Below, one piece after another: positions 1 to 64,000 of a stretch of DNA of 64,000 bases. Below the pieces are notes generated by a model that was given only the letters and a program-made list of their open reading frames with translations, did not search any database and was not told the DNA's origin. The stretch lies in contig CAWCKY010000001.1 in NCBI GenBank assembly GCA_963796275.1, forward strand, positions 800,001-864,000. The letters are read 5' to 3'. The DNA is from an uncultured Acidobacteriota bacterium. GTDB lineage: Bacteria > Acidobacteriota > Blastocatellia > RBC074. A program made the position numbers and the translations under genes. Every line of letters begins with the position of its first letter. Position 1 is the first letter of the stretch.

Positions 1-691
1 GACATCGCGCCGACGACTGATCGAGTTGGCGGCCTTCTATCGCGTGCCGATTATCGAAGACGACATCTACGGCGAACTGCGTTACGACGGCGTTGCCGTG
101 CCGTCCCTCAAATCCTTGGATGAATACGGGCTGGTGATATACATCAACAGCTTCTCAAAAATCGGGTTCCCGGGCCTGCGCGTCGGCTGGATCGTTGCTC
201 CGCGGATAGTGATCGATCACCTGAACGCAGCGAAACAGCGAACCGATTTGCACGCCAGTTTGCTTTCGCAAGCCGTCATCTCCGATTTCGCCCGGCAGGG
301 GCTACTGGCAAAGCATATCAGGAAGTGCCGGAAAGAATATGTCCAGCGACGTGATGCGATGCTTGCCGCGCTGGCGCGTTATTTCCCGAATGAAGCCGTA
401 TGGAATAAGCCGGAGGGCGGGATGGCGGTTTGGGTGAAGCTTCCGGAATCGATCAGCGCGAGCCAGATTTTGATGCAGGCAATGGAACAGAGGGTGAGCT
501 TCAGCCCGGGCGAATTTTTCTACTCCTGCACGCCGCGGCATGACACGATGCGCCTGTCATTTACGATGGCGAATTCCGCGATGATCGAAGAATCCGTCAA
601 GCGGTTGGGGGCGGTCATCAAGGCTCGTCTAATGAGCGCGAAAAAACGGCCTGAACTCAGCCGAAAGGCTGCCGTCAAGCCTTTGATGTGA
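1..691 (+). CDS. PLP-dependent aminotransferase (MocR/ARO8-like, class I/II), 5' truncated by window edge
   Basis: IIEDDIYGEL, SFSKIGFPGLRVGW and PEGGM motifs. Confidence 0.9.
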   Translation, partial: TSRRRLIELAAFYRVPIIEDDIYGELRYDGVAVPSLKSLDEYGLVIYINSFSKIGFPGLRVGWIVAPRIVIDHLNAAKQRTDLHASLLSQAVISDFARQGLLAKHIRKCRKEYVQRRDAMLAALARYFPNEAVWNKPEGGMAVWVKLPESISASQILMQAMEQRVSFSPGEFFYSCTPRHDTMRLSFTMANSAMIEESVKRLGAVIKARLMSAKKRPELSRKAAVKPLM

Positions 692-743
692 AATTTCAGG
701 CATGAAAACCTGAGACCGAAATCTGAGACTGGAAATATTTCCT

Positions 744-1574
744 ATGCAAAATCCTATGCAAATTCCTATTCTGCAGATCGACGCATTCACGCACCAGCCT
801 TTCAAGGGCAATCCCGCAGCCGTTTGCCTGCTGGATAAGCCGGAAGAGCCCGGTTGGATGCAGAAAGTGGCGATGGAGATGAACCTGTCGGAGACTGCGT
901 TTGTCGTGCCGCGCGCTGATGGCGGTTTCGATCTGCGCTGGTTTACTCCGACCATCGAGGTCCCTCTCTGCGGTCATGCGACTCTCGCGAGTTCCCATGC
1001 ATTGTGGGAGACGGGGAAGTTGGCCGCCGATGAAATCGCCCGCTTTTCCACGTTGAGCGGATGGCTGACGGCAAAGAGAACCGGGGAAACGATCGAGATG
1101 GATTTCCCGGCGATATTCAGCGAGCCGGCGGAACTGCCGCAACCACTCGCGAACGCGCTCGGCCTTGATCCCAAGGATGTCATCTGTCATCGCGCGCGCA
1201 CTAAGCAAAACGGCAACATACTGCTGCAACTGAAAGCGGAAGAGTCGGTGCGAGAGCTCAGGCCGGATTTTGAATTCCTGCGGGGACACGCCGCCTCAGG
1301 CGTGATTGTCACCGCTCGCGGCACTTCATCGACTTATGATTTCGTCTCACGCTTCTTCGCCGGTTATGCGGGGATTGACGAGGATCCCGTCACCGGTAGC
1401 GCTCACTGTATGCTCGGGCCATATTGGTCGACCAGGCTCGGCAAAACCGAAATGAGTGCCTATCAGGCTTCGGCGCGCGGAGGCGAAGTTGATGTCAGAG
1501 TGCTGGGTGACCGCATCGGGCTCGGCGGGCGTGCCGTGACGGTCTTACGAGGGAGTTTGATATACCATCGATGA
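744..1574 (+). CDS. PhzF-family isomerase/epimerase (start may be 756)
   Basis: DAFT..PFKGNPAAV, NLSETAF, EVPLCGHATLA, EDPVTGSAHC. Confidence 0.92.
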   Translation: MQNPMQIPILQIDAFTHQPFKGNPAAVCLLDKPEEPGWMQKVAMEMNLSETAFVVPRADGGFDLRWFTPTIEVPLCGHATLASSHALWETGKLAADEIARFSTLSGWLTAKRTGETIEMDFPAIFSEPAELPQPLANALGLDPKDVICHRARTKQNGNILLQLKAEESVRELRPDFEFLRGHAASGVIVTARGTSSTYDFVSRFFAGYAGIDEDPVTGSAHCMLGPYWSTRLGKTEMSAYQASARGGEVDVRVLGDRIGLGGRAVTVLRGSLIYHR

Positions 1575-2473
1575 ATCAGGCTCTGATCGTTTGGCTCATC
1601 CTCAGCGTTATCTGGGGGACGACGTGGATTTTCATCAAGCTCGGGTTGCGCGATCTTCCGCCGATAACGTTCGCGGGCGTACGGTTTCTGGTTGCCGCCG
1701 CAATTCTCTGGCTGATAGTTCTTTGGCGTCGCCCATCCCTGCCGCGAAAAAGCAGCGACTGGTTGATGATTTCCTGGACGGGCTTTATCGCTTTTGCGGT
1801 GAATTACGGATTGATCTTCTGGGGCGAACAATACATCACTTCCGGGTTGGCAGCGGTCCTGCAATCTACCATACCCGCATTCGGGCTTGTGATAGCTCAT
1901 TTTTATCTGCCCGCTGAACGCATTACGATTCAGAAGCTGGCGGGTGTCGTGCTGGGCATGGCCGGAACAGCGGTCATCTTCTATGATCAGATGACGGTCG
2001 AAGGCACCGATGCGTTTTGGGGCAGCCTGGCATTGGTCATCAGTTCATGTTGCGTCGCTTATTCGAATGTCCTCGTGAAAGCGCGCTGCCGGCATATAGA
2101 GACGGCAACCCTTGCAGCCGGACAGATGACATTCGGCCTGGTGCCGCTGCTCGTCGTGGGTGCGGTTTGGGAAGGCAATCCATTCAAATTGCAATGGACG
2201 ACGCAGGCCATGGTTTCGCTCATCTATCTGGCGCTGATCGGTTCAGCAATCGCTTTTTTCCTCTACTACTGGCTGGTTAAGAGAGTCGCGGTGACGAAGA
2301 CAATGTTGATATCACTGGTCACACCTGTGATCGCGCTGCTAATCGGGATGGTGACTCTCAGCGAAAATGTAACGTGGCGTGTTGTAATGGGTAGCACCGC
2401 GATACTGGCCGGGATTTCACTGATTGTAATAGAACGGCGTTCCCTCAACCGATGTCGTGAGGAGAAACAGTGA
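1571..2473 (+). CDS. EamA/DMT-family transporter
   Basis: About 10 TM helices; IWGTTW, two EamA repeats; ATGA overlap with previous gene. Confidence 0.9.
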   Translation: MNQALIVWLILSVIWGTTWIFIKLGLRDLPPITFAGVRFLVAAAILWLIVLWRRPSLPRKSSDWLMISWTGFIAFAVNYGLIFWGEQYITSGLAAVLQSTIPAFGLVIAHFYLPAERITIQKLAGVVLGMAGTAVIFYDQMTVEGTDAFWGSLALVISSCCVAYSNVLVKARCRHIETATLAAGQMTFGLVPLLVVGAVWEGNPFKLQWTTQAMVSLIYLALIGSAIAFFLYYWLVKRVAVTKTMLISLVTPVIALLIGMVTLSENVTWRVVMGSTAILAGISLIVIERRSLNRCREEKQ

Positions 2474-2853
2474 CAAAAGGGCAAATTGTTCCCTCCTTGC
2501 CCTTTTTCGTGACGCTCAGCATTTCAATCCGCCTCAGCTCATCTAACCTCGCATTTTCTTGTTCGTTGTCTTTTTTCGCACTTCGATGGTTATGTGCAAC
2601 ATCAACACCTACGTGCGTTTCAGTCAGCACGAATTGATGGGTATCAACAATTCTAAAACATTCATGATAGCGCTCACTGCAAATCCGATTGCTACTATCC
2701 AATCTGACTCGCGCCATTGCGCAAATATCTAGAGAAATACATGGCAACGCCTCTACCCATGATAAAAATTGTGGTTATTTAGAATAAAGAAGAGAAGACC
2801 CTACTCTATAGGGTTGGGAAGAGATTGGTTCGTGAATGTGTTTTGTTGGTATA

Positions 2854-2926
2854 TGAGGGCGGAAGGGCTCGAACCTTCGACCCAGAGATTAAGAGTCTCT
2901 TGCTCTACCAACTGAGCTACGCCCCC
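2854..2926 (-). tRNA. tRNA-Lys(CTT), CCA not encoded
   Basis: GGGGGCG TAGCTCAGTTGGTAGAGC AAGAGA CT-CTT-AA TCTCT GGGTC GAAGG TTCGAGC CCTTC CGCCCTC A: canonical cloverleaf. Confidence 0.97.
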
Positions 2927-3322
2927 TCGTTGCAATCCAATTTTGAATGAAAATCAATGATCCAATTTTGCTTGAGATGCTCGAAAACTGCCATTTCAAC
3001 GGTGTTTCCGTACTCAAAAGCTGTGACGCATTTTAGATCCGTTTGCCAGCTTAGTCAATAACAAACGAATATTTACACTGTGATAAATAGCGCTGTTTTG
3101 TATATCTCGCGATGAAGACGATTGAAATCCACCAACCATTATTAGGCGATAGGCGAGCATATCGTGTCAAAGAGAATTTTGAAGAGTCGTCCCCATCTGA
3201 TCCTTTTTGTCGACATTCCACAACATCCATAAATATTTCAACACTGCCATCGACATCACCAGAGTAGGCGGTTATGTAAAATGGGATTCTCGGTATTTGA
3301 TTTGTTTGTCAGCGAATAGTGA

Positions 3323-3584
3323 TACTATGTCACAAAAACGCCTCGATTTCTTAGGAAATCGAGAGATGTTCAACTGATATTCAAAAGATGGCGGAGCTTT
3401 TGGAGTTGCGAACTGCAACGATTGGTATCATTACAGAGTAGCTCAGAGGGGCATCCTTTCACATTACGTATGGTAGCTTGCTACCGCATTCCAAAGGCTC
3501 CGCCATCCCAGCGCGGTACACAGATCGCATATGCGAATTTCCAAGGAAATTCGAGAATTTTGTGACTCATGTGGCACAGTAGTA
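3323..3584. repeat. MITE-like/REP composite palindromic repeat, copy 1
   Basis: Ends GTCACAAAA...TTTTGTGAC; blocks 3374-3405 and 3491-3566 match the reverse complement of 44991-45291. Confidence 0.75.
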
Positions 3585-3928
3585 ATAGCGCAACGCGCAC
3601 TTTTCAATTACAAGCACAGTTTGTCACCGCGGTGGCTATACGCTAGTCCGTTCCCGGTTCTCGGTAACTTGCAGAGTGGAAAGCGGTGGCTCTTCTCCGA
3701 CTACAAATATCCAGCTGAAACTGACGCGCCTTTTCGTCCGTCTATGCAACGGGCGACCGCCTGCTTGTACTGAAGACCCAATCAACCGCGCACGTGCAAT
3801 GACAATGTGAATGGTTGCGATCCAAGTGATGTGTGACCGCGCTGTTTCGGCCGCACGGATTACTTTGAGCGTGGAATTAACGATTGAAGAGAAAGTAAAG
3901 ATTGAAGAGCGATTTAATGGAGTCCAGG

Positions 3929-5545
3929 ATGAAATTATTGTTCGCACGAATGATCCCCGCCTTATCCCTCGTCCCCTTCATTGGTTTGATTTCTTTCGCC
4001 CAGCCGCCGCAAAGAGAGCTAACGCCGGAACAGCAAGCGCAGCGCCAGGATTTGCGTGAGGCGACGCTCAAGGACCATCAGCAGATGTTGGAACAGTTAA
4101 AGATCACTTCATTGCGGCCCGGCGCTAACCCGAACGACCCGAACGCGCCTAACGCCGTCAATTACGACGAAGCGAAGGCCAATCCATATTCGAAGCTCCC
4201 CGACCCGTTGGTTTTGAAGAATGGGAAAAGAGTCACCTCGGCGAAGTTGTGGTGGAATCGGCGCCGACCCGAAATCGTCGAGGATTTCGACCGTGAAGTC
4301 TACGGGCGCGTGCCTAAGAACGTCCCGGCAGTGAAGTGGGAAGTCGTTAGCAGCGTCAACGAGACGAAATTCGGCATCCCCGTCATTACAAAGCAAATCG
4401 TCGGTCACGTGGACAATTCGTCTTACTCGGAGACCAGCGTTGATATTCAATTGACTCTGACGACGCCGGCGAATGCGCTCGGGGCGGTGCCGGTAATGAT
4501 GGAATTCGGATTCGTTTTCCCGCGTCCGCCCGCGAATACGCCGAATGCGAATCGAAGAGCATTGCCTGAACCGACATGGCAGAAGCAGTTGTTCAGCCAG
4601 GGTTGGGGCTTCGCGAGCCTCATCCCGACCAGCATCCAGGCCGATAACGGCGCAGGATTGACCAAAGGCATAATAGGCCTCGTCAACAAGGGGCAGCCCC
4701 GCCAGCCCGCTGACTGGGGGGCTTTGCGCGCGTGGGCGTGGGGAGCGAGTCGCGCGCTGGACTATTTGGAAACCGACAAGGCCGTGAATGCCAGGCAGGT
4801 TGGCATCGAAGGCTTGTCGCGGTATGGCAAGGCGGCACTCGTCACAATGGCCTACGACCAGCGCTTCGCCATCGGCTTCATTGGCTCATCAGGCGAAGGC
4901 GGCGCGAAATTGCACCGGCGTAACTTCGGCGAACTTGTAGAGAATCTCACAGGATCGGGCGAGTATCACTGGATGGCGGGGAACTTCATCAAATACGGAG
5001 GGCCGTTGACGGCTGATGACCTGCCGGTGGACGCGCACGAATTGATCGCCCTGTGCGCACCCCGGCCGACATTCATCAGCTACGGTGCTGCGGAGGGGCA
5101 AGGTGCGGAAGGTAAATGGGTGGACCAGCGGGGCAGCTTCATGGCCGCGGTCGCGGCAGGGCCGGTGTTCCGCTTGCTGGGCAAAAAAGATCTCGGGACG
5201 ACAGAAATACCAGCGATCGACATCGCACTGCTGGATGGCGATCTGGCATGGCGTCAGCACAGCGGCGGCCATACGGTCGTGCCGAATTGGCCCACGTTCC
5301 TGATCTTCGCCAGCCGTTACATCAAGGGGCTCCGCTTTCGTCAGCACCGCAAACCTCAAAGTGAAGGGAAAAGCTGGCGTTTGCGCAGCCCGTATTGGCC
5401 TTGCACGAATACGCGGATCACATCTGGGTTCTTGATCACCGGCACCGGGAGGATGATGGTCCGGGAAAACGCAACGAATAGCTTCAGAAACGCGGGCGCA
5501 CCCTGGTTCAGAGAGGGAATCTCATTGATCTACTCGCCCCTGTAA
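3929..5545 (+). CDS. Secreted carbohydrate esterase family 15 (glucuronoyl/acetylxylan esterase-like); true stop may be 5364
   Basis: Signal peptide; WGALRAWAWG, GIEGLSRYGKAA nucleophile motif, LPVDAHEL, QHSGGH. Confidence 0.85.
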   Translation: MKLLFARMIPALSLVPFIGLISFAQPPQRELTPEQQAQRQDLREATLKDHQQMLEQLKITSLRPGANPNDPNAPNAVNYDEAKANPYSKLPDPLVLKNGKRVTSAKLWWNRRRPEIVEDFDREVYGRVPKNVPAVKWEVVSSVNETKFGIPVITKQIVGHVDNSSYSETSVDIQLTLTTPANALGAVPVMMEFGFVFPRPPANTPNANRRALPEPTWQKQLFSQGWGFASLIPTSIQADNGAGLTKGIIGLVNKGQPRQPADWGALRAWAWGASRALDYLETDKAVNARQVGIEGLSRYGKAALVTMAYDQRFAIGFIGSSGEGGAKLHRRNFGELVENLTGSGEYHWMAGNFIKYGGPLTADDLPVDAHELIALCAPRPTFISYGAAEGQGAEGKWVDQRGSFMAAVAAGPVFRLLGKKDLGTTEIPAIDIALLDGDLAWRQHSGGHTVVPNWPTFLIFASRYIKGLRFRQHRKPQSEGKSWRLRSPYWPCTNTRITSGFLITGTGRMMVRENATNSFRNAGAPWFREGISLIYSPL

Positions 5546-5792
5546 TCGAAGGCGTCCTGGTGAGTCGGGATCGTGGATTCCTGAGTTGCGGATGTAGCGG
5601 AGAATCTCGTCAGAATCGCTCGAACAGAATTTCGATGACTGAAAATTGGTTTTCTTGTGTTTGTGGGCTTAACTTTTTCCCCTGATCAAATAGTACTGAT
5701 GTCGGAGAAGACTTTGGAGGAACCCGTCGACTCCGAGGTTAAGCGTCTTTTTCTCTAGCAGCGAGCTACGCCTCCATACGTCAGACGATATT

Positions 5793-6080
5793 TCAGATTC
5801 GAAGCTCTTTTACAAGCTGTGAGCGCAATTCCTGCTCGCGCAGCATCGCGTTGCGCAATAATTGTTGGTGATGCGTCACTGAACGTTCAGCTTGTACAAG
5901 TTCTTCTCGTAGCGAGCGAACCTCATTCTGAAGTTGTGAAATGTAGGCTAGCGCACGTCGCAATCGCTGCTCCGGCGCCATTTCAAAAACAGAGACATTG
6001 TTTGGCTGCTTTTCGAACTGTTTCTCAAGGAGTTCTGTTTCGGGTTCGGGTTGATTGAGTAATTGAATCGCTGCGCTCAT
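5793..6080 (-). CDS. Small coiled-coil hypothetical protein (95 aa)
   Basis: AGGAG RBS; heptad-rich helical sequence. Confidence 0.65.
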   Translation of the reverse strand: MSAAIQLLNQPEPETELLEKQFEKQPNNVSVFEMAPEQRLRRALAYISQLQNEVRSLREELVQAERSVTHHQQLLRNAMLREQELRSQLVKELRI

Positions 6081-6897
6081 TTTTGTCTATCTCCTGGTTG
6101 CTTTGCTCTATAAGTCTATCGATCTATTGAATTCATTCTTTCAGTCTATTTTGATTTCGCTTCACTCGAATCTCACCATAATTGAATGGTTTTATACCAT
6201 AAATATGACGCGACTCGTAGTGGCAATGCCTTGGAATCTCATCATCATCTATGTTAACCAACAAGCATCCCAGACAAAACAATTTGGAGGAGGAATACAG
6301 AAGGGCGACTTAGACCAGGATTGCCATAAAATTGGGGCGGCGGAGGTTTTGCCCGGCAATCAAATTTGGGCTATAACTCTTAACAAACTCTCCATCTTCT
6401 AAATATCAAATTGAGAAGCGGCGTCGCACTCTAATGTCAAGATTCTCGCAATCTCTATCGCGAAAATATCCATTGATTCATCGAATATAGTTTTTTATAT
6501 CAGGATTTACGACTTCTGATTTTGGGGCATTCGAGCCACGGCTGAATATAACACATACACCTTGAGCCGTGAAATAATTTTTGTAATGTTGATAAATTTT
6601 TTCCCTTGATTGATGGGCCAGCCCATCATCATCGCATGGAGGTCGATCTCGTTTGGAGTTCCGCGTTTACGCGGTCACCTCTCTTTTCGCATGATTGCCG
6701 ACGGACTGAGAGCGGAACTCCATGCGACGGCTCCAAACAACGGCTTAATGCGTGGTGTCAGAGTTAAGCCGCCTTAAGACGATACAACATGGCGGGCAGC
6801 AGTTGAATTTGTGTTAAGATCAATAATCAACCTTGTGGAAATACCTGTGGAAAATACCAATTGATGGAAAATACCAATAGATGGAAAGGTATGTTAA

Positions 6898-8026
6898 ATG
6901 TCGGTCAAAGTGTTGAATGGAGTAGAGGTTGCTGAAGGGATCAAGCGGGATACGGAGGCGCGAATCCGTGAACTTAACGACCTTGGAATTAAGCCGGGCC
7001 TGGCTGCGGTGCTAGTCGGCGATAATCAGGCCTCGAAGGTATATGTCGCGAGTAAGGTTAGGGCCTGTCAGGCGCTCGGACTTCATTCTGAAAGATACGA
7101 ACTATCAGCGGAAACGACGACTAGAGAGCTACTGAGGTTGGTGATTGAGCTCAATGCGCGCGATGAGGTAGATGGAATTCTCATCCAGTTGCCGCTGCCG
7201 GCGCAGATCGATACCCATCGGATCCTCGAAGCTGTCGATCCGGCCAAAGATGTTGACGGGTTTCATCCGGTAAATGTCGGCCGACTGGTGCGCGGCGTAG
7301 AGGCGCTGGTCGCCTGCACCCCCGCAGGTGTGATTGAAATGCTCGATTATTACCAGATACCCGATCGCGGGTTCTCATGCGGTTGTAATCGGAAGGAGCG
7401 ACATCGTAGGGAAACCTATGTCATTTCTTCTCCTTCATCGGAACGCCACGGTCACTATCTGTCACTCCCGGACGCGCGATTTACCGGCGATCGCGCGGCA
7501 AGCTGATATCCTGATTGCCGCTATCGGCCAGACGGCGATGATCACCGCGGATTATGTGCGGGAGGGCGCCGTCGTCGTAGACGTCGGAATGAATAAGGCC
7601 ACGACGGAAGAGGAGATCAGACGGATTTTCCCAGAAGATGCTATTCAGAAGCGATTGGAGGATCTGGAAAAACGCGGCTACACGCTGGTAGGCGATGTTG
7701 AGCCGAGAACTGTTGTCGAGCGAGCGTCCTGGTTGACCCCTGTTCCTGGCGGAGTCGGACCGCTAACTATTGCAATGCTCATGAAAAATACCGTTCGTGC
7801 GGCCGAAATGAGGAGAATCTGGGGTGACGGAGCAACTGAGCAACGAGGGCGCTTAGGGTGGGGAGGGTGGGATATAGACGGACAGGCAAATTTTAACTTC
7901 CTCATCGGCCCCGTTGTCCCGTCGCCTTGTTTCGATGGCCTCCTGTTCTCCTTCCCCCCATCGGAAGGCTATGCTCAAAATTGGACTTACAGGCGGAATT
8001 GCTACGGGCAAATCGTATGTCCTTAG
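6898..8026 (+). CDS. folD: Bifunctional methylenetetrahydrofolate dehydrogenase/cyclohydrolase FolD; frameshift near 7361, homology ends near 7815
   Basis: [28 protein letters not shown] in frame 1; [23 protein letters not shown] in frame 2. Confidence 0.93.
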
Positions 8027-8588
8027 TCTTCTGCAGGGATTAGGCTGCGAGGTGATAGACGCCGACGCCATCGCGCATCGTGTGATCGAGCCCGGTCAGC
8101 CTGCGTTCGATGAGATCCTCGATCATTTCGGAGTCGGAGTACTCGATACTGGTGGAAAGATCGATCGGTCGAAGCTGGGGGCAATCGTTTTTAATGACCG
8201 GAGCCAGCGTGCGCAACTAAACTCAATCGTACACCCGCGCGTCTTTGAAATGCAGGAGCGATGGTTTGCCGAAGTCGAAGAGCGTAATCCTGATGCCATC
8301 GCTATAGTTGACGCGGCGCTCATGATCGAGACCGGATCATATAGCCGCTACGATAAACTGATCGTGGTCCACTGCCTGCCTGATCTACAACTTCAACGAT
8401 TGATTGCTCGCAACAACCTTTCGCGGGAAGAGGCTTTGGTGCGCATCTCAGCCCAGATACCGGCTGAGGAGAAGCTGAAATTTGCGGATTTCACGGTCGA
8501 TACTTCGAACGGATTCGAAGATACACGGCTGCAAGTCATATCGCTTTACACGGAGTTGTGCCGGTTGGCCAAGCTCCGCGAGAAATAG
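7971..8588 (+). CDS. coaE: Dephospho-CoA kinase
   Basis: [13 protein letters not shown]-loop, DAD, IVHPRV. Confidence 0.95.
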
Positions 8589-8597
8589 AGAGGTGGA

Positions 8598-9719
8598 ATG
8601 TCACAACAATCACTAAGGGCGACTGGCGAAGGAACGGCGAGATATAAAGACCGCTTTTCCGGTATTCTTGCTGACGGCCATTTCCGCAAGTCGCAAGGTT
8701 TATGGCACTCGTCCATCGGACTCGGCACTTATCTCGGCGGAACGGACGAGCGAACGGATGAGGCCTATCGCGCGGCGACCAAACGGGCTACCGAGTTGGG
8801 GTGCAATGTTTTTGACTCGGCGGCCAATTACCGCTGCCAGCGCAGCGAGCGCAATGTTGGTGATGCGCTCCTCGATCTCTTCTCACTGGGGAAGTTCACG
8901 CGCGATGAGGTGATCGTCGCTTCCAAGGCAGGGTTCATCGCCTTCGACACGGACCCACCGCGCAGCAGACAGGAGATGATCGATTATCTGGAAAAAACAT
9001 TCATAAACCCGGGCATCTGCCGATGGGATGACTTCGTCGACGGGAGTCATTGTATGACGCCGCCTTACCTCGCGCATGAGCTTGAACAGAGTCTGCGAAA
9101 CCTCAAGCTAGACTGTATCGATATTTATTATCTCCATAACCCTGAATCGCAACTTGCCCGGGTTCCGCGCGGAGAGTTTTACCAGAGATTAGGCCGCGCC
9201 TTCGAATTCCTGGAGACAGCGGTCGAAGCGGGAAAAATCGCAAGTTATGGGACGGCGACATGGAATGGATACCGAATATCGCCCGATAAATCAGATTACC
9301 TATCCTTGGAGGCGGTGGTAGGTGTAGCTCGTGAGGTGGCTGGCGATAGGCATCACTTCAAGGTAATTCAGCTGCCGGTCAATATAATGATGCTTGAAGC
9401 GTTCACGGACGTTAACCAGCCATTGGCTGGTAGGAACTATGCTTTTCTGGAAGCGGCCGCCGATCTTGGCATAACAGTCATGTCGAGCGCTTCAATTCTT
9501 CAATCCCGGTTGGCCTCTGGTCTGGACCCGATCATCAGGGATGGCTTGCCAGGGTTCAGGACGGATGCACAGATGGCCATTCAATTCACGCGATCGACGC
9601 CCGAACTGACGACGGCTCTGATCGGAATGAGTAACGTGTTACACGTCGAGGAAAACCTGGAGGTCGCAAAGACGCCTCCATTGACACCAGAGGATTATCT
9701 GAAGTTTTTCAAAGTGTAA
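8598..9719 (+). CDS. Aldo/keto reductase
   Basis: SSIGLGTY, FDSAANY, SLRNLKLDCIDIYYLHNPE. Confidence 0.9.
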   Translation: MSQQSLRATGEGTARYKDRFSGILADGHFRKSQGLWHSSIGLGTYLGGTDERTDEAYRAATKRATELGCNVFDSAANYRCQRSERNVGDALLDLFSLGKFTRDEVIVASKAGFIAFDTDPPRSRQEMIDYLEKTFINPGICRWDDFVDGSHCMTPPYLAHELEQSLRNLKLDCIDIYYLHNPESQLARVPRGEFYQRLGRAFEFLETAVEAGKIASYGTATWNGYRISPDKSDYLSLEAVVGVAREVAGDRHHFKVIQLPVNIMMLEAFTDVNQPLAGRNYAFLEAAADLGITVMSSASILQSRLASGLDPIIRDGLPGFRTDAQMAIQFTRSTPELTTALIGMSNVLHVEENLEVAKTPPLTPEDYLKFFKV

Positions 9720-9722
9720 CTA

Positions 9723-10952
9723 TCAGGGTTGCGGCCGGCCGTTATCGGCTTGCACCCGGATATAACTTAGCAGCAGGCTTAAGTTACTGAAGCGAGCGAA
9801 GAGAATCTCTCTATCTTTTCCGTTCAGGTTAAACACTATCGCCACATTCCTCAGTATCTCCGCCCCGGCGACCAGATTCTCGGGCGTAAAGGTACTCCTC
9901 ACTGCCGCCAGATCATTTTCCGCTTCCAGGCGCGCTGCCTTCGATCGGATTTCAGAAAGGCTCGGACGCAGTAAGCCCTGTGGATCGCTGACTGCCCGAG
10001 TATAGAAATCATCGATATCTTTGGCGGTGATCGGGACGAGTGGCTGGCGGTCCTGAGGATAAAGCAACGTCACCATCGCCCATACTATTCCGCCATTGAG
10101 ATAAACTTTTTTCCGGTTAATCAGGCCGGGCCTCTTTTCCAGTTCACGTTGCAGAGGCTCGCGAACAGACTTACCGCTCAATATTTGTGCTTGACTGGCG
10201 AATTTCTTGATATCAGCACCTGCACCTGCCTCTTTTTCTACTTCATCCGAGAAACCGATCGTCCCCTGAGGAATTCCGAATGTGAAGAACACATTTTCGG
10301 GTTTGCCTTTCGGTAGAATTCGAATCTGCTGATAGCCGCCTTTGATATTACCGCTGCCGACATCTACCAACACTGACATTCCCCGGTTATCGAACCAAGT
10401 CGCTCTGTCTTGATAACGCCGGGGGATCGTGCCAGCGATACTGAGGCTCGCTTCAGACTGCATGTCGAGTAAAGCTACATTCTTACCGGTTTTATTAGTT
10501 ATCGTTTTTGTAAGTTCTCCGGTGTTGTCCGCGATGAGATCGCTGCAAATGATAATATAAATCTGCTCTCTGAGAATTTGATGCTCTTGTTGCATCCGCT
10601 TGTAGAGCGTATCTACTAACTGAGAGATGTTGATGATAGCTTCATCGGTCAAATTCCCATCTTTGTATTGAGCCAGCTTGTTATTTATTACTTCAGTGGA
10701 GATTATTTTTACTCTACCGCTGGATTCGGAAATCTGGATAGCAATAGATTTAATACTTTTAGATCCTATCTCAATTCCGCCATGCAACTCACTTCGATTA
10801 TTTTGTTTCCGGTTAAGTGGGTGTCCTTTAGTAGTGAGTAGTAGATTGAGGCTCAGTGTTCCTATAGAAAGAGTAACAAAAAAAATAATGTGCAACTTCA
10901 GGGTCAGGAGATATGAAAACCGCTCTCTTAACCCAGTAACCCCTACGAGCAT
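9723..10952 (-). CDS. Membrane-anchored/exported Ppx/GppA-like (ASKHA fold) protein
   Basis: N-terminal hydrophobic helix; GGIEIGSKSIK and VDVGSGNIKGG phosphate-loop motifs; lower GC. Confidence 0.65.
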   Translation of the reverse strand: MLVGVTGLRERFSYLLTLKLHIIFFVTLSIGTLSLNLLLTTKGHPLNRKQNNRSELHGGIEIGSKSIKSIAIQISESSGRVKIISTEVINNKLAQYKDGNLTDEAIINISQLVDTLYKRMQQEHQILREQIYIIICSDLIADNTGELTKTITNKTGKNVALLDMQSEASLSIAGTIPRRYQDRATWFDNRGMSVLVDVGSGNIKGGYQQIRILPKGKPENVFFTFGIPQGTIGFSDEVEKEAGAGADIKKFASQAQILSGKSVREPLQRELEKRPGLINRKKVYLNGGIVWAMVTLLYPQDRQPLVPITAKDIDDFYTRAVSDPQGLLRPSLSEIRSKAARLEAENDLAAVRSTFTPENLVAGAEILRNVAIVFNLNGKDREILFARFSNLSLLLSYIRVQADNGRPQP

Positions 10953-11116
10953 CTCACAATTCTCCTTTTTAGCTTACGACCGGCATGCTCAAAGTGGGCG
11001 TCGTTGTTGAATATTTATGAGGGCATCCGTGTTTCTAAGTCTTTATCTACGACTAATACTACAGCAGCCTGATCCGGGACGCAAGATATTCAATAATCGC
11101 TTCAAAAACTTTTATA

Positions 11117-11145
11117 TTGACTGTGTTTCTTGCTCGTGTTAAATT
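11117..11145 (+). promoter_or_regulatory. Sigma70-type promoter
   Basis: TTGACT (11117-11122), 17 bp spacer, TAAATT (11140-11145), with extended -10 TG. Confidence 0.7.
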
Positions 11146-11210
11146 CAAAATTCTCGTTGAATAAGACGAGAGGAATGTGTGAGCAGCTAAAAAGCAACTA
11201 AAAAAAAGTT

Positions 11211-11324
11211 ATGGTAATCATTGGTAGATACAATTATATGAATGATCTCCAATTCGCACAGGATCCGCGCACGCGGGTCTGGATGGGTGCAGGATACCGG
11301 AAGAGATTACTTGTCTACCCTTAG
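11211..11324 (+). CDS. Putative attenuator leader peptide MVIIGRYNYMNDLQFAQDPRTRVWMGAGYRKRLLVYP (alternative start 11238)
   Basis: Short ORF between promoter and terminator; carries the antiterminator strand GGATACCGG. Confidence 0.55.
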   Translation: MVIIGRYNYMNDLQFAQDPRTRVWMGAGYRKRLLVYP

Positions 11325-11347
11325 ATAATCTCCAAATCGGGTTAAAT

Positions 11348-11397
11348 AAACCCCGGCCGGTATCCAAAATAGGAATACCGGCCGGGGTTTTAGTTTT
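11348..11397 (+). terminator. Intrinsic terminator of attenuator
   Basis: AAACCCCGGCCGGTAT...ATACCGGCCGGGGTTT followed by TAGTTTT. Confidence 0.85.
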
Positions 11398-11407
11398 CAG
11401 GTATCAG

Positions 11408-11501
11408 GGTATCGGGACGATGAAGCCAAAGCAATCGAGGCACGGCGAATAACAAATATAGCCGTAGTAGCTGGTGAGAGACCAGTCATCGTATAACACC
11501 A
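11408..11501 (+). ncRNA. tRNA-like cloverleaf without a canonical anticodon loop
   Basis: ACGATG/CATCGT acceptor, GCC/GGC D stem, ACGGC/GCCGT stem with 14-nt loop, GCTGG-TGAGAGA-CCAGT T arm, ends ACCA. Confidence 0.65.
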
Positions 11502-12180
11502 CTTTCAGGATGCGTTGCCGTAGACTCGGCTGACATAGTTACACTAAAGCTGTTCCGGATGTGAAGGTACCGGTTTAGGTAGTTTCACATGGTGGCATTA
11601 GTGTGACCGTCGGTAGAATCCGTCAAGGCTCACTGGCGATGCCCTGAGCGAATGTAGGGCAGGGTTTTATCCTGCCCTGTGAAGGGAAAGGCATTTAGAA
11701 ACTGCCCTACATTATTGACATTCAGGTTCGAAACTTAAGTAAAATATTTTCACAGGTCAGCCCGCGAAATGGGCGGAGGCATCTAGCACTGGGTATGCTC
11801 GTGATATAGCTTGGAGCCCATGAATATGGGCGACAAAGTTTGGGTAATGACAAGGGCTAAATCTCACCGCCCACTCCGTGGGCTGATATGGTTTGTGAAA
11901 AGCTGATTATCCGAAGATCAACAATGCTCACATCGCATGTGTGTACACCGACATCGGGCTAAGGAGCTGAATATAAGAAAGCGTCGGCAAGAAAGAGCTC
12001 ATAGTGCACCGTAGTATAACTTTGTAGGTATTTTTTTGTTATCGTCGAGGGTGCGCGGCGCATTCGAGAAGTGTGCATATGACAGTCGATTTTTATATGA
12101 AAGAATGACGGTTCGAAGAAGACCGGGAATATCGCGCAGCCATAGCACAACCTACCCAAATTAAAGCTGAGAAAATCAGT
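11502..12180 (+). ncRNA. Large highly structured ncRNA, candidate ROOL-like
   Basis: No credible ORF; many nested G-U-containing helices, candidate long-range pseudoknot; motifs recalled from ROOL (not computed). Confidence 0.6.
11651..11713. repeat. GTAG-type REP-like hairpin inside the ncRNA
   Basis: AATGTAGGGCAG / CTGCCCTACATT perfect 12-bp inverted repeat. Confidence 0.7.
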
Positions 12181-12285
12181 ACCGCGAGCGGTGGCGAGCG
12201 TAGTTTCCAGAACTCAGAATATTCCAGAAACTAAGCTCGTTTCGTATGTTAAAGGTTTTACGATGACCGCTATGCCATACCCGAT

Positions 12286-13768
12286 TCACCATCCCAGCAC
12301 ACGATTTCCCGGGTCATTCCACCTGCTCAAGATCACTTTGTTATGCGTATAGAAGAGGAATCCTTCGGTGCCTTGAATATGCAGGTCGCCGAAGAATGAT
12401 TGATTCCAGCCGGTGAATGGAAAGATCGCCATTGGCGCGGGGACGCCTACATTCACACCAATCATCCCGCATTTGACATAACGGGCGAATGTGCGAGCCG
12501 AGCCACCGTCGCGCGTAAAGATTACGGCGCCGTTTCCGTAGGGCGAAGCGTTCGCGCGCGCGATCGCCTCGTGGATATCCGCGACGCGCATCACTGAAAG
12601 GACCGGTCCGAAAATTTCATCGGACGCAATGTGCATCTCCGATTCCACGCGATCAAAAATCGTCGGCCCCACAAAGAAACCTTCGCTGGATTGGGTCAAA
12701 GACGTGTTGCGGCCGTCAGTTGCCAGCCTTGCCCCTTCGTTCAACCCGGTATCGATATAGTTGCGGACCCGATCTCGGGCGGCGGGATCTATCACTGGTC
12801 CCATATCGACTGCGCCGCCATCATCGGTCGGTCCAACGCGCATCTTCCGCGCCGCGGCATCGAGGCTTTCGATCAATGCATCTCCCGCCTTGCCGACTGC
12901 GACGGCGACGCTGCCAGCCATGCAACGTTGCCCGCTGCATCCGAACGCCGCGCCTATGATCTGACTCGTCGCGGCATCCAGATACCGCATCAGGCATAAC
13001 CAGCATATAATTCTTCGCACCGCCGGCGGCCTGTACGCGCTTACCGTGCGCCGTCCCGGTTTCATAAATATATTTTGCTACCCCGGTCGAGCCGACGAAA
13101 CTGACGGCCGCAACATCGGGATGGGTGAGCAGGGCATCGACCGTTTCGCTGCCGCCATTCACAACGTTGAAGACGCCCTTTGGTAAGCCGGCGTCGGTGA
13201 GCAGTTCCGCCATCCGTAATGGGGTCAGCGGGACTTTCGGCGACGGTTTGAGGATGAAGGTGTTTCCGCAGACGATGGCGATAGGGAACATCCAAAGCGG
13301 GACCATGGCGGGAAAATTGAACGGCGTGATGCCCACGCAGACTCCCAATGGATGGCGCTGTACTTGTCCGTCGATTCCGCGCGCTATGTTGTCGAGAGTC
13401 TGTCCCATGAGTATAGACGGAGCGCTGCAGGCCAGTTCGACCATTTCTATTCCGCGCCGCACGTCTCCACGCGCTTCTTCGAGGGTCTTGCCGTGTTCGC
13501 GCGTGACCATGCGTGCTAGGGAATCGAAGTTTTCTTCGAGCAAGTGCGCGAAACGAAACATAATGCGCGCTCGCTCTACAACTGGCGTATCAGCCCAGGC
13601 TGAAAAAGCATTTTTGGCGGTTTGGACTGCTCGATCGACGGTTTGAGGGTCGCTGTCTGGGGTCTGCGCGATTACCTCTCCCCTGGATGGATTGTAGACT
13701 GGTGTGTAATGCGATGATGTGGCGGGTGTCAGATCGCCGCCGATGTAGTTGTGGCATATAGTGTTCAT
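12286..13768 (-). CDS. mmsA: CoA-acylating (methyl)malonate-semialdehyde dehydrogenase; frameshift near 12984
   Basis: ITPFNFPAMVPLW, VSFVGST, AGGAKN, GCSGQRCMA, EIFGPV, GNGAVIFT. Confidence 0.92.
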
Positions 13769-13848
13769 AGGCGCCTCTTCATTTAGCTATGGTGTTGGTT
13801 GTTATCAGTGCCTTTCTGAACATCCGGCGACCAAAAGCAACCGTGGAC

Positions 13849-14742
13849 TCAATAATTTACATATACATCTCCTAAAATAACACTCTGCAATCTCCTAAGA
13901 AACTCTTCCAGTAAATTTGCTCCGACGCTTAAACGATAATCGGCTGTTGATCGCATGTCATCGATGGGTATTAACTCCGCAGCGAGTTGCGCACGGGAAT
14001 CATCGATTAACGACTTATCTATCTTTCGATCTTTCATAACAGCTTCCGTCTTCAAAGCTCTCATCGGAACGGGCGCTACGCTTCCAAATGCCAGGCGAAT
14101 ATCTCTGAGCTCCTTGCCGTCCAATTGGGCCATCCCGGCGAAGCATACTTTGGAGATCGCCTGGGCCTTGCGCGTGCCAACTTTGCGCATCCGCTGATGC
14201 CACTCCTTCGTCGCACGAGGAAGTCGGATCGCTTTGATCAGCTCGTCCTGATGCATAATGGTCGTTTTGTATCCGGTGTGGAAACCCTGATACCCGACCC
14301 AGCGCGATCCTCGAGCAGAAACAAGCTCCAGTTCGGCTGCATAGACGAGCAGCGGCGGGAGCGAGTCTGCCGCGGGCGAAGCGTTGGCGATGTTCCCGCC
14401 GATCGTACCCCGATTCTGGATTGCCACGCCGCCGGTCAGGCTCGCTGCTTCACAGAGCATCGGAAATTCTTCGCGCAGTATGAAGTCCGCCTGCACACGC
14501 GTGTAGGTCGTCAAAGCGCCCAGCGTAATATGATCGTGGGTCGCTTCGATGCCTCTGAGTTCAGGCAAATGTTGAATGCTGAGATATTGTCGGTGATCGA
14601 GTTTGCCTGCTTCCAGCAAGACCATCAAATCGGTGCCGCCTGCAAACGGCTTCCATACCCCCGGTTCATCAGCCATCAGGTGTAATGCCTCATCGAGGTT
14701 CGCTGGAACACGAAGTTCATAATCGGGAAGATAGGCACGCAT
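13849..14742 (-). CDS. Xanthine dehydrogenase family FAD-binding subunit
   Basis: AGGTDL, IQNRGTIGGNIANASPAAD, DDMRSTADYR. Confidence 0.93.
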   Translation of the reverse strand: MRAYLPDYELRVPANLDEALHLMADEPGVWKPFAGGTDLMVLLEAGKLDHRQYLSIQHLPELRGIEATHDHITLGALTTYTRVQADFILREEFPMLCEAASLTGGVAIQNRGTIGGNIANASPAADSLPPLLVYAAELELVSARGSRWVGYQGFHTGYKTTIMHQDELIKAIRLPRATKEWHQRMRKVGTRKAQAISKVCFAGMAQLDGKELRDIRLAFGSVAPVPMRALKTEAVMKDRKIDKSLIDDSRAQLAAELIPIDDMRSTADYRLSVGANLLEEFLRRLQSVILGDVYVNY

Positions 14743-14747
14743 ATTAT

Positions 14748-15236
14748 TTATTCGTCACTTGCGATATTCGTTGTGGATTTTACCGCGTCGAATATCTTCA
14801 TATACCCGGTGCAACGGCACAGATTACCGGCCAGTCCATTGCGTATCTCAGTTTCGCTCGGCTTCGGGTTGAGTTGGAGCAGATATATCGCGGCCATAAT
14901 CATTCCCGGAGTGCAGATTCCGCATTGTGCGCCTCCGCATTCGATGAACGCACGCTGCAAAGCATGCAAGCTCTTGCCCTCTGCAACCCCTTCGATAGTA
15001 GTAATTTTTGTCGCATTGGCTTGCACGATCGGAACCAGACAGCTATTAACCAATTCTCCATCAATAATGACAGAGCAGGCGCCGCATTCACCTTCTCCGC
15101 AGCCTTCTTTTGTGCCGGTCATGCGCAACTCTTCGCGCAGCACATCCAGCAGCCGGGCCATCGGCCACGCCAGCGCATTGCGCATTTCTCCATTCACAGA
15201 GAAAGTTACTCTGATTTTTCCGCTGTCGTCAGACAT
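14748..15236 (-). CDS. Xanthine dehydrogenase family 2x[2Fe-2S] subunit
   Basis: GTKEGCGEGECGAC, QCGICTPG, GNLCRCTGY. Confidence 0.95.
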   Translation of the reverse strand: MSDDSGKIRVTFSVNGEMRNALAWPMARLLDVLREELRMTGTKEGCGEGECGACSVIIDGELVNSCLVPIVQANATKITTIEGVAEGKSLHALQRAFIECGGAQCGICTPGMIMAAIYLLQLNPKPSETEIRNGLAGNLCRCTGYMKIFDAVKSTTNIASDE

Positions 15237-17478
15237 TGTTGCCTCCTGCTGACTTCGCTCTCAACATAGCAAGCATCAATGACTCGGGCATGAGGGGAAT
15301 GTGATTTACCTCGATCCCCAGGGCATCTTCGATAGCGTTCAAGATGGCCGGCGCAGCACCATCCATAGGCAATTCGCCGATGCCTTTTGCTCCCTCCGGG
15401 CCGTACTCATACGGCAATTCTTCGAAATAGGCGCGAATCGGCGGAATGTCGGCTGAAGTCGGCATGATGTAATTGGTCATTTGATTATTGATCATCCGGC
15501 CGTCCCGCCATACGACGTTTTCGTAAAGCGTATAGCCGATTGCCTGTGCGACACCGCCTTCGATCTGACCGGCTGCGAGTATGGGATGAATAACCTTGCC
15601 GACGTCCTGTAGAGCTACGAAGTCATCGATGCAAACCTCGCAGGTAACGGTGTCGATCGTTATTTGGGCGACATAGACGGCCCAGGCATAGGCGCCGTAA
15701 GCGTCGCCCTCATACTTTTCGTCATCCCAATGGATGCCTGGCGGAGGCTCGTATTTGCTGAATGATCTCAATGGCCCATATCGTTCGATATAACTGCTGC
15801 AGGCATTCGCAAATTCTGTCGGCCCGTAGTTTTCGCTGAGCATCCCGCTAGCGATCAGCATCTGTTTTAACGCGAATGCGGCGGATTCGACCAGTTTCCC
15901 GACGACCATACACGTGCGCGATGCGACGGTCGGGCCGCTATTGGGCACGCTCGCCGTGTCCGGCTGCGCGATCTCTACCATCTCGTAATCGAGGTTGAGA
16001 GCATCGGCGGCGATCTGCGAAAGGATCGTGTTCGTCCCCTGTCCGATTTCGGTGCTTCCCGTGAGAATTTTAACGCGGCCCTCTGCCGTCGCTTCGAGGC
16101 CGACTACCGAAGCGAGGTAGACCTCGCCTGACCCGGTGAAGCCGGCTCCGTGCATAAATGTTGCGAAGCCTATGCCCTTTTTCTCCGTCGTATTCCTCGA
16201 ATTGTGGATGGCAAAGAGTTCCCGTTTGTTATGGTAATCGCTTAACTCAAGGCCGCGACTCAGCAAGCGATTCAAATCGATCTTTTCGCGTATGACCTGA
16301 CCGGTGGCCGTCTTCTGACTTTCTCGGATGAAGTTGCGGCGGCGGAATTCCTCGGGCGTCAATCCCGCGGTACGCGCGACTTTATTCATATGCCGTTCGA
16401 GCGCGAAGATGCTCTGTGGTGCGCCGAAGCCGCGAAATGCGCCGTGCGGAGGGTGATTGGTCGCGACGGCCATGCTGCGGATGCGGATATTCGGACAAAA
16501 GTAGGGGCCCGCGGCGTGAATCGTCCCGCGCGAGAGCACTACTGACGACAAGGTCGCGTAAGCTCCGCCATCGATGACGAAGTCGATATCCATCGCCAGG
16601 AGTTTTCCGTCTTTATCGACCGCCGTGCGGTGACGCGTGCGTGAAGGGTGGCGCTTCGTCGTCGCCGCCATATCTTCAGCGCGATCATATGCGATTTTGA
16701 CCGGCATGCCTGATTTCCACGCGAGGAGTGCGGCGTGGCCGGCGATGACGGAAGGATATTCCTCTTTGCCACCGAATCCGCCGCCGGTCACCGTCTGAAC
16801 GACGCGGATTTTTTCAGCGGGCAGTCCGAACAGTTGCAAAAGCGCTTGCTGAACGTAGTAGGGGCATTGCATCGAGCCCCATACGGTGACGCCGTCGTCC
16901 GGATCGGCGACGGCGATCATCCCGTTATTTTCAATATAGAGCTGTTCTTGTGCGCCAGTCTCATATTCTCCTTCCACAATCAATGCAGCGTTCGCCCAGG
17001 CATTTTCTACATCACCCTTGTTTAGTTGAAAAGCTTTGATGACATTGTCAGCGCCCCAGATGATCTCCGATTTGTTGAGCGAATCTTCGATGGTGAAGAT
17101 AGGATTGAGCGGCTCTATCTCAAGTTTCACCGCGCGGCGCGCTTTTTCGAGCAGATACTTATCGCGGTGCGCCAGGAGCAGAATGGGCTCTTCGGGGTGG
17201 TTGACGAATTGATCGGCTAGATATGGCTGATCTTCAAGGATCAGTGCGACGCAGTTTTCGCCGGGGATGTCTCGTGCCGTCACGATAACGAACTCGTTCC
17301 ACGGAATATCACCATCAAATGAGATATTGCGGATACGCCCGCGCGGAACGGGTGATCTGACTGTGACCCCGTAGAGCATATCGGGGAACGTCAGATCGTC
17401 GACGTAGATCGCCTTTCCTGTGACTTTGTCGCGGCCTTCTTTGCGTTGAACTGGCTGACCGATAAACTGATTTGGCAT
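15229..17478 (-). CDS. Xanthine dehydrogenase family molybdopterin-binding subunit
   Basis: GGGFGGK, AFRGFGAPQ, EIGQG, GQIEGG, GAKGIGE. Confidence 0.94.
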   Translation of the reverse strand: MPNQFIGQPVQRKEGRDKVTGKAIYVDDLTFPDMLYGVTVRSPVPRGRIRNISFDGDIPWNEFVIVTARDIPGENCVALILEDQPYLADQFVNHPEEPILLLAHRDKYLLEKARRAVKLEIEPLNPIFTIEDSLNKSEIIWGADNVIKAFQLNKGDVENAWANAALIVEGEYETGAQEQLYIENNGMIAVADPDDGVTVWGSMQCPYYVQQALLQLFGLPAEKIRVVQTVTGGGFGGKEEYPSVIAGHAALLAWKSGMPVKIAYDRAEDMAATTKRHPSRTRHRTAVDKDGKLLAMDIDFVIDGGAYATLSSVVLSRGTIHAAGPYFCPNIRIRSMAVATNHPPHGAFRGFGAPQSIFALERHMNKVARTAGLTPEEFRRRNFIRESQKTATGQVIREKIDLNRLLSRGLELSDYHNKRELFAIHNSRNTTEKKGIGFATFMHGAGFTGSGEVYLASVVGLEATAEGRVKILTGSTEIGQGTNTILSQIAADALNLDYEMVEIAQPDTASVPNSGPTVASRTCMVVGKLVESAAFALKQMLIASGMLSENYGPTEFANACSSYIERYGPLRSFSKYEPPPGIHWDDEKYEGDAYGAYAWAVYVAQITIDTVTCEVCIDDFVALQDVGKVIHPILAAGQIEGGVAQAIGYTLYENVVWRDGRMINNQMTNYIMPTSADIPPIRAYFEELPYEYGPEGAKGIGELPMDGAAPAILNAIEDALGIEVNHIPLMPESLMLAMLRAKSAGGNNV

Positions 17479-17635
17479 AGGCGTGATATTATAATTCCAA
17501 CTTAGGAATGTAGGTGGAAGCAAAAAAGGAAAAGTGGGAAAAAGACGAAATCTTTTGCAATTATTGCAGTTTTTGCCGTTTCTGGTTCCACCGGCCTTCG
17601 CTAAGAGACATCAACCATCAGCGTAATAGATTGCC

Positions 17636-20389
17636 ATGAGAGATACACAGACTTATGCCTTGACCGTGAACGGCAGGCAGGTTGAAGTGACCGCGTCTCC
17701 GCAAACCTCTTTGATGGACGTCATTCGCGATCAGCTTCGCTTGACGGGCACGAAGGATGGCTGCGCCACTGGCCATTGCGGAAGCTGCATGGTCATTAAG
17801 GACGGCCAGGCTGTAAGGGCCTGCATTGTACCGATCAAGCGGGCCGATGGCGCTCAAGTGACTACAATCGAAGGCGTATCGTGCCCCGGCAGCGCTCTTC
17901 ACCCCGTTCAGCGGGCATACATAGAGCAGGGGGCAACGCAGTGCGGATTCTGCACGCCGGGTTTTATAATGGCCACCATCGCGCTACTCGAGAAGAATCC
18001 CAATCCGACAATCGACGAGATCTACGGCAGTCACAAGTGGAACATCTGCCGCTGCACCGGGCACAATGCCATCATCCGAGCCATCCAACAGGCTGCCGGT
18101 CAGGCGGTTCCGCGCACACCCCCTGTTAAGCGGCCCCTCAAGGCGATCGGGCATCCTTTCCCGCGCCCCGATGCAGTGGAGAAGGCGACTGGCAGGGGTA
18201 TCTTCGCGGATGACCTCTACGTCGAGGGGATGCTTTACGCGAGGGCGTTGCGTAGCAGATACCCGCATGCTCGCTTGCAAAACGTGGATGTGAGCAAGGC
18301 TAAGAATCACCCCGGCGTCGTCGCCGTGCTCACCGCAGAAGATATTCCGGGGCGCAAGGATTGCGGGGTGCATGAGGTCGATTGGCCGGTGCTCTGTTAC
18401 GACAAAGTGCGTTATGTCGGAGATGCCATCGCTCTGGTGGTGGCGGAATCGGAAGAGGCGCTCGCGCAGGCGATTGAGTTGATTGAGGTTGAATACGATG
18501 TTTTGCCCGTCGTCACCGGGCCGAAAGAGGCCGCTTTTCACGATGCGCCAATCCTGCACGACCACATCGCGCATCGCCCGGCCGGTGAGCATGGAAACTG
18601 TTTGAAACACTATCATCTGGAAAATGGCGATGTGGCCAAAGGTTTCGCCGCCGCCGATGTCATCATCGAGCGCGAGTACAGCACGCAGACGGTCGAACAC
18701 GCATTCATCGAACCGGAAGCCGGGTTGGCCGTTCCGGACCCTACCGGGCGAATCACGGTTTACTGCGGCGGTCAGATACCCTTTGGCGATCGCAGTCAGA
18801 TTGCGGCGACGCTCAACCTGCCTGAAGAGCGAATCAGAGTTATCAATTGTCTGATCGGGGGCGCATTCGGGGGCAAGGAAGACGTGTCGGTGCAGATTCA
18901 CGTCGCGCTCGCCGCCTGGGCGACGAAGCGTCCGGTGAAGATGGTCTTGAGTCGCCAAGAATCTTTGATGGTGCATCCCAAACGACACGCCACAATTATC
19001 AAGATGAAAACGGGGGCCAAGAGAGACGGCAGCATAACGGCGCACGAGGCTGAAATCTGGGGTGACGGCGGCGCCTATGCCAGCCTGAGCGGCCACGTCA
19101 TGCTGCGGGCCACGACACACGCGGCGGGGGCATATGAAGTTACGAATGTGAAGGTGGACACCTTTGCGATGTATACGAATAACGTGCCTGCCGGAGCGTT
19201 TCGCGGGTTCGGAGTAACCCAGAGTGTATTTGCGATGGAAAGCCAGATGGATCAATTGGCCGAGGCGTTGAGCATTTCGCCGCTGGAGATCCGGCGAAAA
19301 AATATTCTCAATTACGGCAAACAGACGTTGGCGGGACAGGTGATGACCGAGAGCTGCGGGCTTTCGGAAGCCCTGGAAGCCATCGCCACGGAGATGGAGA
19401 AACACCCATATATCGCGGTTGAAGGTGATAAAAGGCGCGCCTGGGGAGTGGCGTGTGGTTATAAAAATACCGGATTCGGCAGCGGAGCTTATGATGCTGC
19501 CGGGGCGGAAGTGGAGGTTTTCGGCGACGGGCGGGTCTCCGTGCGCGCGGGCGCGGCCGAGATCGGGCAGGGACTGGTCGGCGTATTGGCGCAGGTGGTC
19601 AGCGAGGAGCTGGGCGTACCTTATGAAAATGTAGATGTCCTGGTCGCTGATACCGATTTAACGCTGGATTGTTCGGCCACGACGGCATCGCGCCAGACGT
19701 ATGTGACGGGCAACGCCGCTCGCTATGCCAGTAGGGAAGTGCGCAGTATGCTCTCTCAGACGGCGGCGGAGATGCTTGGTTCGCCGCCCGACAGCCTTAT
19801 CTTTGCTGAGGGACAAGTGCGAAGTAACGGCCACAGCATTGAATTGACCGAGCTCGTTAAGATGGTTCGACGTGAAGGTCGTCTGCCCAAAATGAGCTAT
19901 CAATATGTGGCTCCGATGTGCGACCCATATCACCACTTCGCTTTTGGCTTCGGCGCACAGGCGGTCATGGTCGAAGTGGACGTGAAAACTGGTCAGACGA
20001 AGGTATTAAAGGTGATAGCGGCCAATGATGTGGGGCGTGTGATCAATCCGTTGGCATTGCAGGGGCAGGTCGAAGGGAGCATTTCAATGGGCTTGGGGAT
20101 GGCCCTTCAGGAGAATTTTGAAATGAAAGATGGATTTGTACTGACGGACACCCTCAACAAATGCCGTCTACCCACGATCGATCAGACGCCGGAGGTGATC
20201 TCATTCTTTGTTGAACACGAGACCAAGGATGGCCCTTATGGGTGCAAAGGCGTAGGGGAACTCGCCTCTATCCCCACTACGCCAGCAATTATCAACGCCA
20301 TCTACAATGCGACAGGTGTCCGGTGCTATGAGCTGCCAGCCGATAAAAAGTGGCTGAAGGCCGCGTTGTCATCAAGTCGGCATTTATGA
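17636..20389 (+). CDS. Molybdenum hydroxylase with fused N-terminal [2Fe-2S] domain (aldehyde oxidoreductase / Se-dependent Xdh architecture)
   Basis: GCATGHCGSC, QCGFCTPG, CRCTG, then GGAFGGK, AFRGFG, KGVGE. Confidence 0.92.
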   Translation: MRDTQTYALTVNGRQVEVTASPQTSLMDVIRDQLRLTGTKDGCATGHCGSCMVIKDGQAVRACIVPIKRADGAQVTTIEGVSCPGSALHPVQRAYIEQGATQCGFCTPGFIMATIALLEKNPNPTIDEIYGSHKWNICRCTGHNAIIRAIQQAAGQAVPRTPPVKRPLKAIGHPFPRPDAVEKATGRGIFADDLYVEGMLYARALRSRYPHARLQNVDVSKAKNHPGVVAVLTAEDIPGRKDCGVHEVDWPVLCYDKVRYVGDAIALVVAESEEALAQAIELIEVEYDVLPVVTGPKEAAFHDAPILHDHIAHRPAGEHGNCLKHYHLENGDVAKGFAAADVIIEREYSTQTVEHAFIEPEAGLAVPDPTGRITVYCGGQIPFGDRSQIAATLNLPEERIRVINCLIGGAFGGKEDVSVQIHVALAAWATKRPVKMVLSRQESLMVHPKRHATIIKMKTGAKRDGSITAHEAEIWGDGGAYASLSGHVMLRATTHAAGAYEVTNVKVDTFAMYTNNVPAGAFRGFGVTQSVFAMESQMDQLAEALSISPLEIRRKNILNYGKQTLAGQVMTESCGLSEALEAIATEMEKHPYIAVEGDKRRAWGVACGYKNTGFGSGAYDAAGAEVEVFGDGRVSVRAGAAEIGQGLVGVLAQVVSEELGVPYENVDVLVADTDLTLDCSATTASRQTYVTGNAARYASREVRSMLSQTAAEMLGSPPDSLIFAEGQVRSNGHSIELTELVKMVRREGRLPKMSYQYVAPMCDPYHHFAFGFGAQAVMVEVDVKTGQTKVLKVIAANDVGRVINPLALQGQVEGSISMGLGMALQENFEMKDGFVLTDTLNKCRLPTIDQTPEVISFFVEHETKDGPYGCKGVGELASIPTTPAIINAIYNATGVRCYELPADKKWLKAALSSSRHL

Positions 20390-20395
20390 TGGAGT

Positions 20396-20700
20396 AGCCG
20401 ATTATAGAGCACAGCATACGCTCCAGAGATTTGAAGCTATTTTACTTATGTGCCGGAGGCGCTACCGAAGTTAGCCGGTGGTAGAACGTCAGCGTAACCG
20501 CCGATACCGGCCACCCAACCTAGCTCGCGGTCACGAAAGGGCGCTGGGAGCAGCCGATTATAGAGCGCAGTGTACGCTCCAGATATTTGAAGCTATTTTT
20601 CTTATGCGCCGGAGGCGCTACGGAAGTTAGCCGGTGGTGGAGCGCAGCGTAACCACCGGTATCGGCCAATATACGCGCGCGCCCTGAAAGGGCGCTGGAA
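20396..20700. repeat. Two tandem copies of a REP-like unit, period 156 bp
   Basis: AGCCGATTATAGAGC at 20396 and 20552; shared TTTGAAGCTATTTT, GCCGGAGGCGCTAC, AAGTTAGCCGGTGGT, GAAAGGGCGCTGG. Confidence 0.85.
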
Positions 20701-20823
20701 CGTTACTGATAATTTGGCAAATTCTTGATTCACACGATAACAGAGACAAAAGGGACTCGCTCACTGGGCGACCGTTATCCTTTTGGCTGTCCCCTTTGTT
20801 AAGGCGTAATACCGAAATCTAAG

Positions 20824-22218
20824 ATGAGCAAAGCCATATTCGGTCCCACATTCGAAGAAATGCTCCATCCGAACTCGGTGGATCCTGTATTCCGCCGGCG
20901 CGCGTTGGAGGCATCGTCAGAAGCTCCGCTCGATCCAATCAATCTGTATAACATCACCTGGCGCGGATCAAACGACGAGATCAAGTATGAAGTGCTGCCT
21001 GAAGAACTGACCGGGGTCGATGCCGCGATCGTGGTTTTGTATGGGCGTGATTTTCCCACCGGTTCGCACAAGGTAGGCGCGGCCTATTCGGTATTGGCCG
21101 AAGCTTTACTCTTCGGTGAAGTTGATATCGAGAAGAATACGGTTGTCTGGCCGAGCACCGGAAATTATGGGATCGGGGGCGCCTGGGTCGGTGGACGCGT
21201 GGGCGCTCATTCGATAGTTGTGCTTCCCGAAGGGATGAGCCGCGAGCGTTTTGAACGTATAGAAAATTATGGCGCACAGGTGATCAAAACTCCCGGCACC
21301 GAATCGAATGTCAAAGAGATATATGACAAGACATGGGAATTGCGCCGCGAGCCTGGCATACGCGTGCTCAACCAGTTCGAGGAGTTGGGCAATTACCGGT
21401 TCCACTATCATGTGACGGGCAACACTATCGTTGAACTCGCCGTTGATCTCGAAGAGCGGGGCATCGGTAATGGGACAATCGCGGCATTCTGTTCCGCCAT
21501 GGGCAGCGGGGGGACGATAGCGGCTGGCGACAGACTCAAGCAGGTCTGGCCCGATCTACGCATTATCGGTCTGGAGCCGATCCAATGCCCGACGCTCTTC
21601 AACAACGGCTATGGCGCGCACGATATCCAGGGGATCGGCGACAAACATGTGACGTGGATTCACAACGTCCTGAACACCGACGCGATTATGTGCATCGATG
21701 ACCTCGAGTGTAAGAAAGGCTTGCAATTGTTGACGAGCGATCATGGTCGTGAGGCGCTCACACGTCGTTATGGAATCGCGGAAGCCAAGGCGCGACAGCT
21801 TGCCACGATCTTCGGCATTTCGGGAATATGCAATGTGCTGGGCGCGATCAAGACAGCGAAGCATTATCGATTGGGCAAGCGCGACATAATCGTCACAGTA
21901 TGCACGGACGCAATCGACCGTTATCGCTCAGTGATGCAGGAGATGTCGGAAGCTTACGGCGAGATCGACGAGGCACGCGCAATGACTTACGCGGAAGCGA
22001 TATTTCATGGGGTTAAGACGGATTGGGTGAAGGAAGGGACTCAGGAAATGCGCAGACAGTGGCATAACTTGAAATACTTTACCTGGGTCGAACAGCAGGG
22101 TAAGACTGTGGAAGCGTTGAAAGAGCAGCGAGATCCCGATTGGTGGATCGGGCAACAGCGGTTGATTCCAGAGATCGATGCGCGCATCAAGGCTGCCCGG
22201 GTGAAGATAGAAGTTTGA
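20824..22218 (+). CDS. Fold-type II PLP enzyme (cysteine synthase / Trp synthase beta superfamily)
   Basis: PTGSHKVG, PSTGNYG, GSGGT, IQGIG. Confidence 0.88.
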   Translation: MSKAIFGPTFEEMLHPNSVDPVFRRRALEASSEAPLDPINLYNITWRGSNDEIKYEVLPEELTGVDAAIVVLYGRDFPTGSHKVGAAYSVLAEALLFGEVDIEKNTVVWPSTGNYGIGGAWVGGRVGAHSIVVLPEGMSRERFERIENYGAQVIKTPGTESNVKEIYDKTWELRREPGIRVLNQFEELGNYRFHYHVTGNTIVELAVDLEERGIGNGTIAAFCSAMGSGGTIAAGDRLKQVWPDLRIIGLEPIQCPTLFNNGYGAHDIQGIGDKHVTWIHNVLNTDAIMCIDDLECKKGLQLLTSDHGREALTRRYGIAEAKARQLATIFGISGICNVLGAIKTAKHYRLGKRDIIVTVCTDAIDRYRSVMQEMSEAYGEIDEARAMTYAEAIFHGVKTDWVKEGTQEMRRQWHNLKYFTWVEQQGKTVEALKEQRDPDWWIGQQRLIPEIDARIKAARVKIEV

Positions 22219-22298
22219 GATAAAACAAAAAGACGAAAAGGAATAGCAAGCCGGGAGTTATCGTCGGGTTCCTACTATTCTGTTCCCCTGGTAAGTAG

Positions 22299-23532
22299 AT
22301 GAGTAATCTAACCGGATTCAGTTGTCTCGAATGCGCGCGCCTATTCAGTGTAAGCGAGATTGAGTACGTCTGTCCGGAGTGTGGAGGTAATCTCGATGCG
22401 CGTTACGATTATATTCGCGCCAGCTAAAAAATTAACTAAGGCAATTCTCGCCTCCGATCGCAATTACACAATATGGCGCTATCGCCCGCTTCTTCCCATT
22501 GAAGATTCATCGCCAGTGCCGCCGCTTTCAGTAGGATGTACGCCGGTCTACGATTGCCCGCGGCTCGCCTCCAAATATGGAGTCAAACAACTGCTCATCA
22601 AAGATGACGGGCGAAATCCGACAGCCTCGTTCAAAGACCGGCCCAGCGCTCTGGCCGTCGTCAAAGCCGGAGAAGCGGGAGCGCGAGTTATAACCACCGC
22701 TTCATCCGGCAATGCCGGAAGCGCCCTGGCCGGGATATGCGCGAGCGTGGGGATGGAATCGGTAATCTTCGTCCCCGCTAGCGCTCCTCCCGCTAAGATA
22801 GCGCAATTGCAAATATATGGCGCGCGAGTCGTGTTGGTCGAGGGCAGCTACGATGAGGCATTCGATCTCTGCCTGGCCGCGGGGCGCCGATACGGATGGT
22901 ACCAGCGCAGCACGGGATACAATCCATATACGGTCGAGGGCAAGAAGACGGCCGCGTTGGAGATCGGCGAGCAGTTGAATTGGAACATTCCCGATAAGGT
23001 ATTGGTCGGGGTAGGCGACGGCAACATTATTGGGGGAATGTGGAAAGGCTTCAATGATCTTCATCGGTTGGGTTTTATCGAACGGTTGCCGCAGATGATC
23101 GGTGTCCAGGCTGAAGGCTCCTCGGGCATAGTCGATGCCGTCAATGGAGATGGGATTGTACGCGTGGGGGCCGCTCACACTATTGCCGATAGCATTAGCG
23201 TCGGCAATCCGCGCGATGCTACCCGCGCGATACGCGCTATGAAAGAGTCGGGCGGATGCGGCGTCAAGGTCAGCGATGACCTGATTATCGCAGCTATTAG
23301 TCAGCTGGCTCGTTCGACGGGAGTCTTCGTCGAGCCGGCTGGCGCCGCCCCACTCGCGGGTTTCTTGATGCTATGCGAGCGCAACGCGGTTAAATCCGAC
23401 GAGCGCGTCCTCCTGATGCTGACAGGCAATGGGTTGAAGGATGTTGATGCCGCGCGCCGATCGATTGGTGAACCTTTGCGGGTTAAGCCTGATGAGCTAG
23501 ATATGGATTCTTTGAACTTAGCGATTAACTAA
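22299..23532 (+). CDS. thrC: Threonine synthase-like PLP enzyme; frameshift near 22420
   Basis: N-terminal CLEC..CPECGG zinc ribbon in upstream frame; NPTASFKDR, ASSGNAG, EGKKT, TGNGLKD. Confidence 0.85.
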
Positions 23533-23608
23533 TTAACAGATAATGGTCGCCAGGTAAATCCGGTTGCGAAAATGTGGCGGGATTTCAGAGGTCGCGTTCA
23601 AATGCGGA

Positions 23609-23658
23609 CACGGGGACCACGGGAAGATTGAGGTATAAGTCCCCCGTTGCTCCCCGTG
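23609..23658. terminator. Hairpin between convergent genes
   Basis: CACGGGGA...TCCCCGTG inverted repeat. Confidence 0.4.
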
Positions 23659-23683
23659 GTCAAATTCATGTCTCTTTAATTCT

Positions 23684-24550
23684 TTATGTTCTACCTATTG
23701 AGAGGTAATTTAGCGGATTGACGGGCCGGTCGTGCAGGCGAACTTCGTAGTGGCAATGAGGCGCCGTAGAGCGGCCAGTGCTGCCGACGGTGCCTATTAT
23801 CGTTCCGCGGCCGACGTGCTGGCCGGCTGCCACACCGATCTGCAGCATATGTCCGTAACGTGTCGTGATCCCGTAGCCGTGATCGATGACGACGACATTA
23901 CCATAACCGCTGTAAACACCTGCGAAAATTACAACTCCATCAGCTGTCGCTTCAATCGCCGCCCCTGGATTGGATGCGATATCCAGGCCGGAGTGCATCT
24001 CCGTACCACGCCCTCCGAATGGGTTCCGCCGCATCCCATAACCGTCAGTTATATATCCGCGGACTGGCCATCCACGAGGCGTCGATGAAAGTTTGAGCTG
24101 GTTCTTATCAAAAACCGCCTTGATCTGTCTCAGTTCCGATTCGAGGGCTGCAGTCGCTTGTTCGATTTCGCCAAGATCTGCGTCTTTAACCGGGCCTCCC
24201 CGTCCAATGTTTCTTCCGAGATCGGATTGGCGGCTGATGCCTGAAGATGCAGCAAGTTTTCGCTGGGTCGAATCGAGCGCCGCCAGACGGCTGAGCAGCA
24301 TTTCCTTTTTGTTGTTGACCTCCTGATTCTCTTCTTTGAGGAGCCGATTTTCCTGCTCCAGGATGTTGAGTTTCGCCATCACGATGGCTTGTTGTGCCAG
24401 TTTGTAGGCGCCGAATACGACGGTTAGGAGACCTACAACCGCAAACCCGAGTATTGTGTAAAGGATTTTGTGAGGTATGTTGAATTTGCGAAGGGGTGAT
24501 TTCGCTGTCGGTGCAAATACAAACGTGTAGAACCGTTTTTCATCATTCAT
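23684..24550 (-). CDS. M23-family peptidase with TM anchor and coiled coil
   Basis: HSGLDI, YGNVVVIDH, TRYGH, STAPHCHYEV; AAGGAG RBS. Confidence 0.92.
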   Translation of the reverse strand: MNDEKRFYTFVFAPTAKSPLRKFNIPHKILYTILGFAVVGLLTVVFGAYKLAQQAIVMAKLNILEQENRLLKEENQEVNNKKEMLLSRLAALDSTQRKLAASSGISRQSDLGRNIGRGGPVKDADLGEIEQATAALESELRQIKAVFDKNQLKLSSTPRGWPVRGYITDGYGMRRNPFGGRGTEMHSGLDIASNPGAAIEATADGVVIFAGVYSGYGNVVVIDHGYGITTRYGHMLQIGVAAGQHVGRGTIIGTVGSTGRSTAPHCHYEVRLHDRPVNPLNYLSIGRT

Positions 24551-25052
24551 TTTATCTCCTTCAATCACCTCAGCCAAACACCATGGTGTTAGGGAGTATG
24601 GAGAAGCCACACTGTAATCGGGGGCATTCATTTTCAGCGGGCTGGGAGTGGGTAACGAGCACCACTGAAAGCGTCGTCTATTGGAAAATCTGGAAAATAT
24701 TCCGGCGACAAAGTGGTGTAAACTGCCGTGGAGGCTAACATATGTCTGCCGCCGATTCAATAGACCTATATCCCGAAATCGGACTTCTCACCAAAAAATA
24801 TCAGATTTAATTACTTGATAAAGTATTCTTGGCTTGTGGGCGATATTGCGGGGCCGTTTATCGACATTATGTAATGTCGATCTCAACTATAGGTGCATTA
24901 ATCCGGATTTTGTCACGCGAAGCCCCGTGGCAAAAATCCGTTTTTTCATTAGATCGCGAGCTTTTCAGGACGCAAGGCTTTTGCTACACTGAACATATTG
25001 GTCAAGCGGTGAGAATATGCGGACTGGCCCCTACAATCGAGGAATCGCCTTT

Positions 25053-26306
25053 ATGAACAAAATATTGAGAATAGTTATGGTTTCCGTCATTGCACTGACT
25101 GTCGCAATAACCTGCAGCAATCTGCTGGTAGACGACCAGGCATTCGGGCAAGCCGGCCGTAAATCCTCCGACAAGAAGAAAAAGAATCCGAGTTCGAGCG
25201 GGGATCCTGAAGAACAGCGCAAGGAACAGGAGAGGCAAGAGGAGAAGAAGGTCGATAAAACCATCGATCCTTCGAGTATCAGCATCGGCACCGATGTGGT
25301 CAACGTCGAAGCGGTCGTCTTCAATAAAAAGACGGGCGGAATTTTTCAGGGCCTGAAGAAAGAGAATTTCGAGATATACGAGGACGGCATCAAACAGGAG
25401 ATCGAAAATTTCGCTACGCCTGATGCTCCCGTCACGATGGTTCTTGTTCTGGAATACAGCAAACTGGTCGATCTCCTCGGCAGCGCAACGGGCGGATATT
25501 TTGAAGCGGGCCGCGTCGAGATACTCCGTCCGGCTTATGAATTCGTCAGCCGCTTCGTACAGCCCAAGGATTTCATCTCGATGGTCGCCTATGATATTCG
25601 GCCGACGCCGATCGTGGATTTTACCGACGACCGCAACAAGTTGATGCAGGCCATCAACCTGCTGCTCCGCAATAATCCGGCCTTCAGCGAGAGCAACCTC
25701 TTCGACACCATGCAATTCGTCCTGCGCGGCGGCGTCGGCGATAACGTTGTGCTCGAGGAGAACAAGGACAAGGACGCTAAGTCAGATAAGACGGATTATG
25801 CCGGTCTGTACGAGATAAATGCCCGCACGGCGATGTTATTGATATCCTCGGGGATTGACACATTCAGCAAGATAAATTACGACCAGGCTCGCAAGATCGT
25901 GGAGAACTCGGGCGTCCCGATCTACGTCATAGGGACCGGCAATCTTTTCCTGAAGAAATATGACCAGTACCTCGATCCCGGACGCGGACTGGAGATGTAC
26001 GGTATCCCCGACCGGATGACGCTGCTTCAGGCGCAGAACACGCTCAAGACATTCTCCGATTCGACCGGCGGCCGATACTTTCCGGTCACATTCCCCGGCG
26101 AGATCCCGAGCGTTCTGCAATCGATCTCCGCGCTCGTGCGCAACCAGTACAGTCTCGGCTATACGCCGACAAATTCGAGACAAGAAGGCAAACGGCGCAA
26201 GATTCAGGTCAAGGTCAACCTCGGCGATGTGGTGGATCCCAAGCTGGTAGTAATCCAGCATCGACAGAGTTATATCGAGGCGGGTGGCAAGAACAAGAAG
26301 AAATAA
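25053..26306 (+). CDS. VWA-domain protein (acidobacterial VWFA type)
   Basis: Signal peptide; GLKKENFEIYEDG, TGGRYF, QYSLGYTP. Confidence 0.88.
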   Translation: MNKILRIVMVSVIALTVAITCSNLLVDDQAFGQAGRKSSDKKKKNPSSSGDPEEQRKEQERQEEKKVDKTIDPSSISIGTDVVNVEAVVFNKKTGGIFQGLKKENFEIYEDGIKQEIENFATPDAPVTMVLVLEYSKLVDLLGSATGGYFEAGRVEILRPAYEFVSRFVQPKDFISMVAYDIRPTPIVDFTDDRNKLMQAINLLLRNNPAFSESNLFDTMQFVLRGGVGDNVVLEENKDKDAKSDKTDYAGLYEINARTAMLLISSGIDTFSKINYDQARKIVENSGVPIYVIGTGNLFLKKYDQYLDPGRGLEMYGIPDRMTLLQAQNTLKTFSDSTGGRYFPVTFPGEIPSVLQSISALVRNQYSLGYTPTNSRQEGKRRKIQVKVNLGDVVDPKLVVIQHRQSYIEAGGKNKKK

Positions 26307-27023
26307 ATGGGACTGAGCGAGCGGCTTGCATTTATCAATCAACAGATTGCTTCAGCCTGTGAGCGTGCCGGTCGTTCCGTCTCGGAAGTAACCTTGGTGG
26401 GGGCCAGCAAGACGGTCGCCTCTTCTCTGATCAGGCTCGCCATCGATGCGGGCCTGAGCGTGCTTGGTGAAAACCGTGTACAGGAGGCCGCTCCGAAAAT
26501 CGTCGAACTTCGTAATGCCATCTCTCAAAATCAAGTCCAATGGCATCTAATCGGTCATCTGCAATCGAATAAGGCGCGTCGCGCGGTTGAGCTCTTTGAC
26601 GCGATTCAGAGCATTGACAGTCTCAAGCTGGCGGAGCGGATAGATGACATATCCGGCGAGTTGGGAAAACGTTTACCGATTATGATCGAGGTCAACCTGG
26701 GCAGCGAATTATCGAAAGCGGGAGTCGTTAGTGGAGACGCTCTCTCGTTATGCGAACGAGCGGGTAAACTGGGTAATCTTGAGCTGATAGGTTTAATGGC
26801 CGTCCCGCCGCTCCTGGAAGACCCTCAAGAAATGAGGCCATACTTTCGCCGCCTGCGCGAATTACGCGACGAGGCGATCCGCGTCGGGATTGTCGATCGG
26901 CAATTCAGAGAACTATCGATGGGTATGAGCAAGGACTTCCAAGTCGCGATTGAAGAAGGCGCCACATACATCCGCGTCGGCACGGCCATCTTCGGTCCGC
27001 GCGTTGCTAAAATTGACAGCTAA
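26307..27023 (+). CDS. yggS: PLP homeostasis protein YggS
   Basis: GENRVQE, WHLIGHLQSNK, LSMGMS, RVGTAIFG. Confidence 0.95.
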   Translation: MGLSERLAFINQQIASACERAGRSVSEVTLVGASKTVASSLIRLAIDAGLSVLGENRVQEAAPKIVELRNAISQNQVQWHLIGHLQSNKARRAVELFDAIQSIDSLKLAERIDDISGELGKRLPIMIEVNLGSELSKAGVVSGDALSLCERAGKLGNLELIGLMAVPPLLEDPQEMRPYFRRLRELRDEAIRVGIVDRQFRELSMGMSKDFQVAIEEGATYIRVGTAIFGPRVAKIDS

Positions 27024-27030
27024 TGAGGTC

Positions 27031-27129
27031 AAAAAGAGAGATACGAAATAAGAGAAAATAAGAGACGGTCGAAAAATTGACATTATTTTTGCCTGTTTCG
27101 TTTTTTCGCTTATTCGTACTCTCTCTTTT
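27031..27129. repeat. Imperfect palindrome of short purine-rich repeats
   Basis: AAAAGAGAGATACGAA...TTCGTACTCTCTCTTTT; related to 48581-48672. Confidence 0.55.
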
Positions 27130-27140
27130 ATTTGAGTATT

Positions 27141-27785
27141 ATGACAATTCTTCTCACTTTACAAATTGGCAGACTGATCTTTTCGGCGGTCGAAATAATG
27201 CGTGAGATAGTTCAGCTTGTCATCGGCATTACCATCGGTCTGGTGATCGCTCTGCTGCTCATTCGACTCTTGACCGACGTATTTAAGCTCAGTCCGTTTG
27301 GGAGGATCTATCAAAATGTCCGCCGTCCTACGGACGAACTTTATCAGAAGATGCGTACTTCGCAATTATACTATCCCTTAAGGAGATCATTCGGTTTTGA
27401 TCCCACCGTAATAATGATACTCATTGCGCTGGCGATCTCATGGTATGTCATTTACATTATCAGTAATTACCTATTTCAGATATTGACCACCCTGGGGATC
27501 AGCTTGATCTCGTTCGGCAACGGCGAAATTTTGGGTGGGGCTCGCATCCTGATCGGCGCCTCGTTGTTAGCGGTAATCTTCTTTCTCATGACGTTGATGA
27601 CGATCGTTTTCGTTAACTGGATTTTCGGATTGATGAGGCGAGCGGCCTTCTGGTCTATGGAACGACTGAGGCCGCTGCTGAAGATATTCGAGTTCGGCGG
27701 AATGCTCGCAGGGTTTTCATTTATCATCCTCTGGCTCGCTCTTATTTTTGCGGCAACTGCCGTAGAAGCTATTTTCTTGCCGTAG
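27141..27785 (+). CDS. YggT-like membrane protein
   Basis: Multi-TM, RPTD / FDPT YGGT-like motif; position between yggS and DUF167. Confidence 0.7.
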   Translation: MTILLTLQIGRLIFSAVEIMREIVQLVIGITIGLVIALLLIRLLTDVFKLSPFGRIYQNVRRPTDELYQKMRTSQLYYPLRRSFGFDPTVIMILIALAISWYVIYIISNYLFQILTTLGISLISFGNGEILGGARILIGASLLAVIFFLMTLMTIVFVNWIFGLMRRAAFWSMERLRPLLKIFEFGGMLAGFSFIILWLALIFAATAVEAIFLP

Positions 27786-27818
27786 AAGCCGACACTTCTA
27801 TTTCATCGTCGGAATCAC

Positions 27819-28118
27819 GTGATCAAGTTAACAACGACACATTACGGAGTGACTTTTTCTGTCCGAGTTCAAGCGCGTGCATCACGCAGTTGCATCGCCG
27901 GAGAGATTGATGGGGCGCTGCGAATCCGCATCGCCGCGCCGCCGGTTGATGGCGAGGCGAATGAGGAGCTTGTTCGCTTCCTGGCCAGGCATCTGGATAT
28001 CACCCGCGATCAAGTCGAAATCGTCTCGGGTCAGAGGTCGAAGAATAAGGTGGTACGTGTGAAAGGAATTTCGGCTGAATTATGCGAGAAGAAAATATTA
28101 GATGGTCAGTTGGCCTGA
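27819..28118 (+). CDS. DUF167/YggU family protein
   Basis: [20 protein letters not shown]. Confidence 0.92.
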
Positions 28119-28200
28119 TGGGATCCACCCTGGACTATCACAACTTTCAACTACTCCCTGAAAACTCTTAACTATCAGCTCAACTCTCAACAACTTCCTA

Positions 28201-28914
28201 TCAACTATCAATTTTATCTATCGATTTTGGCAGCTTCCCGCAGTGACCATTGGTTCTGGCCATCTGATGAACGGCCGCTCTTCTTTCAAATTCGTCGGTG
28301 AGTTTTTCGAGGGTTTCGTTCACCTGTCGCATTCGGGCGTCGGTGCTGGTCAATTCGAGCAACCTCTGCTTCACACTCGCTTCGATATCAAGATAGGCCG
28401 TGATGATGAATGTTAGTGCTTGGGCATCTTCCGGCAGATCCGGAACCTCGCCGGATTCCCGGTCGCTATCATCCTTGAGCTTCCGGTTAGCGACGAGCCA
28501 GCGGTGGAAAAGGTCTTTCGCGCGTTCCATCTGAGGAGACAAGTCTTCGAAGATCGGTTCATCGTCGAAGATTTCCACTTCGGCCTGAAGATACGGCTCG
28601 CCTTCAACGTAGTTGAGCAAGTGAAAGCGCTTCTCGCCGACACATAAAATATTGGAACGCCCATCCGGCAACCCCTGCACTACTGCGACTTCGACAGTGC
28701 AGCCAACGCTACCAGCCGGCATCCGTTCCGAATCGTCCGTCAAATCATCGCTGCGGTAGATGATGCCGAAGATCTTGTCGCCATCCATCACGTCTTTCAG
28801 CAGTTTGCGGTAGCGCGGTTCGAAAATATGCAGAGGGGTCAGCGCGCCGGGAAACTGGACGTGCGCCAGCGGGAATATGGGGATAACGCGAGTAATGGGA
28901 GTTATATCAGTCAT
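28201..28914 (-). CDS. Lon N-terminal substrate-binding domain protein
   Basis: [20 protein letters not shown]. Confidence 0.9.
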
Positions 28915-30703
28915 TAACCTTAAGTACTGCCAGAAAGGCTTCCTGCGGGATTTCGACTTTGCCCACGCGCTTCATTCGCCTCTTGCCTTCTTTCTGCTTT
29001 TCGAGCAGCTTCCGTTTGCGCGAAATGTCGCCGCCGTAACATTTGGCTAGAACGTTTTTTCCGAGCGCTTTGATCGTTTCCCGCGCGATGACGCGCGATC
29101 CGATCGCAGCCTGGATCGGCACTTCGAACAATTGCCGTGGGATGAGTTTGCGCATTTTGTCGACAAGTGAGCGGCCGCGCGCATACGCCGCTTCTTTGTG
29201 CACAATCAGAGTGAGCGCATCAACCGGCTCACCGGCGACCAGGATATCGAGTTTCACCAGGTCGGCCTCGCGATATCCGGCGAAGTGATAATCGAGCGAA
29301 GCATAACCGCGCGAACTGGATTTCAACCGATCGAAGAAATCGAGCACGATCTCATTCAGCGGCAATTCGTAGGTCAACAGCACTCGTGTCGGCGTGATGT
29401 ATTCGAATCCCTTCTGCAAGCCGCGTTTTTCGTCGAGCAACGCGAGGATGTTCCCGAGGAACTCCTCATTGGTCATGATCATCGCCTGGATAATCGGTTC
29501 CTCGAATTTCACGATATCGCCCGGCGGCGGCATCTTGGAAGGATTATCGATCTCGCTCACCTCGCCGCGCACGTCGGTCAGGCGATAGCGTACGCCGGGG
29601 GCGGTCGTGATCAAATCTACATTGAACTCGCGTTCAAGCCGCTCCTGCACGATCTCCATATGCAGTAACCCGAGGAACCCGCAGCGGAATCCGAAGCCGA
29701 GCGCCGTTGATACCTCCGGATCGAAGAAGAATGAAGAATCGTTGAGACGTAATTTTTCCAGGGCATCGCGCAGCTCTTCGTACTGATTCGCCTCGACCGG
29801 ATAAATGCCCGCGAAGACCATCGGTTTGATCTCCTGGAACCCGGGAAACGGTTCTTTTGTCCGCCGCGCCGCCTCCGTGATCGTGTCGCCTATGTTCACG
29901 TCGGCGACCGTCTTGATGTTGGCGACTATGAACCCGACCTCCCCGGCGCCGAGTTTATCTATCTCGCGCGGCTTCGGCGTTAGCACCCCAAGTTCTTCGA
30001 CCTCGTAATCACGTCCTTTAGCCATCAACCGAATTTTCATTTTCGGACGTAATTCGCCGTCAATGACGCGCACCATGACGATCACGCCGCGATACGAATC
30101 GAACCAAGAATCGAAAATCAGAGCCTTGAGCGGCGCTTCGGTGGACCCCATCGGTGGAGGAATTTCGCGCACGATTGACTCGAGAATCTCGTCGATGCCT
30201 ATACCCGACTTCGCCGAAGCCATGATCGAGTTTTGTGTGCCCAGCCCGATAATGTTTTCGATCTGCTCTTTAACTTTCTCCGGCTCGGCGCCTGGAAGAT
30301 CGATCTTGTTGATGACCGGGATCAATTCCAGATTGTTATCTACCGCTAGATACGCGTTCGCCAGCGTCTGCGCCTCAACGCCCTGGCTCGCATCGACGAC
30401 TAGCAAGGCACCTTCACAGGCCGATAGGCTGCGGGAAACCTCGTAGGAGAAATCGACGTGGCCAGGCGTATCGATCAGATTCAGGATATAACTCTGACCA
30501 TTACGCGCCTGGTAATTGAGACGAACGGAGTGGGCTTTGATCGTAATGCCACGCTCGCGCTCGAGGTCCATAGCATCCAGCACCTGGTCCGACATTTCGC
30601 GCGATTCGAGGGCGCCGGTAGCCTCCAGCAGACGATCCGAAAGCGTAGTCTTACCGTGGTCGATATGCGCGATGATAGAAAAATTTCGAATATTTGATGA
30701 CAT
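28907..30703 (-). CDS. lepA: Elongation factor 4
   Basis: [34 protein letters not shown]. Confidence 0.98.
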
Positions 30704-31023
30704 AGAACATTAGGAGAATAGAAAATTGAGGAGGAAAAGGCAATGAGGATAGAGGCTGGGGTGAGGGCTGGCCCTGTACTCTGCTTGACAAACTTTAAAA
30801 TGTCACATTTTTAGACGCATAAGCGGTGATCATCATGCCCCGGCATTCAAGCCTCGAACGCCTACAAACGCTGAGCCGGGCTCACTCGCCACAAACGAAA
30901 CGAGCTGCAATGTGTGAAATAGCCTACTAATCTGCCCGTTTCATATGGCTTCCCGAAGAGCATTGAATCGCAGCATTTGACGGCATTCATTAGCGATAAA
31001 AGCAATAACTGCCTCTGACTCAC

Positions 31024-31674
31024 TCAATTTTTATTGGCGACGACCCTCCACAAATACCAGGAAGCAACCGAGCAATAGGGCCGCCATCCTCGTTCATCCG
31101 CGACTTGTTCAATCTGTTGCGCGTCTGGCAGGTCATCTAATTCATAAGCGATTTGTATTGCTTTCCTGATGCCGAGGTCTCCCACAGGCAGGACATTCAA
31201 TCGCCCGAGCGAGAAGATCAGGAACATGTGCGCAGTCCAGACGCCGATGCCCTTAACTTTGATGAGCATTTCGATCACCTCTTCGTCGCTCATCCGTGAA
31301 AGGCGCGTAAGTTTGAGTGTGCCGTCCGCGGTCTTCGCAGCCAGATCTTTGATGAATGAAACTTTCCCATTCGACATCCCGGTTGCGCGCAACTTTTCGT
31401 CCGGCGTCAGAAGAACTGACTCCGGTCTGGGAAATCGAGCGGGGGAATAAAGTGCTTTAAAACGGCCGATTATCGTGTTGGCGACTCTGGTCGAGAGCTG
31501 CTGCGAGATGATAGCGTCGACCAGCGTCTCGAAATAACGCGTGTGCGGGCGTAATAAGCAAGGCGTATGTTTTTTGATGTACACCCGCAAAACGGGATCG
31601 CGGCGTGAAAGATGATGCTCCGCCGCTCGCAGCGTCTCCCGATAGATATTTATCTTGTCGCTCTCTTTCTGCAT
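31024..31674 (-). CDS. DNA-3-methyladenine glycosylase II (AlkA family)
   Basis: [26 protein letters not shown]. Confidence 0.92.
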
Positions 31675-31681
31675 TTTCGGA

Positions 31682-32359
31682 TCAGGTGGAATGATGTTTT
31701 GCTAATAGCTTTTTAGTGAATTTTGCAGTGACCTTGCCGCTATCAATATCTGCCTTTAATCTGTCCAGTTCAGCCGGCGTGTCGACGTCGTACCAGGTGG
31801 GTAACAGATTCAATTTCAAGCCTGCATCGCGCACCCGATCATTGGTCGCCGAAAGCACACCGCCGGTACCCCACGGAATGTCGGCGAAGATTTCCCGTCT
31901 GAACTTGCGCATCCCGATCAGATAATACCCGTCGTCTTCCGCGGGGCCGAGGACGACATCATCTTCATCGGACAACCTTTCAAATGCTTCGAACACATAA
32001 TCGGCAGGTAAGGTCGGGCTGTCGGCGCCGATGACGGCCACGGAATCGAATCCCAAATCAAAAAAATCCATAAAGCAATGGGACAGCCGATCGCCCAGGT
32101 CCTCTCCTCGCTGAGCGAGCATAAGGCAGCCCTCTCGTTCGACTACTTCGAAGGCCTCTTCCTCGCCAGCGGGCGTGTAGCAAAGTGCGAGCGCCAGCGC
32201 CTCTCGCTCATCTTGCAGATATTCCATAAGGACGAATGTGTCCCGCAGAAAACTGATGTAGAGCTCCGTTACTTCGGCCGCACTGAGTTTCCCTATCAGC
32301 CGTGTTTTGACCTCACCCTCGCGCGGCGCTTTTGCCAACAAGACCAATACCTCTTTCAA
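31682..32359 (-). CDS. DUF2064 / CofC-like transferase
   Basis: [41 protein letters not shown]. Confidence 0.88.
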
Positions 32360-32448
32360 ACCTCTATCTCCCTTACCGATGTCAGTAATTACGTATGTCG
32401 AGGTGTAAAGGGGGGATGTCAAAATTTGTTTCCCCTTTTCGCTGCGAG

Positions 32449-33270
32449 CTAGCGCGGTTTTTCCGCATCCTCGAGTCGCTTCGCTTCATTCCAATACTCA
32501 TCCATCTGGGTAAGCGATGTGTCAACCCAGGCGATGCCCCGTTCTAGGAGCCTTTTCTCGATGTGACTGAACCGGCGACGGAATTTGCGGTTTGCCCCCT
32601 TGAGCGCCGATTCCGGTTCTACTCCGTGCCAGCGGGCGATGTTTGTGATAACGAAAAGCAGATCGCCGATCTCATCTGCGATTGCATCCTGATCGCGGTC
32701 ATCGCGATTGATTTCGTCCTTCAACTCCCGGAGCTCCTCCTCGAGCTTGGTGAATATGTCATCGCCGTGCTTCCAGTCGAAACCGACGCGGGCGGCTTTG
32801 GCGGTCAATTGGTTCGCTTCGAGCAACGCAGGGAGTTTGGTTGACGTGCCGGCCAGGAGCGATTCGCGTTTGTCTTCTTTCTGGCCATTCTGCTCACGTT
32901 CGGCGGCTTTGATCGATTCCCAGTTCGAAAGCACTTCGGCCGTGCTCGAGACTTTTTCATCGCCGAAGACGTGCGGGTGGCGGCGAGTCATTTTTTCGTG
33001 AACGCGCGCAATTGCCTGGTAGACATCGAAATGCCCGGACTCTGTGCCGATCTGTCCGTAAAAGACGATCTGGAAGAGCAGGTCGCCGAGCTCGTCGCGC
33101 AATTCGCCCCAATTTCCGGATTCGGCGGCTTCGATTACCTCGTAAGCCTCTTCAATCAACATAGGCCCGAGAGTTGTGTAATTTTGCTCACGATCCCACG
33201 GACATCCGTCGGGGGAGCGCAAACGCTCCATCATCTCAACCAGGTCCTGAAAATTCTTTTTAGATTCCAT
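32449..33270 (-). CDS. mazG: Nucleoside triphosphate pyrophosphohydrolase MazG
   Basis: [30 protein letters not shown]. Confidence 0.96.
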
Positions 33271-33566
33271 TATTTCTTCCCACCGAAGTGAGGCAATATA
33301 ACAAACTGTCAGTTGACTCAACAAGAATTCGGTTATAGCAATATTTCATAGTTGGTGATCAATTTTGTGGCATTTTTTCCTTATGCATAGGGGAAAATTT
33401 GCGATCTTCCCCTTAACATCTAAGCTGTGCTGTGGTAAAAACTTTTGTCCCAATACGAGTTTGGCCATTCCCTGGATCAACCTTCCTCCTTCGACTGCTC
33501 TAGCACGGGCCTTGCTATAAGAATAAGCTCGTTCCTGCAAACCAATCAATCGCGAGGAGTTCCGAG

Positions 33567-34001
33567 ATGCTTGCTACCAAACCCGAAAAGGCGTTGCAAC
33601 CGATTGCCATCACTGATAATAAACCCCGCCTGCTACTTTTCAGCGATTCAGCCGAGCGTTTAAATGCGCTCAAATCTTGCGTTGCCGCCGCTGATTTCGA
33701 AATCTATTTAGCGTGTTCAATGAAAGAAATGCGGCGCGCCTGTCGCCAGCCGCATGACCTGGTTGCAATCGATGCCGCCCCTTCAGATATCATCGAGATA
33801 CTCAATCTGATTCGAGGGAGCGCGGTCAATGCAGAGATTCCGGTCTTGGTAGAGTATACAAGGATCAGCAAAGATCAGAGGCTCGCCGGCGTTCTGCCGA
33901 ACTTTCGGGCGATGCCTTGCAACAATGCGGAAATGCAGGTTCTTTTGCGTAAGCAGATTGGTGCGACCGATCGCACACAAAGTCGCCGCTTTATGCTTTA
34001 A
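33567..34001 (+). CDS. Degenerate receiver-like hypothetical protein
   Basis: GAGGAG RBS; HDLVAIDA and IPVLV resemble a CheY fold. Confidence 0.6.
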
Positions 34002-34986
34002 GTGTCAGGGATGCGAGCAATGCCGCGCCGATAACTCCCGCTTCGGCGCCTAGCTCGGCTGATACGATCCGGCAATCATAGAATGCTTCTTCGGAGACCC
34101 TTTGTTGTGTTTCCTGGGCGATCGCGTGTACGAGGAATCGGCGCCCGGCCGGAGCTCCTCCGACTGCGATCATGGATAGGTTGAGAAGGCTGGTAACGTC
34201 TGCGATTGCCATCGCGATAAATATACCCGTACGTTGCAGCATCATCTTCGCGAGATCGTCGCCTTCGTGCGCCGCCGTAATTATATCGTCGTAGGTGAAT
34301 CCTCCCATCGCGCCCAACCGCGAAAGGGAGGATGTCTTATCGCGTTGTAACCGGTCGCGTGTGCGACGGACGATGTTCTCGGCTGAGACCATCGTCTCAA
34401 GCTGCACCGAATCCCCGTTGCGCTCGGGATCGATTCTTACCTGGCCGATCGAGCCTGCGAGTCCCGACCTGCCCCGCTGTAGCTTCCCGCCCAGGACGAG
34501 TCCAGCGCTGACATTTGCGCCGATGTGCAGATAGAGCCAGTTATCCACACCCTGCGCGATTCCTTCGGTCATTTCAGCATAAGCTGCCGCATTCGCATTA
34601 TTGTCGAAGTAGACGGGAACCCCGAATAGTTGGGAAAACTCCCGTTGAAGATCGATTTCTGCCAAGCTCGGCAGATGCGGCATGGGGAGAACGCGCTGGG
34701 TGTCCTGATTGACCGGGCTGGGAAAAGCAACCCCGATGGCGGACACCGGGAAGGTCGAATTATGCTCCTCAACCATCTGTTTTGTGACCATCAGAATCTG
34801 GTCGGCGAGCGCGTACGAATTCTGTGTCGCCTGTTCAGAGTAGGGTTCGCGGCGAAATGCCATGAGGCGACCGCCCCCCTCGACCATTCCGATGCGGATG
34901 TGGTTACCGCCCAGGTCGATGCCGAGAAGACCCGCCTCCATAAACGCTTCTTGCGAAGATTCAGTGGGAGGAAAATTCTGTGTCAT
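33991..34986 (-). CDS. ROK-family sugar kinase-like protein
   Basis: [30 protein letters not shown]. Confidence 0.9.
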
Positions 34987-35164
34987 AGTAAGTTGCCCGC
35001 GCGCCGACTATAGCAATGCATCCTAACGCTGTCAATTTATGACCTCATTTGCAAATAAACGTAATTTTAGTCTTAATTGAGATGGCTTGCGATGTGGGAT
35101 TCCATCAAGTATCTTACGTCGCGCTTGCTTCATATTCTGCAATCGCAAATATTTACCTTGATCA

Positions 35165-35863
35165 ATGCTAATTGAAGACCTGATAAGAGAATACGGATTA
35201 TGGGCTGTCTTCATCGGTGTAATGATCGAAGGCGATCTGACGCTGCTTTTTGCGGGGGTTTTGGCGCACTACGGTCTTTTCAGTTTCAGTGAGGCGCTGC
35301 TCACTGGAACACTTGGCGGGTTTGTCAGCGACATGATCAGCTATCTCATAGGGTACCGTGGTAAGGAGTGGATAAAAAACAGCCGATTTTACCAACGAGC
35401 TCAGCCGAGGCTAGAGAGGTTGTGTGCGCGCTTCGGTATTTACTCGATCTTCCTCGTCAAGTATGTCTGGGGACTTCGGACTGCGAGCGCGGTCTTCTGG
35501 GGGTTCGCTCACATGCGGTTGAGCCGGTTCAGCCCATTCACATTTGCCAGTTGTGGGCTTTGGGCGCTCATCCTGATCGGCAGCGGATATTTCTTCAGCG
35601 GAGCCATCGGAGTAATAATCGGCGAAGTGCATCGCATCGGATTTTTATTGTTACTTGGATTTACGATCGCCTGCGCAGTGGCTCTCGCATTTTATCTGAT
35701 CGAGCGGTACGTCATCGCCCGCAGGGTTCCCGAGTTGGAGCCTCCGCTCCTGCACGATCCGGTGCACGAGAAAATGCACGAGACTCCGCCCGACGATCTT
35801 GAGTGTGAGTACGAGGAAGACATGACAGAAAGTCGCAAAGACGCAAAGGCACAACGGAGATGA
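35165..35863 (+). CDS. DedA-family membrane protein
   Basis: [17 protein letters not shown]. Confidence 0.88.
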
Positions 35864-35864
35864 T

Positions 35865-35963
<99 letters not shown>

Positions 35964-36607
35964 GCAACTTTGGAATCAAGTGTTTACCACAACGACGAAC
36001 GAAAGAACAAACATCAGTCATCCTTTTGGTCACCCTAATTAATTTAATAATCGGGATTTCTGCGATCTGAATACGGGCATACGGATTGTCCGGGATACGC
36101 TTCTTCAAATGGGGGCGTGCCCTCGATGGTTTCTGCACCATTCCTCGCGGTGACCCGCTGGCTATCCACTTATAGCGGTTTTGCTGGCTTATGCTCGTGA
36201 AGCAGGCATTTGCGTGGAAGTCTGGCTGATAAGAGCAATTACCCGAACGGCTGCCGGTGGTTTCAGGGCATAAGACAGATGAGTAATGGCCGGGCTCTTG
36301 ATGATGCGTACCGTACGCAAAGCCCGGCCCTCCCCGCCGCGCAAAGCCCACTAACTGCACGGCAAGACTTGCTCGGGGCAGTGTTATATGTGCTGGGGTG
36401 GTGAATATGTGTCGCTATAATGGGACAAAAATGTTTATATTTTGTTTCGGTGCAAAAAATTTGCTAAGCGGCAATGCAGACCGGGGAGGGAATTCCTGGT
36501 TCGCCTTTTTGTTATTGGTGCCTCATTCTTGATTTCACCCGGTTTTTGCTTTCTGGGTTGCGGCGCATTCAGTTCGATGTAGCAGTGGTTGTTTGGTCCG
36601 GGATGCC

Positions 36608-36674
36608 CTTAATATTGTGGAAACAAAGTTTTTGATATTGTTCTAGCCCCTTCGCGGGCTGCAGCATTATCAAA
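36608..36674. repeat. 67-bp dispersed hairpin repeat, copy 1
   Basis: Near-identical reverse complement at 51239-51307. Confidence 0.8.
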
Positions 36675-36770
36675 TAACATACATAGTTTACAGGTTACTT
36701 AATGTCACGATTGCTCCTTTATCGTGCTGGAATCTCATTCGTGTTTGGCTCTTCCACAACCCCCAGCACC

Positions 36771-37319
36771 TCATAGTTTCTTGGCCGGAGGAGGCGACGG
36801 ATATTGCTCAAACATCTGCGTCAAGGCTTTGCTGAGCGTTTTTTCGACTTGCTCAGGCGAGTCGATGAGAGTACTGCTCGCAGTCCCGTGCCATATAAAC
36901 TTTCCGTTTTTGACATCAAAGATGTCGATAATCAGGTGGCCCACCGGAATCATCTCGATAGGTTTAGTCGGCGTCCCGCCTAAATCGTTGGACCATTTCC
37001 CTCCTCCATATGTCTCCAGATCGGTCGTATTTGGTTTTGTAAATTTCTCCGTACCGGCGTGGTAAACCAGGACTATATCCGGTTTATCGTTTGCATCGAT
37101 CTTTTGCAGGCCCTTGGCGGCGAGTTGCGCATCAATGCCATCGACGATCTGCTGATTGAGCAACTTGTTTTTAACCGGAGTCCCATTCACATAGGCGTAG
37201 GTCTTATAGCCTGAGAAGTCGTTCCCCTTGTCATACTCCACTTTCACATCCTGCGCCACGATGCCGCTGGTCATAATCACCACAAAACACAGACACCAAC
37301 CTTTTCGACCTAACCTCAT
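36771..37319 (-). CDS. DUF4136-family secreted protein
   Basis: YDKGNDFSGYKTY, LAAKGL, GHLIIDIFD, IWHG, YP. Confidence 0.85.
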   Translation of the reverse strand: MRLGRKGWCLCFVVIMTSGIVAQDVKVEYDKGNDFSGYKTYAYVNGTPVKNKLLNQQIVDGIDAQLAAKGLQKIDANDKPDIVLVYHAGTEKFTKPNTTDLETYGGGKWSNDLGGTPTKPIEMIPVGHLIIDIFDVKNGKFIWHGTASSTLIDSPEQVEKTLSKALTQMFEQYPSPPPAKKL

Positions 37320-37617
37320 AATCTCCTCCTTGCAATGATCAGAGTTTGAATTAAAAGAATAAGTATCCACTTTTAGAGTCAGTCAACTCCATATACAGCT
37401 AATCCCAACTTGGCCTTCGGGTCGTGCCATCATCGGATCAGCCCGAACTTCGGCGACTGCTTGCGCAACCGGTGCCGCGTTAGGTCCGCATTGTGGGGAG
37501 CGCCTTCAACGTAGAGTATACTCAGTCTTTTTACAGTCGTTAGTTATTGTGGGCAGCATCTCTATTGCCTGCCATCCTGATTAACGCATCGAAAGTTGAG
37601 GCTCTGCGGTCAACTTG

Positions 37618-38301
37618 CTATCTGACTATTAGCTCAAAGGGTCTCTCGCCAAGTTCAGCGAGAACAGATTGAATGATCATGTTCTCGCCGAGCGCGGGCT
37701 TGATAGCCAGACCTTGCTTGAGGCACCTGAGGGCGAGCTGCTGGTGCCCCAGGTCATACAGGCCTAGACCTAGTCCGACCCAGGCTTCGGCATTGCTGGA
37801 GTCTATCCTGACGGCTATGAGGAAAGCCCGGGTTGATTGTTCAACATCGTCCCTGATCGCGAATTCCACTCCGAGGTCGAAGTATCTTCTCGCGTCCGCT
37901 TCGACAACTCCTATCCCCTCGAGGCTTGTACCGACACTGTCCTCTGTCCTGGTTCGCTGGACATTGATGATCGCCAGCATATGCATCACATCAGGGTGGG
38001 TCCCTAGCTCTGGTTTCAGATCGATCGCTTTGAGGAGGCACTTTTCTCCATCCTCCCAATGATCGAGGTCGAGCAGGGTAGCGCCGAGCATCAACCATGC
38101 ATCGGCGAATTGCGGGTCACTCTCCACAGATGCGTGGAATGCCTTAGCAGCCAGCTCGAGGTTATCAACCTGGACATACTTGATGCCCTGTTGGAAATAT
38201 CCCTTGGCGGGAGAATCGGATTGCGCAAAAGCCTGACTGCCGAGGGCAGCGACGGCGAGCACTGCGATAGCGACGAGGGAGCGTATATTCTTGCTTTTCA
38301 T
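37618..38301 (-). CDS. Secreted TPR protein
   Basis: Signal peptide; ADAWLMLG and AEAWVGLG TPR repeats. Confidence 0.8.
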   Translation of the reverse strand: MKSKNIRSLVAIAVLAVAALGSQAFAQSDSPAKGYFQQGIKYVQVDNLELAAKAFHASVESDPQFADAWLMLGATLLDLDHWEDGEKCLLKAIDLKPELGTHPDVMHMLAIINVQRTRTEDSVGTSLEGIGVVEADARRYFDLGVEFAIRDDVEQSTRAFLIAVRIDSSNAEAWVGLGLGLYDLGHQQLALRCLKQGLAIKPALGENMIIQSVLAELGERPFELIVR

Positions 38302-38473
38302 TTTCGATCTCCTTCCATTCCTTTCCATCAACTTATTGCTACAGTGAACATACCAGCGTCTTGGGCTGTTGAAAATTGTATGTTAGTTCCATCTAATTGT
38401 ACTTTAGTGATATGCGGTTTGTACTAATGGGAAATCACAGTTGGACGGTAAGTGGGAACGCTGGGTGAGGTTT

Positions 38474-38839
38474 TCAGAGGCCGATCGTGTGAATGGCTGT
38501 TATCAGGGAATGGGTGCTGAACGGCTTGTTGAAGAAGTCAACCGCCCCAGCCTGTAGCACATGCTTCTGCATCTCTGCATCCTTTTTACCGGAGATGAAG
38601 ATGATCGGGATGCGTTGGCTGAAGTCATTTAGTCGCTGCTGCAGCTCGATTCCGCTCATCCCGGGCAAATCCACGTCCAGGATGAGGCAGGCCGAGTCGC
38701 ATATTCGCCCGGAATCAAGAAACTCCTCCGCCGAGGTGAACGTCTCAACGTCGAACGCGGCCGACCGGATGATTCGCGCCAACATTCGGCTTATCGACCG
38801 GTCATCATCCACCACAGAGATTAAGCGCTTCGCAACCAA
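38474..38839 (-). CDS. Single-domain response regulator
   Basis: VVDDD, LILDVDLPGMSG, KPF. Confidence 0.92.
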   Translation of the reverse strand: MVAKRLISVVDDDRSISRMLARIIRSAAFDVETFTSAEEFLDSGRICDSACLILDVDLPGMSGIELQQRLNDFSQRIPIIFISGKKDAEMQKHVLQAGAVDFFNKPFSTHSLITAIHTIGL

Positions 38840-38988
38840 ATAAATCTGCTCCCTTCATTTAATTTGACGATCTAAAAAATCGCTTCCGATGAAATCCTGA
38901 CGGCCGCATAGTTTCCCGCGGCATCGTGTCCGCGATAAAAATATCAGAAGAGAGGGAAGGTGAGAATTGTACTTTGGGACAATTCGGT

Positions 38989-39615
38989 TTAGCGTCCCTG
39001 CGCCGCGATCCCCAGCTTATCGGCCATACGGACCAGATCGGCCACTGAATCAGCCTGCATCTTTTGCATGACCTGATGGCGGTGAGCCTTGACCGTCCGC
39101 TCGGTAGTACCGATTTCCCCAGCGATCTGTTTGTTGAGTAAGCCTACTGCGACCAGGGCGAAGACCTCGCGCTCGCGCGCGGTGAGAGAGCCGTAGTGCT
39201 GGCGCAGGTCTGCAACCGCGATGCGCTGTTGTCTCGCCTCTCGGTCCAGATTGATCGCTTCCCTGACGGCGTCCAGCAAATCCTGATTGCGGAAGGGCTT
39301 GGTCAGGAATCCAACCGCGCCAGCCTTCACCGCCTGCACTGACATTGGGATGTCGCCGTGCCCGGTGATGAAAACGGTCGGGATCTGATGGCCTGCCTTC
39401 GCCAGCTCACGCTGGAGGTCGAGCCCGCTCAAACCTGGCATCTGGACGTCGAGGATGAGACACGAAGGTGCATCCGGAGCGGAGGCGTGCAGAAACTCTT
39501 CAGCCGACGCGTAGGAGACTGACTGCAGGCCTACAGTACCGACGAGCCGCGCGAGGAAGGCGCGAAACGACGAATCGTCGTCCACGATGATGACGACAGG
39601 TGGCTTTTCGGTCAT
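38989..39615 (-). CDS. FixJ/NodW-type response regulator (REC + LuxR HTH)
   Basis: TGHGDIPM, LTAREREV, NKQIA, TVKAHR. Confidence 0.94.
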   Translation of the reverse strand: MTEKPPVVIIVDDDSSFRAFLARLVGTVGLQSVSYASAEEFLHASAPDAPSCLILDVQMPGLSGLDLQRELAKAGHQIPTVFITGHGDIPMSVQAVKAGAVGFLTKPFRNQDLLDAVREAINLDREARQQRIAVADLRQHYGSLTAREREVFALVAVGLLNKQIAGEIGTTERTVKAHRHQVMQKMQADSVADLVRMADKLGIAAQGR

Positions 39616-41640
39616 GATCCCTCCTTCTTCCCGGCCGGCAGCGTGAACATAAAAGTCGCCCCCGGCCCGTCATGGGCTTCGGCCCACAGGCGGCCCCCAT
39701 GCGCCTCGATGATCGATCGGCTGATTGCCAGCCCCATCCCCATCCCACCTGGTTTGGTTGTATGAAAGGCTTTGAACATTTGTTCGAAATTCCGGGGGGC
39801 GATCCCGATACCGCAGTCCCATACCGAAGCCAGCACCAAATTTCCCTCGCCCTTCTCCGTCATTACTTTTAGTTCCCGTGTTCGTCCTTCGACCCCGGCC
39901 ATGGCATCGATGCCGTTTATGAACAGGTTGAGTAGCACCTGCTGCAACTGCACACGGTCGCCGAGCACAGGCGGGAGAATGGTACCCAGCTCGGCACGGA
40001 GCGTGACCTGTTTTCTTTTCGCTTCATGTCCAACCAGCAACAGAACCTCGCGGATGGCCATGTTGAGGTCAAGCTCTGTCTTCTGCGTAGTACTTTTCTT
40101 GACCATGGCACGGATCCTGGCGATGATCTCGCTCGCGCGGAGTCCGTCGCTCGCGATGTCGGCAAGTGCCTCGCGCGCCAGCTCGAGGTCGGGTTGACGA
40201 TCGTTGAGCTTTTGGAGGCAGATTTCGGCGTTGCCGACGATGGCGCCCAGCGGTTGATTGACCTCATGAGCGATCGAGGCAGCCAGCTCACTCATTGTCG
40301 TCACCCGTGTGACGTGCGCGAGCTCGGCCTGCGTCCGACGCAACTCTTCCTCAGCCTGCATGCGCTCGGTGATGTCGATTCCCATCCCGACAAGATACGG
40401 CTTGCCGTCGAAGAGCACTCGCCGGCCGGTGAAAAAGTATGGGATGGTCCGCCCATCCTTGCAGACTAGCCCTGCCTCCACAGTCGCCTCACCCGTTGTG
40501 AAGACCTCGCCGATCCTCTCCGCGATCAGATGCTTGTCATACCCGGAGAAGAATTCAAGCGGATGCATCCCCTCAATCTCTTTGCGCGAATAGCCGGTGA
40601 CGATTTCAAAGTTTTTGTTCCACCTGAGGAACCGGCCCTCATGGTCGTAGTGGTAAAAGACTCCAGGCAGGCTATCGATCGTGGTGTCGGAGAAACTCTT
40701 CTCCCACATCAGACTCTCCTCGGCTCGTTTTCGCGCGATGACCCGGCCCAACTCTGCGGCAACCGTGACAATCACTCCCATCAGTCGTTCATCCTCCTGT
40801 TGCGGCTCGCGCAGAAAGAATTCGATCACCGCCAGAACCTCGTCGCCTGAGAGGATGGGGATCCCCAACGCCGCTTTCAACCCGGATTCTCTGGCAACCT
40901 CAAACCTGGGGAAGTTGGCGTCCAGAGTGACATCCTCAATCCAGACAGGTTGCTTCGATGCCAACACGCGCCCTGGCAGACCAACTCCCGGCAGAAAACT
41001 AGCGTTCTCAGAGGCGGCCCGGAAATTGGCTAGACCATCGACGCCGGTGAACCATGCCGGGCTGCAATCGAGGGCTACGCCGCCCTGACGCGGGATCCAT
41101 GCCTGACCGATTGCCCAACCTGTTTTCTCGCAGACGCGCTGAAGCACGACTTCCAGAGCGTTAGTAAGATCAATGGCCGCCGCCACTTCCATCGAGATAG
41201 TTTGCAGCAGGCTGAGCCGCTCTTCCGCACGCTTGCGCTTGGTGATATCACGCCAGACGGTATATAGGATCTGCCGGTCGTCCAACGGAATAGCCGTGAG
41301 CAGAACCTCAACGGGAAGCACACTGCCATCAGCGAGTTTGATCATCCACTCGAAGCGGTGATTACCTCTTTCGAAGGCCGTTGATCATCTCGTTTGCTTC
41401 GAATAAGGAGCGTCCGGCGGTTTGAAATGGAGGCGAGAGGGCTGAAGGATGAGTCGATAGTAACTCTTCCTTACTGGAGTATTGCAGCATTTGGACGGCC
41501 GCCTGATTGCAATCTACGAAAATGCCACCGTCAATCAGGAGAATGGCATCAGCCGATCTTTCGAACAGCAGATTTAATGTGTTCTCCGGCAACATCTCAT
41601 GCGCTGGTTTGTGAATATTGCTCGCCACTTCTCCATTCAC
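39612..41640 (-). CDS. PAS-GAF-PAS sensor histidine kinase (FixL/NodV type); frameshift near 41380
   Basis: PAS start (DCNQAA) continues as AFERGNHRFEW in the next frame; AHEVNQPL, LNLFING, GMGMGLAI. Confidence 0.9.
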
Positions 41641-41781
41641 CGGATCAGGCCGTCAAAACAACAAATGAGAAAGAGATAACGACAGAGTCGATAAAATATT
41701 CGATGGCCGCCTGCGACACTGAGAATCTTCCATACTCTTTGATCATACATTGCCCCTTATCAGTGCAGGACAGGAACCTCA

Positions 41782-42333
41782 TTACTTCTTCACCTTTGGC
41801 GGGTACTTCTTGAACATCTTCGTGACAGCCTTGTTAATAGTTTTTTCGACTTTCTCAAGCTTGTCGCTAAGCGTATCGCTCGCAGTCCCGCGCCAGACGT
41901 ACTTCTTGTTTTTGACATCGCCGATATCGACGATTAGTTGGCCTACTAGAATCTTATCCATATAGGTAGTCGTCGTGCCCATTCCTCCATAACCGGGCCA
42001 ACCATACGCCCAACCGGGCCCATAGATTCCCGTGTTGACGGTATTCATTTGGATATCAATGTCGGTCGCGGCGTGATACACAACGACCAGGTCAGGATTG
42101 TTATTAACCTCGACCTTTTGCAATCCCTTGGCGGTGAGCTGCGAGTCAATATCTTCGATTATTCGAGCATGCAGCATCGGAGTCTTGGCCGGAGTCCCAG
42201 TATCCCAGGTATAGGTCTTATAGCTTGAGAAGTCGGTGGACTTGTCCCAATCCACGTTGACCTTTTGCGCAAGCGCGCTGCCGTTCAAAATCGAAAAAAT
42301 ACTGAGATACAAAGCGATTCGTACTACCCTCAT
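41782..42333 (-). CDS. DUF4136-family secreted protein (paralog of 36771-37319)
   Basis: DFSSYKTY, LTAKGL, GQLIVDI, VWRGTAS, YPP. Confidence 0.87.
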   Translation of the reverse strand: MRVVRIALYLSIFSILNGSALAQKVNVDWDKSTDFSSYKTYTWDTGTPAKTPMLHARIIEDIDSQLTAKGLQKVEVNNNPDLVVVYHAATDIDIQMNTVNTGIYGPGWAYGWPGYGGMGTTTTYMDKILVGQLIVDIGDVKNKKYVWRGTASDTLSDKLEKVEKTINKAVTKMFKKYPPKVKK

Positions 42334-42855
42334 GATTTCCTTCCTATCTGGTTATCAACTCTGTGGCTGGGTAGATAATGGTTCAGTTTCTTCGGGAGGC
42401 AACTGAATCGGCTTCCATCCTCTGCATCATCGGACTACAGCGCACTTTCACGGTCACTTCGCGAGTATCGGACAAAAGGCAAATCAAAATCACAAATGTC
42501 AAATTATAAATGCCACCTGGTCGTCATCGACAACAAAGGCTATAAGATCTACTTCCTTCATTTTGCATTCACACGATTTGCTGGATGTGTGACGTTGAAT
42601 GTGGAATTACGCTCGGCTTTAACATCGCCATATCTCGCCGCTACTTTTAGACCTGGGTGTTCGGCTGATAGCCATTAGTACTGTTGGAATTGGAAGCTGG
42701 GTGTATGATTCTTTTATTGGATTTACAGAGAAATGTTAACAACATGCTGCAACCAAGTCAATGATCTCTATTTTCAGATAGGATTATACGTGAGGCAACC
42801 GGTATTCCTCGCCAGTCACCAGAGCAGATGCGCCTCGCAATATTTAAACGGGCAG

Positions 42856-43773
<918 letters not shown>

Positions 43774-43909
43774 GAAAAGCCTCCGGAACCTCGGAAGAAT
43801 CATTGAGTGAATATCTCCGCGAGGTCCACATCGGGGTGAGACTGGGGGCGCATTCAAATACAGGTTCAAATCGGTCGAATCAAATCCAGGTTCATGATAG
43901 CACGTTGTT

Positions 43910-44971
43910 TCAAGTACGATTTGACGAAATTTTACCTAAGACAAAACTTTTCAGGTCATCGAAGGTTTCGCAGCGGAACTCGATTTGTCCGGCGTAGATC
44001 GGTGCAGGCGATTGTCCGAGCAGTCCGCGGGGCAAGAGGGTCAAGTTGGCGGCATCTTTCTCTGTAGTGACGATAGCCTCTACTTGGGCTGCTCGCGCGA
44101 GATTCCAGATTTTTAAAAACTCATCGGCTTCGTAACGATGGTGGTCCGGAAAATCGATGCGTTGAACGACCTGAATTCCCAGGTTTTTCAGGTCGGTGAT
44201 GAATCTCTCAGGCCGGGCGATGCCGGAAAAGGCGGCCACCCGCTTCCTCGCCAGATCCTTCGCATCGAGCGTCTCGTTGGCGTCGATTCGCCGCATTTTT
44301 GTCATCTCGTGATGAGCATAGAATATCGGTATATCTGAATATTTCAGGATTGTGCGTTCAAGCGCATCCCGATTGAATATTCGATCGGAGCGGGTGACGA
44401 TGACCGCATCAGCGCGGCGCAACCCGCTCAAGGGCTCACGCAATCTTCCGGCGGGAAGCAACCCGGTCAATGGTTCCGTCGCATCGACCAGCGCCAGATT
44501 TAGGTCGCGCGCGAGTCGGAGGTGTTGAAAAGCGTCATCGAGTATGAAGACCGTCACCGGACTCTTCTCCGCGAGCCAATTGCCCGCCGCATAACGGTCG
44601 GCATCGGCCACCACGCGCACACCGGGACAGGAGTTTGCCAGAAGGTAGGGCTCATCGCCTGCCTCGATGGGGCTGCATAAAATCTCTTCACCGTTCGACA
44701 CTTCCACGCGTCCGCTGCTGCGTCGCTTGTAACCCCGGCTTAAAATAGCGACATTATGGCCTTCGTCTCGCAGAAAATTTGCCAGAAATGCCACGCAGGG
44801 AGTCTTCCCGGTTCCGCCCACCGATAAATTCCCGACGCTGATCACGGGCAAACTTAATCGGCGTGTTTTGAAAAAACCGTTCTCGTAGAGGGCGAGGCGG
44901 GCACGAACTGCCAGTTCATAAAGTTTGGCCGGAAGAACAAGCGGTGCGCGAATGACATTCGAACGGTTCAT
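43910..44971 (-). CDS. lpxK: Tetraacyldisaccharide 4'-kinase
   Basis: [32 protein letters not shown]. Confidence 0.96.
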
Positions 44972-44990
44972 TGATGTGTGCTGGCACTAG

Positions 44991-45291
44991 TACTACCGTG
45001 TCACAAAAACCGCGAATTTCCCTGGAAATTCGCATATGCGATCTGTGTACCGCCGCGTTGGGATCGCGGAGCCTTGGAGTGCGGTAGCTCGCTCGATACC
45101 GCTTTGGTAGTCAATTCCTTGACTTAGGCTGTCGCTTAAACTCACCTAGTGTCCTGCTACAGTGACCGAGAATTGGGGATTGCTCAGTTGTCCCGAAGAC
45201 AGCCAATGGAGCAATGGACTACTAAAGCGGTACCAAGCTACCCCCACTCCAAAGGCTCCGCTATCCTCTGAATATCAGTGACACAGTAGCA
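44991..45291. repeat. MITE-like/REP composite repeat, copy 2
   Basis: Termini TACTACCGTGTCAC / GTGACACAGTAGCA; internal TGGAGTGCGGTAG REP-like arms. Confidence 0.75.
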
Positions 45292-45411
45292 GTTGTCCTG
45301 CAGAAAAGCCCGGTAATTGTTTCTGATAAAAGAATGCAAAACGCGGTTGCATTTTTTCAAAGGCCATTACCGGGTTGATTAACAAGATAAATGTCAAAAT
45401 GTTAACAGAGA

Positions 45412-46731
45412 CTATATTCGTTCCATCAACTCGCCGATCAAGGCAAGCGTGCGCGCGGTCGCTCCGCTATTCTCTTCTACTGCTCTCCGCGCATTCTCCC
45501 CGACACTGTGAGCGCGCCTCTCATCGGTGAGCAGGTTGCAGAGAGCGCGCTTCAATTCACCAGCCGGATCTTCGCATATTGGTATCTGTATCAGAGCATC
45601 CCGGCACAGGAACTCATTTCTGATCTCACGGAAATTATCCATATATGGGCCGACGATGATCGGCCTGGCAAAGAATGCCGGCTCCAGAATGTTATGACCG
45701 CCCTTCGGGACGAGGCTTCCACCTACGAATACCACCGAGGCGAAACGGTAAAGTGTCGCCAGCTCACCTACCGTATCGAGCAGGATACAATCGGCTGAAT
45801 GCGACTCAGTCTTTCCCGAGTGGTCGAATGCCGAACGGCGAACATATTTCACCTCCATCGAGTCGAGCAGTTTTGCGACGTCGCTGAACCTCTCGGGATG
45901 TCTCGGGGCGACGAGCAATCGTAAATTCTTGAGACCGTCTTCCGCTCTTAATCGTCGGAAGGCCTCGATCACTATCTCTTCTTCACCGTTGGTGGTGCTG
46001 CCTGCCACGATGAGCGGTACAGAACTCAAAGCGAAAATCGATTCGAGCAGGCTCCCGGCCTCATCCGCCTTACGCGAACCCGCGGCATGACCGATATCAT
46101 ACTTGATGTTTCCGGTTACGCTGACACGCTCGGGACGAGCTCCCAGATGGATGGCGCGCTCAGCATCCGCTTGGCTCTGCATCGCGAACCGCGCTATTAG
46201 TCCGTATAACCTGCGCACAAAGAACCCGAACTTCTGTGACCTGGTAAACGAACGATCGGAGATGCGACCGTTTGCTACCAGTACCGGTATATTTCTTCGG
46301 CGGCATTCAGTGAGAAAATTGAGCCATAACTCCGATTCCATCAGTATCACGATTTGGGGTTGGATAGTGTTCAATGCCCGGCTGACACAAAAATTCCAGT
46401 CGAAAGGGAAGTAACAAAATCCTTCGGCTCCTGTAATCTTATCTCGCGCAATAGCTTGTCCGGTGGCCGTCGTGGTCGAAATGATCAATCTATGGCTTGG
46501 AAATCGTGCGCCCAGCTCCCGGACCAGCGAGCCTGCTGCCAGCGCTTCACCAACTGATACCGCGTGAAGCCAGATCGCAGGTCTTGCGTCATTCCTCAAG
46601 GAATCAGGGAGAATCCCCATCCGTTCACGGAAATTATTCAAGTATTTTCGGTGAAAGAGCGCCTGATAGACAAAATAAGGCAAGAGCGCGATGAAGGTCA
46701 GAGTGAGAAGCAGGCTATAGATAAGCTGCAT
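45412..46731 (-). CDS. waaA: 3-deoxy-D-manno-octulosonic acid transferase
   Basis: WLHAVSVGE, NGRISDRS, PRHPER, GGHNILEP. Confidence 0.96.
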   Translation of the reverse strand: MQLIYSLLLTLTFIALLPYFVYQALFHRKYLNNFRERMGILPDSLRNDARPAIWLHAVSVGEALAAGSLVRELGARFPSHRLIISTTTATGQAIARDKITGAEGFCYFPFDWNFCVSRALNTIQPQIVILMESELWLNFLTECRRRNIPVLVANGRISDRSFTRSQKFGFFVRRLYGLIARFAMQSQADAERAIHLGARPERVSVTGNIKYDIGHAAGSRKADEAGSLLESIFALSSVPLIVAGSTTNGEEEIVIEAFRRLRAEDGLKNLRLLVAPRHPERFSDVAKLLDSMEVKYVRRSAFDHSGKTESHSADCILLDTVGELATLYRFASVVFVGGSLVPKGGHNILEPAFFARPIIVGPYMDNFREIRNEFLCRDALIQIPICEDPAGELKRALCNLLTDERRAHSVGENARRAVEENSGATARTLALIGELMERI

Positions 46732-46732
46732 A

Positions 46733-46808
46733 AATTTGATAATTGAGAATGGAAAATTGATAATGAAGTGGGCCGCATTATCAATTATTCTCAATTACCC
46801 ATTATCCA
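46733..46808. repeat. Heptamer-periodic palindrome
   Basis: AATTGAG-AATGGAA-AATTGAT-AATG ... CATTATCAATT-ATTCTCAATT. Confidence 0.6.
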
Positions 46809-47372
46809 TTATTTCGCTCGCTCGATGTATCGACCTTCGGTTGTATCGACGCGGATTTTTTCGCCCTGTTTGATAAAAGCAGGGACTTGAATAATGATCC
46901 CTGTTTCCAGTTTCGCGGGCTTGCCGACGTTACTTACGGTGGCGCCTTTTATTTCCGGTTCGGTTTCAACGACCTTCAATTCGACGACTTGCGGAATATC
47001 GATTCCGATGGGCGCGCCTTCATAAAATTGCACCTGGATGACCGTATCGGTCAGAAGATAGCCGACGGCATCGCCGAGCTCTTCCGCGCTCAGTCCGATC
47101 TGCTCGTAGGTCTCTGTGTTCATGAAAAAATAGATATCGCCTTCGTTATAGAGATAGGTCATCTCGTGATCATCGAGGATCGCGCGTTCGACGGCGTCCG
47201 TCGAGCGGTAGCGATGCTCAGTGGTCGAGCCCGACTTCAGATTGCGCAGCTTGGTCTGCACCATCGCGCGCAGATTGCCGGGCGTATGATGGTGAAAGTC
47301 GACGACTTTGTGCGGCACGCCATTGTGTATGAGGACCATTCCTTTGCGGATCTGTGTTGCTTGAATAGCCAT
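46809..47372 (-). CDS. efp: Elongation factor P
   Basis: TPGNLRA loop, [16 protein letters not shown]. Confidence 0.97.
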
Positions 47373-47489
47373 TATTGAATCAGCTCCTCGCCCAATAAAT
47401 ATGTGGGGGCAGAAAAGCTGATAAGATAACTAACCAGCTGCAATGGGTCAAGTAGAGCACAGCTTTACAAAAAACCGGGCGGGTGGGTA

Positions 47490-47518
47490 TTGACCGGCCA
47501 TACTTCGTAAGATAGTAT
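47490..47518 (+). promoter_or_regulatory. Sigma70 promoter of 6S RNA
   Basis: TTGACC, 17 bp, TAGTAT. Confidence 0.7.
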
Positions 47519-47530
47519 GCCTTTCGCTGC

Positions 47531-47720
47531 GGGACTTCTGCAAAGTTAGTGAACGGTGGCAATTCAATTTGAGCCAATTCATTTGATTGGGAGGCCAACG
47601 CACAAACCTGACGGCAGGCATACTCGTCACCGTACGAGGAGCCACAGTCGCAGGGCTAAGGTCACCCACCTGTCTCAGGCAGGTTCAAATGAAGCCCCGC
47701 CACGGCCAAGCGGAAGTCCC
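47531..47720 (+). ncRNA. ssrS: 6S RNA
   Basis: Closing stem GGGACTTCTGC/GCGGAAGTCCC; TTGAGCC..TGGGAG and CACCCACCTG..GGTTCAAA central-bubble motifs; about 190 nt; upstream of ymdB. Confidence 0.88.
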
Positions 47721-47786
47721 TAGTATCCAGCTCCCTTCGCTTAATGATTTCATTCAATTATACTCGGCAGAGAAAGGCACCGTGCG

Positions 47787-48569
47787 ATGATCCGAGTGAT
47801 AATGATCGGTGACACGATGGCGCGGAGCGGTCGCCGTGTTCTCGAAGAACGCCTACATGATCTCCGTGCATCTCGCGAGATAGATTTCGTCGTCGCGAAT
47901 ATTGAAAACGCAGCGGGCGGATTTTCCATCACGCCACGGATTGCGGCAGACCTCCTGGCAGCCGGAGTTGATGTTATGACCTCCGGCAACCATATTTTCG
48001 ATAAAAAAGAAATCCTCGATTACATCGAGAAAGAGCCGCGGTTGTTGCGGCCTGCTAATTATGCGGTCGGTGTGCCCGGGAAAGGCCGGTGGGTCGGAAG
48101 GGTAAAAGGCATCCCCATCGCCGTCATCAATTTGCAGGGGCGCGTCTTTATGCCGCCGAGTGACGATCCATTCCGCGCAGCCGACGCGCAGCTTGCCGCG
48201 CTTGAACCGGCAGTTAAGATCATCCTGGTCGATATGCACGCCGAAACGACGTCGGAGAAGATGGCTATGGGCCGTTACCTCGATGGGCGGGTCTCGGCAG
48301 TCGTCGGCACACATACACACGTCCAGACGGCGGACGAACAAGTACTGCCTGGTGGAACGGCCTACATCTCAGACCTCGGCATGACCGGCCCGCACGATGG
48401 TGTGATAGGAATGCGTACCGATATCGTAATCGACCGGTTCCTGCGCGGTCTTCCGATAAAATTCGAGCCGAGCGAAGGCGAGATCAAGCTCAACGGGTTG
48501 ATTGCCGAAATCGATGAAGCTACAGGTCACGCGATGCGTGTGGAGCGAGTGAGTTTGTCTCATCACTAA
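47787..48569 (+). CDS. ymdB: YmdB-family metallophosphoesterase
   Basis: [38 protein letters not shown]. Confidence 0.95.
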
Positions 48570-48580
48570 TCAAATCTGAA

Positions 48581-48672
48581 AAGAAGAATACGAAACATAA
48601 GAAAATAAGCGAAACATACGAAATAGCTCACGGTTCGTTTGTCTCGTTTATTTTGTTTTATTGTATTCTCTT
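48581..48672. repeat. Imperfect palindrome related to 27031-27129
   Basis: AGAATACGAAA...TTGTATTCT with about 9-nt internal periodicity. Confidence 0.55.
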
Positions 48673-48683
48673 GGCATTTCTAT

Positions 48684-49811
<1,128 letters not shown>

Positions 49812-49836
49812 GGACATATTGGAGAATGTCGCCCTA

Positions 49837-51168
49837 TCACCCAACGCTGACCTTTTCTGTGTTTGGTGGTGTAGCTATGTGATTTTTACGGCCAATTCTT
49901 TTATTAGGGTCAATTCGAAGAAAGAGAAATGCGCCCAACAGACACAGACTGCCCGCCAGAAGAAAAGGCGCGTCCCAGTTGTAATATTTCACCATTCTCC
50001 CGACCGCAACTGATGCCAGTAAACCGCCCAGATTCCCGCACATATTCATCACTCCGGAGACTGATCCCGCGTACTCCGGACAGATATCCATAGCCACCGC
50101 CCACGATACGCCGACAGTAAGCTCAAGAAAAAACAGAGCAGCCGTAGTGAAAGCGACGCAGACATAGCGGTCGTCTGTCAACGTGGCCGGAATGATGCAA
50201 AGAGCGGCGACCGCGAACCCGACAATAGCCACGGCGCGCCGCGCAAATCGCAGATTTCCCGTGCGCCGAGCCAGGTGGTCTGAAAGCCATCCGCCCACGG
50301 AATCGCCAACGGTGGCAGAGGACAACGGAATCATGTGCCAGAACCCCATCTGAATCAGGCTGAAGCCTCGAGATTCCTGCAGGTAAGTGGGAAACCACGT
50401 CAGGTATATCCAGATGCTGTAGGCGTAGCAGAAATACATGAGGCAGATCAGCCAAAGGTTTCCACTCGATACAATCTTGCCCCACGGCACTTGATGAGGC
50501 GCAACGGGTATGGAGGCGTCAGAGGCTCGGCTTTGGTGAATGATAGCCAATTCCGCGGAATTGACCGACGAATGTTGATCCGGACGGTCGCGATAATACC
50601 AATACCATATGGCCGCCCAGACGGCGCCGATCAGGCCGAAGATGACGAAAACACTGCGCCATCCCAGTGTGGTCATGATGAAGACTACTATCGGCGGCGT
50701 TATCGCCGCGCCCAGGCGAGCGCCTGAATGGGTTATTCCCTGCGCGAACCCGCGCTCGCTTGCCGGCAGCCAATAGGAGAGAGCCCGAGTCGCTGTAGGA
50801 AATGCGCCCGCTTCGCCGATTCCGAAGAGGAAGCGGAAAGACACCATCGACCATTTACCCCAGGCGAGCGCGGTGACTGCGGTAAAAACTGACCACCAGA
50901 AAACGATCGCGGTCAAAACTCGGCGCGGGCCGAAACGGTCGCCGAGCCAGCCACCCGGAATCTGAAACAGCGCATAAGATAAGTTGAACGCGCCGAATAT
51001 CAATCCCATTGTCTCCAGGCCGAACCCAAATTCTCTACGGATCTCCGAAGCCGCATGCCCGATGCAGATGCGATCCATGTAGGTGATCATGTATACGATC
51101 ACCGTAAGCCACAGCACACGGTGCCTGATGCCGCTGGGATGATGCTGTACGGTAGGGGATGCGACCAT
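49837..51168 (-). CDS. MFS anion:cation symporter (sugar-acid/GudP-like)
   Basis: YMDR, GWLGDRFGPR, GEAGAFP, ERG. Confidence 0.92.
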   Translation of the reverse strand: MVASPTVQHHPSGIRHRVLWLTVIVYMITYMDRICIGHAASEIRREFGFGLETMGLIFGAFNLSYALFQIPGGWLGDRFGPRRVLTAIVFWWSVFTAVTALAWGKWSMVSFRFLFGIGEAGAFPTATRALSYWLPASERGFAQGITHSGARLGAAITPPIVVFIMTTLGWRSVFVIFGLIGAVWAAIWYWYYRDRPDQHSSVNSAELAIIHQSRASDASIPVAPHQVPWGKIVSSGNLWLICLMYFCYAYSIWIYLTWFPTYLQESRGFSLIQMGFWHMIPLSSATVGDSVGGWLSDHLARRTGNLRFARRAVAIVGFAVAALCIIPATLTDDRYVCVAFTTAALFFLELTVGVSWAVAMDICPEYAGSVSGVMNMCGNLGGLLASVAVGRMVKYYNWDAPFLLAGSLCLLGAFLFLRIDPNKRIGRKNHIATPPNTEKVSVG

Positions 51169-51238
51169 TTCGGTACGTTTTGTCTGCGAATCGGTAACCG
51201 CCCGCGGCCACTGTTTAAGTACTCTGGCAGCTGAGATT

Positions 51239-51307
51239 TTTGATATTGCTGTAGCCCGCGAAGCGGTCTAGAACAATATCAAAAACCTTTGTTTCCACAG
51301 TATTAAG
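51239..51307. repeat. 67-bp dispersed hairpin repeat, copy 2
   Basis: Reverse complement of 36608-36674. Confidence 0.8.
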
Positions 51308-51464
51308 TCAAGGGGTTATAAGTTGTATGACCGATAAGATGTTGCTACTCGGGAGCCCCGAAAAGCAAAACAATGAGTAAGGGTTAGTTTCCCCTCCGGG
51401 ATTATCCCCTTATTCAATGCGATTGCCTTTCAGGGCTTGATAGAATCAATCTTTTTAAAGATCC

Positions 51465-52577
51465 TTAGTATCCGCGTGCCTTGTCAACTACGTTCATCAG
51501 AGGAACCCCATTGCTATAGCGGCGGACGTTCTCCGCCACGAGCGCTACGAGCCGCACCTGCCTGATTGGGGCAGCTCCCGAGTTGTGCGGAGTGATGACC
51601 AGGTTCGGGCAATCCCAGAGCGGGTTGTCGGGCGGCAAAGGTTCCGGCATTGCCACATCGAGGCCCGCTCCACGAATCCATTTCTCTTTGAGCGCTTTGA
51701 CCAGCGCATCCTGATCGACGAGCCCGCCGCGGGAGACGTTGATAAAGTACGAGGTAGGTTTCATTTTGCGAAATACGCTCTCGTTGAACATTGACCGTGT
51801 TATCTTGGTCAGGGGAGCGGCGCTCATCAGGACATCTACCTGCGGCACCATCTGCGGGAGCCAGCTGGGATCGTGCAACTCCGCCACAAATGCAGGTTTG
51901 GGCAGAGGCTTCGCATCGGTGGCGAGCACGCGCATCTCGAAGCCGTAATGAAGGCGGCGTGCGGTCTCCGTCCCGATCCCACCCATCCCGACGATGCCGA
52001 TGGTTTTGCGGTAGAGGTCATCTAGCGGGGCACTGCCTTGCCCACTTATCCACTTGCGCTCTTTGAAGGCAGGGATCGAGTCTTGCGTCAACCCTCGCGT
52101 CAGGCTGAGAAGGAGACCGATCGCTGTTTCAGCGATGACCGGCGCGAATATGCGCTGCATATTGGTCAGCACGCTCGGATGTTCCATCAGTTCTTTCGGG
52201 AGGTTCTCGACCCCGGCGGCCCAGGTCTGGACCCATTTGAGTTTCTTAGCGGCCAGCATCGTCTCGCTATCCACCACACCCAGAATTACCTCTGCATCCG
52301 CAACGTGGTGTTTCAATTCCGAGCGATCGGAGAGCATGCGCAGATCTATATTTTTACCGGCAGATCGTATCTGCTCAACTTCGGCAGGCGCCAATTTCTC
52401 GGCACAGACGATCTTGATCGTACCGGGAGAAGGATTTGAATCGACTACCGCATGGTTGGAGACAACGACCGGAGCATTGGAAGTACCGGGAGTCTGATTA
52501 TTCGCCCAAGCGGTTACTGTTCCGGTTGTCGCCAATCCGGCGAGAAAATTTCGTCTTGAAAGATTGTCGTCAGACAT
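51465..52577 (-). CDS. D-2-hydroxyacid dehydrogenase with Tat-like N-terminus
   Basis: SRRNFL; GIVGMGGIG, NVSRG, LDV..PEP, TPHNS. Confidence 0.9.
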   Translation of the reverse strand: MSDDNLSRRNFLAGLATTGTVTAWANNQTPGTSNAPVVVSNHAVVDSNPSPGTIKIVCAEKLAPAEVEQIRSAGKNIDLRMLSDRSELKHHVADAEVILGVVDSETMLAAKKLKWVQTWAAGVENLPKELMEHPSVLTNMQRIFAPVIAETAIGLLLSLTRGLTQDSIPAFKERKWISGQGSAPLDDLYRKTIGIVGMGGIGTETARRLHYGFEMRVLATDAKPLPKPAFVAELHDPSWLPQMVPQVDVLMSAAPLTKITRSMFNESVFRKMKPTSYFINVSRGGLVDQDALVKALKEKWIRGAGLDVAMPEPLPPDNPLWDCPNLVITPHNSGAAPIRQVRLVALVAENVRRYSNGVPLMNVVDKARGY

Positions 52578-52819
52578 AAATATCACCTCCTCAGAATCTA
52601 GTTTGGAGCCTTTAGGCGGTTGTACTTTTGACTGCCTGAGCGATCTCCAAACGCGTTTTCAATGTTTCAGGGCGTCGCACGGCGACAGATCGAATTCCTC
52701 TGAATAATTACTGTAGTTTGTCGAACCTGCGGAGGCCCATATTTATGAGTAGTTCAGTTACCGCTGAGCGGGCTTGCTGCGGAAGCCTTCCGCCGGCTGG
52801 CCGCCCTGCGGTGTAAAGC

Positions 52820-53752
52820 TCAATGCGGGGCGGCGGAATCTCTCAAATGCGCGATGTTCGGATATCCGTTCATAGCCAGGCGGCAGGAAGGCCCGGGGCC
52901 GTAAAAGCGCGGCGCGTGAAATGTGAATATCGGAGCGTAAACCACATCACCTTCTTCGGCGATGATAACGCCCTGTCCCTCGATCGGATAACGTATCTGA
53001 CCGGCCATGACCAGCCAGAATTCTGCGCATTCGGGGTGGTAGTGGCCGCGATCCTTGGGATTGAGCGGCGGCAGATTTTTCTCGTAGCCGTAGATGATAT
53101 TGGCGACAGCGCGATCGTCATGCACAAAACGGCTCCCCTTGTATCCCGACGACTTCGCCAGCTCGTATAGATTGATGTGAGGTTGATTTCCGCGATCGTA
53201 CGGGCCTGGCTTGCGATTGAGGGTGACCGGAATCCAATCGATGCCCGGTATTTTGGGCGGTTCCACGTCTCTCGGATACAGAGTCTTAGCTTTCGCTATA
53301 TTGACCTCAAATCGCAGCGAAGGCTTATCTCCGATGGTCTCCATCGAGTAGATGGTTTGCATGGGGACCTGAACCATGGAGCCCTTGGTCGCCACCAACG
53401 GATCCTGGCCTTCGATCTCGAAGCGTATCTCGCCATCCATCACGATCCACCACTCTCGAGTGTCCGGGTGAAAACGCTTGGATACCTTGGTTCCGGCGGC
53501 TGTAGAAATGTAAGCCGCATTTAAATGATCGTCATCCACAACCAACTCTTTCCAATCGGCTTCGCCTTTGTGTTTGACTTTAAGATCAGCGAGCCGCGTG
53601 TGAGGTTTGTGGGGCGGGACATATTTTGTTGGTTGCTTCGGTTTCGGTGCCCAGCTGGGAGGCTCCTGACTGCTGACCCCTGGTTGAATCGTAATAAGTG
53701 ATAAGAACGCGATTGCCAATGCGCTTGCTGCGATGGGTACCCTACTGTTCAT
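52820..53752 (-). CDS. Secreted bicupin protein
   Basis: Signal peptide; FHPDTREWW and HYHPECAEFW cupin motifs. Confidence 0.8.
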   Translation of the reverse strand: MNSRVPIAASALAIAFLSLITIQPGVSSQEPPSWAPKPKQPTKYVPPHKPHTRLADLKVKHKGEADWKELVVDDDHLNAAYISTAAGTKVSKRFHPDTREWWIVMDGEIRFEIEGQDPLVATKGSMVQVPMQTIYSMETIGDKPSLRFEVNIAKAKTLYPRDVEPPKIPGIDWIPVTLNRKPGPYDRGNQPHINLYELAKSSGYKGSRFVHDDRAVANIIYGYEKNLPPLNPKDRGHYHPECAEFWLVMAGQIRYPIEGQGVIIAEEGDVVYAPIFTFHAPRFYGPGPSCRLAMNGYPNIAHLRDSAAPH

Positions 53753-53861
53753 AGTTACCTCCGATTATGGTGCTCAACTATCGCTGCTCTTGCACGAATT
53801 ATGCATGGGAGTATTTTGAAAGGATCGATTTCTCGGCTTTCAAATAACTTTTTGCAATTGA

Positions 53862-55223
53862 TTAATTAACCTCTCGTCCCCCAATCCACACTTTGTTGAT
53901 CTTTCGCGTGTTCTTAATGTCGGCCAGTGGGTCGGCATCCAGCAAAATCATATCGGCACGTTTGCCATTTGCGAGCGTGCCAAAATTGCCGGAAATATGC
54001 AGCGCAGCCGCGGCATTCGACGTAGCAGCCTGAAGTGCCTGCGCGGGAGTCAACCCCGCCTCGACCATCAACTCCAGCTCACGATGTTCAAAGAATCCCT
54101 GAAACCGCGCTGGCGGTCCGGTGTCTGTTCCGAAGGCAACGGGGATTCCCGCATCCCAGAGCTTTTTGAGATTTTTCTGTCCCATCTTGAGCTGCCCCGG
54201 ATACTTGGAAAAATCCGGATCGGACTTGACTCTGGCCCCATAAGCCGGGTCTTTCAGTTTGCTCACGATCTCCGGAGCGATCCAGCGGCTGAAGAAAGGT
54301 TCGTCCAGGAATGCAGGCGGGGTTGCGTATATGAATGTCGATTCTTCGCGCACTAGAGTAGGGACTGCGAAAGTATTTTTCTCCTTCAGCGACCGGATCA
54401 AGGCATCGTCAATCTCTTGATCCCTCACGCTGTGAGCCATCCCGTCTAAGCCGGCCGCCACGAGGTCCTTCGCATCCTCCAGGTAGAATATGTGCGCCAT
54501 CACGCGCAGCCCGTGCTTGTGCGCTTCGGAGATGATGGCGCGATAGAGTTCAGGCCTGATCTTTTTATAGTGGCCCCAATGATCGTCGACCCAGATCTTC
54601 ACCATATCGACTTTTTGCCGCGCCAGTTCCGCAACCTGTGCCCGAACTTCTTCGACGCTGTCGACTTCTCGTTGCACGCCCGCATTTCCGGGCATCACTA
54701 CCGGATATCCGGCCTTCCCGGTGAAGCCGCGCCCAGCCGTGAAGACTGCGGCCCGCGGGCTCTCCTGCGGTTTTGCAGGGCCACGAACCTTGAAGATCGC
54801 ATCGAAATCCGAGCCGAGGCTCATGACCGTGCTGACGCCGTAACGGGCATATAGACGCAGTTGCTCCACAATATTTTCTTCGGTGTAATTCTCGGGACCG
54901 GCCTTCAACCCTCGGGTCATCCCGACATGACCGTGGGCGTTGATCAGCCCCGGAATGAGAGTCTTGCCCTCACCGGAAATCACGGTGGCACCTTGGGGGA
55001 TGGAGGTAGAGGCGGGCGGGCCGATGGCCTGGATACGACCGTCGCTTACCACAACGCGGCCATCGCGGATCGTTGGCCGGCCGCTGCCGTCCCAAATGTC
55101 GGCTCCGTCGATGACAAAGGTGGACGCGAAATTTGCGTGACTGGTCTTCCGTGGATATGGATCCATCAGGATTGACAGGCAGATGAAGAATAGGAGGCCG
55201 AAACAGACGAGTTTTTTGTTCAT
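53862..55223 (-). CDS. Secreted amidohydrolase family protein
   Basis: PGLINAHGH, VKIW, AH, FGTD, GKRAD. Confidence 0.9.
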   Translation of the reverse strand: MNKKLVCFGLLFFICLSILMDPYPRKTSHANFASTFVIDGADIWDGSGRPTIRDGRVVVSDGRIQAIGPPASTSIPQGATVISGEGKTLIPGLINAHGHVGMTRGLKAGPENYTEENIVEQLRLYARYGVSTVMSLGSDFDAIFKVRGPAKPQESPRAAVFTAGRGFTGKAGYPVVMPGNAGVQREVDSVEEVRAQVAELARQKVDMVKIWVDDHWGHYKKIRPELYRAIISEAHKHGLRVMAHIFYLEDAKDLVAAGLDGMAHSVRDQEIDDALIRSLKEKNTFAVPTLVREESTFIYATPPAFLDEPFFSRWIAPEIVSKLKDPAYGARVKSDPDFSKYPGQLKMGQKNLKKLWDAGIPVAFGTDTGPPARFQGFFEHRELELMVEAGLTPAQALQAATSNAAAALHISGNFGTLANGKRADMILLDADPLADIKNTRKINKVWIGGREVN

Positions 55224-55235
55224 AGTGATAATCGC

Positions 55236-55913
55236 TCAGCTGTTGCGATGGCGCGCCTCTTCGAATATCTCCGTGGCGCGTGTGGGATTGAAGATGCCGC
55301 ACGAGCAGAAGCGCGAGAAGTACTGGCAAGCCTGTTCCGGGGTGCGACGGCCCTCTCTCACCCAGTCGATCATCTTCCGGGCGAAAGCGAATGAGATCAT
55401 GCCGTGACCGCACATAGTCGAGAGCTCCAATACCTGCCGGTCGGCCAGCCGGTCGGTCCTGCCCATGAAGCCTAAAGAGTATTCCACGCTATGGCGCGTG
55501 ATTCCCGTCTCATCGCAGCATTCCTGCGCCCGGTCGATGAGGGCGCTGATGTTGATCGAAATACCCAGGTCTTCGCGGCGCAACTCCTCGACAAACCCCT
55601 CGACCGACTCGATGTTGTCGAAGACCGCCGCGACCGTCGTCGGATTGGAGACGCCATCGATGACCGCGTCGAAATCAGGATGATGTTCGCGCGCCCAGTG
55701 GGCAGTCGGATTCAGCTCTTTCGAGGGACGGTAGATGCCGCCATGCGAACCGTCGCCCATGTTGACGGGCTGATATTTGCGGGCCAACTGCAGAAAGCGC
55801 TTCAGCTTCGGCACCGAATCTTGATCGTTGTGCCCGCGGCAGGGGATGGCGAAGACTATGAAATCGTTGTAAAGGTTTTTTTCATTGCCGTAGCGGTGCA
55901 ACGTGTTGGTCAT
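55236..55913 (-). CDS. Conserved hypothetical Cys/His-rich protein
   Basis: GGAG RBS; MTNTLHR start; TMCGHG..C..CSCGIFNP. Confidence 0.75.
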   Translation of the reverse strand: MTNTLHRYGNEKNLYNDFIVFAIPCRGHNDQDSVPKLKRFLQLARKYQPVNMGDGSHGGIYRPSKELNPTAHWAREHHPDFDAVIDGVSNPTTVAAVFDNIESVEGFVEELRREDLGISINISALIDRAQECCDETGITRHSVEYSLGFMGRTDRLADRQVLELSTMCGHGMISFAFARKMIDWVREGRRTPEQACQYFSRFCSCGIFNPTRATEIFEEARHRNS

Positions 55914-56718
55914 ATGATTTTCTCCCCAAGCCCAGGTTGGTCTTGCCGCGATTGAAGGTGAATCCTTCTTCGACCAGTATCTCCTCCAGCCGATTCTCGC
56001 CCTCCTCATCGCAGCGCGCCGAGACTCCGACTGCAACCACGGTCTCTAGCTGGCTCGCCACCTCTTTGACCTTTCGCAGAATGTCGGGAACATTTTTTAT
56101 GGATGTTTTAAATTCGACGATTGCGGAGAGTATCTTTTCGTTGAGGATGTCGGTCCTGAGCTCGCCCGTCGCGGTGTCGGTCATGAGACTCGTCACCGGA
56201 TTGCGCTGCTCGAACTCGATCCCCAGGCGAGCCAGCGCAATGGTCATCTCTTGGATCTGCCAGAACCTTACGCCGATGGTCGGCCTCCCGAACTCCACGG
56301 TGAAACCGGCATCGTCAACGCCGACGCGGTTTGTTATATCGTTCGTCTTGACTTCTTCGGTGCCGCGGCCATGAACACCTGTGCTTTCGTGCGGGACCAC
56401 CGGGTCTGAGAAGGCGCGCCGAACTATGCGCGGCCAGGCTAACGGTTGCTCCGTGATGGCGGCAGTAGGACAGACGTCTGGCTCGGGATCGAACCGCCAG
56501 CGGATCCATTTCCCAATTTGGCGGATAGTTCGCACCATTGTCGGATTCAAGTGCTCTGTGCTCATCCCGCGGAAGCAGGTATAGCATTCGACGCACTCGT
56601 CCTGATTGACGGTCGCCCGATTCGTTCGAGGATCGATATGGATCGCACCCATCGGACAGACCGCGACGCAATTGCCGCATGCGACGCATTTCTTTGGGTC
56701 AATATTCATCGCACCCAT
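55882..56718 (-). CDS. 4Fe-4S ferredoxin-domain protein
   Basis: CVACGNCVAVCP and CVECYTC...CP. Confidence 0.85.
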   Translation of the reverse strand: MGAMNIDPKKCVACGNCVAVCPMGAIHIDPRTNRATVNQDECVECYTCFRGMSTEHLNPTMVRTIRQIGKWIRWRFDPEPDVCPTAAITEQPLAWPRIVRRAFSDPVVPHESTGVHGRGTEEVKTNDITNRVGVDDAGFTVEFGRPTIGVRFWQIQEMTIALARLGIEFEQRNPVTSLMTDTATGELRTDILNEKILSAIVEFKTSIKNVPDILRKVKEVASQLETVVAVGVSARCDEEGENRLEEILVEEGFTFNRGKTNLGLGRKSYDQHVAPLRQ

Positions 56719-56897
56719 CCAAATGAAGTTAAATTACAACTTTTTACTGTATGCAAAAAAGGTGGATAAAGATTTCACCACAAAAATCACAAAAACACAA
56801 AAAGACCCATCAAAATAACGGCGAGAGGCAAAAGGGCAGAAGCGGAAGACAGAAGTCAAGGACAATGAATACCGTAAAGTTTCTGAATTCCTACTCC

Positions 56898-57539
56898 CTA
56901 TTTAGCAGCGCTCAGATCGGAATCTGTGAGCCCATCCCTCTGCCTGCGATTCCGCAATGTGTTGAATATGAATACACCGAGAATGGCTATGGCGAGCCCC
57001 AGCCCGATCGCCGGGTAATATTCTTTGAATAAGCTGGCAGCCTGATCTCCGTACCGCACAGCCATCAGGCCCTCGATGATGAACCGGATAGTGCGGCCGA
57101 TCAACACGGCACCGAGAAACTGCCAGATTTTCACCCGGAATACACCGGCTGTGATAAGCAACATCTTGAATGGAAACGGAGGAGGAAGGAGCGCGCCGGC
57201 CAGCATCGACCAGAGACCGTAGCGATTGACCAATCCGGAGACCCGCGCTCGTTTCTCGTCACTGAATACGCGCAGGGCGGCCTCTCCCGCCTTGCGGCCG
57301 ATCCAATAGGGCACTAGGCACCCCAGCGTCGAACCAATTACTGCGGCGATGACGTAGATAGGCATCATCGAATGGTTGTTGTGCGTGAGCGCCATAACAA
57401 CCAGATCCGGCCCGCCCGGCATCGGAATGAATGCCGCATCAAGAAATGCGATTCCCAATATTCCCGCCGCGCCGAAGCCGATAAGCGTTACGTAGACCGA
57501 CTTGAGAAAACTACCGATACCTGTTAAAAAAATTCCCAT
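56898..57539 (-). CDS. YqaA/DedA (VTT) membrane protein
   Basis: FLDA, GSTLG, PPPFPFK, GRTIRF. Confidence 0.85.
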
Positions 57540-57557
57540 TATCGATTTTTATGAACT

Positions 57558-58205
57558 TCAGTCTGTGTATGAAACCTCAGCCTTGCTTTCCGGCGTCCTG
57601 CTCTTCAGCATTCGGCGAACAATGAAGAAAAGGATAGAGGCGACGATCAATCCTCCCAGCACCTCCAGCAAATTATTTCCGAGCCAATCGATCATCTGTC
57701 TCACTTCGTTGCGGAAGAAGAATGCGAGGATGGCCCAGAAGTAATACCGCACCGTACGCGAGATCATTATCACCGCCGCAAAGCGTCCCATCGGATAACC
57801 GAGCGCGCCAGCTGAAGCGACGAATATCTTGAATGGCATGGGCGGTGGCAAAAGAGCCGGTATCACGAGTGCGAATAAACCCCATTTTCGATAGAGTTCT
57901 TTCACGCGATCCAGGTGCTTCGGATGGAAGCGCTTGGAGATGAACTGCTCGCCGCGCATCGCAATGCGATACAAAACCAGACAGCCGATTACCGACCCGA
58001 TCGCCGGGAAAAGGGGGAAATAATATACTTCATTCGGATTGTTCGCAACGCGGGCTATCGTGATGTAGTCGTTGACTTCGGGGAGAGAGAGCAGGGAAGA
58101 ATCGAGAGCGCCTACAAGCACCATCATCGGCGCGGCGACATAAACCGCGGCTTCGACAACATGTCGCGAAATCTCCAGGAACCATTCTATGAGCCAGTCG
58201 AGCAT
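57558..58205 (-). CDS. YqaA/DedA (VTT) membrane protein
   Basis: LDSS, GSVIG, PPPMPFK, RTVRY. Confidence 0.85.
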
Positions 58206-58352
58206 AAAAAACCGCTTGATACCAGATGTTTGATAATTGATAGAGAGTGATTGGGGGATTCACGGCAGGCTTGTATGGTACGAATGCAAAATCGTAGATT
58301 GCAGATTGCGTACTACTAACTATCAACAATCAAATTTCCTTTATCAATTCCC

Positions 58353-59489
58353 TTACATCCTTTTGATAAAACTTTTACCGGGTAACTGTCTGATTCTATC
58401 TTTCATTTCGAGCCCAAGCAACGCATTCATTAATTCTGAGGAGTTCATGCCGCTGGTGATCAGCAATTGGTCAATGTGAGAAGGAACTTCCGGGCTCAGG
58501 ATTTCTAGCAATTGACGCTCGCCATTGCTTAATTCGACCGCTTCAAAAATCGGCTGAGTATTCGATTGGGCGGTGCTCGTAGCCCGTTTTTCGATGCTTA
58601 AGATATTCTCTTTGATGTTGCGCGGCAGCTCCTCAACGACATCGCGCCAATGCTGTACTAGTTTCGCTCCATCCTTGATCAGATAGTTCGGTCCGAAGGA
58701 GGTCTGCGATGTGATATTGCCCGGCACGGCGAAGACTTCTCTCCCTTGTTCATAAGCCAGCCGCGCGGTGATCAGGGAACCGCTATGTTCTGCGGCTTCG
58801 ACGATCAGAACGCCCAGGCAGAGTCCGCTCAATACCCGGTTGCGGTAAGGGAAATTTTGCGGGAGCGGAGGCGTCCCGAGCGGGAATTCGGATATGACCG
58901 CGCCGGAAGCCGCGATCTCACGCTCGAGTTTCTTATGCTCTTTGGGGTAAGTATTCTCCAGGCCTGTACCGACGACTGCTATGGTTAGACCCGCGGCTTC
59001 GAGCGCGCCGCTATGGGCAGCGGCATCGATGCCGCGCGCCATGCCGGAGACTATTGTCAAACCTTGTGCGGCGAGATCGCGTGCGAGCCCGGCCGCCGCA
59101 TTGATTCCGTATGTCGAACATCGCCGGGAACCGACGACTGCCAGGCAAGGCCGCTCGCAAGCTCCTTTCAGATCACCGCGCACGTAAAGCGCGATCGGCG
59201 GGTCGTAAATTTCACGAAGCAATGGCGGATAATCGTCATCTGCGAGCGTAATCACGTGGGCGCCCAGTTTCTCCAGTCGTTCGATTTCGGCGCCGGCTTT
59301 TTCGAGTATCTCCGAATCGTGGAGTTCCTGAACCGTTTCGGTTTTTACCCCCGCGGATTCCAGAGCGACGCGAGATGCGGCGAACACCTGCGCGGGCGAG
59401 CCGAATCGGTCGAGCAACTGATTGGCGGTACGCGGCCCGATCCCGCGGATCATATTTAAGGCGATCCAATCGGCCAAATCAGCGCGCAT
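58353..59489 (-). CDS. dprA: DNA-processing protein DprA
   Basis: YPPLL, VVGSR, SGMARGID, FPYRNR, SGSLITA. Confidence 0.96.
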   Translation of the reverse strand: MRADLADWIALNMIRGIGPRTANQLLDRFGSPAQVFAASRVALESAGVKTETVQELHDSEILEKAGAEIERLEKLGAHVITLADDDYPPLLREIYDPPIALYVRGDLKGACERPCLAVVGSRRCSTYGINAAAGLARDLAAQGLTIVSGMARGIDAAAHSGALEAAGLTIAVVGTGLENTYPKEHKKLEREIAASGAVISEFPLGTPPLPQNFPYRNRVLSGLCLGVLIVEAAEHSGSLITARLAYEQGREVFAVPGNITSQTSFGPNYLIKDGAKLVQHWRDVVEELPRNIKENILSIEKRATSTAQSNTQPIFEAVELSNGERQLLEILSPEVPSHIDQLLITSGMNSSELMNALLGLEMKDRIRQLPGKSFIKRM

Positions 59490-59621
59490 AGAATGTGACC
59501 TCCCCACTGGCTGAATCTCGAGTCGGAAACATTTAGTGATTATATGCTTCGCGTCTTGTGAATCTCAACCACGCCGTCATAAAATTGATTCAATTCCTCC
59601 CGCGAACTGGAGAATAAATTT

Positions 59622-60137
59622 ATGATGACAGTTCTTCCACCGAGAGCCGGGATGACCACCAAGCAATATGCTGCAGGCGTCATTTTTGAGCTTTATAATT
59701 CGATAATCGTTCATGAGCAGGGCGCGATCGAAGGTAATATCGAGGCGGTTAATGACATGCGCGTCGCAATCCGGCGTTTGCGTGTGGCATTGAGCAACTT
59801 CGCCAGCACCCTTTCGCGCGATGATCGACGGCAGCTGCATTTGTCCTTGAAGCATCTGGCGGTTCCGCTGGGCGAGGTGCGGGATTTCGACGTTATGATC
59901 GCGGCGCTAGAATCCTGCCTCACCGACAAATCGCGCGCCGATGCGATCAAATCGGTGGTCGGCCGTTTGCGGGAGCGCCGGCGGCGGCGGCATCGCAATT
60001 TGAGAAATTACCTCCGCGGCCAAGAATACGCCGATTTTAAGCTGGGATTTTCAACCTTTGAAGCGGAGGTGAGCGAAATGCCCGGCTTATCCCGCTCAAA
60101 CTCTAACGAAATGAAAAATCATGGCCAAGCCGCTTAA
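59622..60137 (+). CDS. CHAD-domain protein (N-terminal half)
   Basis: DMRVAIRRLR, LGEVRDFDV. Confidence 0.85.
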   Translation: MMTVLPPRAGMTTKQYAAGVIFELYNSIIVHEQGAIEGNIEAVNDMRVAIRRLRVALSNFASTLSRDDRRQLHLSLKHLAVPLGEVRDFDVMIAALESCLTDKSRADAIKSVVGRLRERRRRRHRNLRNYLRGQEYADFKLGFSTFEAEVSEMPGLSRSNSNEMKNHGQAA

Positions 60138-60672
60138 GATCAAGAAAGTATCACCGACAGATCGCATAGATAAAACTGCCGTACGTATCCTTCGTACGCG
60201 ATTGAAGGAGTATTATTCGCACTGGCCCGATCCGGACCGCACACCGACGCCGGAAAAACTGCATGATATGCGAATTTCCGGGAAGCGCCTTCGTTATAGC
60301 GCAGAATCCCTGCGCGCGCTCTATCCCGATCAATTGGCGCTCTTGATCGAATTGCTCAAACGCGGCCAGGACCTGCTCGGCGACATCCAGGATTGCGTCG
60401 TTCAGCGATCGATGATCGCGGATGATTTAAATAGATTGAGGCAACGGAAACACGACAGCAATCATATCCCGATCCTGGAGAGCCTGATCTCAGAATTCGA
60501 CCAGCATCAGACGCAGCTATTCACACAATTTCACAATATCTGGCGCGGAATGATGGCGGATGAGTTTCGCCATTCCCTGAAGAAGATGTTTACCAATCCG
60601 GATATTTATGAGGCGAAGTCCGGCGATGCGCATCTGCATTTGATCAATCGAGAAAAAGAAATTGAAAATTGA
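60121..60672 (+). CDS. CHAD-domain protein (C-terminal half)
   Basis: LHDMRISGKRLRYSAE, QDLLGDIQD. Confidence 0.85.
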   Translation: MAKPLKIKKVSPTDRIDKTAVRILRTRLKEYYSHWPDPDRTPTPEKLHDMRISGKRLRYSAESLRALYPDQLALLIELLKRGQDLLGDIQDCVVQRSMIADDLNRLRQRKHDSNHIPILESLISEFDQHQTQLFTQFHNIWRGMMADEFRHSLKKMFTNPDIYEAKSGDAHLHLINREKEIEN

Positions 60673-60709
60673 AAATTGAAAATTGTATCGATTGTTTGCC
60701 ACGTAACTA

Positions 60710-61471
60710 TCAACAATCAACTATTTTTTCTCGATTGATCAAACTAGCCACATAGCCTGCACCAAAACCATTATCGATATTAACTACGGTCACGTTCGAC
60801 GAGCATGAGTTTAGCATTCCGAGTAATGCGGCAATGCCGTTAAAACTGGCGCCGTAGCCGATGCTGGTCGGCACCGCAATGACGGGAACGCTCACCAGCC
60901 CTCCGACTACAGATGGCAGCGCACCTTCCATTCCGGCGGCGCAGACGATGACTCGAGCAGACTGCAGGAGTTCCAGGCGGCTGAGCAGGCGGTGAATCCC
61001 AGCGACTCCCACATCATACAATCGTTCAATGCGGTTACCCATGATCTCTGCCGTAACAGCGGCTTCATCTGCGACTGGTATATCTGAGGTACCGGCAGTG
61101 ACGATCGCGATCACTCCGCTTCCACGCAGAGTCTGATCGCGCCGCACCGAGATCGCATTGCATGATTCGTGAAAGATGGCTTCTCTCGCAAACGCCCGGA
61201 TAGATGCAAACGTTTCGCGGTTGCTGTGGGTAATGAGAAGGTTCGACGATCTTTCGAGCAGGCGCGATGCGATCCCCATCACCTGTTCCGGCGTTTTACC
61301 TTTTCCGAAGATGACCTCTGGGAATCCTTGCCGCAATGCTCGGTGGTGATCGACGTGAGCGTAGCCAATATCCTCGAAGGGCAGGTGGCGGAGTTGCTCC
61401 AGCACCTGGTCGATACTCAGATCGCCCTCTTTGAAGTTCAGCAATAAGTCTTTCAGCTTCTCTTGATCCAT
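60710..61471 (-). CDS. larB: Nickel-pincer cofactor biosynthesis protein LarB
   Basis: [43 protein letters not shown]. Confidence 0.94.
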
Positions 61472-61589
61472 AACAGGTTGTACCCGATGATAGCCCGCGG
61501 AGCTTAGCTTGACAAGATTTTGCGGTGGCTCATATAGTGGACCTTAACTCCGGCGCTAGCAATCAGCGTTTTTTTTGGTAGCTGTTCAA

Positions 61590-62198
61590 ATGAAATCCAT
61601 CACCTTAGGAATAACGGGAGCGAGCGGATCTATCTATGCGCAGCGCTTGCTCGTTCGTCTCAATGAAAGTCCCCAAGTATCGCGGATCGATCTGGTGATT
61701 TCACGGGCGGGCGTTCGCGTTGCCGGTGAAGAACTGGGCATCAACATCGCGGGCACGGAACCGCGGGTGGTGCGCGAGTTACTCGGAAATGCGACGGATA
61801 AGGTGATCATGCATTCGCCGAGCGATATCGGCGCGACCATCGCGAGCGGATCGTATCTGAGCGATGCGATGGTGATACTCCCCTGCAGCATGGGGTCGCT
61901 CGCGGCTATCGCCACAGGGATCACGCGCGATCTGATCCATCGCGCCGCAGATGTCATGCTCAAAGAGAACAGACTGCTGGTCCTCGTGCCACGGGAATCG
62001 CCGTTCAATGCCATACATTTGGAGAATATGCTGAAACTGGCGCGGATGGGAGCGCGAATTATCCCTGCCATGCCGAGTTTTTATCATCATCCGAAAACTA
62101 TTGACGACCTGATCGAACATTTCACTAACCGTCTCCTCGATCATTTGGGCGTGGCGAACGAGCAGCAGACGAGGTGGGTGGGGAGTATTCCTAGGTGA
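61590..62198 (+). CDS. ubiX: Flavin prenyltransferase UbiX
   Basis: GITGASG, IASGS, PCSM, RAADV, PRESP, FYHHP. Confidence 0.95.
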
Positions 62199-62258
62199 GC
62201 GGGAGCCAGGGGAGAAGGAGGCAAAGCTACAGGGGGGAGGAAGCGATATCTGAAATCT

Positions 62259-63119
62259 ATGTTTCGCAATCTTAAAATAACGCTCGAGATGATAAAGATC
62301 GAGCACACATTGTTTGCTCTGCCTTTCGCATTCCTGGGGGCAGTGCTCGCGGCACGGGGACTTCCAGCCGTCAATCAGATTTTATGGATTATCGTCGCGA
62401 TGATCGGCGCACGTTCGGCGGCAATGGCTTTCAATCGCCTCGTCGACCGCGGATTCGATGCGGCGAACCCGCGGACCAGGATGCGCGCGCTTCCCGCCGG
62501 ATTGCTCAGTATTAAATTCGTCGCAATTTTCACAATCCTGTCAGCCGCAGTCTTTTTCGGCGCGGCATATATGCTCAATCGCCTGACCCTGGTGCTGGCT
62601 CCTGTAGCGCTGGCATCCATCCTCGGGTACTCATACACAAAGCGATACACGGCCCTATCTCACTTGATACTTGGCTGGTGTTTATCGATTGCCCCGACCG
62701 GCGCCTGGATAGCCGTGCGCGGATCGATCGACTCGCCTGTCCCGTTGTTGTTGAGTCTGGCTGTCATGTTATGGACTGCCGGATTCGATATCATCTATGC
62801 CTGCCAGGATCACGACTTCGATGTCCAGGCCGGCCTGTATTCGATCCCGCAACGATTTGGGATCGGGAGCGCCCTCTGGATTTCGCGTTCGCTGCACGCG
62901 GCAATGTTCGCCATACTCGTCTGGATTTACTTCCTGACGGGCCTACACTGGATCGGATTTCTCGGCATTATGGCGGCGGCCGCGCTCCTGATCCACCAGC
63001 ACCGGCTCGTTCGAGCACACGATCTTTCTCGTTTGAACGCCGCGTTTTTTACAACGAATGCTTATGTGAGCGTGATTTTATTCCTGACGGTCGCAGCTGA
63101 TATATTTTTGATGAATTGA
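62259..63119 (+). CDS. UbiA-like prenyltransferase of the futalosine pathway (MqnP type)
   Basis: [33 protein letters not shown]. Confidence 0.92.
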
Positions 63120-63173
63120 TAAACAATCAGCGCCGTGAGCGACACTGATTGACCTGGAACGGAGTTATTTACG

Positions 63174-64000
<827 letters not shown>

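What the first reader, a model, noticed from the sequence alone, without database searches (positions are those of the whole stretch)
11117..12180. Candidate new system: attenuator-controlled, protein-free operon expressing a tRNA mimic and a giant structured RNA
Seen in order on the + strand: sigma70 promoter, 37-codon uORF, terminator/antiterminator, tRNA-shaped element ending in CCA, then about 670 nt of dense structure. The next gene (mmsA) is convergent, so readthrough can only produce RNA. Established: uORF attenuators respond to ribosome stalling and usually control protein genes such as ABC-F resistance factors, and ROOL/GOLLD RNAs often lie beside tRNAs. Inference: a translation-stress-inducible large RNA whose 5' end is released by tRNA-type processing, in a non-phage chromosomal context.
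Basis: partly seen in the sequence, partly recalled or inferred. Interest (0 to 1): 0.9.

Follow-up and report, generated by a model that had tools for sequence, protein, structure and literature searches.

The report
Orphaned leader: attenuator plus tRNA mimic
This stretch holds a conserved regulatory leader (a small reading frame coupled to a stop-or-go transcription switch, then a tRNA-shaped RNA) that in related soil bacteria controls a transporter operon and sometimes the enigmatic raiA RNA, but here its cargo is lost and the supposed giant RNA is only non-conserved repeat-rich filler.

Summary
The first four parts of the observation are real; the fifth is not what it was taken for. Window 11211-11497 (+) holds a small ORF whose last codons carry one strand of an antiterminator. 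An intrinsic terminator follows, then an ~82-nt cloverleaf RNA. This module is conserved in about 46 of 87 genomes of one Blastocatellia (Acidobacteriota) family. Covariation supports both the cloverleaf and the terminator/antiterminator switch. The cloverleaf is tRNA-derived: its covariance model also finds true tRNAs as weak hits. It is not a tRNA by ARAGORN or Rfam, and its CCA is not conserved.

In relatives the module precedes an unknown 150-aa protein and an MFS_3 transporter (25 of 29 genome loci). In 9 genomes and 16 of 31 metagenome loci a raiA RNA sits 19-25 nt behind the cloverleaf. This genome has lost raiA, the 150-aa gene and the transporter.

The "670 nt of dense structure" (11500-12180) is conserved nowhere, not even in the same genus. 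It folds equally well on both strands and contains a MITE-like and a REP-like repeat. I read the locus as an orphaned ribosome-dependent attenuator leader. The "protein-free operon" is a product of gene loss, and the giant RNA is not supported. The leader architecture itself is new.

The parts
8598..9719 (+). Aldo/keto reductase gene, the usual upstream neighbour of the module in relatives
   Evidence: ORF. Pfam PF00248, E 2.6e-28. tblastn finds its orthologue upstream of the module in 16 of 29 genome loci.
9723..10952 (-). 409-aa gene of unclear family. In this genome it sits between the reductase and the small ORF, which it does in no relative examined.
   Evidence: ORF. Only sub-threshold Pfam/NCBIfam matches. 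tblastn finds it only in L020, the window's own locus.
11117..11145 (+). Sigma-70-like hexamers TTGACT-17-TAAATT with TG. Unverified promoter.
   Evidence: 9 of 12 matches; the number of such sites in the region is at chance level. Not alignable to G001. One contig of an RNA library spans 11057-11224, across this site.
11211..11324 (+). Small ORF (37 codons), a shortened copy of a 56-85-codon leader ORF of relatives. Its codons Gly-Tyr-Arg are the antiterminator strand A.
   Evidence: Frame 0 is the longest open frame in 23 of 28 loci. The stop lies +24 to +42 nt from the start of A, and exactly +30 in 17 of 28.
11292..11300 (+). Strand A (GGATACCGG), which pairs with the upper half of the terminator's 5' arm
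   Evidence: 9 of 9 pairs in the window and 7-9 of 9 in the 29 loci scored, at a constant distance of 64-78 nt once the mis-anchored L025/L032/L037 rows are corrected. Compensatory changes in L016, L024, L033, L034, L044. Part of the minimum-energy fold of the nascent RNA in 27 of 30 loci.
11303..11332 (+). Hairpin H, variable in sequence and conserved in shape. It holds the small ORF's stop codon (11322-11324).
11339..11343 (+). Strand B (GGGTT), which pairs with the base (AACCC, 11349-11353) of the terminator's 5' arm
   Evidence: Local hairpin in the nascent-RNA fold in 24 of 30 loci. GGCTT/AAGCC in L024 and GGTTT/AAACC in L028-L030 keep the pairing.
11349..11397 (+). Intrinsic terminator: 5' arm 11349-11365, 3' arm 11372-11387, U-tract TTTTAGTTTT 11388-11397
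   Evidence: Full-length fold gives the terminator in 30 of 30 loci. G-to-A and C-to-T changes covary. Rfam's terminator-bearing sRNA models align to it below threshold.
11414..11495 (+). tRNA-derived cloverleaf RNA. P1 is 11417-11422 with 11487-11492, then AA. D-like arm: GCC 11425-11427, an 11-nt loop, GGC 11439-11441. Variable arm: 11442-11465. Then AGTA. T-like arm: 11470-11474 with 11482-11486, loop TGAGAGA.
   Evidence: CM R1 scores 86.2 bits here. Covariation. The model's weak hits are real tRNAs. Best own-genome tRNA match is tRNA-Cys. Not called by ARAGORN or Rfam.
11496..11531 (+). Last stretch weakly alignable to relatives; the likely breakpoint lies behind it
   Evidence: MAFFT alignment. 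A DNA contig of a ~95%-identical relative runs from 11355 to 11577.
11532..11710 (.). Unique palindrome-rich filler: long hairpins at about 11538-11610 and 11651-11715, and a terminator-like site at 11640-11661 (+)
   Evidence: No match in relatives.
11711..11925 (.). MITE-like repeat with inverted ends and nested internal variants
   Evidence: Full or partial copies at about 9 other places in the same genome
11926..12154 (.). Unique sequence, not conserved
12155..12245 (.). REP-like short palindromic repeat, very abundant in this genome and present in relatives
   Evidence: Most of the 66 own-genome matches, often as inverted pairs about 60 nt apart. Depth 41-74.
12286..13768 (-). Convergent mmsA-like aldehyde dehydrogenase gene, split into two overlapping ORFs
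Evidence: ORFs 12286-13065 and 12821-13768.

Best explanation
Window 11211-11497 is the 5' leader of an operon that this genome no longer has. The leader is a ribosome-dependent transcription attenuator followed by a tRNA-derived cloverleaf RNA.

SHOWN by comparison:
- The small ORF is kept open in one frame.
- Its stop codon sits at a fixed distance inside hairpin H.
- Strand A (the codons Gly-Tyr-Arg) and strand B pair with the upper and lower halves of the terminator's 5' arm. Before the 3' arm is made, this forms a three-way junction that excludes the terminator. The full-length RNA prefers the terminator.
- The cloverleaf has tRNA topology and tRNA-like sequence, but a remodelled D-loop and T-loop and a free-length 'anticodon' arm.

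INFERRED:
- A ribosome that translates the small ORF to its stop codon melts H and keeps A from reaching the terminator arm, so transcription ends at 11388-11397.
- A ribosome stalled or absent upstream lets the junction form, and RNA polymerase reads on.
- The cloverleaf then serves as a tRNA-type processing or stabilising handle (RNase P at its 5' side, RNase Z or E at its 3' side). This would cut the regulated downstream RNA free of the leader. In relatives that RNA is raiA and/or the mRNA of a 150-aa protein (p158) and an MFS_3 transporter.

In this genome both raiA and the operon are gone. The small ORF is shortened to 37 codons. Readthrough can only run into non-conserved palindromic and repeat DNA, so 11500-12180 is not a functional giant RNA.
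For: Conservation of the unit:
- A DNA search in 40 relatives matches only window 11292-11492, in 13 genomes, plus the REP-like repeat.
- CM R1 finds one copy in 50 of 87 family genomes. In 4 of these the hit is a real tRNA, which leaves 46. 36 of the loci were read by eye.
- It was not found in 78 genomes of 8 other families of the class. The 2 hits in a ninth family (34 genomes) are tRNAs.

Cloverleaf:
- 62 distinct sequences give 93.6% paired cells and 13 of 19 pairs with changes on both sides. 0 of 500 shuffles reach the score, and slid controls give 26-47% paired.
- G-U pairs fix the + strand.
- 11 of the model's 13 matches in eight loci fetched for its weak or second genome hits are ARAGORN tRNAs.

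Attenuator:
- The A/upper-arm helix is in the nascent fold in 27 of 30 loci and the B hairpin in 24 of 30. The terminator is in the full fold in 30 of 30.
- Compensatory changes appear in at least 4 lineages, and they change the amino acid (Tyr to Cys in L034 and L044).

Small ORF: frame 0 is longest in 23 of 28 loci. The stop lies exactly +30 nt in 17 of 28. Lengths are mostly 62-67 aa.

Cargo:
- p158 and/or MFS_3 follow on the same strand in 25 of 29 genome loci and 25 of 31 metagenome loci.
- raiA lies 19-25 nt behind the cloverleaf in 8 of 29 loci, in 9 genomes by coordinates, and in 16 of 31 metagenome loci.

Loss here: no p158 anywhere in G000, and the best MFS match is 28% identical. 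No raiA.

Filler.

The spacing leaves about 16 nt between the U-tract and the cloverleaf, no room for a separate promoter.
Against: - No transcript data bear on the switch. The only RNA-library contig (one contig, depth 2.8) lies on 11057-11248 and spans the predicted promoter. This fits an upstream or opposite-strand start, or DNA carry-over, better than a start at about 11152.
- No run of regulatory codons or conserved arrest motif was found. The peptides are poorly conserved apart from Tyr-Arg, so the signal sensed is unknown.
- The window's small ORF is much shorter than all others, so the switch may no longer work here.
- The processing role of the cloverleaf is pure inference. Its T-loop and D-loop differ from the tRNA elbow that RNase P reads, and no 3' CCA is conserved.
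- Four variant copies (L038, L041, L042, L087) have no attenuator and sit about 30 nt before a start codon. That fits a translational regulator as well as a processing site.
- The D-like stem never varies, so it has no covariation support. The base of the variable arm is only 75% paired.
- The sequences are related, which inflates the shuffle controls.
Confidence: 0.7

Rival explanations
1. 11500-12180 is a functional, very large structured RNA of the ROOL/GOLLD kind. It is expressed by readthrough of the attenuator and released by cleavage at the tRNA mimic.
For: The stretch folds far better than shuffles on the + strand (z -6.33). No ORF longer than 66 aa lies in it. In relatives a large structured RNA (raiA) does follow the same mimic.
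Against: No Rfam family matches even at E<=10. The opposite strand folds as well (z -5.69). 11711-11925 and 12155-12245 are dispersed repeats of this genome. Nothing behind 11493 matches in 40 related genomes, including two of the same genus, or in 34 metagenome loci. Only a ~95%-identical strain shares it, up to 11577.
Confidence: 0.04
2. The switch is as described, but the cloverleaf is a sensor rather than a processing handle. It would be a riboswitch-like or protein-binding element, for example bound by a tRNA-binding factor or by p158. It would set translation or stability of the downstream genes as a second control layer.
For: The unpaired nucleotides are highly conserved: AAAGYAWUCGM, AGUAG, UGAGAGU. 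It is a four-way junction of aptamer-like size. Variant copies lie about 30 nt before a start codon without any attenuator. Many relatives have an extra conserved helix (GTCCTCA...TGAGGGAT) abutting its 5' end, seen by eye in the sequences.
Against: No conserved expression platform was found behind it. In loci with raiA it is separated from the genes by about 400 nt. Its tRNA descent makes recognition by tRNA-processing enzymes the simpler guess. p158 has no recognisable fold or family.
Confidence: 0.25
3. There is no attenuation. The small ORF is an ordinary small-protein gene with its own terminator. The downstream cloverleaf and genes are a separate transcription unit, and the A and B pairings merely stabilise the mRNA's 3' end.
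For: The ORF (about 65 aa in relatives) is long for a leader peptide. The terminator is strong and always present. Spacers of up to about 120 nt in some relatives could hold a promoter.
Against: In the window and in L019, L022 and L023 the cloverleaf starts 10-25 nt behind the U-tract, leaving no room for a promoter. A and B are complementary to the same arm that the terminator needs, and they covary with it at the cost of amino-acid changes. The stop codon's fixed place inside H has no purpose in this reading.
Confidence: 0.12
4. The cloverleaf is a decaying pseudo-tRNA without function, carried along by chance next to the operon.
For: It resembles tRNA-Cys of the same genome, and its 'anticodon' arm varies freely in length.
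Against: The non-tRNA features (A at position 8, the D-loop without GG, the T-loop UGAGAGU) are kept across 12 genera. The stems are kept by compensatory changes. A decaying gene would not show this.
Confidence: 0.03

Closest known systems
Ribosome-dependent transcription attenuators. Examples recalled from memory: the trp and his leaders and antibiotic-responsive leaders such as bmrB-bmrCD. From the search listing, abstracts only: tylosin-induced yxjB (PMC6851288), msrD (10.1101/2021.11.29.470318), trpL (PMC7298713).
   Same: A small upstream ORF, an intrinsic terminator, and a mutually exclusive alternative fold whose formation depends on where the ribosome stands. The regulated genes include a drug-exporter-type transporter.
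   Different: The leader ORF is long (about 65 codons) and has no run of regulatory codons. The antiterminator is a three-way junction that clamps the terminator arm at two places. A tRNA-derived RNA follows the terminator, and in some genomes a raiA RNA lies between switch and genes. Nothing has been tested experimentally.
tRNA and tRNA-like RNase P substrates (pre-tmRNA, viral tRNA-like ends, mRNAs and riboswitch folds), as listed in passages of the review PMC11143913 read. The bacterial Y RNA (YrlA) and MALAT1-mascRNA are recalled from memory.
   Same: Cloverleaf with tRNA spacing: an 8-bp acceptor-like stem, 2 nt, a 3-bp D-like stem with an 11-nt loop, a variable arm, a 4-5-nt linker, a 5-bp T-like stem with a 7-nt loop, and no gap before the 3' strand. 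Its covariance model cross-hits real tRNAs.
   Different: Not recognised by ARAGORN or by Rfam's tRNA model. Position 8 is A. The D-loop lacks GG and the T-loop reads UGAGAGU instead of UUCRANY. There is no anticodon arm of fixed size and no conserved discriminator-CCA. It sits inside an mRNA leader.
raiA motif RNA / ModT (Rfam RF03072; PMC10861870, PMC11706538, PMC12968392: abstracts and searched passages read)
   Same: In relatives of this genome a bona fide raiA (102-128 bits, single copy) follows the cloverleaf on the same strand.
   Different: The window and its whole genome have no raiA. The passages read place raiA mainly in Bacillota and Actinomycetota and describe its own promoter and terminator in Clostridium. 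Here it lies in Acidobacteriota, inside a leader behind an attenuator.
ROOL and GOLLD large RNAs
   Same: Only that they are large and structured.
   Different: No Rfam match of any kind in 11500-12180, and no conservation.
MITE and REP-type dispersed palindromic repeats
   Same: 11711-11925 and 12155-12245 recur in the genome, have inverted ends or occur as inverted pairs, and fold equally on both strands.
   Different: Target-site duplications and a parent transposon were not looked for, so the class names are descriptive.

Membership tests
tRNA (RF00005) | Detected by tRNA finders | tested here: not met
   ARAGORN: none in the gap, nor in 6 loci carrying the element, L016, L017, L019, L024, L038, L087. 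Rfam: no tRNA match in 10900-12350 even at E<=10.
tRNA (RF00005) | Cloverleaf topology and spacing | tested here: met
   Model R1 also hits 11 ARAGORN tRNAs at 25-42 bits.
tRNA (RF00005) | 5-bp anticodon stem with 7-nt loop; T-loop UUCRANY; D-loop GG; discriminator plus CCA (features recalled from memory) | tested here: not met
   The arm varies from a few to about 60 nt. The T-loop is UGAGAGU and the D-loop AAAGYAWUCGM. The 3' flank is not conserved.
Ribosome-dependent transcription attenuator | Conserved translatable leader ORF ending next to the switch | tested here: met
   Frame 0 is longest in 23 of 28 loci. The stop lies +24 to +42 nt from strand A. Translation itself is not shown.
Ribosome-dependent transcription attenuator | Intrinsic terminator and a mutually exclusive antiterminator | tested here: met
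   27 of 30, 24 of 30 and 30 of 30 loci, with compensatory changes.
Ribosome-dependent transcription attenuator | Regulatory codons or an arrest motif that define the signal | tested here: inconclusive
   The peptide alignment shows only Tyr-Arg conserved.
Ribosome-dependent transcription attenuator | Condition-dependent readthrough | not testable with these tools
   Only one RNA-library contig touches the region, at 11057-11248.
raiA RNA (RF03072) | Match to the covariance model at or above 101.3 bits | tested here: not met
   Window: none at E<=10. Whole genome: none. Lineage profile: none at E<=1. Met in relatives: 26 of 87 genomes over the cut-off.
ROOL / GOLLD / other Rfam large RNAs | Match to any Rfam 15 model | tested here: not met
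Riboswitch | Conserved structured aptamer in a 5' leader | tested here: met
Riboswitch | Expression platform coupled to the aptamer; a ligand | tested here: inconclusive
   No conserved terminator or SD-hiding fold was seen behind it. A ligand is not testable here.
MITE / REP repeats | Many dispersed copies with inverted ends | tested here: met
   Target-site duplications were not tested.

The most novel reading that the evidence does not exclude
In this Blastocatellia family a tRNA-derived cloverleaf placed behind a ribosome-sensing attenuator is a processing handle. After readthrough, tRNA-maturation enzymes cut there and release the downstream RNA. In many members that RNA is raiA/ModT. This abundant, enigmatic RNA would then be made on demand according to the state of translation and co-expressed with an exporter operon. 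That would give raiA its first regulatory context. In the window's genome the handle survives without cargo and may yield a free, stress-induced tRNA mimic with a role of its own.
Probability: 0.2. Interest if true: 0.8.

Novelty: new variant of a known kind. Interest (0 to 1): 0.55.

Why it matters
Leader-peptide attenuators are textbook. One that clamps its terminator with a three-way junction and is followed by a conserved tRNA-derived RNA is not described in Rfam 15. Nor does it appear in the papers my searches returned.

The cloverleaf is a new RNA family with strong covariation and a clear gene association. It can be tested directly for RNase P/Z cleavage or for a binding partner.

The by-product may matter more than the window. 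raiA/ModT is an abundant RNA of unknown function, reported mainly from Bacillota and Actinomycetota. Here it turns up in Acidobacteriota, in 28 of 87 genomes of this family. In many of them it is embedded between this switch and an exporter operon. That offers a genetic context from which to reason about when the cell wants raiA.

For the scan itself, the case shows that unusually stable folding of an ORF-free gap can come from palindromic repeats. It also shows that an 'RNA-only operon' can be the stump of a lost operon.

Tried and rejected
- Known RNA families: Rfam at gathering score on the whole window gave only tRNA-Lys and tRNA-Sec elsewhere. At E<=10 on 10900-12350 it gave ten matches far below threshold, mostly terminator look-alikes. 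ARAGORN found nothing in the gap.
- raiA remnant in the window: none by Rfam. None by an nhmmer profile of 16 raiA sequences from this family, over the whole genome at E<=1.
- Pseudogene remains of p158 or the transporter in the gap: tblastn found none in L020 at E<=1e-5. It found none in the genome at E<=1e-3 for p158.
- Cross-phylum lead: 7 of the 26 genome-collection hits are titled Heliobacteriaceae or Heliomicrobium. They share the same neighbours at 54-75% protein identity, and several equal loci of the family. I treat the labels as doubtful and dropped the idea of a Bacillota occurrence.
- Second copies and hits in another family: the weak R1 hits (G066, G070, G077, G080, the second hit of G020, G198, G029) are real tRNAs and were removed from the counts. 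One hit, L080:2001-2080, lies inside a tRNA array but is not called by ARAGORN.
- Function of p158: no Pfam or NCBIfam family. The Atlas gave only 'hypothetical protein' clusters. The AlphaFold model (pLDDT 82.7) has 0 of 49 Foldseek PDB matches at E<=0.001.
- Promoter conservation: the alignment of G000 to G001 upstream of the small ORF is too poor to judge.
- Expression: the RNA run X2 has no contig on 11257-12400. This is no evidence either way. X4 and most of X3 hit only the repeats.
- Literature: 'Blastocatellia' with 'noncoding RNA' returned 0 papers. 'Acidobacteri' has 0 occurrences in the main text of PMC10861870, PMC11706538 and PMC12968392. Their supplements, which may list phyla, were not seen.
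- I first read the small ORF's C-terminal conservation as a conserved peptide. The hairpin covariation and the Tyr-to-Cys changes showed it to be RNA-level constraint.
Full report
WHAT IS IN THE SEQUENCE

The gap between the 409-aa gene (9723-10952, minus) and the convergent mmsA-like gene (12286-13768, minus) has no ORF longer than 66 aa. On the + strand it holds, in order:
- promoter-like hexamers at 11117-11145. They match 9 of 12 positions, but such sites are no more frequent here than in shuffles: 4 found against 2.8 +/- 1.8;
- a 37-codon ORF at 11211-11324;
- a GC-rich hairpin with a U-tract at 11351-11397;
- a compact structured element at about 11414-11495;
- about 790 nt without genes.

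Rfam finds nothing in the gap at gathering score, and only sub-threshold terminator look-alikes at E<=10. ARAGORN finds no tRNA there.

WHAT IS CONSERVED

A DNA search of 40 related genomes matched only two parts of 11100-12200. One is 11292-11492, matched in 13 genomes. The other is a short repeat at 12155-12200. The record titles of matching public contigs name Acidobacteria, Blastocatellia and Blastocatellales. Seven titles name Heliobacteriaceae or Heliomicrobium, but those loci have the same gene neighbours and I take the labels as doubtful.

A covariance model of the element (R1) finds one copy in 50 of 87 genomes of the family. In four of these the hit proved to be a real tRNA. That leaves 46 genomes in 12 of 17 genera, of which I read 36 loci by eye. 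In the rest of the class it was not found in 78 genomes of eight families. The two hits in a ninth family are tRNAs in tRNA arrays. A pattern scan of metagenome contigs added 31 more loci that match R1.

THE CLOVERLEAF

The consensus fold reads, 5' to 3':
- an 8-bp closing stem;
- two unpaired A;
- a 3-bp stem GCC/GGC with an 11-nt loop AAAGYAWUCGM;
- a hairpin of free length;
- AGUAG;
- a 5-bp stem with the 7-nt loop UGAGAGU;
- then, without a gap, the 3' strand of the closing stem.

On 62 distinct sequences 93.6% of cells pair, and 13 of 19 pairs show changes on both sides. None of 500 shuffles reaches the observed score, and sliding the partners by 1-3 columns drops pairing to 26-47% (30-sequence version). 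The closing stem (6 of 8 pairs) and the T-like stem (4 of 5 pairs) carry the support. The small GCC/GGC stem never varies apart from three U-G pairs, so it is unsupported. The base of the free hairpin is only 75% paired in this alignment. Frequent G-U pairs show that the + strand is the RNA.

The layout and spacing are those of a tRNA. I fetched eight loci to check the model's weak or second genome hits. Of its 13 matches there, 11 coincide with ARAGORN tRNAs (Met, Cys, Glu, Leu, Ala, His, Asn). One of the other two is a variant copy of the element. The other is an uncalled tRNA-like sequence inside a tRNA array. Among the 47 tRNAs of the window's genome, the two tRNA-Cys genes align best to the element; this is a weak lead to its origin.

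It is nonetheless not a tRNA. Position 8 is A, the D-loop has no GG, the T-loop is not UUCRANY, and the 'anticodon' arm varies from a few to about 60 nt. The sequence behind the closing stem is not conserved.

THE SWITCH

Upstream of the cloverleaf, 26 of the 30 family loci (L016-L045, window included) share the same arrangement. I studied it on 30 loci: those 26 and four further loci from the genome-collection scan (L050, L055, L063, L065). L063 dropped out because the search pattern missed its 3' arm.
- Strand A (GGATACCGG in the window, 11292-11300) is complementary to the upper half of the terminator's 5' arm (CCGGTATCC, 11357-11365). It forms 7-9 of 9 pairs in the 29 loci scored, usually more pairs than the terminator's own 3' arm forms with that half. 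The distance is a constant 64-78 nt after correcting three mis-anchored rows (L025, L032, L037).
- Where the arm changes, A changes with it: L034 and L044 (T to C with A to G), L024, L016 and L033. In L034 and L044 this costs a Tyr-to-Cys change in the ORF.
- Between A and the arm lie a hairpin H of variable sequence and a short strand B (GGGTT, 11339-11343). B pairs with the base of the arm (AACCC, 11349-11353). L024 (GGCTT/AAGCC) and L028-L030 (GGTTT/AAACC) keep that pairing.

I folded the RNA as it would exist before the 3' arm is made. That gives a three-way junction of A with the upper arm, H, and B with the lower arm: the A helix appears in 27 of 30 loci and the B hairpin in 24 of 30. 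Folding the full length gives the terminator in 30 of 30. The two states exclude each other over the whole arm.

THE SMALL ORF

A is the codon triplet Gly-Tyr-Arg of an ORF. Through A, frame 0 is the longest open frame in 23 of 28 loci, with a median of 237 nt against 79.5 and 121.5 for the other frames. One locus was dropped because the search pattern mis-anchored it. From the first ATG the ORF is 56-85 codons in 23 of the 25 relatives tabulated, mostly 62-67 (L040 48, and L021 cut by my extraction window). The stop codon lies 24-42 nt behind the first base of A, exactly 30 nt in 17 of 28, inside hairpin H. The peptides are otherwise poorly conserved.

The window's ORF is the shortest, at 37 codons. 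Against the 78-codon ORF of the same-genus genome G001, both ends and the bases before the ATG align, and the middle is missing.

HOW IT MOST LIKELY WORKS (INFERENCE)

A ribosome that reaches the stop codon covers H and stands between A and the arm. The junction cannot form, the terminator does, and transcription ends at 11388-11397. If the ribosome is stalled further upstream or absent, the junction forms first and polymerase reads through.

Only about 16 nt separate the U-tract from the cloverleaf in the window. The same holds in L019, L022 and L023. The cloverleaf and what follows can therefore hardly have a promoter of their own.

What the ribosome senses is unknown, since no codon run or arrest motif is conserved. 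An exporter-type cargo fits induction by translation inhibitors, as in the leader-controlled resistance genes listed (abstracts only). That is analogy, not evidence.

For the cloverleaf I commit, at about 40%, to a tRNA-type processing or stabilising handle. RNase P is known to cut tRNA-like folds, mRNAs and riboswitch folds (review PMC11143913, passages read). The main rival, at about 25%, is a sensor that binds a ligand or protein.

WHAT THE MODULE CONTROLS ELSEWHERE

On the same strand behind the cloverleaf lie a 150-aa protein without known family (p158) and an MFS_3 transporter (PF05977). One or both are present in 25 of 29 genome loci and in 25 of 31 metagenome loci. Four of the six metagenome exceptions have less than 300 nt of sequence downstream. 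The aldo/keto reductase of window 8598-9719 is the usual upstream neighbour.

In 7 of 29 genome loci Rfam finds a raiA RNA above its gathering score, and in one more below it. It starts 19-25 nt behind the cloverleaf. By coordinates the two are adjacent in 9 genomes. A family-specific nhmmer profile finds a full raiA in that place in 16 of 31 metagenome loci, and short 5' remnants in two more. In L036 only about 50 nt with a Shine-Dalgarno sequence separate raiA from the p158 start, so raiA lies inside the leader.

raiA is single-copy in 28 of 87 genomes of the family. In three genera it sits elsewhere, in most of the 8 loci read behind a gene ending in a ribBA-like sequence (named by eye), without the cloverleaf. 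The cloverleaf and raiA are thus separable modules.

WHAT HAPPENED IN THIS GENOME

G000 has no p158 anywhere, and its best transporter match is 28% identical. It has no raiA. The 409-aa gene stands between the reductase and the small ORF, as in no relative examined. Similarity to relatives fades about 35 nt behind the cloverleaf.

The rest of the gap breaks down as follows:
- 11711-11925 is a repeat with inverted ends and nested variants. Full or partial copies lie at about nine other places in the genome.
- 12155-12245 is a very abundant short palindromic repeat.
- The remaining sequence is unique and rich in long hairpins.

The whole stretch folds with z -6.33 on the + strand and -5.69 on the - strand. 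That is the signature of DNA palindromes, not of a strand-specific RNA. None of it matches any related genome or metagenome locus.

The junction is not an assembly artefact. A DNA contig of a ~95%-identical strain bridges terminator, cloverleaf and the first 80 nt of filler. Error-free contigs of another run cover 11494-11732 and 11769-11949. The only RNA-library contig lies on 11057-11248 and says nothing about readthrough.

VERDICT

The uORF, the switch and the tRNA mimic are real, conserved together, and new as an architecture. The giant RNA and the 'protein-free operon' are not. The window shows the stump of a leader whose cargo was lost. That is the most interesting lead to follow.

Limits:
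- No expression or cleavage data exist for any of this.
- The sequences are related, so the shuffle controls overstate significance.
- Ten of the 46 genome hits were not inspected.
- Supplements of the raiA papers were not seen.

Noticed in passing
Relatives: e.g. L017:1602-1856, L019:1615-1860, L072-L079; tallies: raiA/ModT RNA (RF03072) occurs as a single copy in 28 of 87 genomes of this Blastocatellia family (26 over the Rfam cut-off). The raiA papers I searched mention Bacillota and Actinomycetota, and 'Acidobacteri' has 0 occurrences in their main texts. In three genera raiA lies elsewhere, without the cloverleaf; in most of the 8 loci read it follows a gene ending in a ribBA-like sequence. 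In five genera it lies in the leader described here.
   Followed up: partly
window 12286-13768 (-): The mmsA-like aldehyde dehydrogenase gene is split into two overlapping ORFs (12286-13065, 259 aa; 12821-13768, 315 aa). This is a frameshift, either a pseudogene or an assembly error.
   Followed up: no
window 11711-11925; G000 C4:936545-936837, C2:322758-322912, C6:284301-284523, C7:746178-746280, C3:885822-885933, C2:498663-498780, C4:530581-530682: A repeat family that begins with a TTGACA-containing stretch and has inverted ends (TTTTCACAGATCAGCCCG ... CGGGCTGATTTGGTTTGTGAAAAG). Short (~115 nt) and long (~300 nt) forms differ by insertions in the central loop. It could be a MITE or a small-RNA gene family.
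   Followed up: partly
window 12155-12245 and more than 60 other places in G000: A very abundant 27-46-nt repeat, often in inverted pairs about 60 nt apart (REP-like). It is also present in several related genomes.
   Followed up: no
L080 (G198), L081 (G029), L085 (G077), L086 (G080): Dense arrays of 21-32 tRNA genes within 3.6-4.1 kb. One cloverleaf in L080 (2001-2080) is not called by ARAGORN and is the tRNA-array sequence most like the leader element.
   Followed up: no
L038, L041, L042 (element at 1501-1578), L087:2501-2579: A variant of the cloverleaf (GAAGCTAAAG or GAAGCCGAAG) occurs as a second copy in one genus. In L038, L041 and L042 there is no attenuator upstream, and it sits about 30 nt before a gene that in L038 encodes a 405-aa secreted-looking protein.
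   Followed up: partly
Relatives, between terminator and cloverleaf (e.g. L021, L027, L040): Many relatives have a 40-120-nt spacer with a conserved motif (T)CGTCCTCAGCC. By eye it pairs with TGAGGGAT directly 5' of the cloverleaf, forming an extra helix. The window lacks the 5' partner.
   Followed up: no
L114:5847-5903, L117:978-1028: Short matches to only the 5' part of the raiA profile lie directly behind the cloverleaf. They look like remnants of a deleted raiA and suggest repeated loss.
   Followed up: no
L016:865-1317 (-) and orthologues (alignment A4): p158 is an all-helical ~150-aa protein (pLDDT 82.7) with invariant His38, His41, His83 and Glu84. It has no Pfam or NCBIfam family and no structural match in the PDB. 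The Atlas clusters it with hypothetical proteins of Acidobacteriota and Pseudomonadota.
   Followed up: partly
L050, L053, L054, L057, L059, L060, L063: Seven public MAG records titled Heliobacteriaceae or Heliomicrobium carry this Acidobacteria-type locus with the same neighbours. The organism labels look wrong.
   Followed up: partly
window 35865-35963 (-): A tRNA-Sec gene (ARAGORN and Rfam). The organism probably uses selenocysteine.
   Followed up: no
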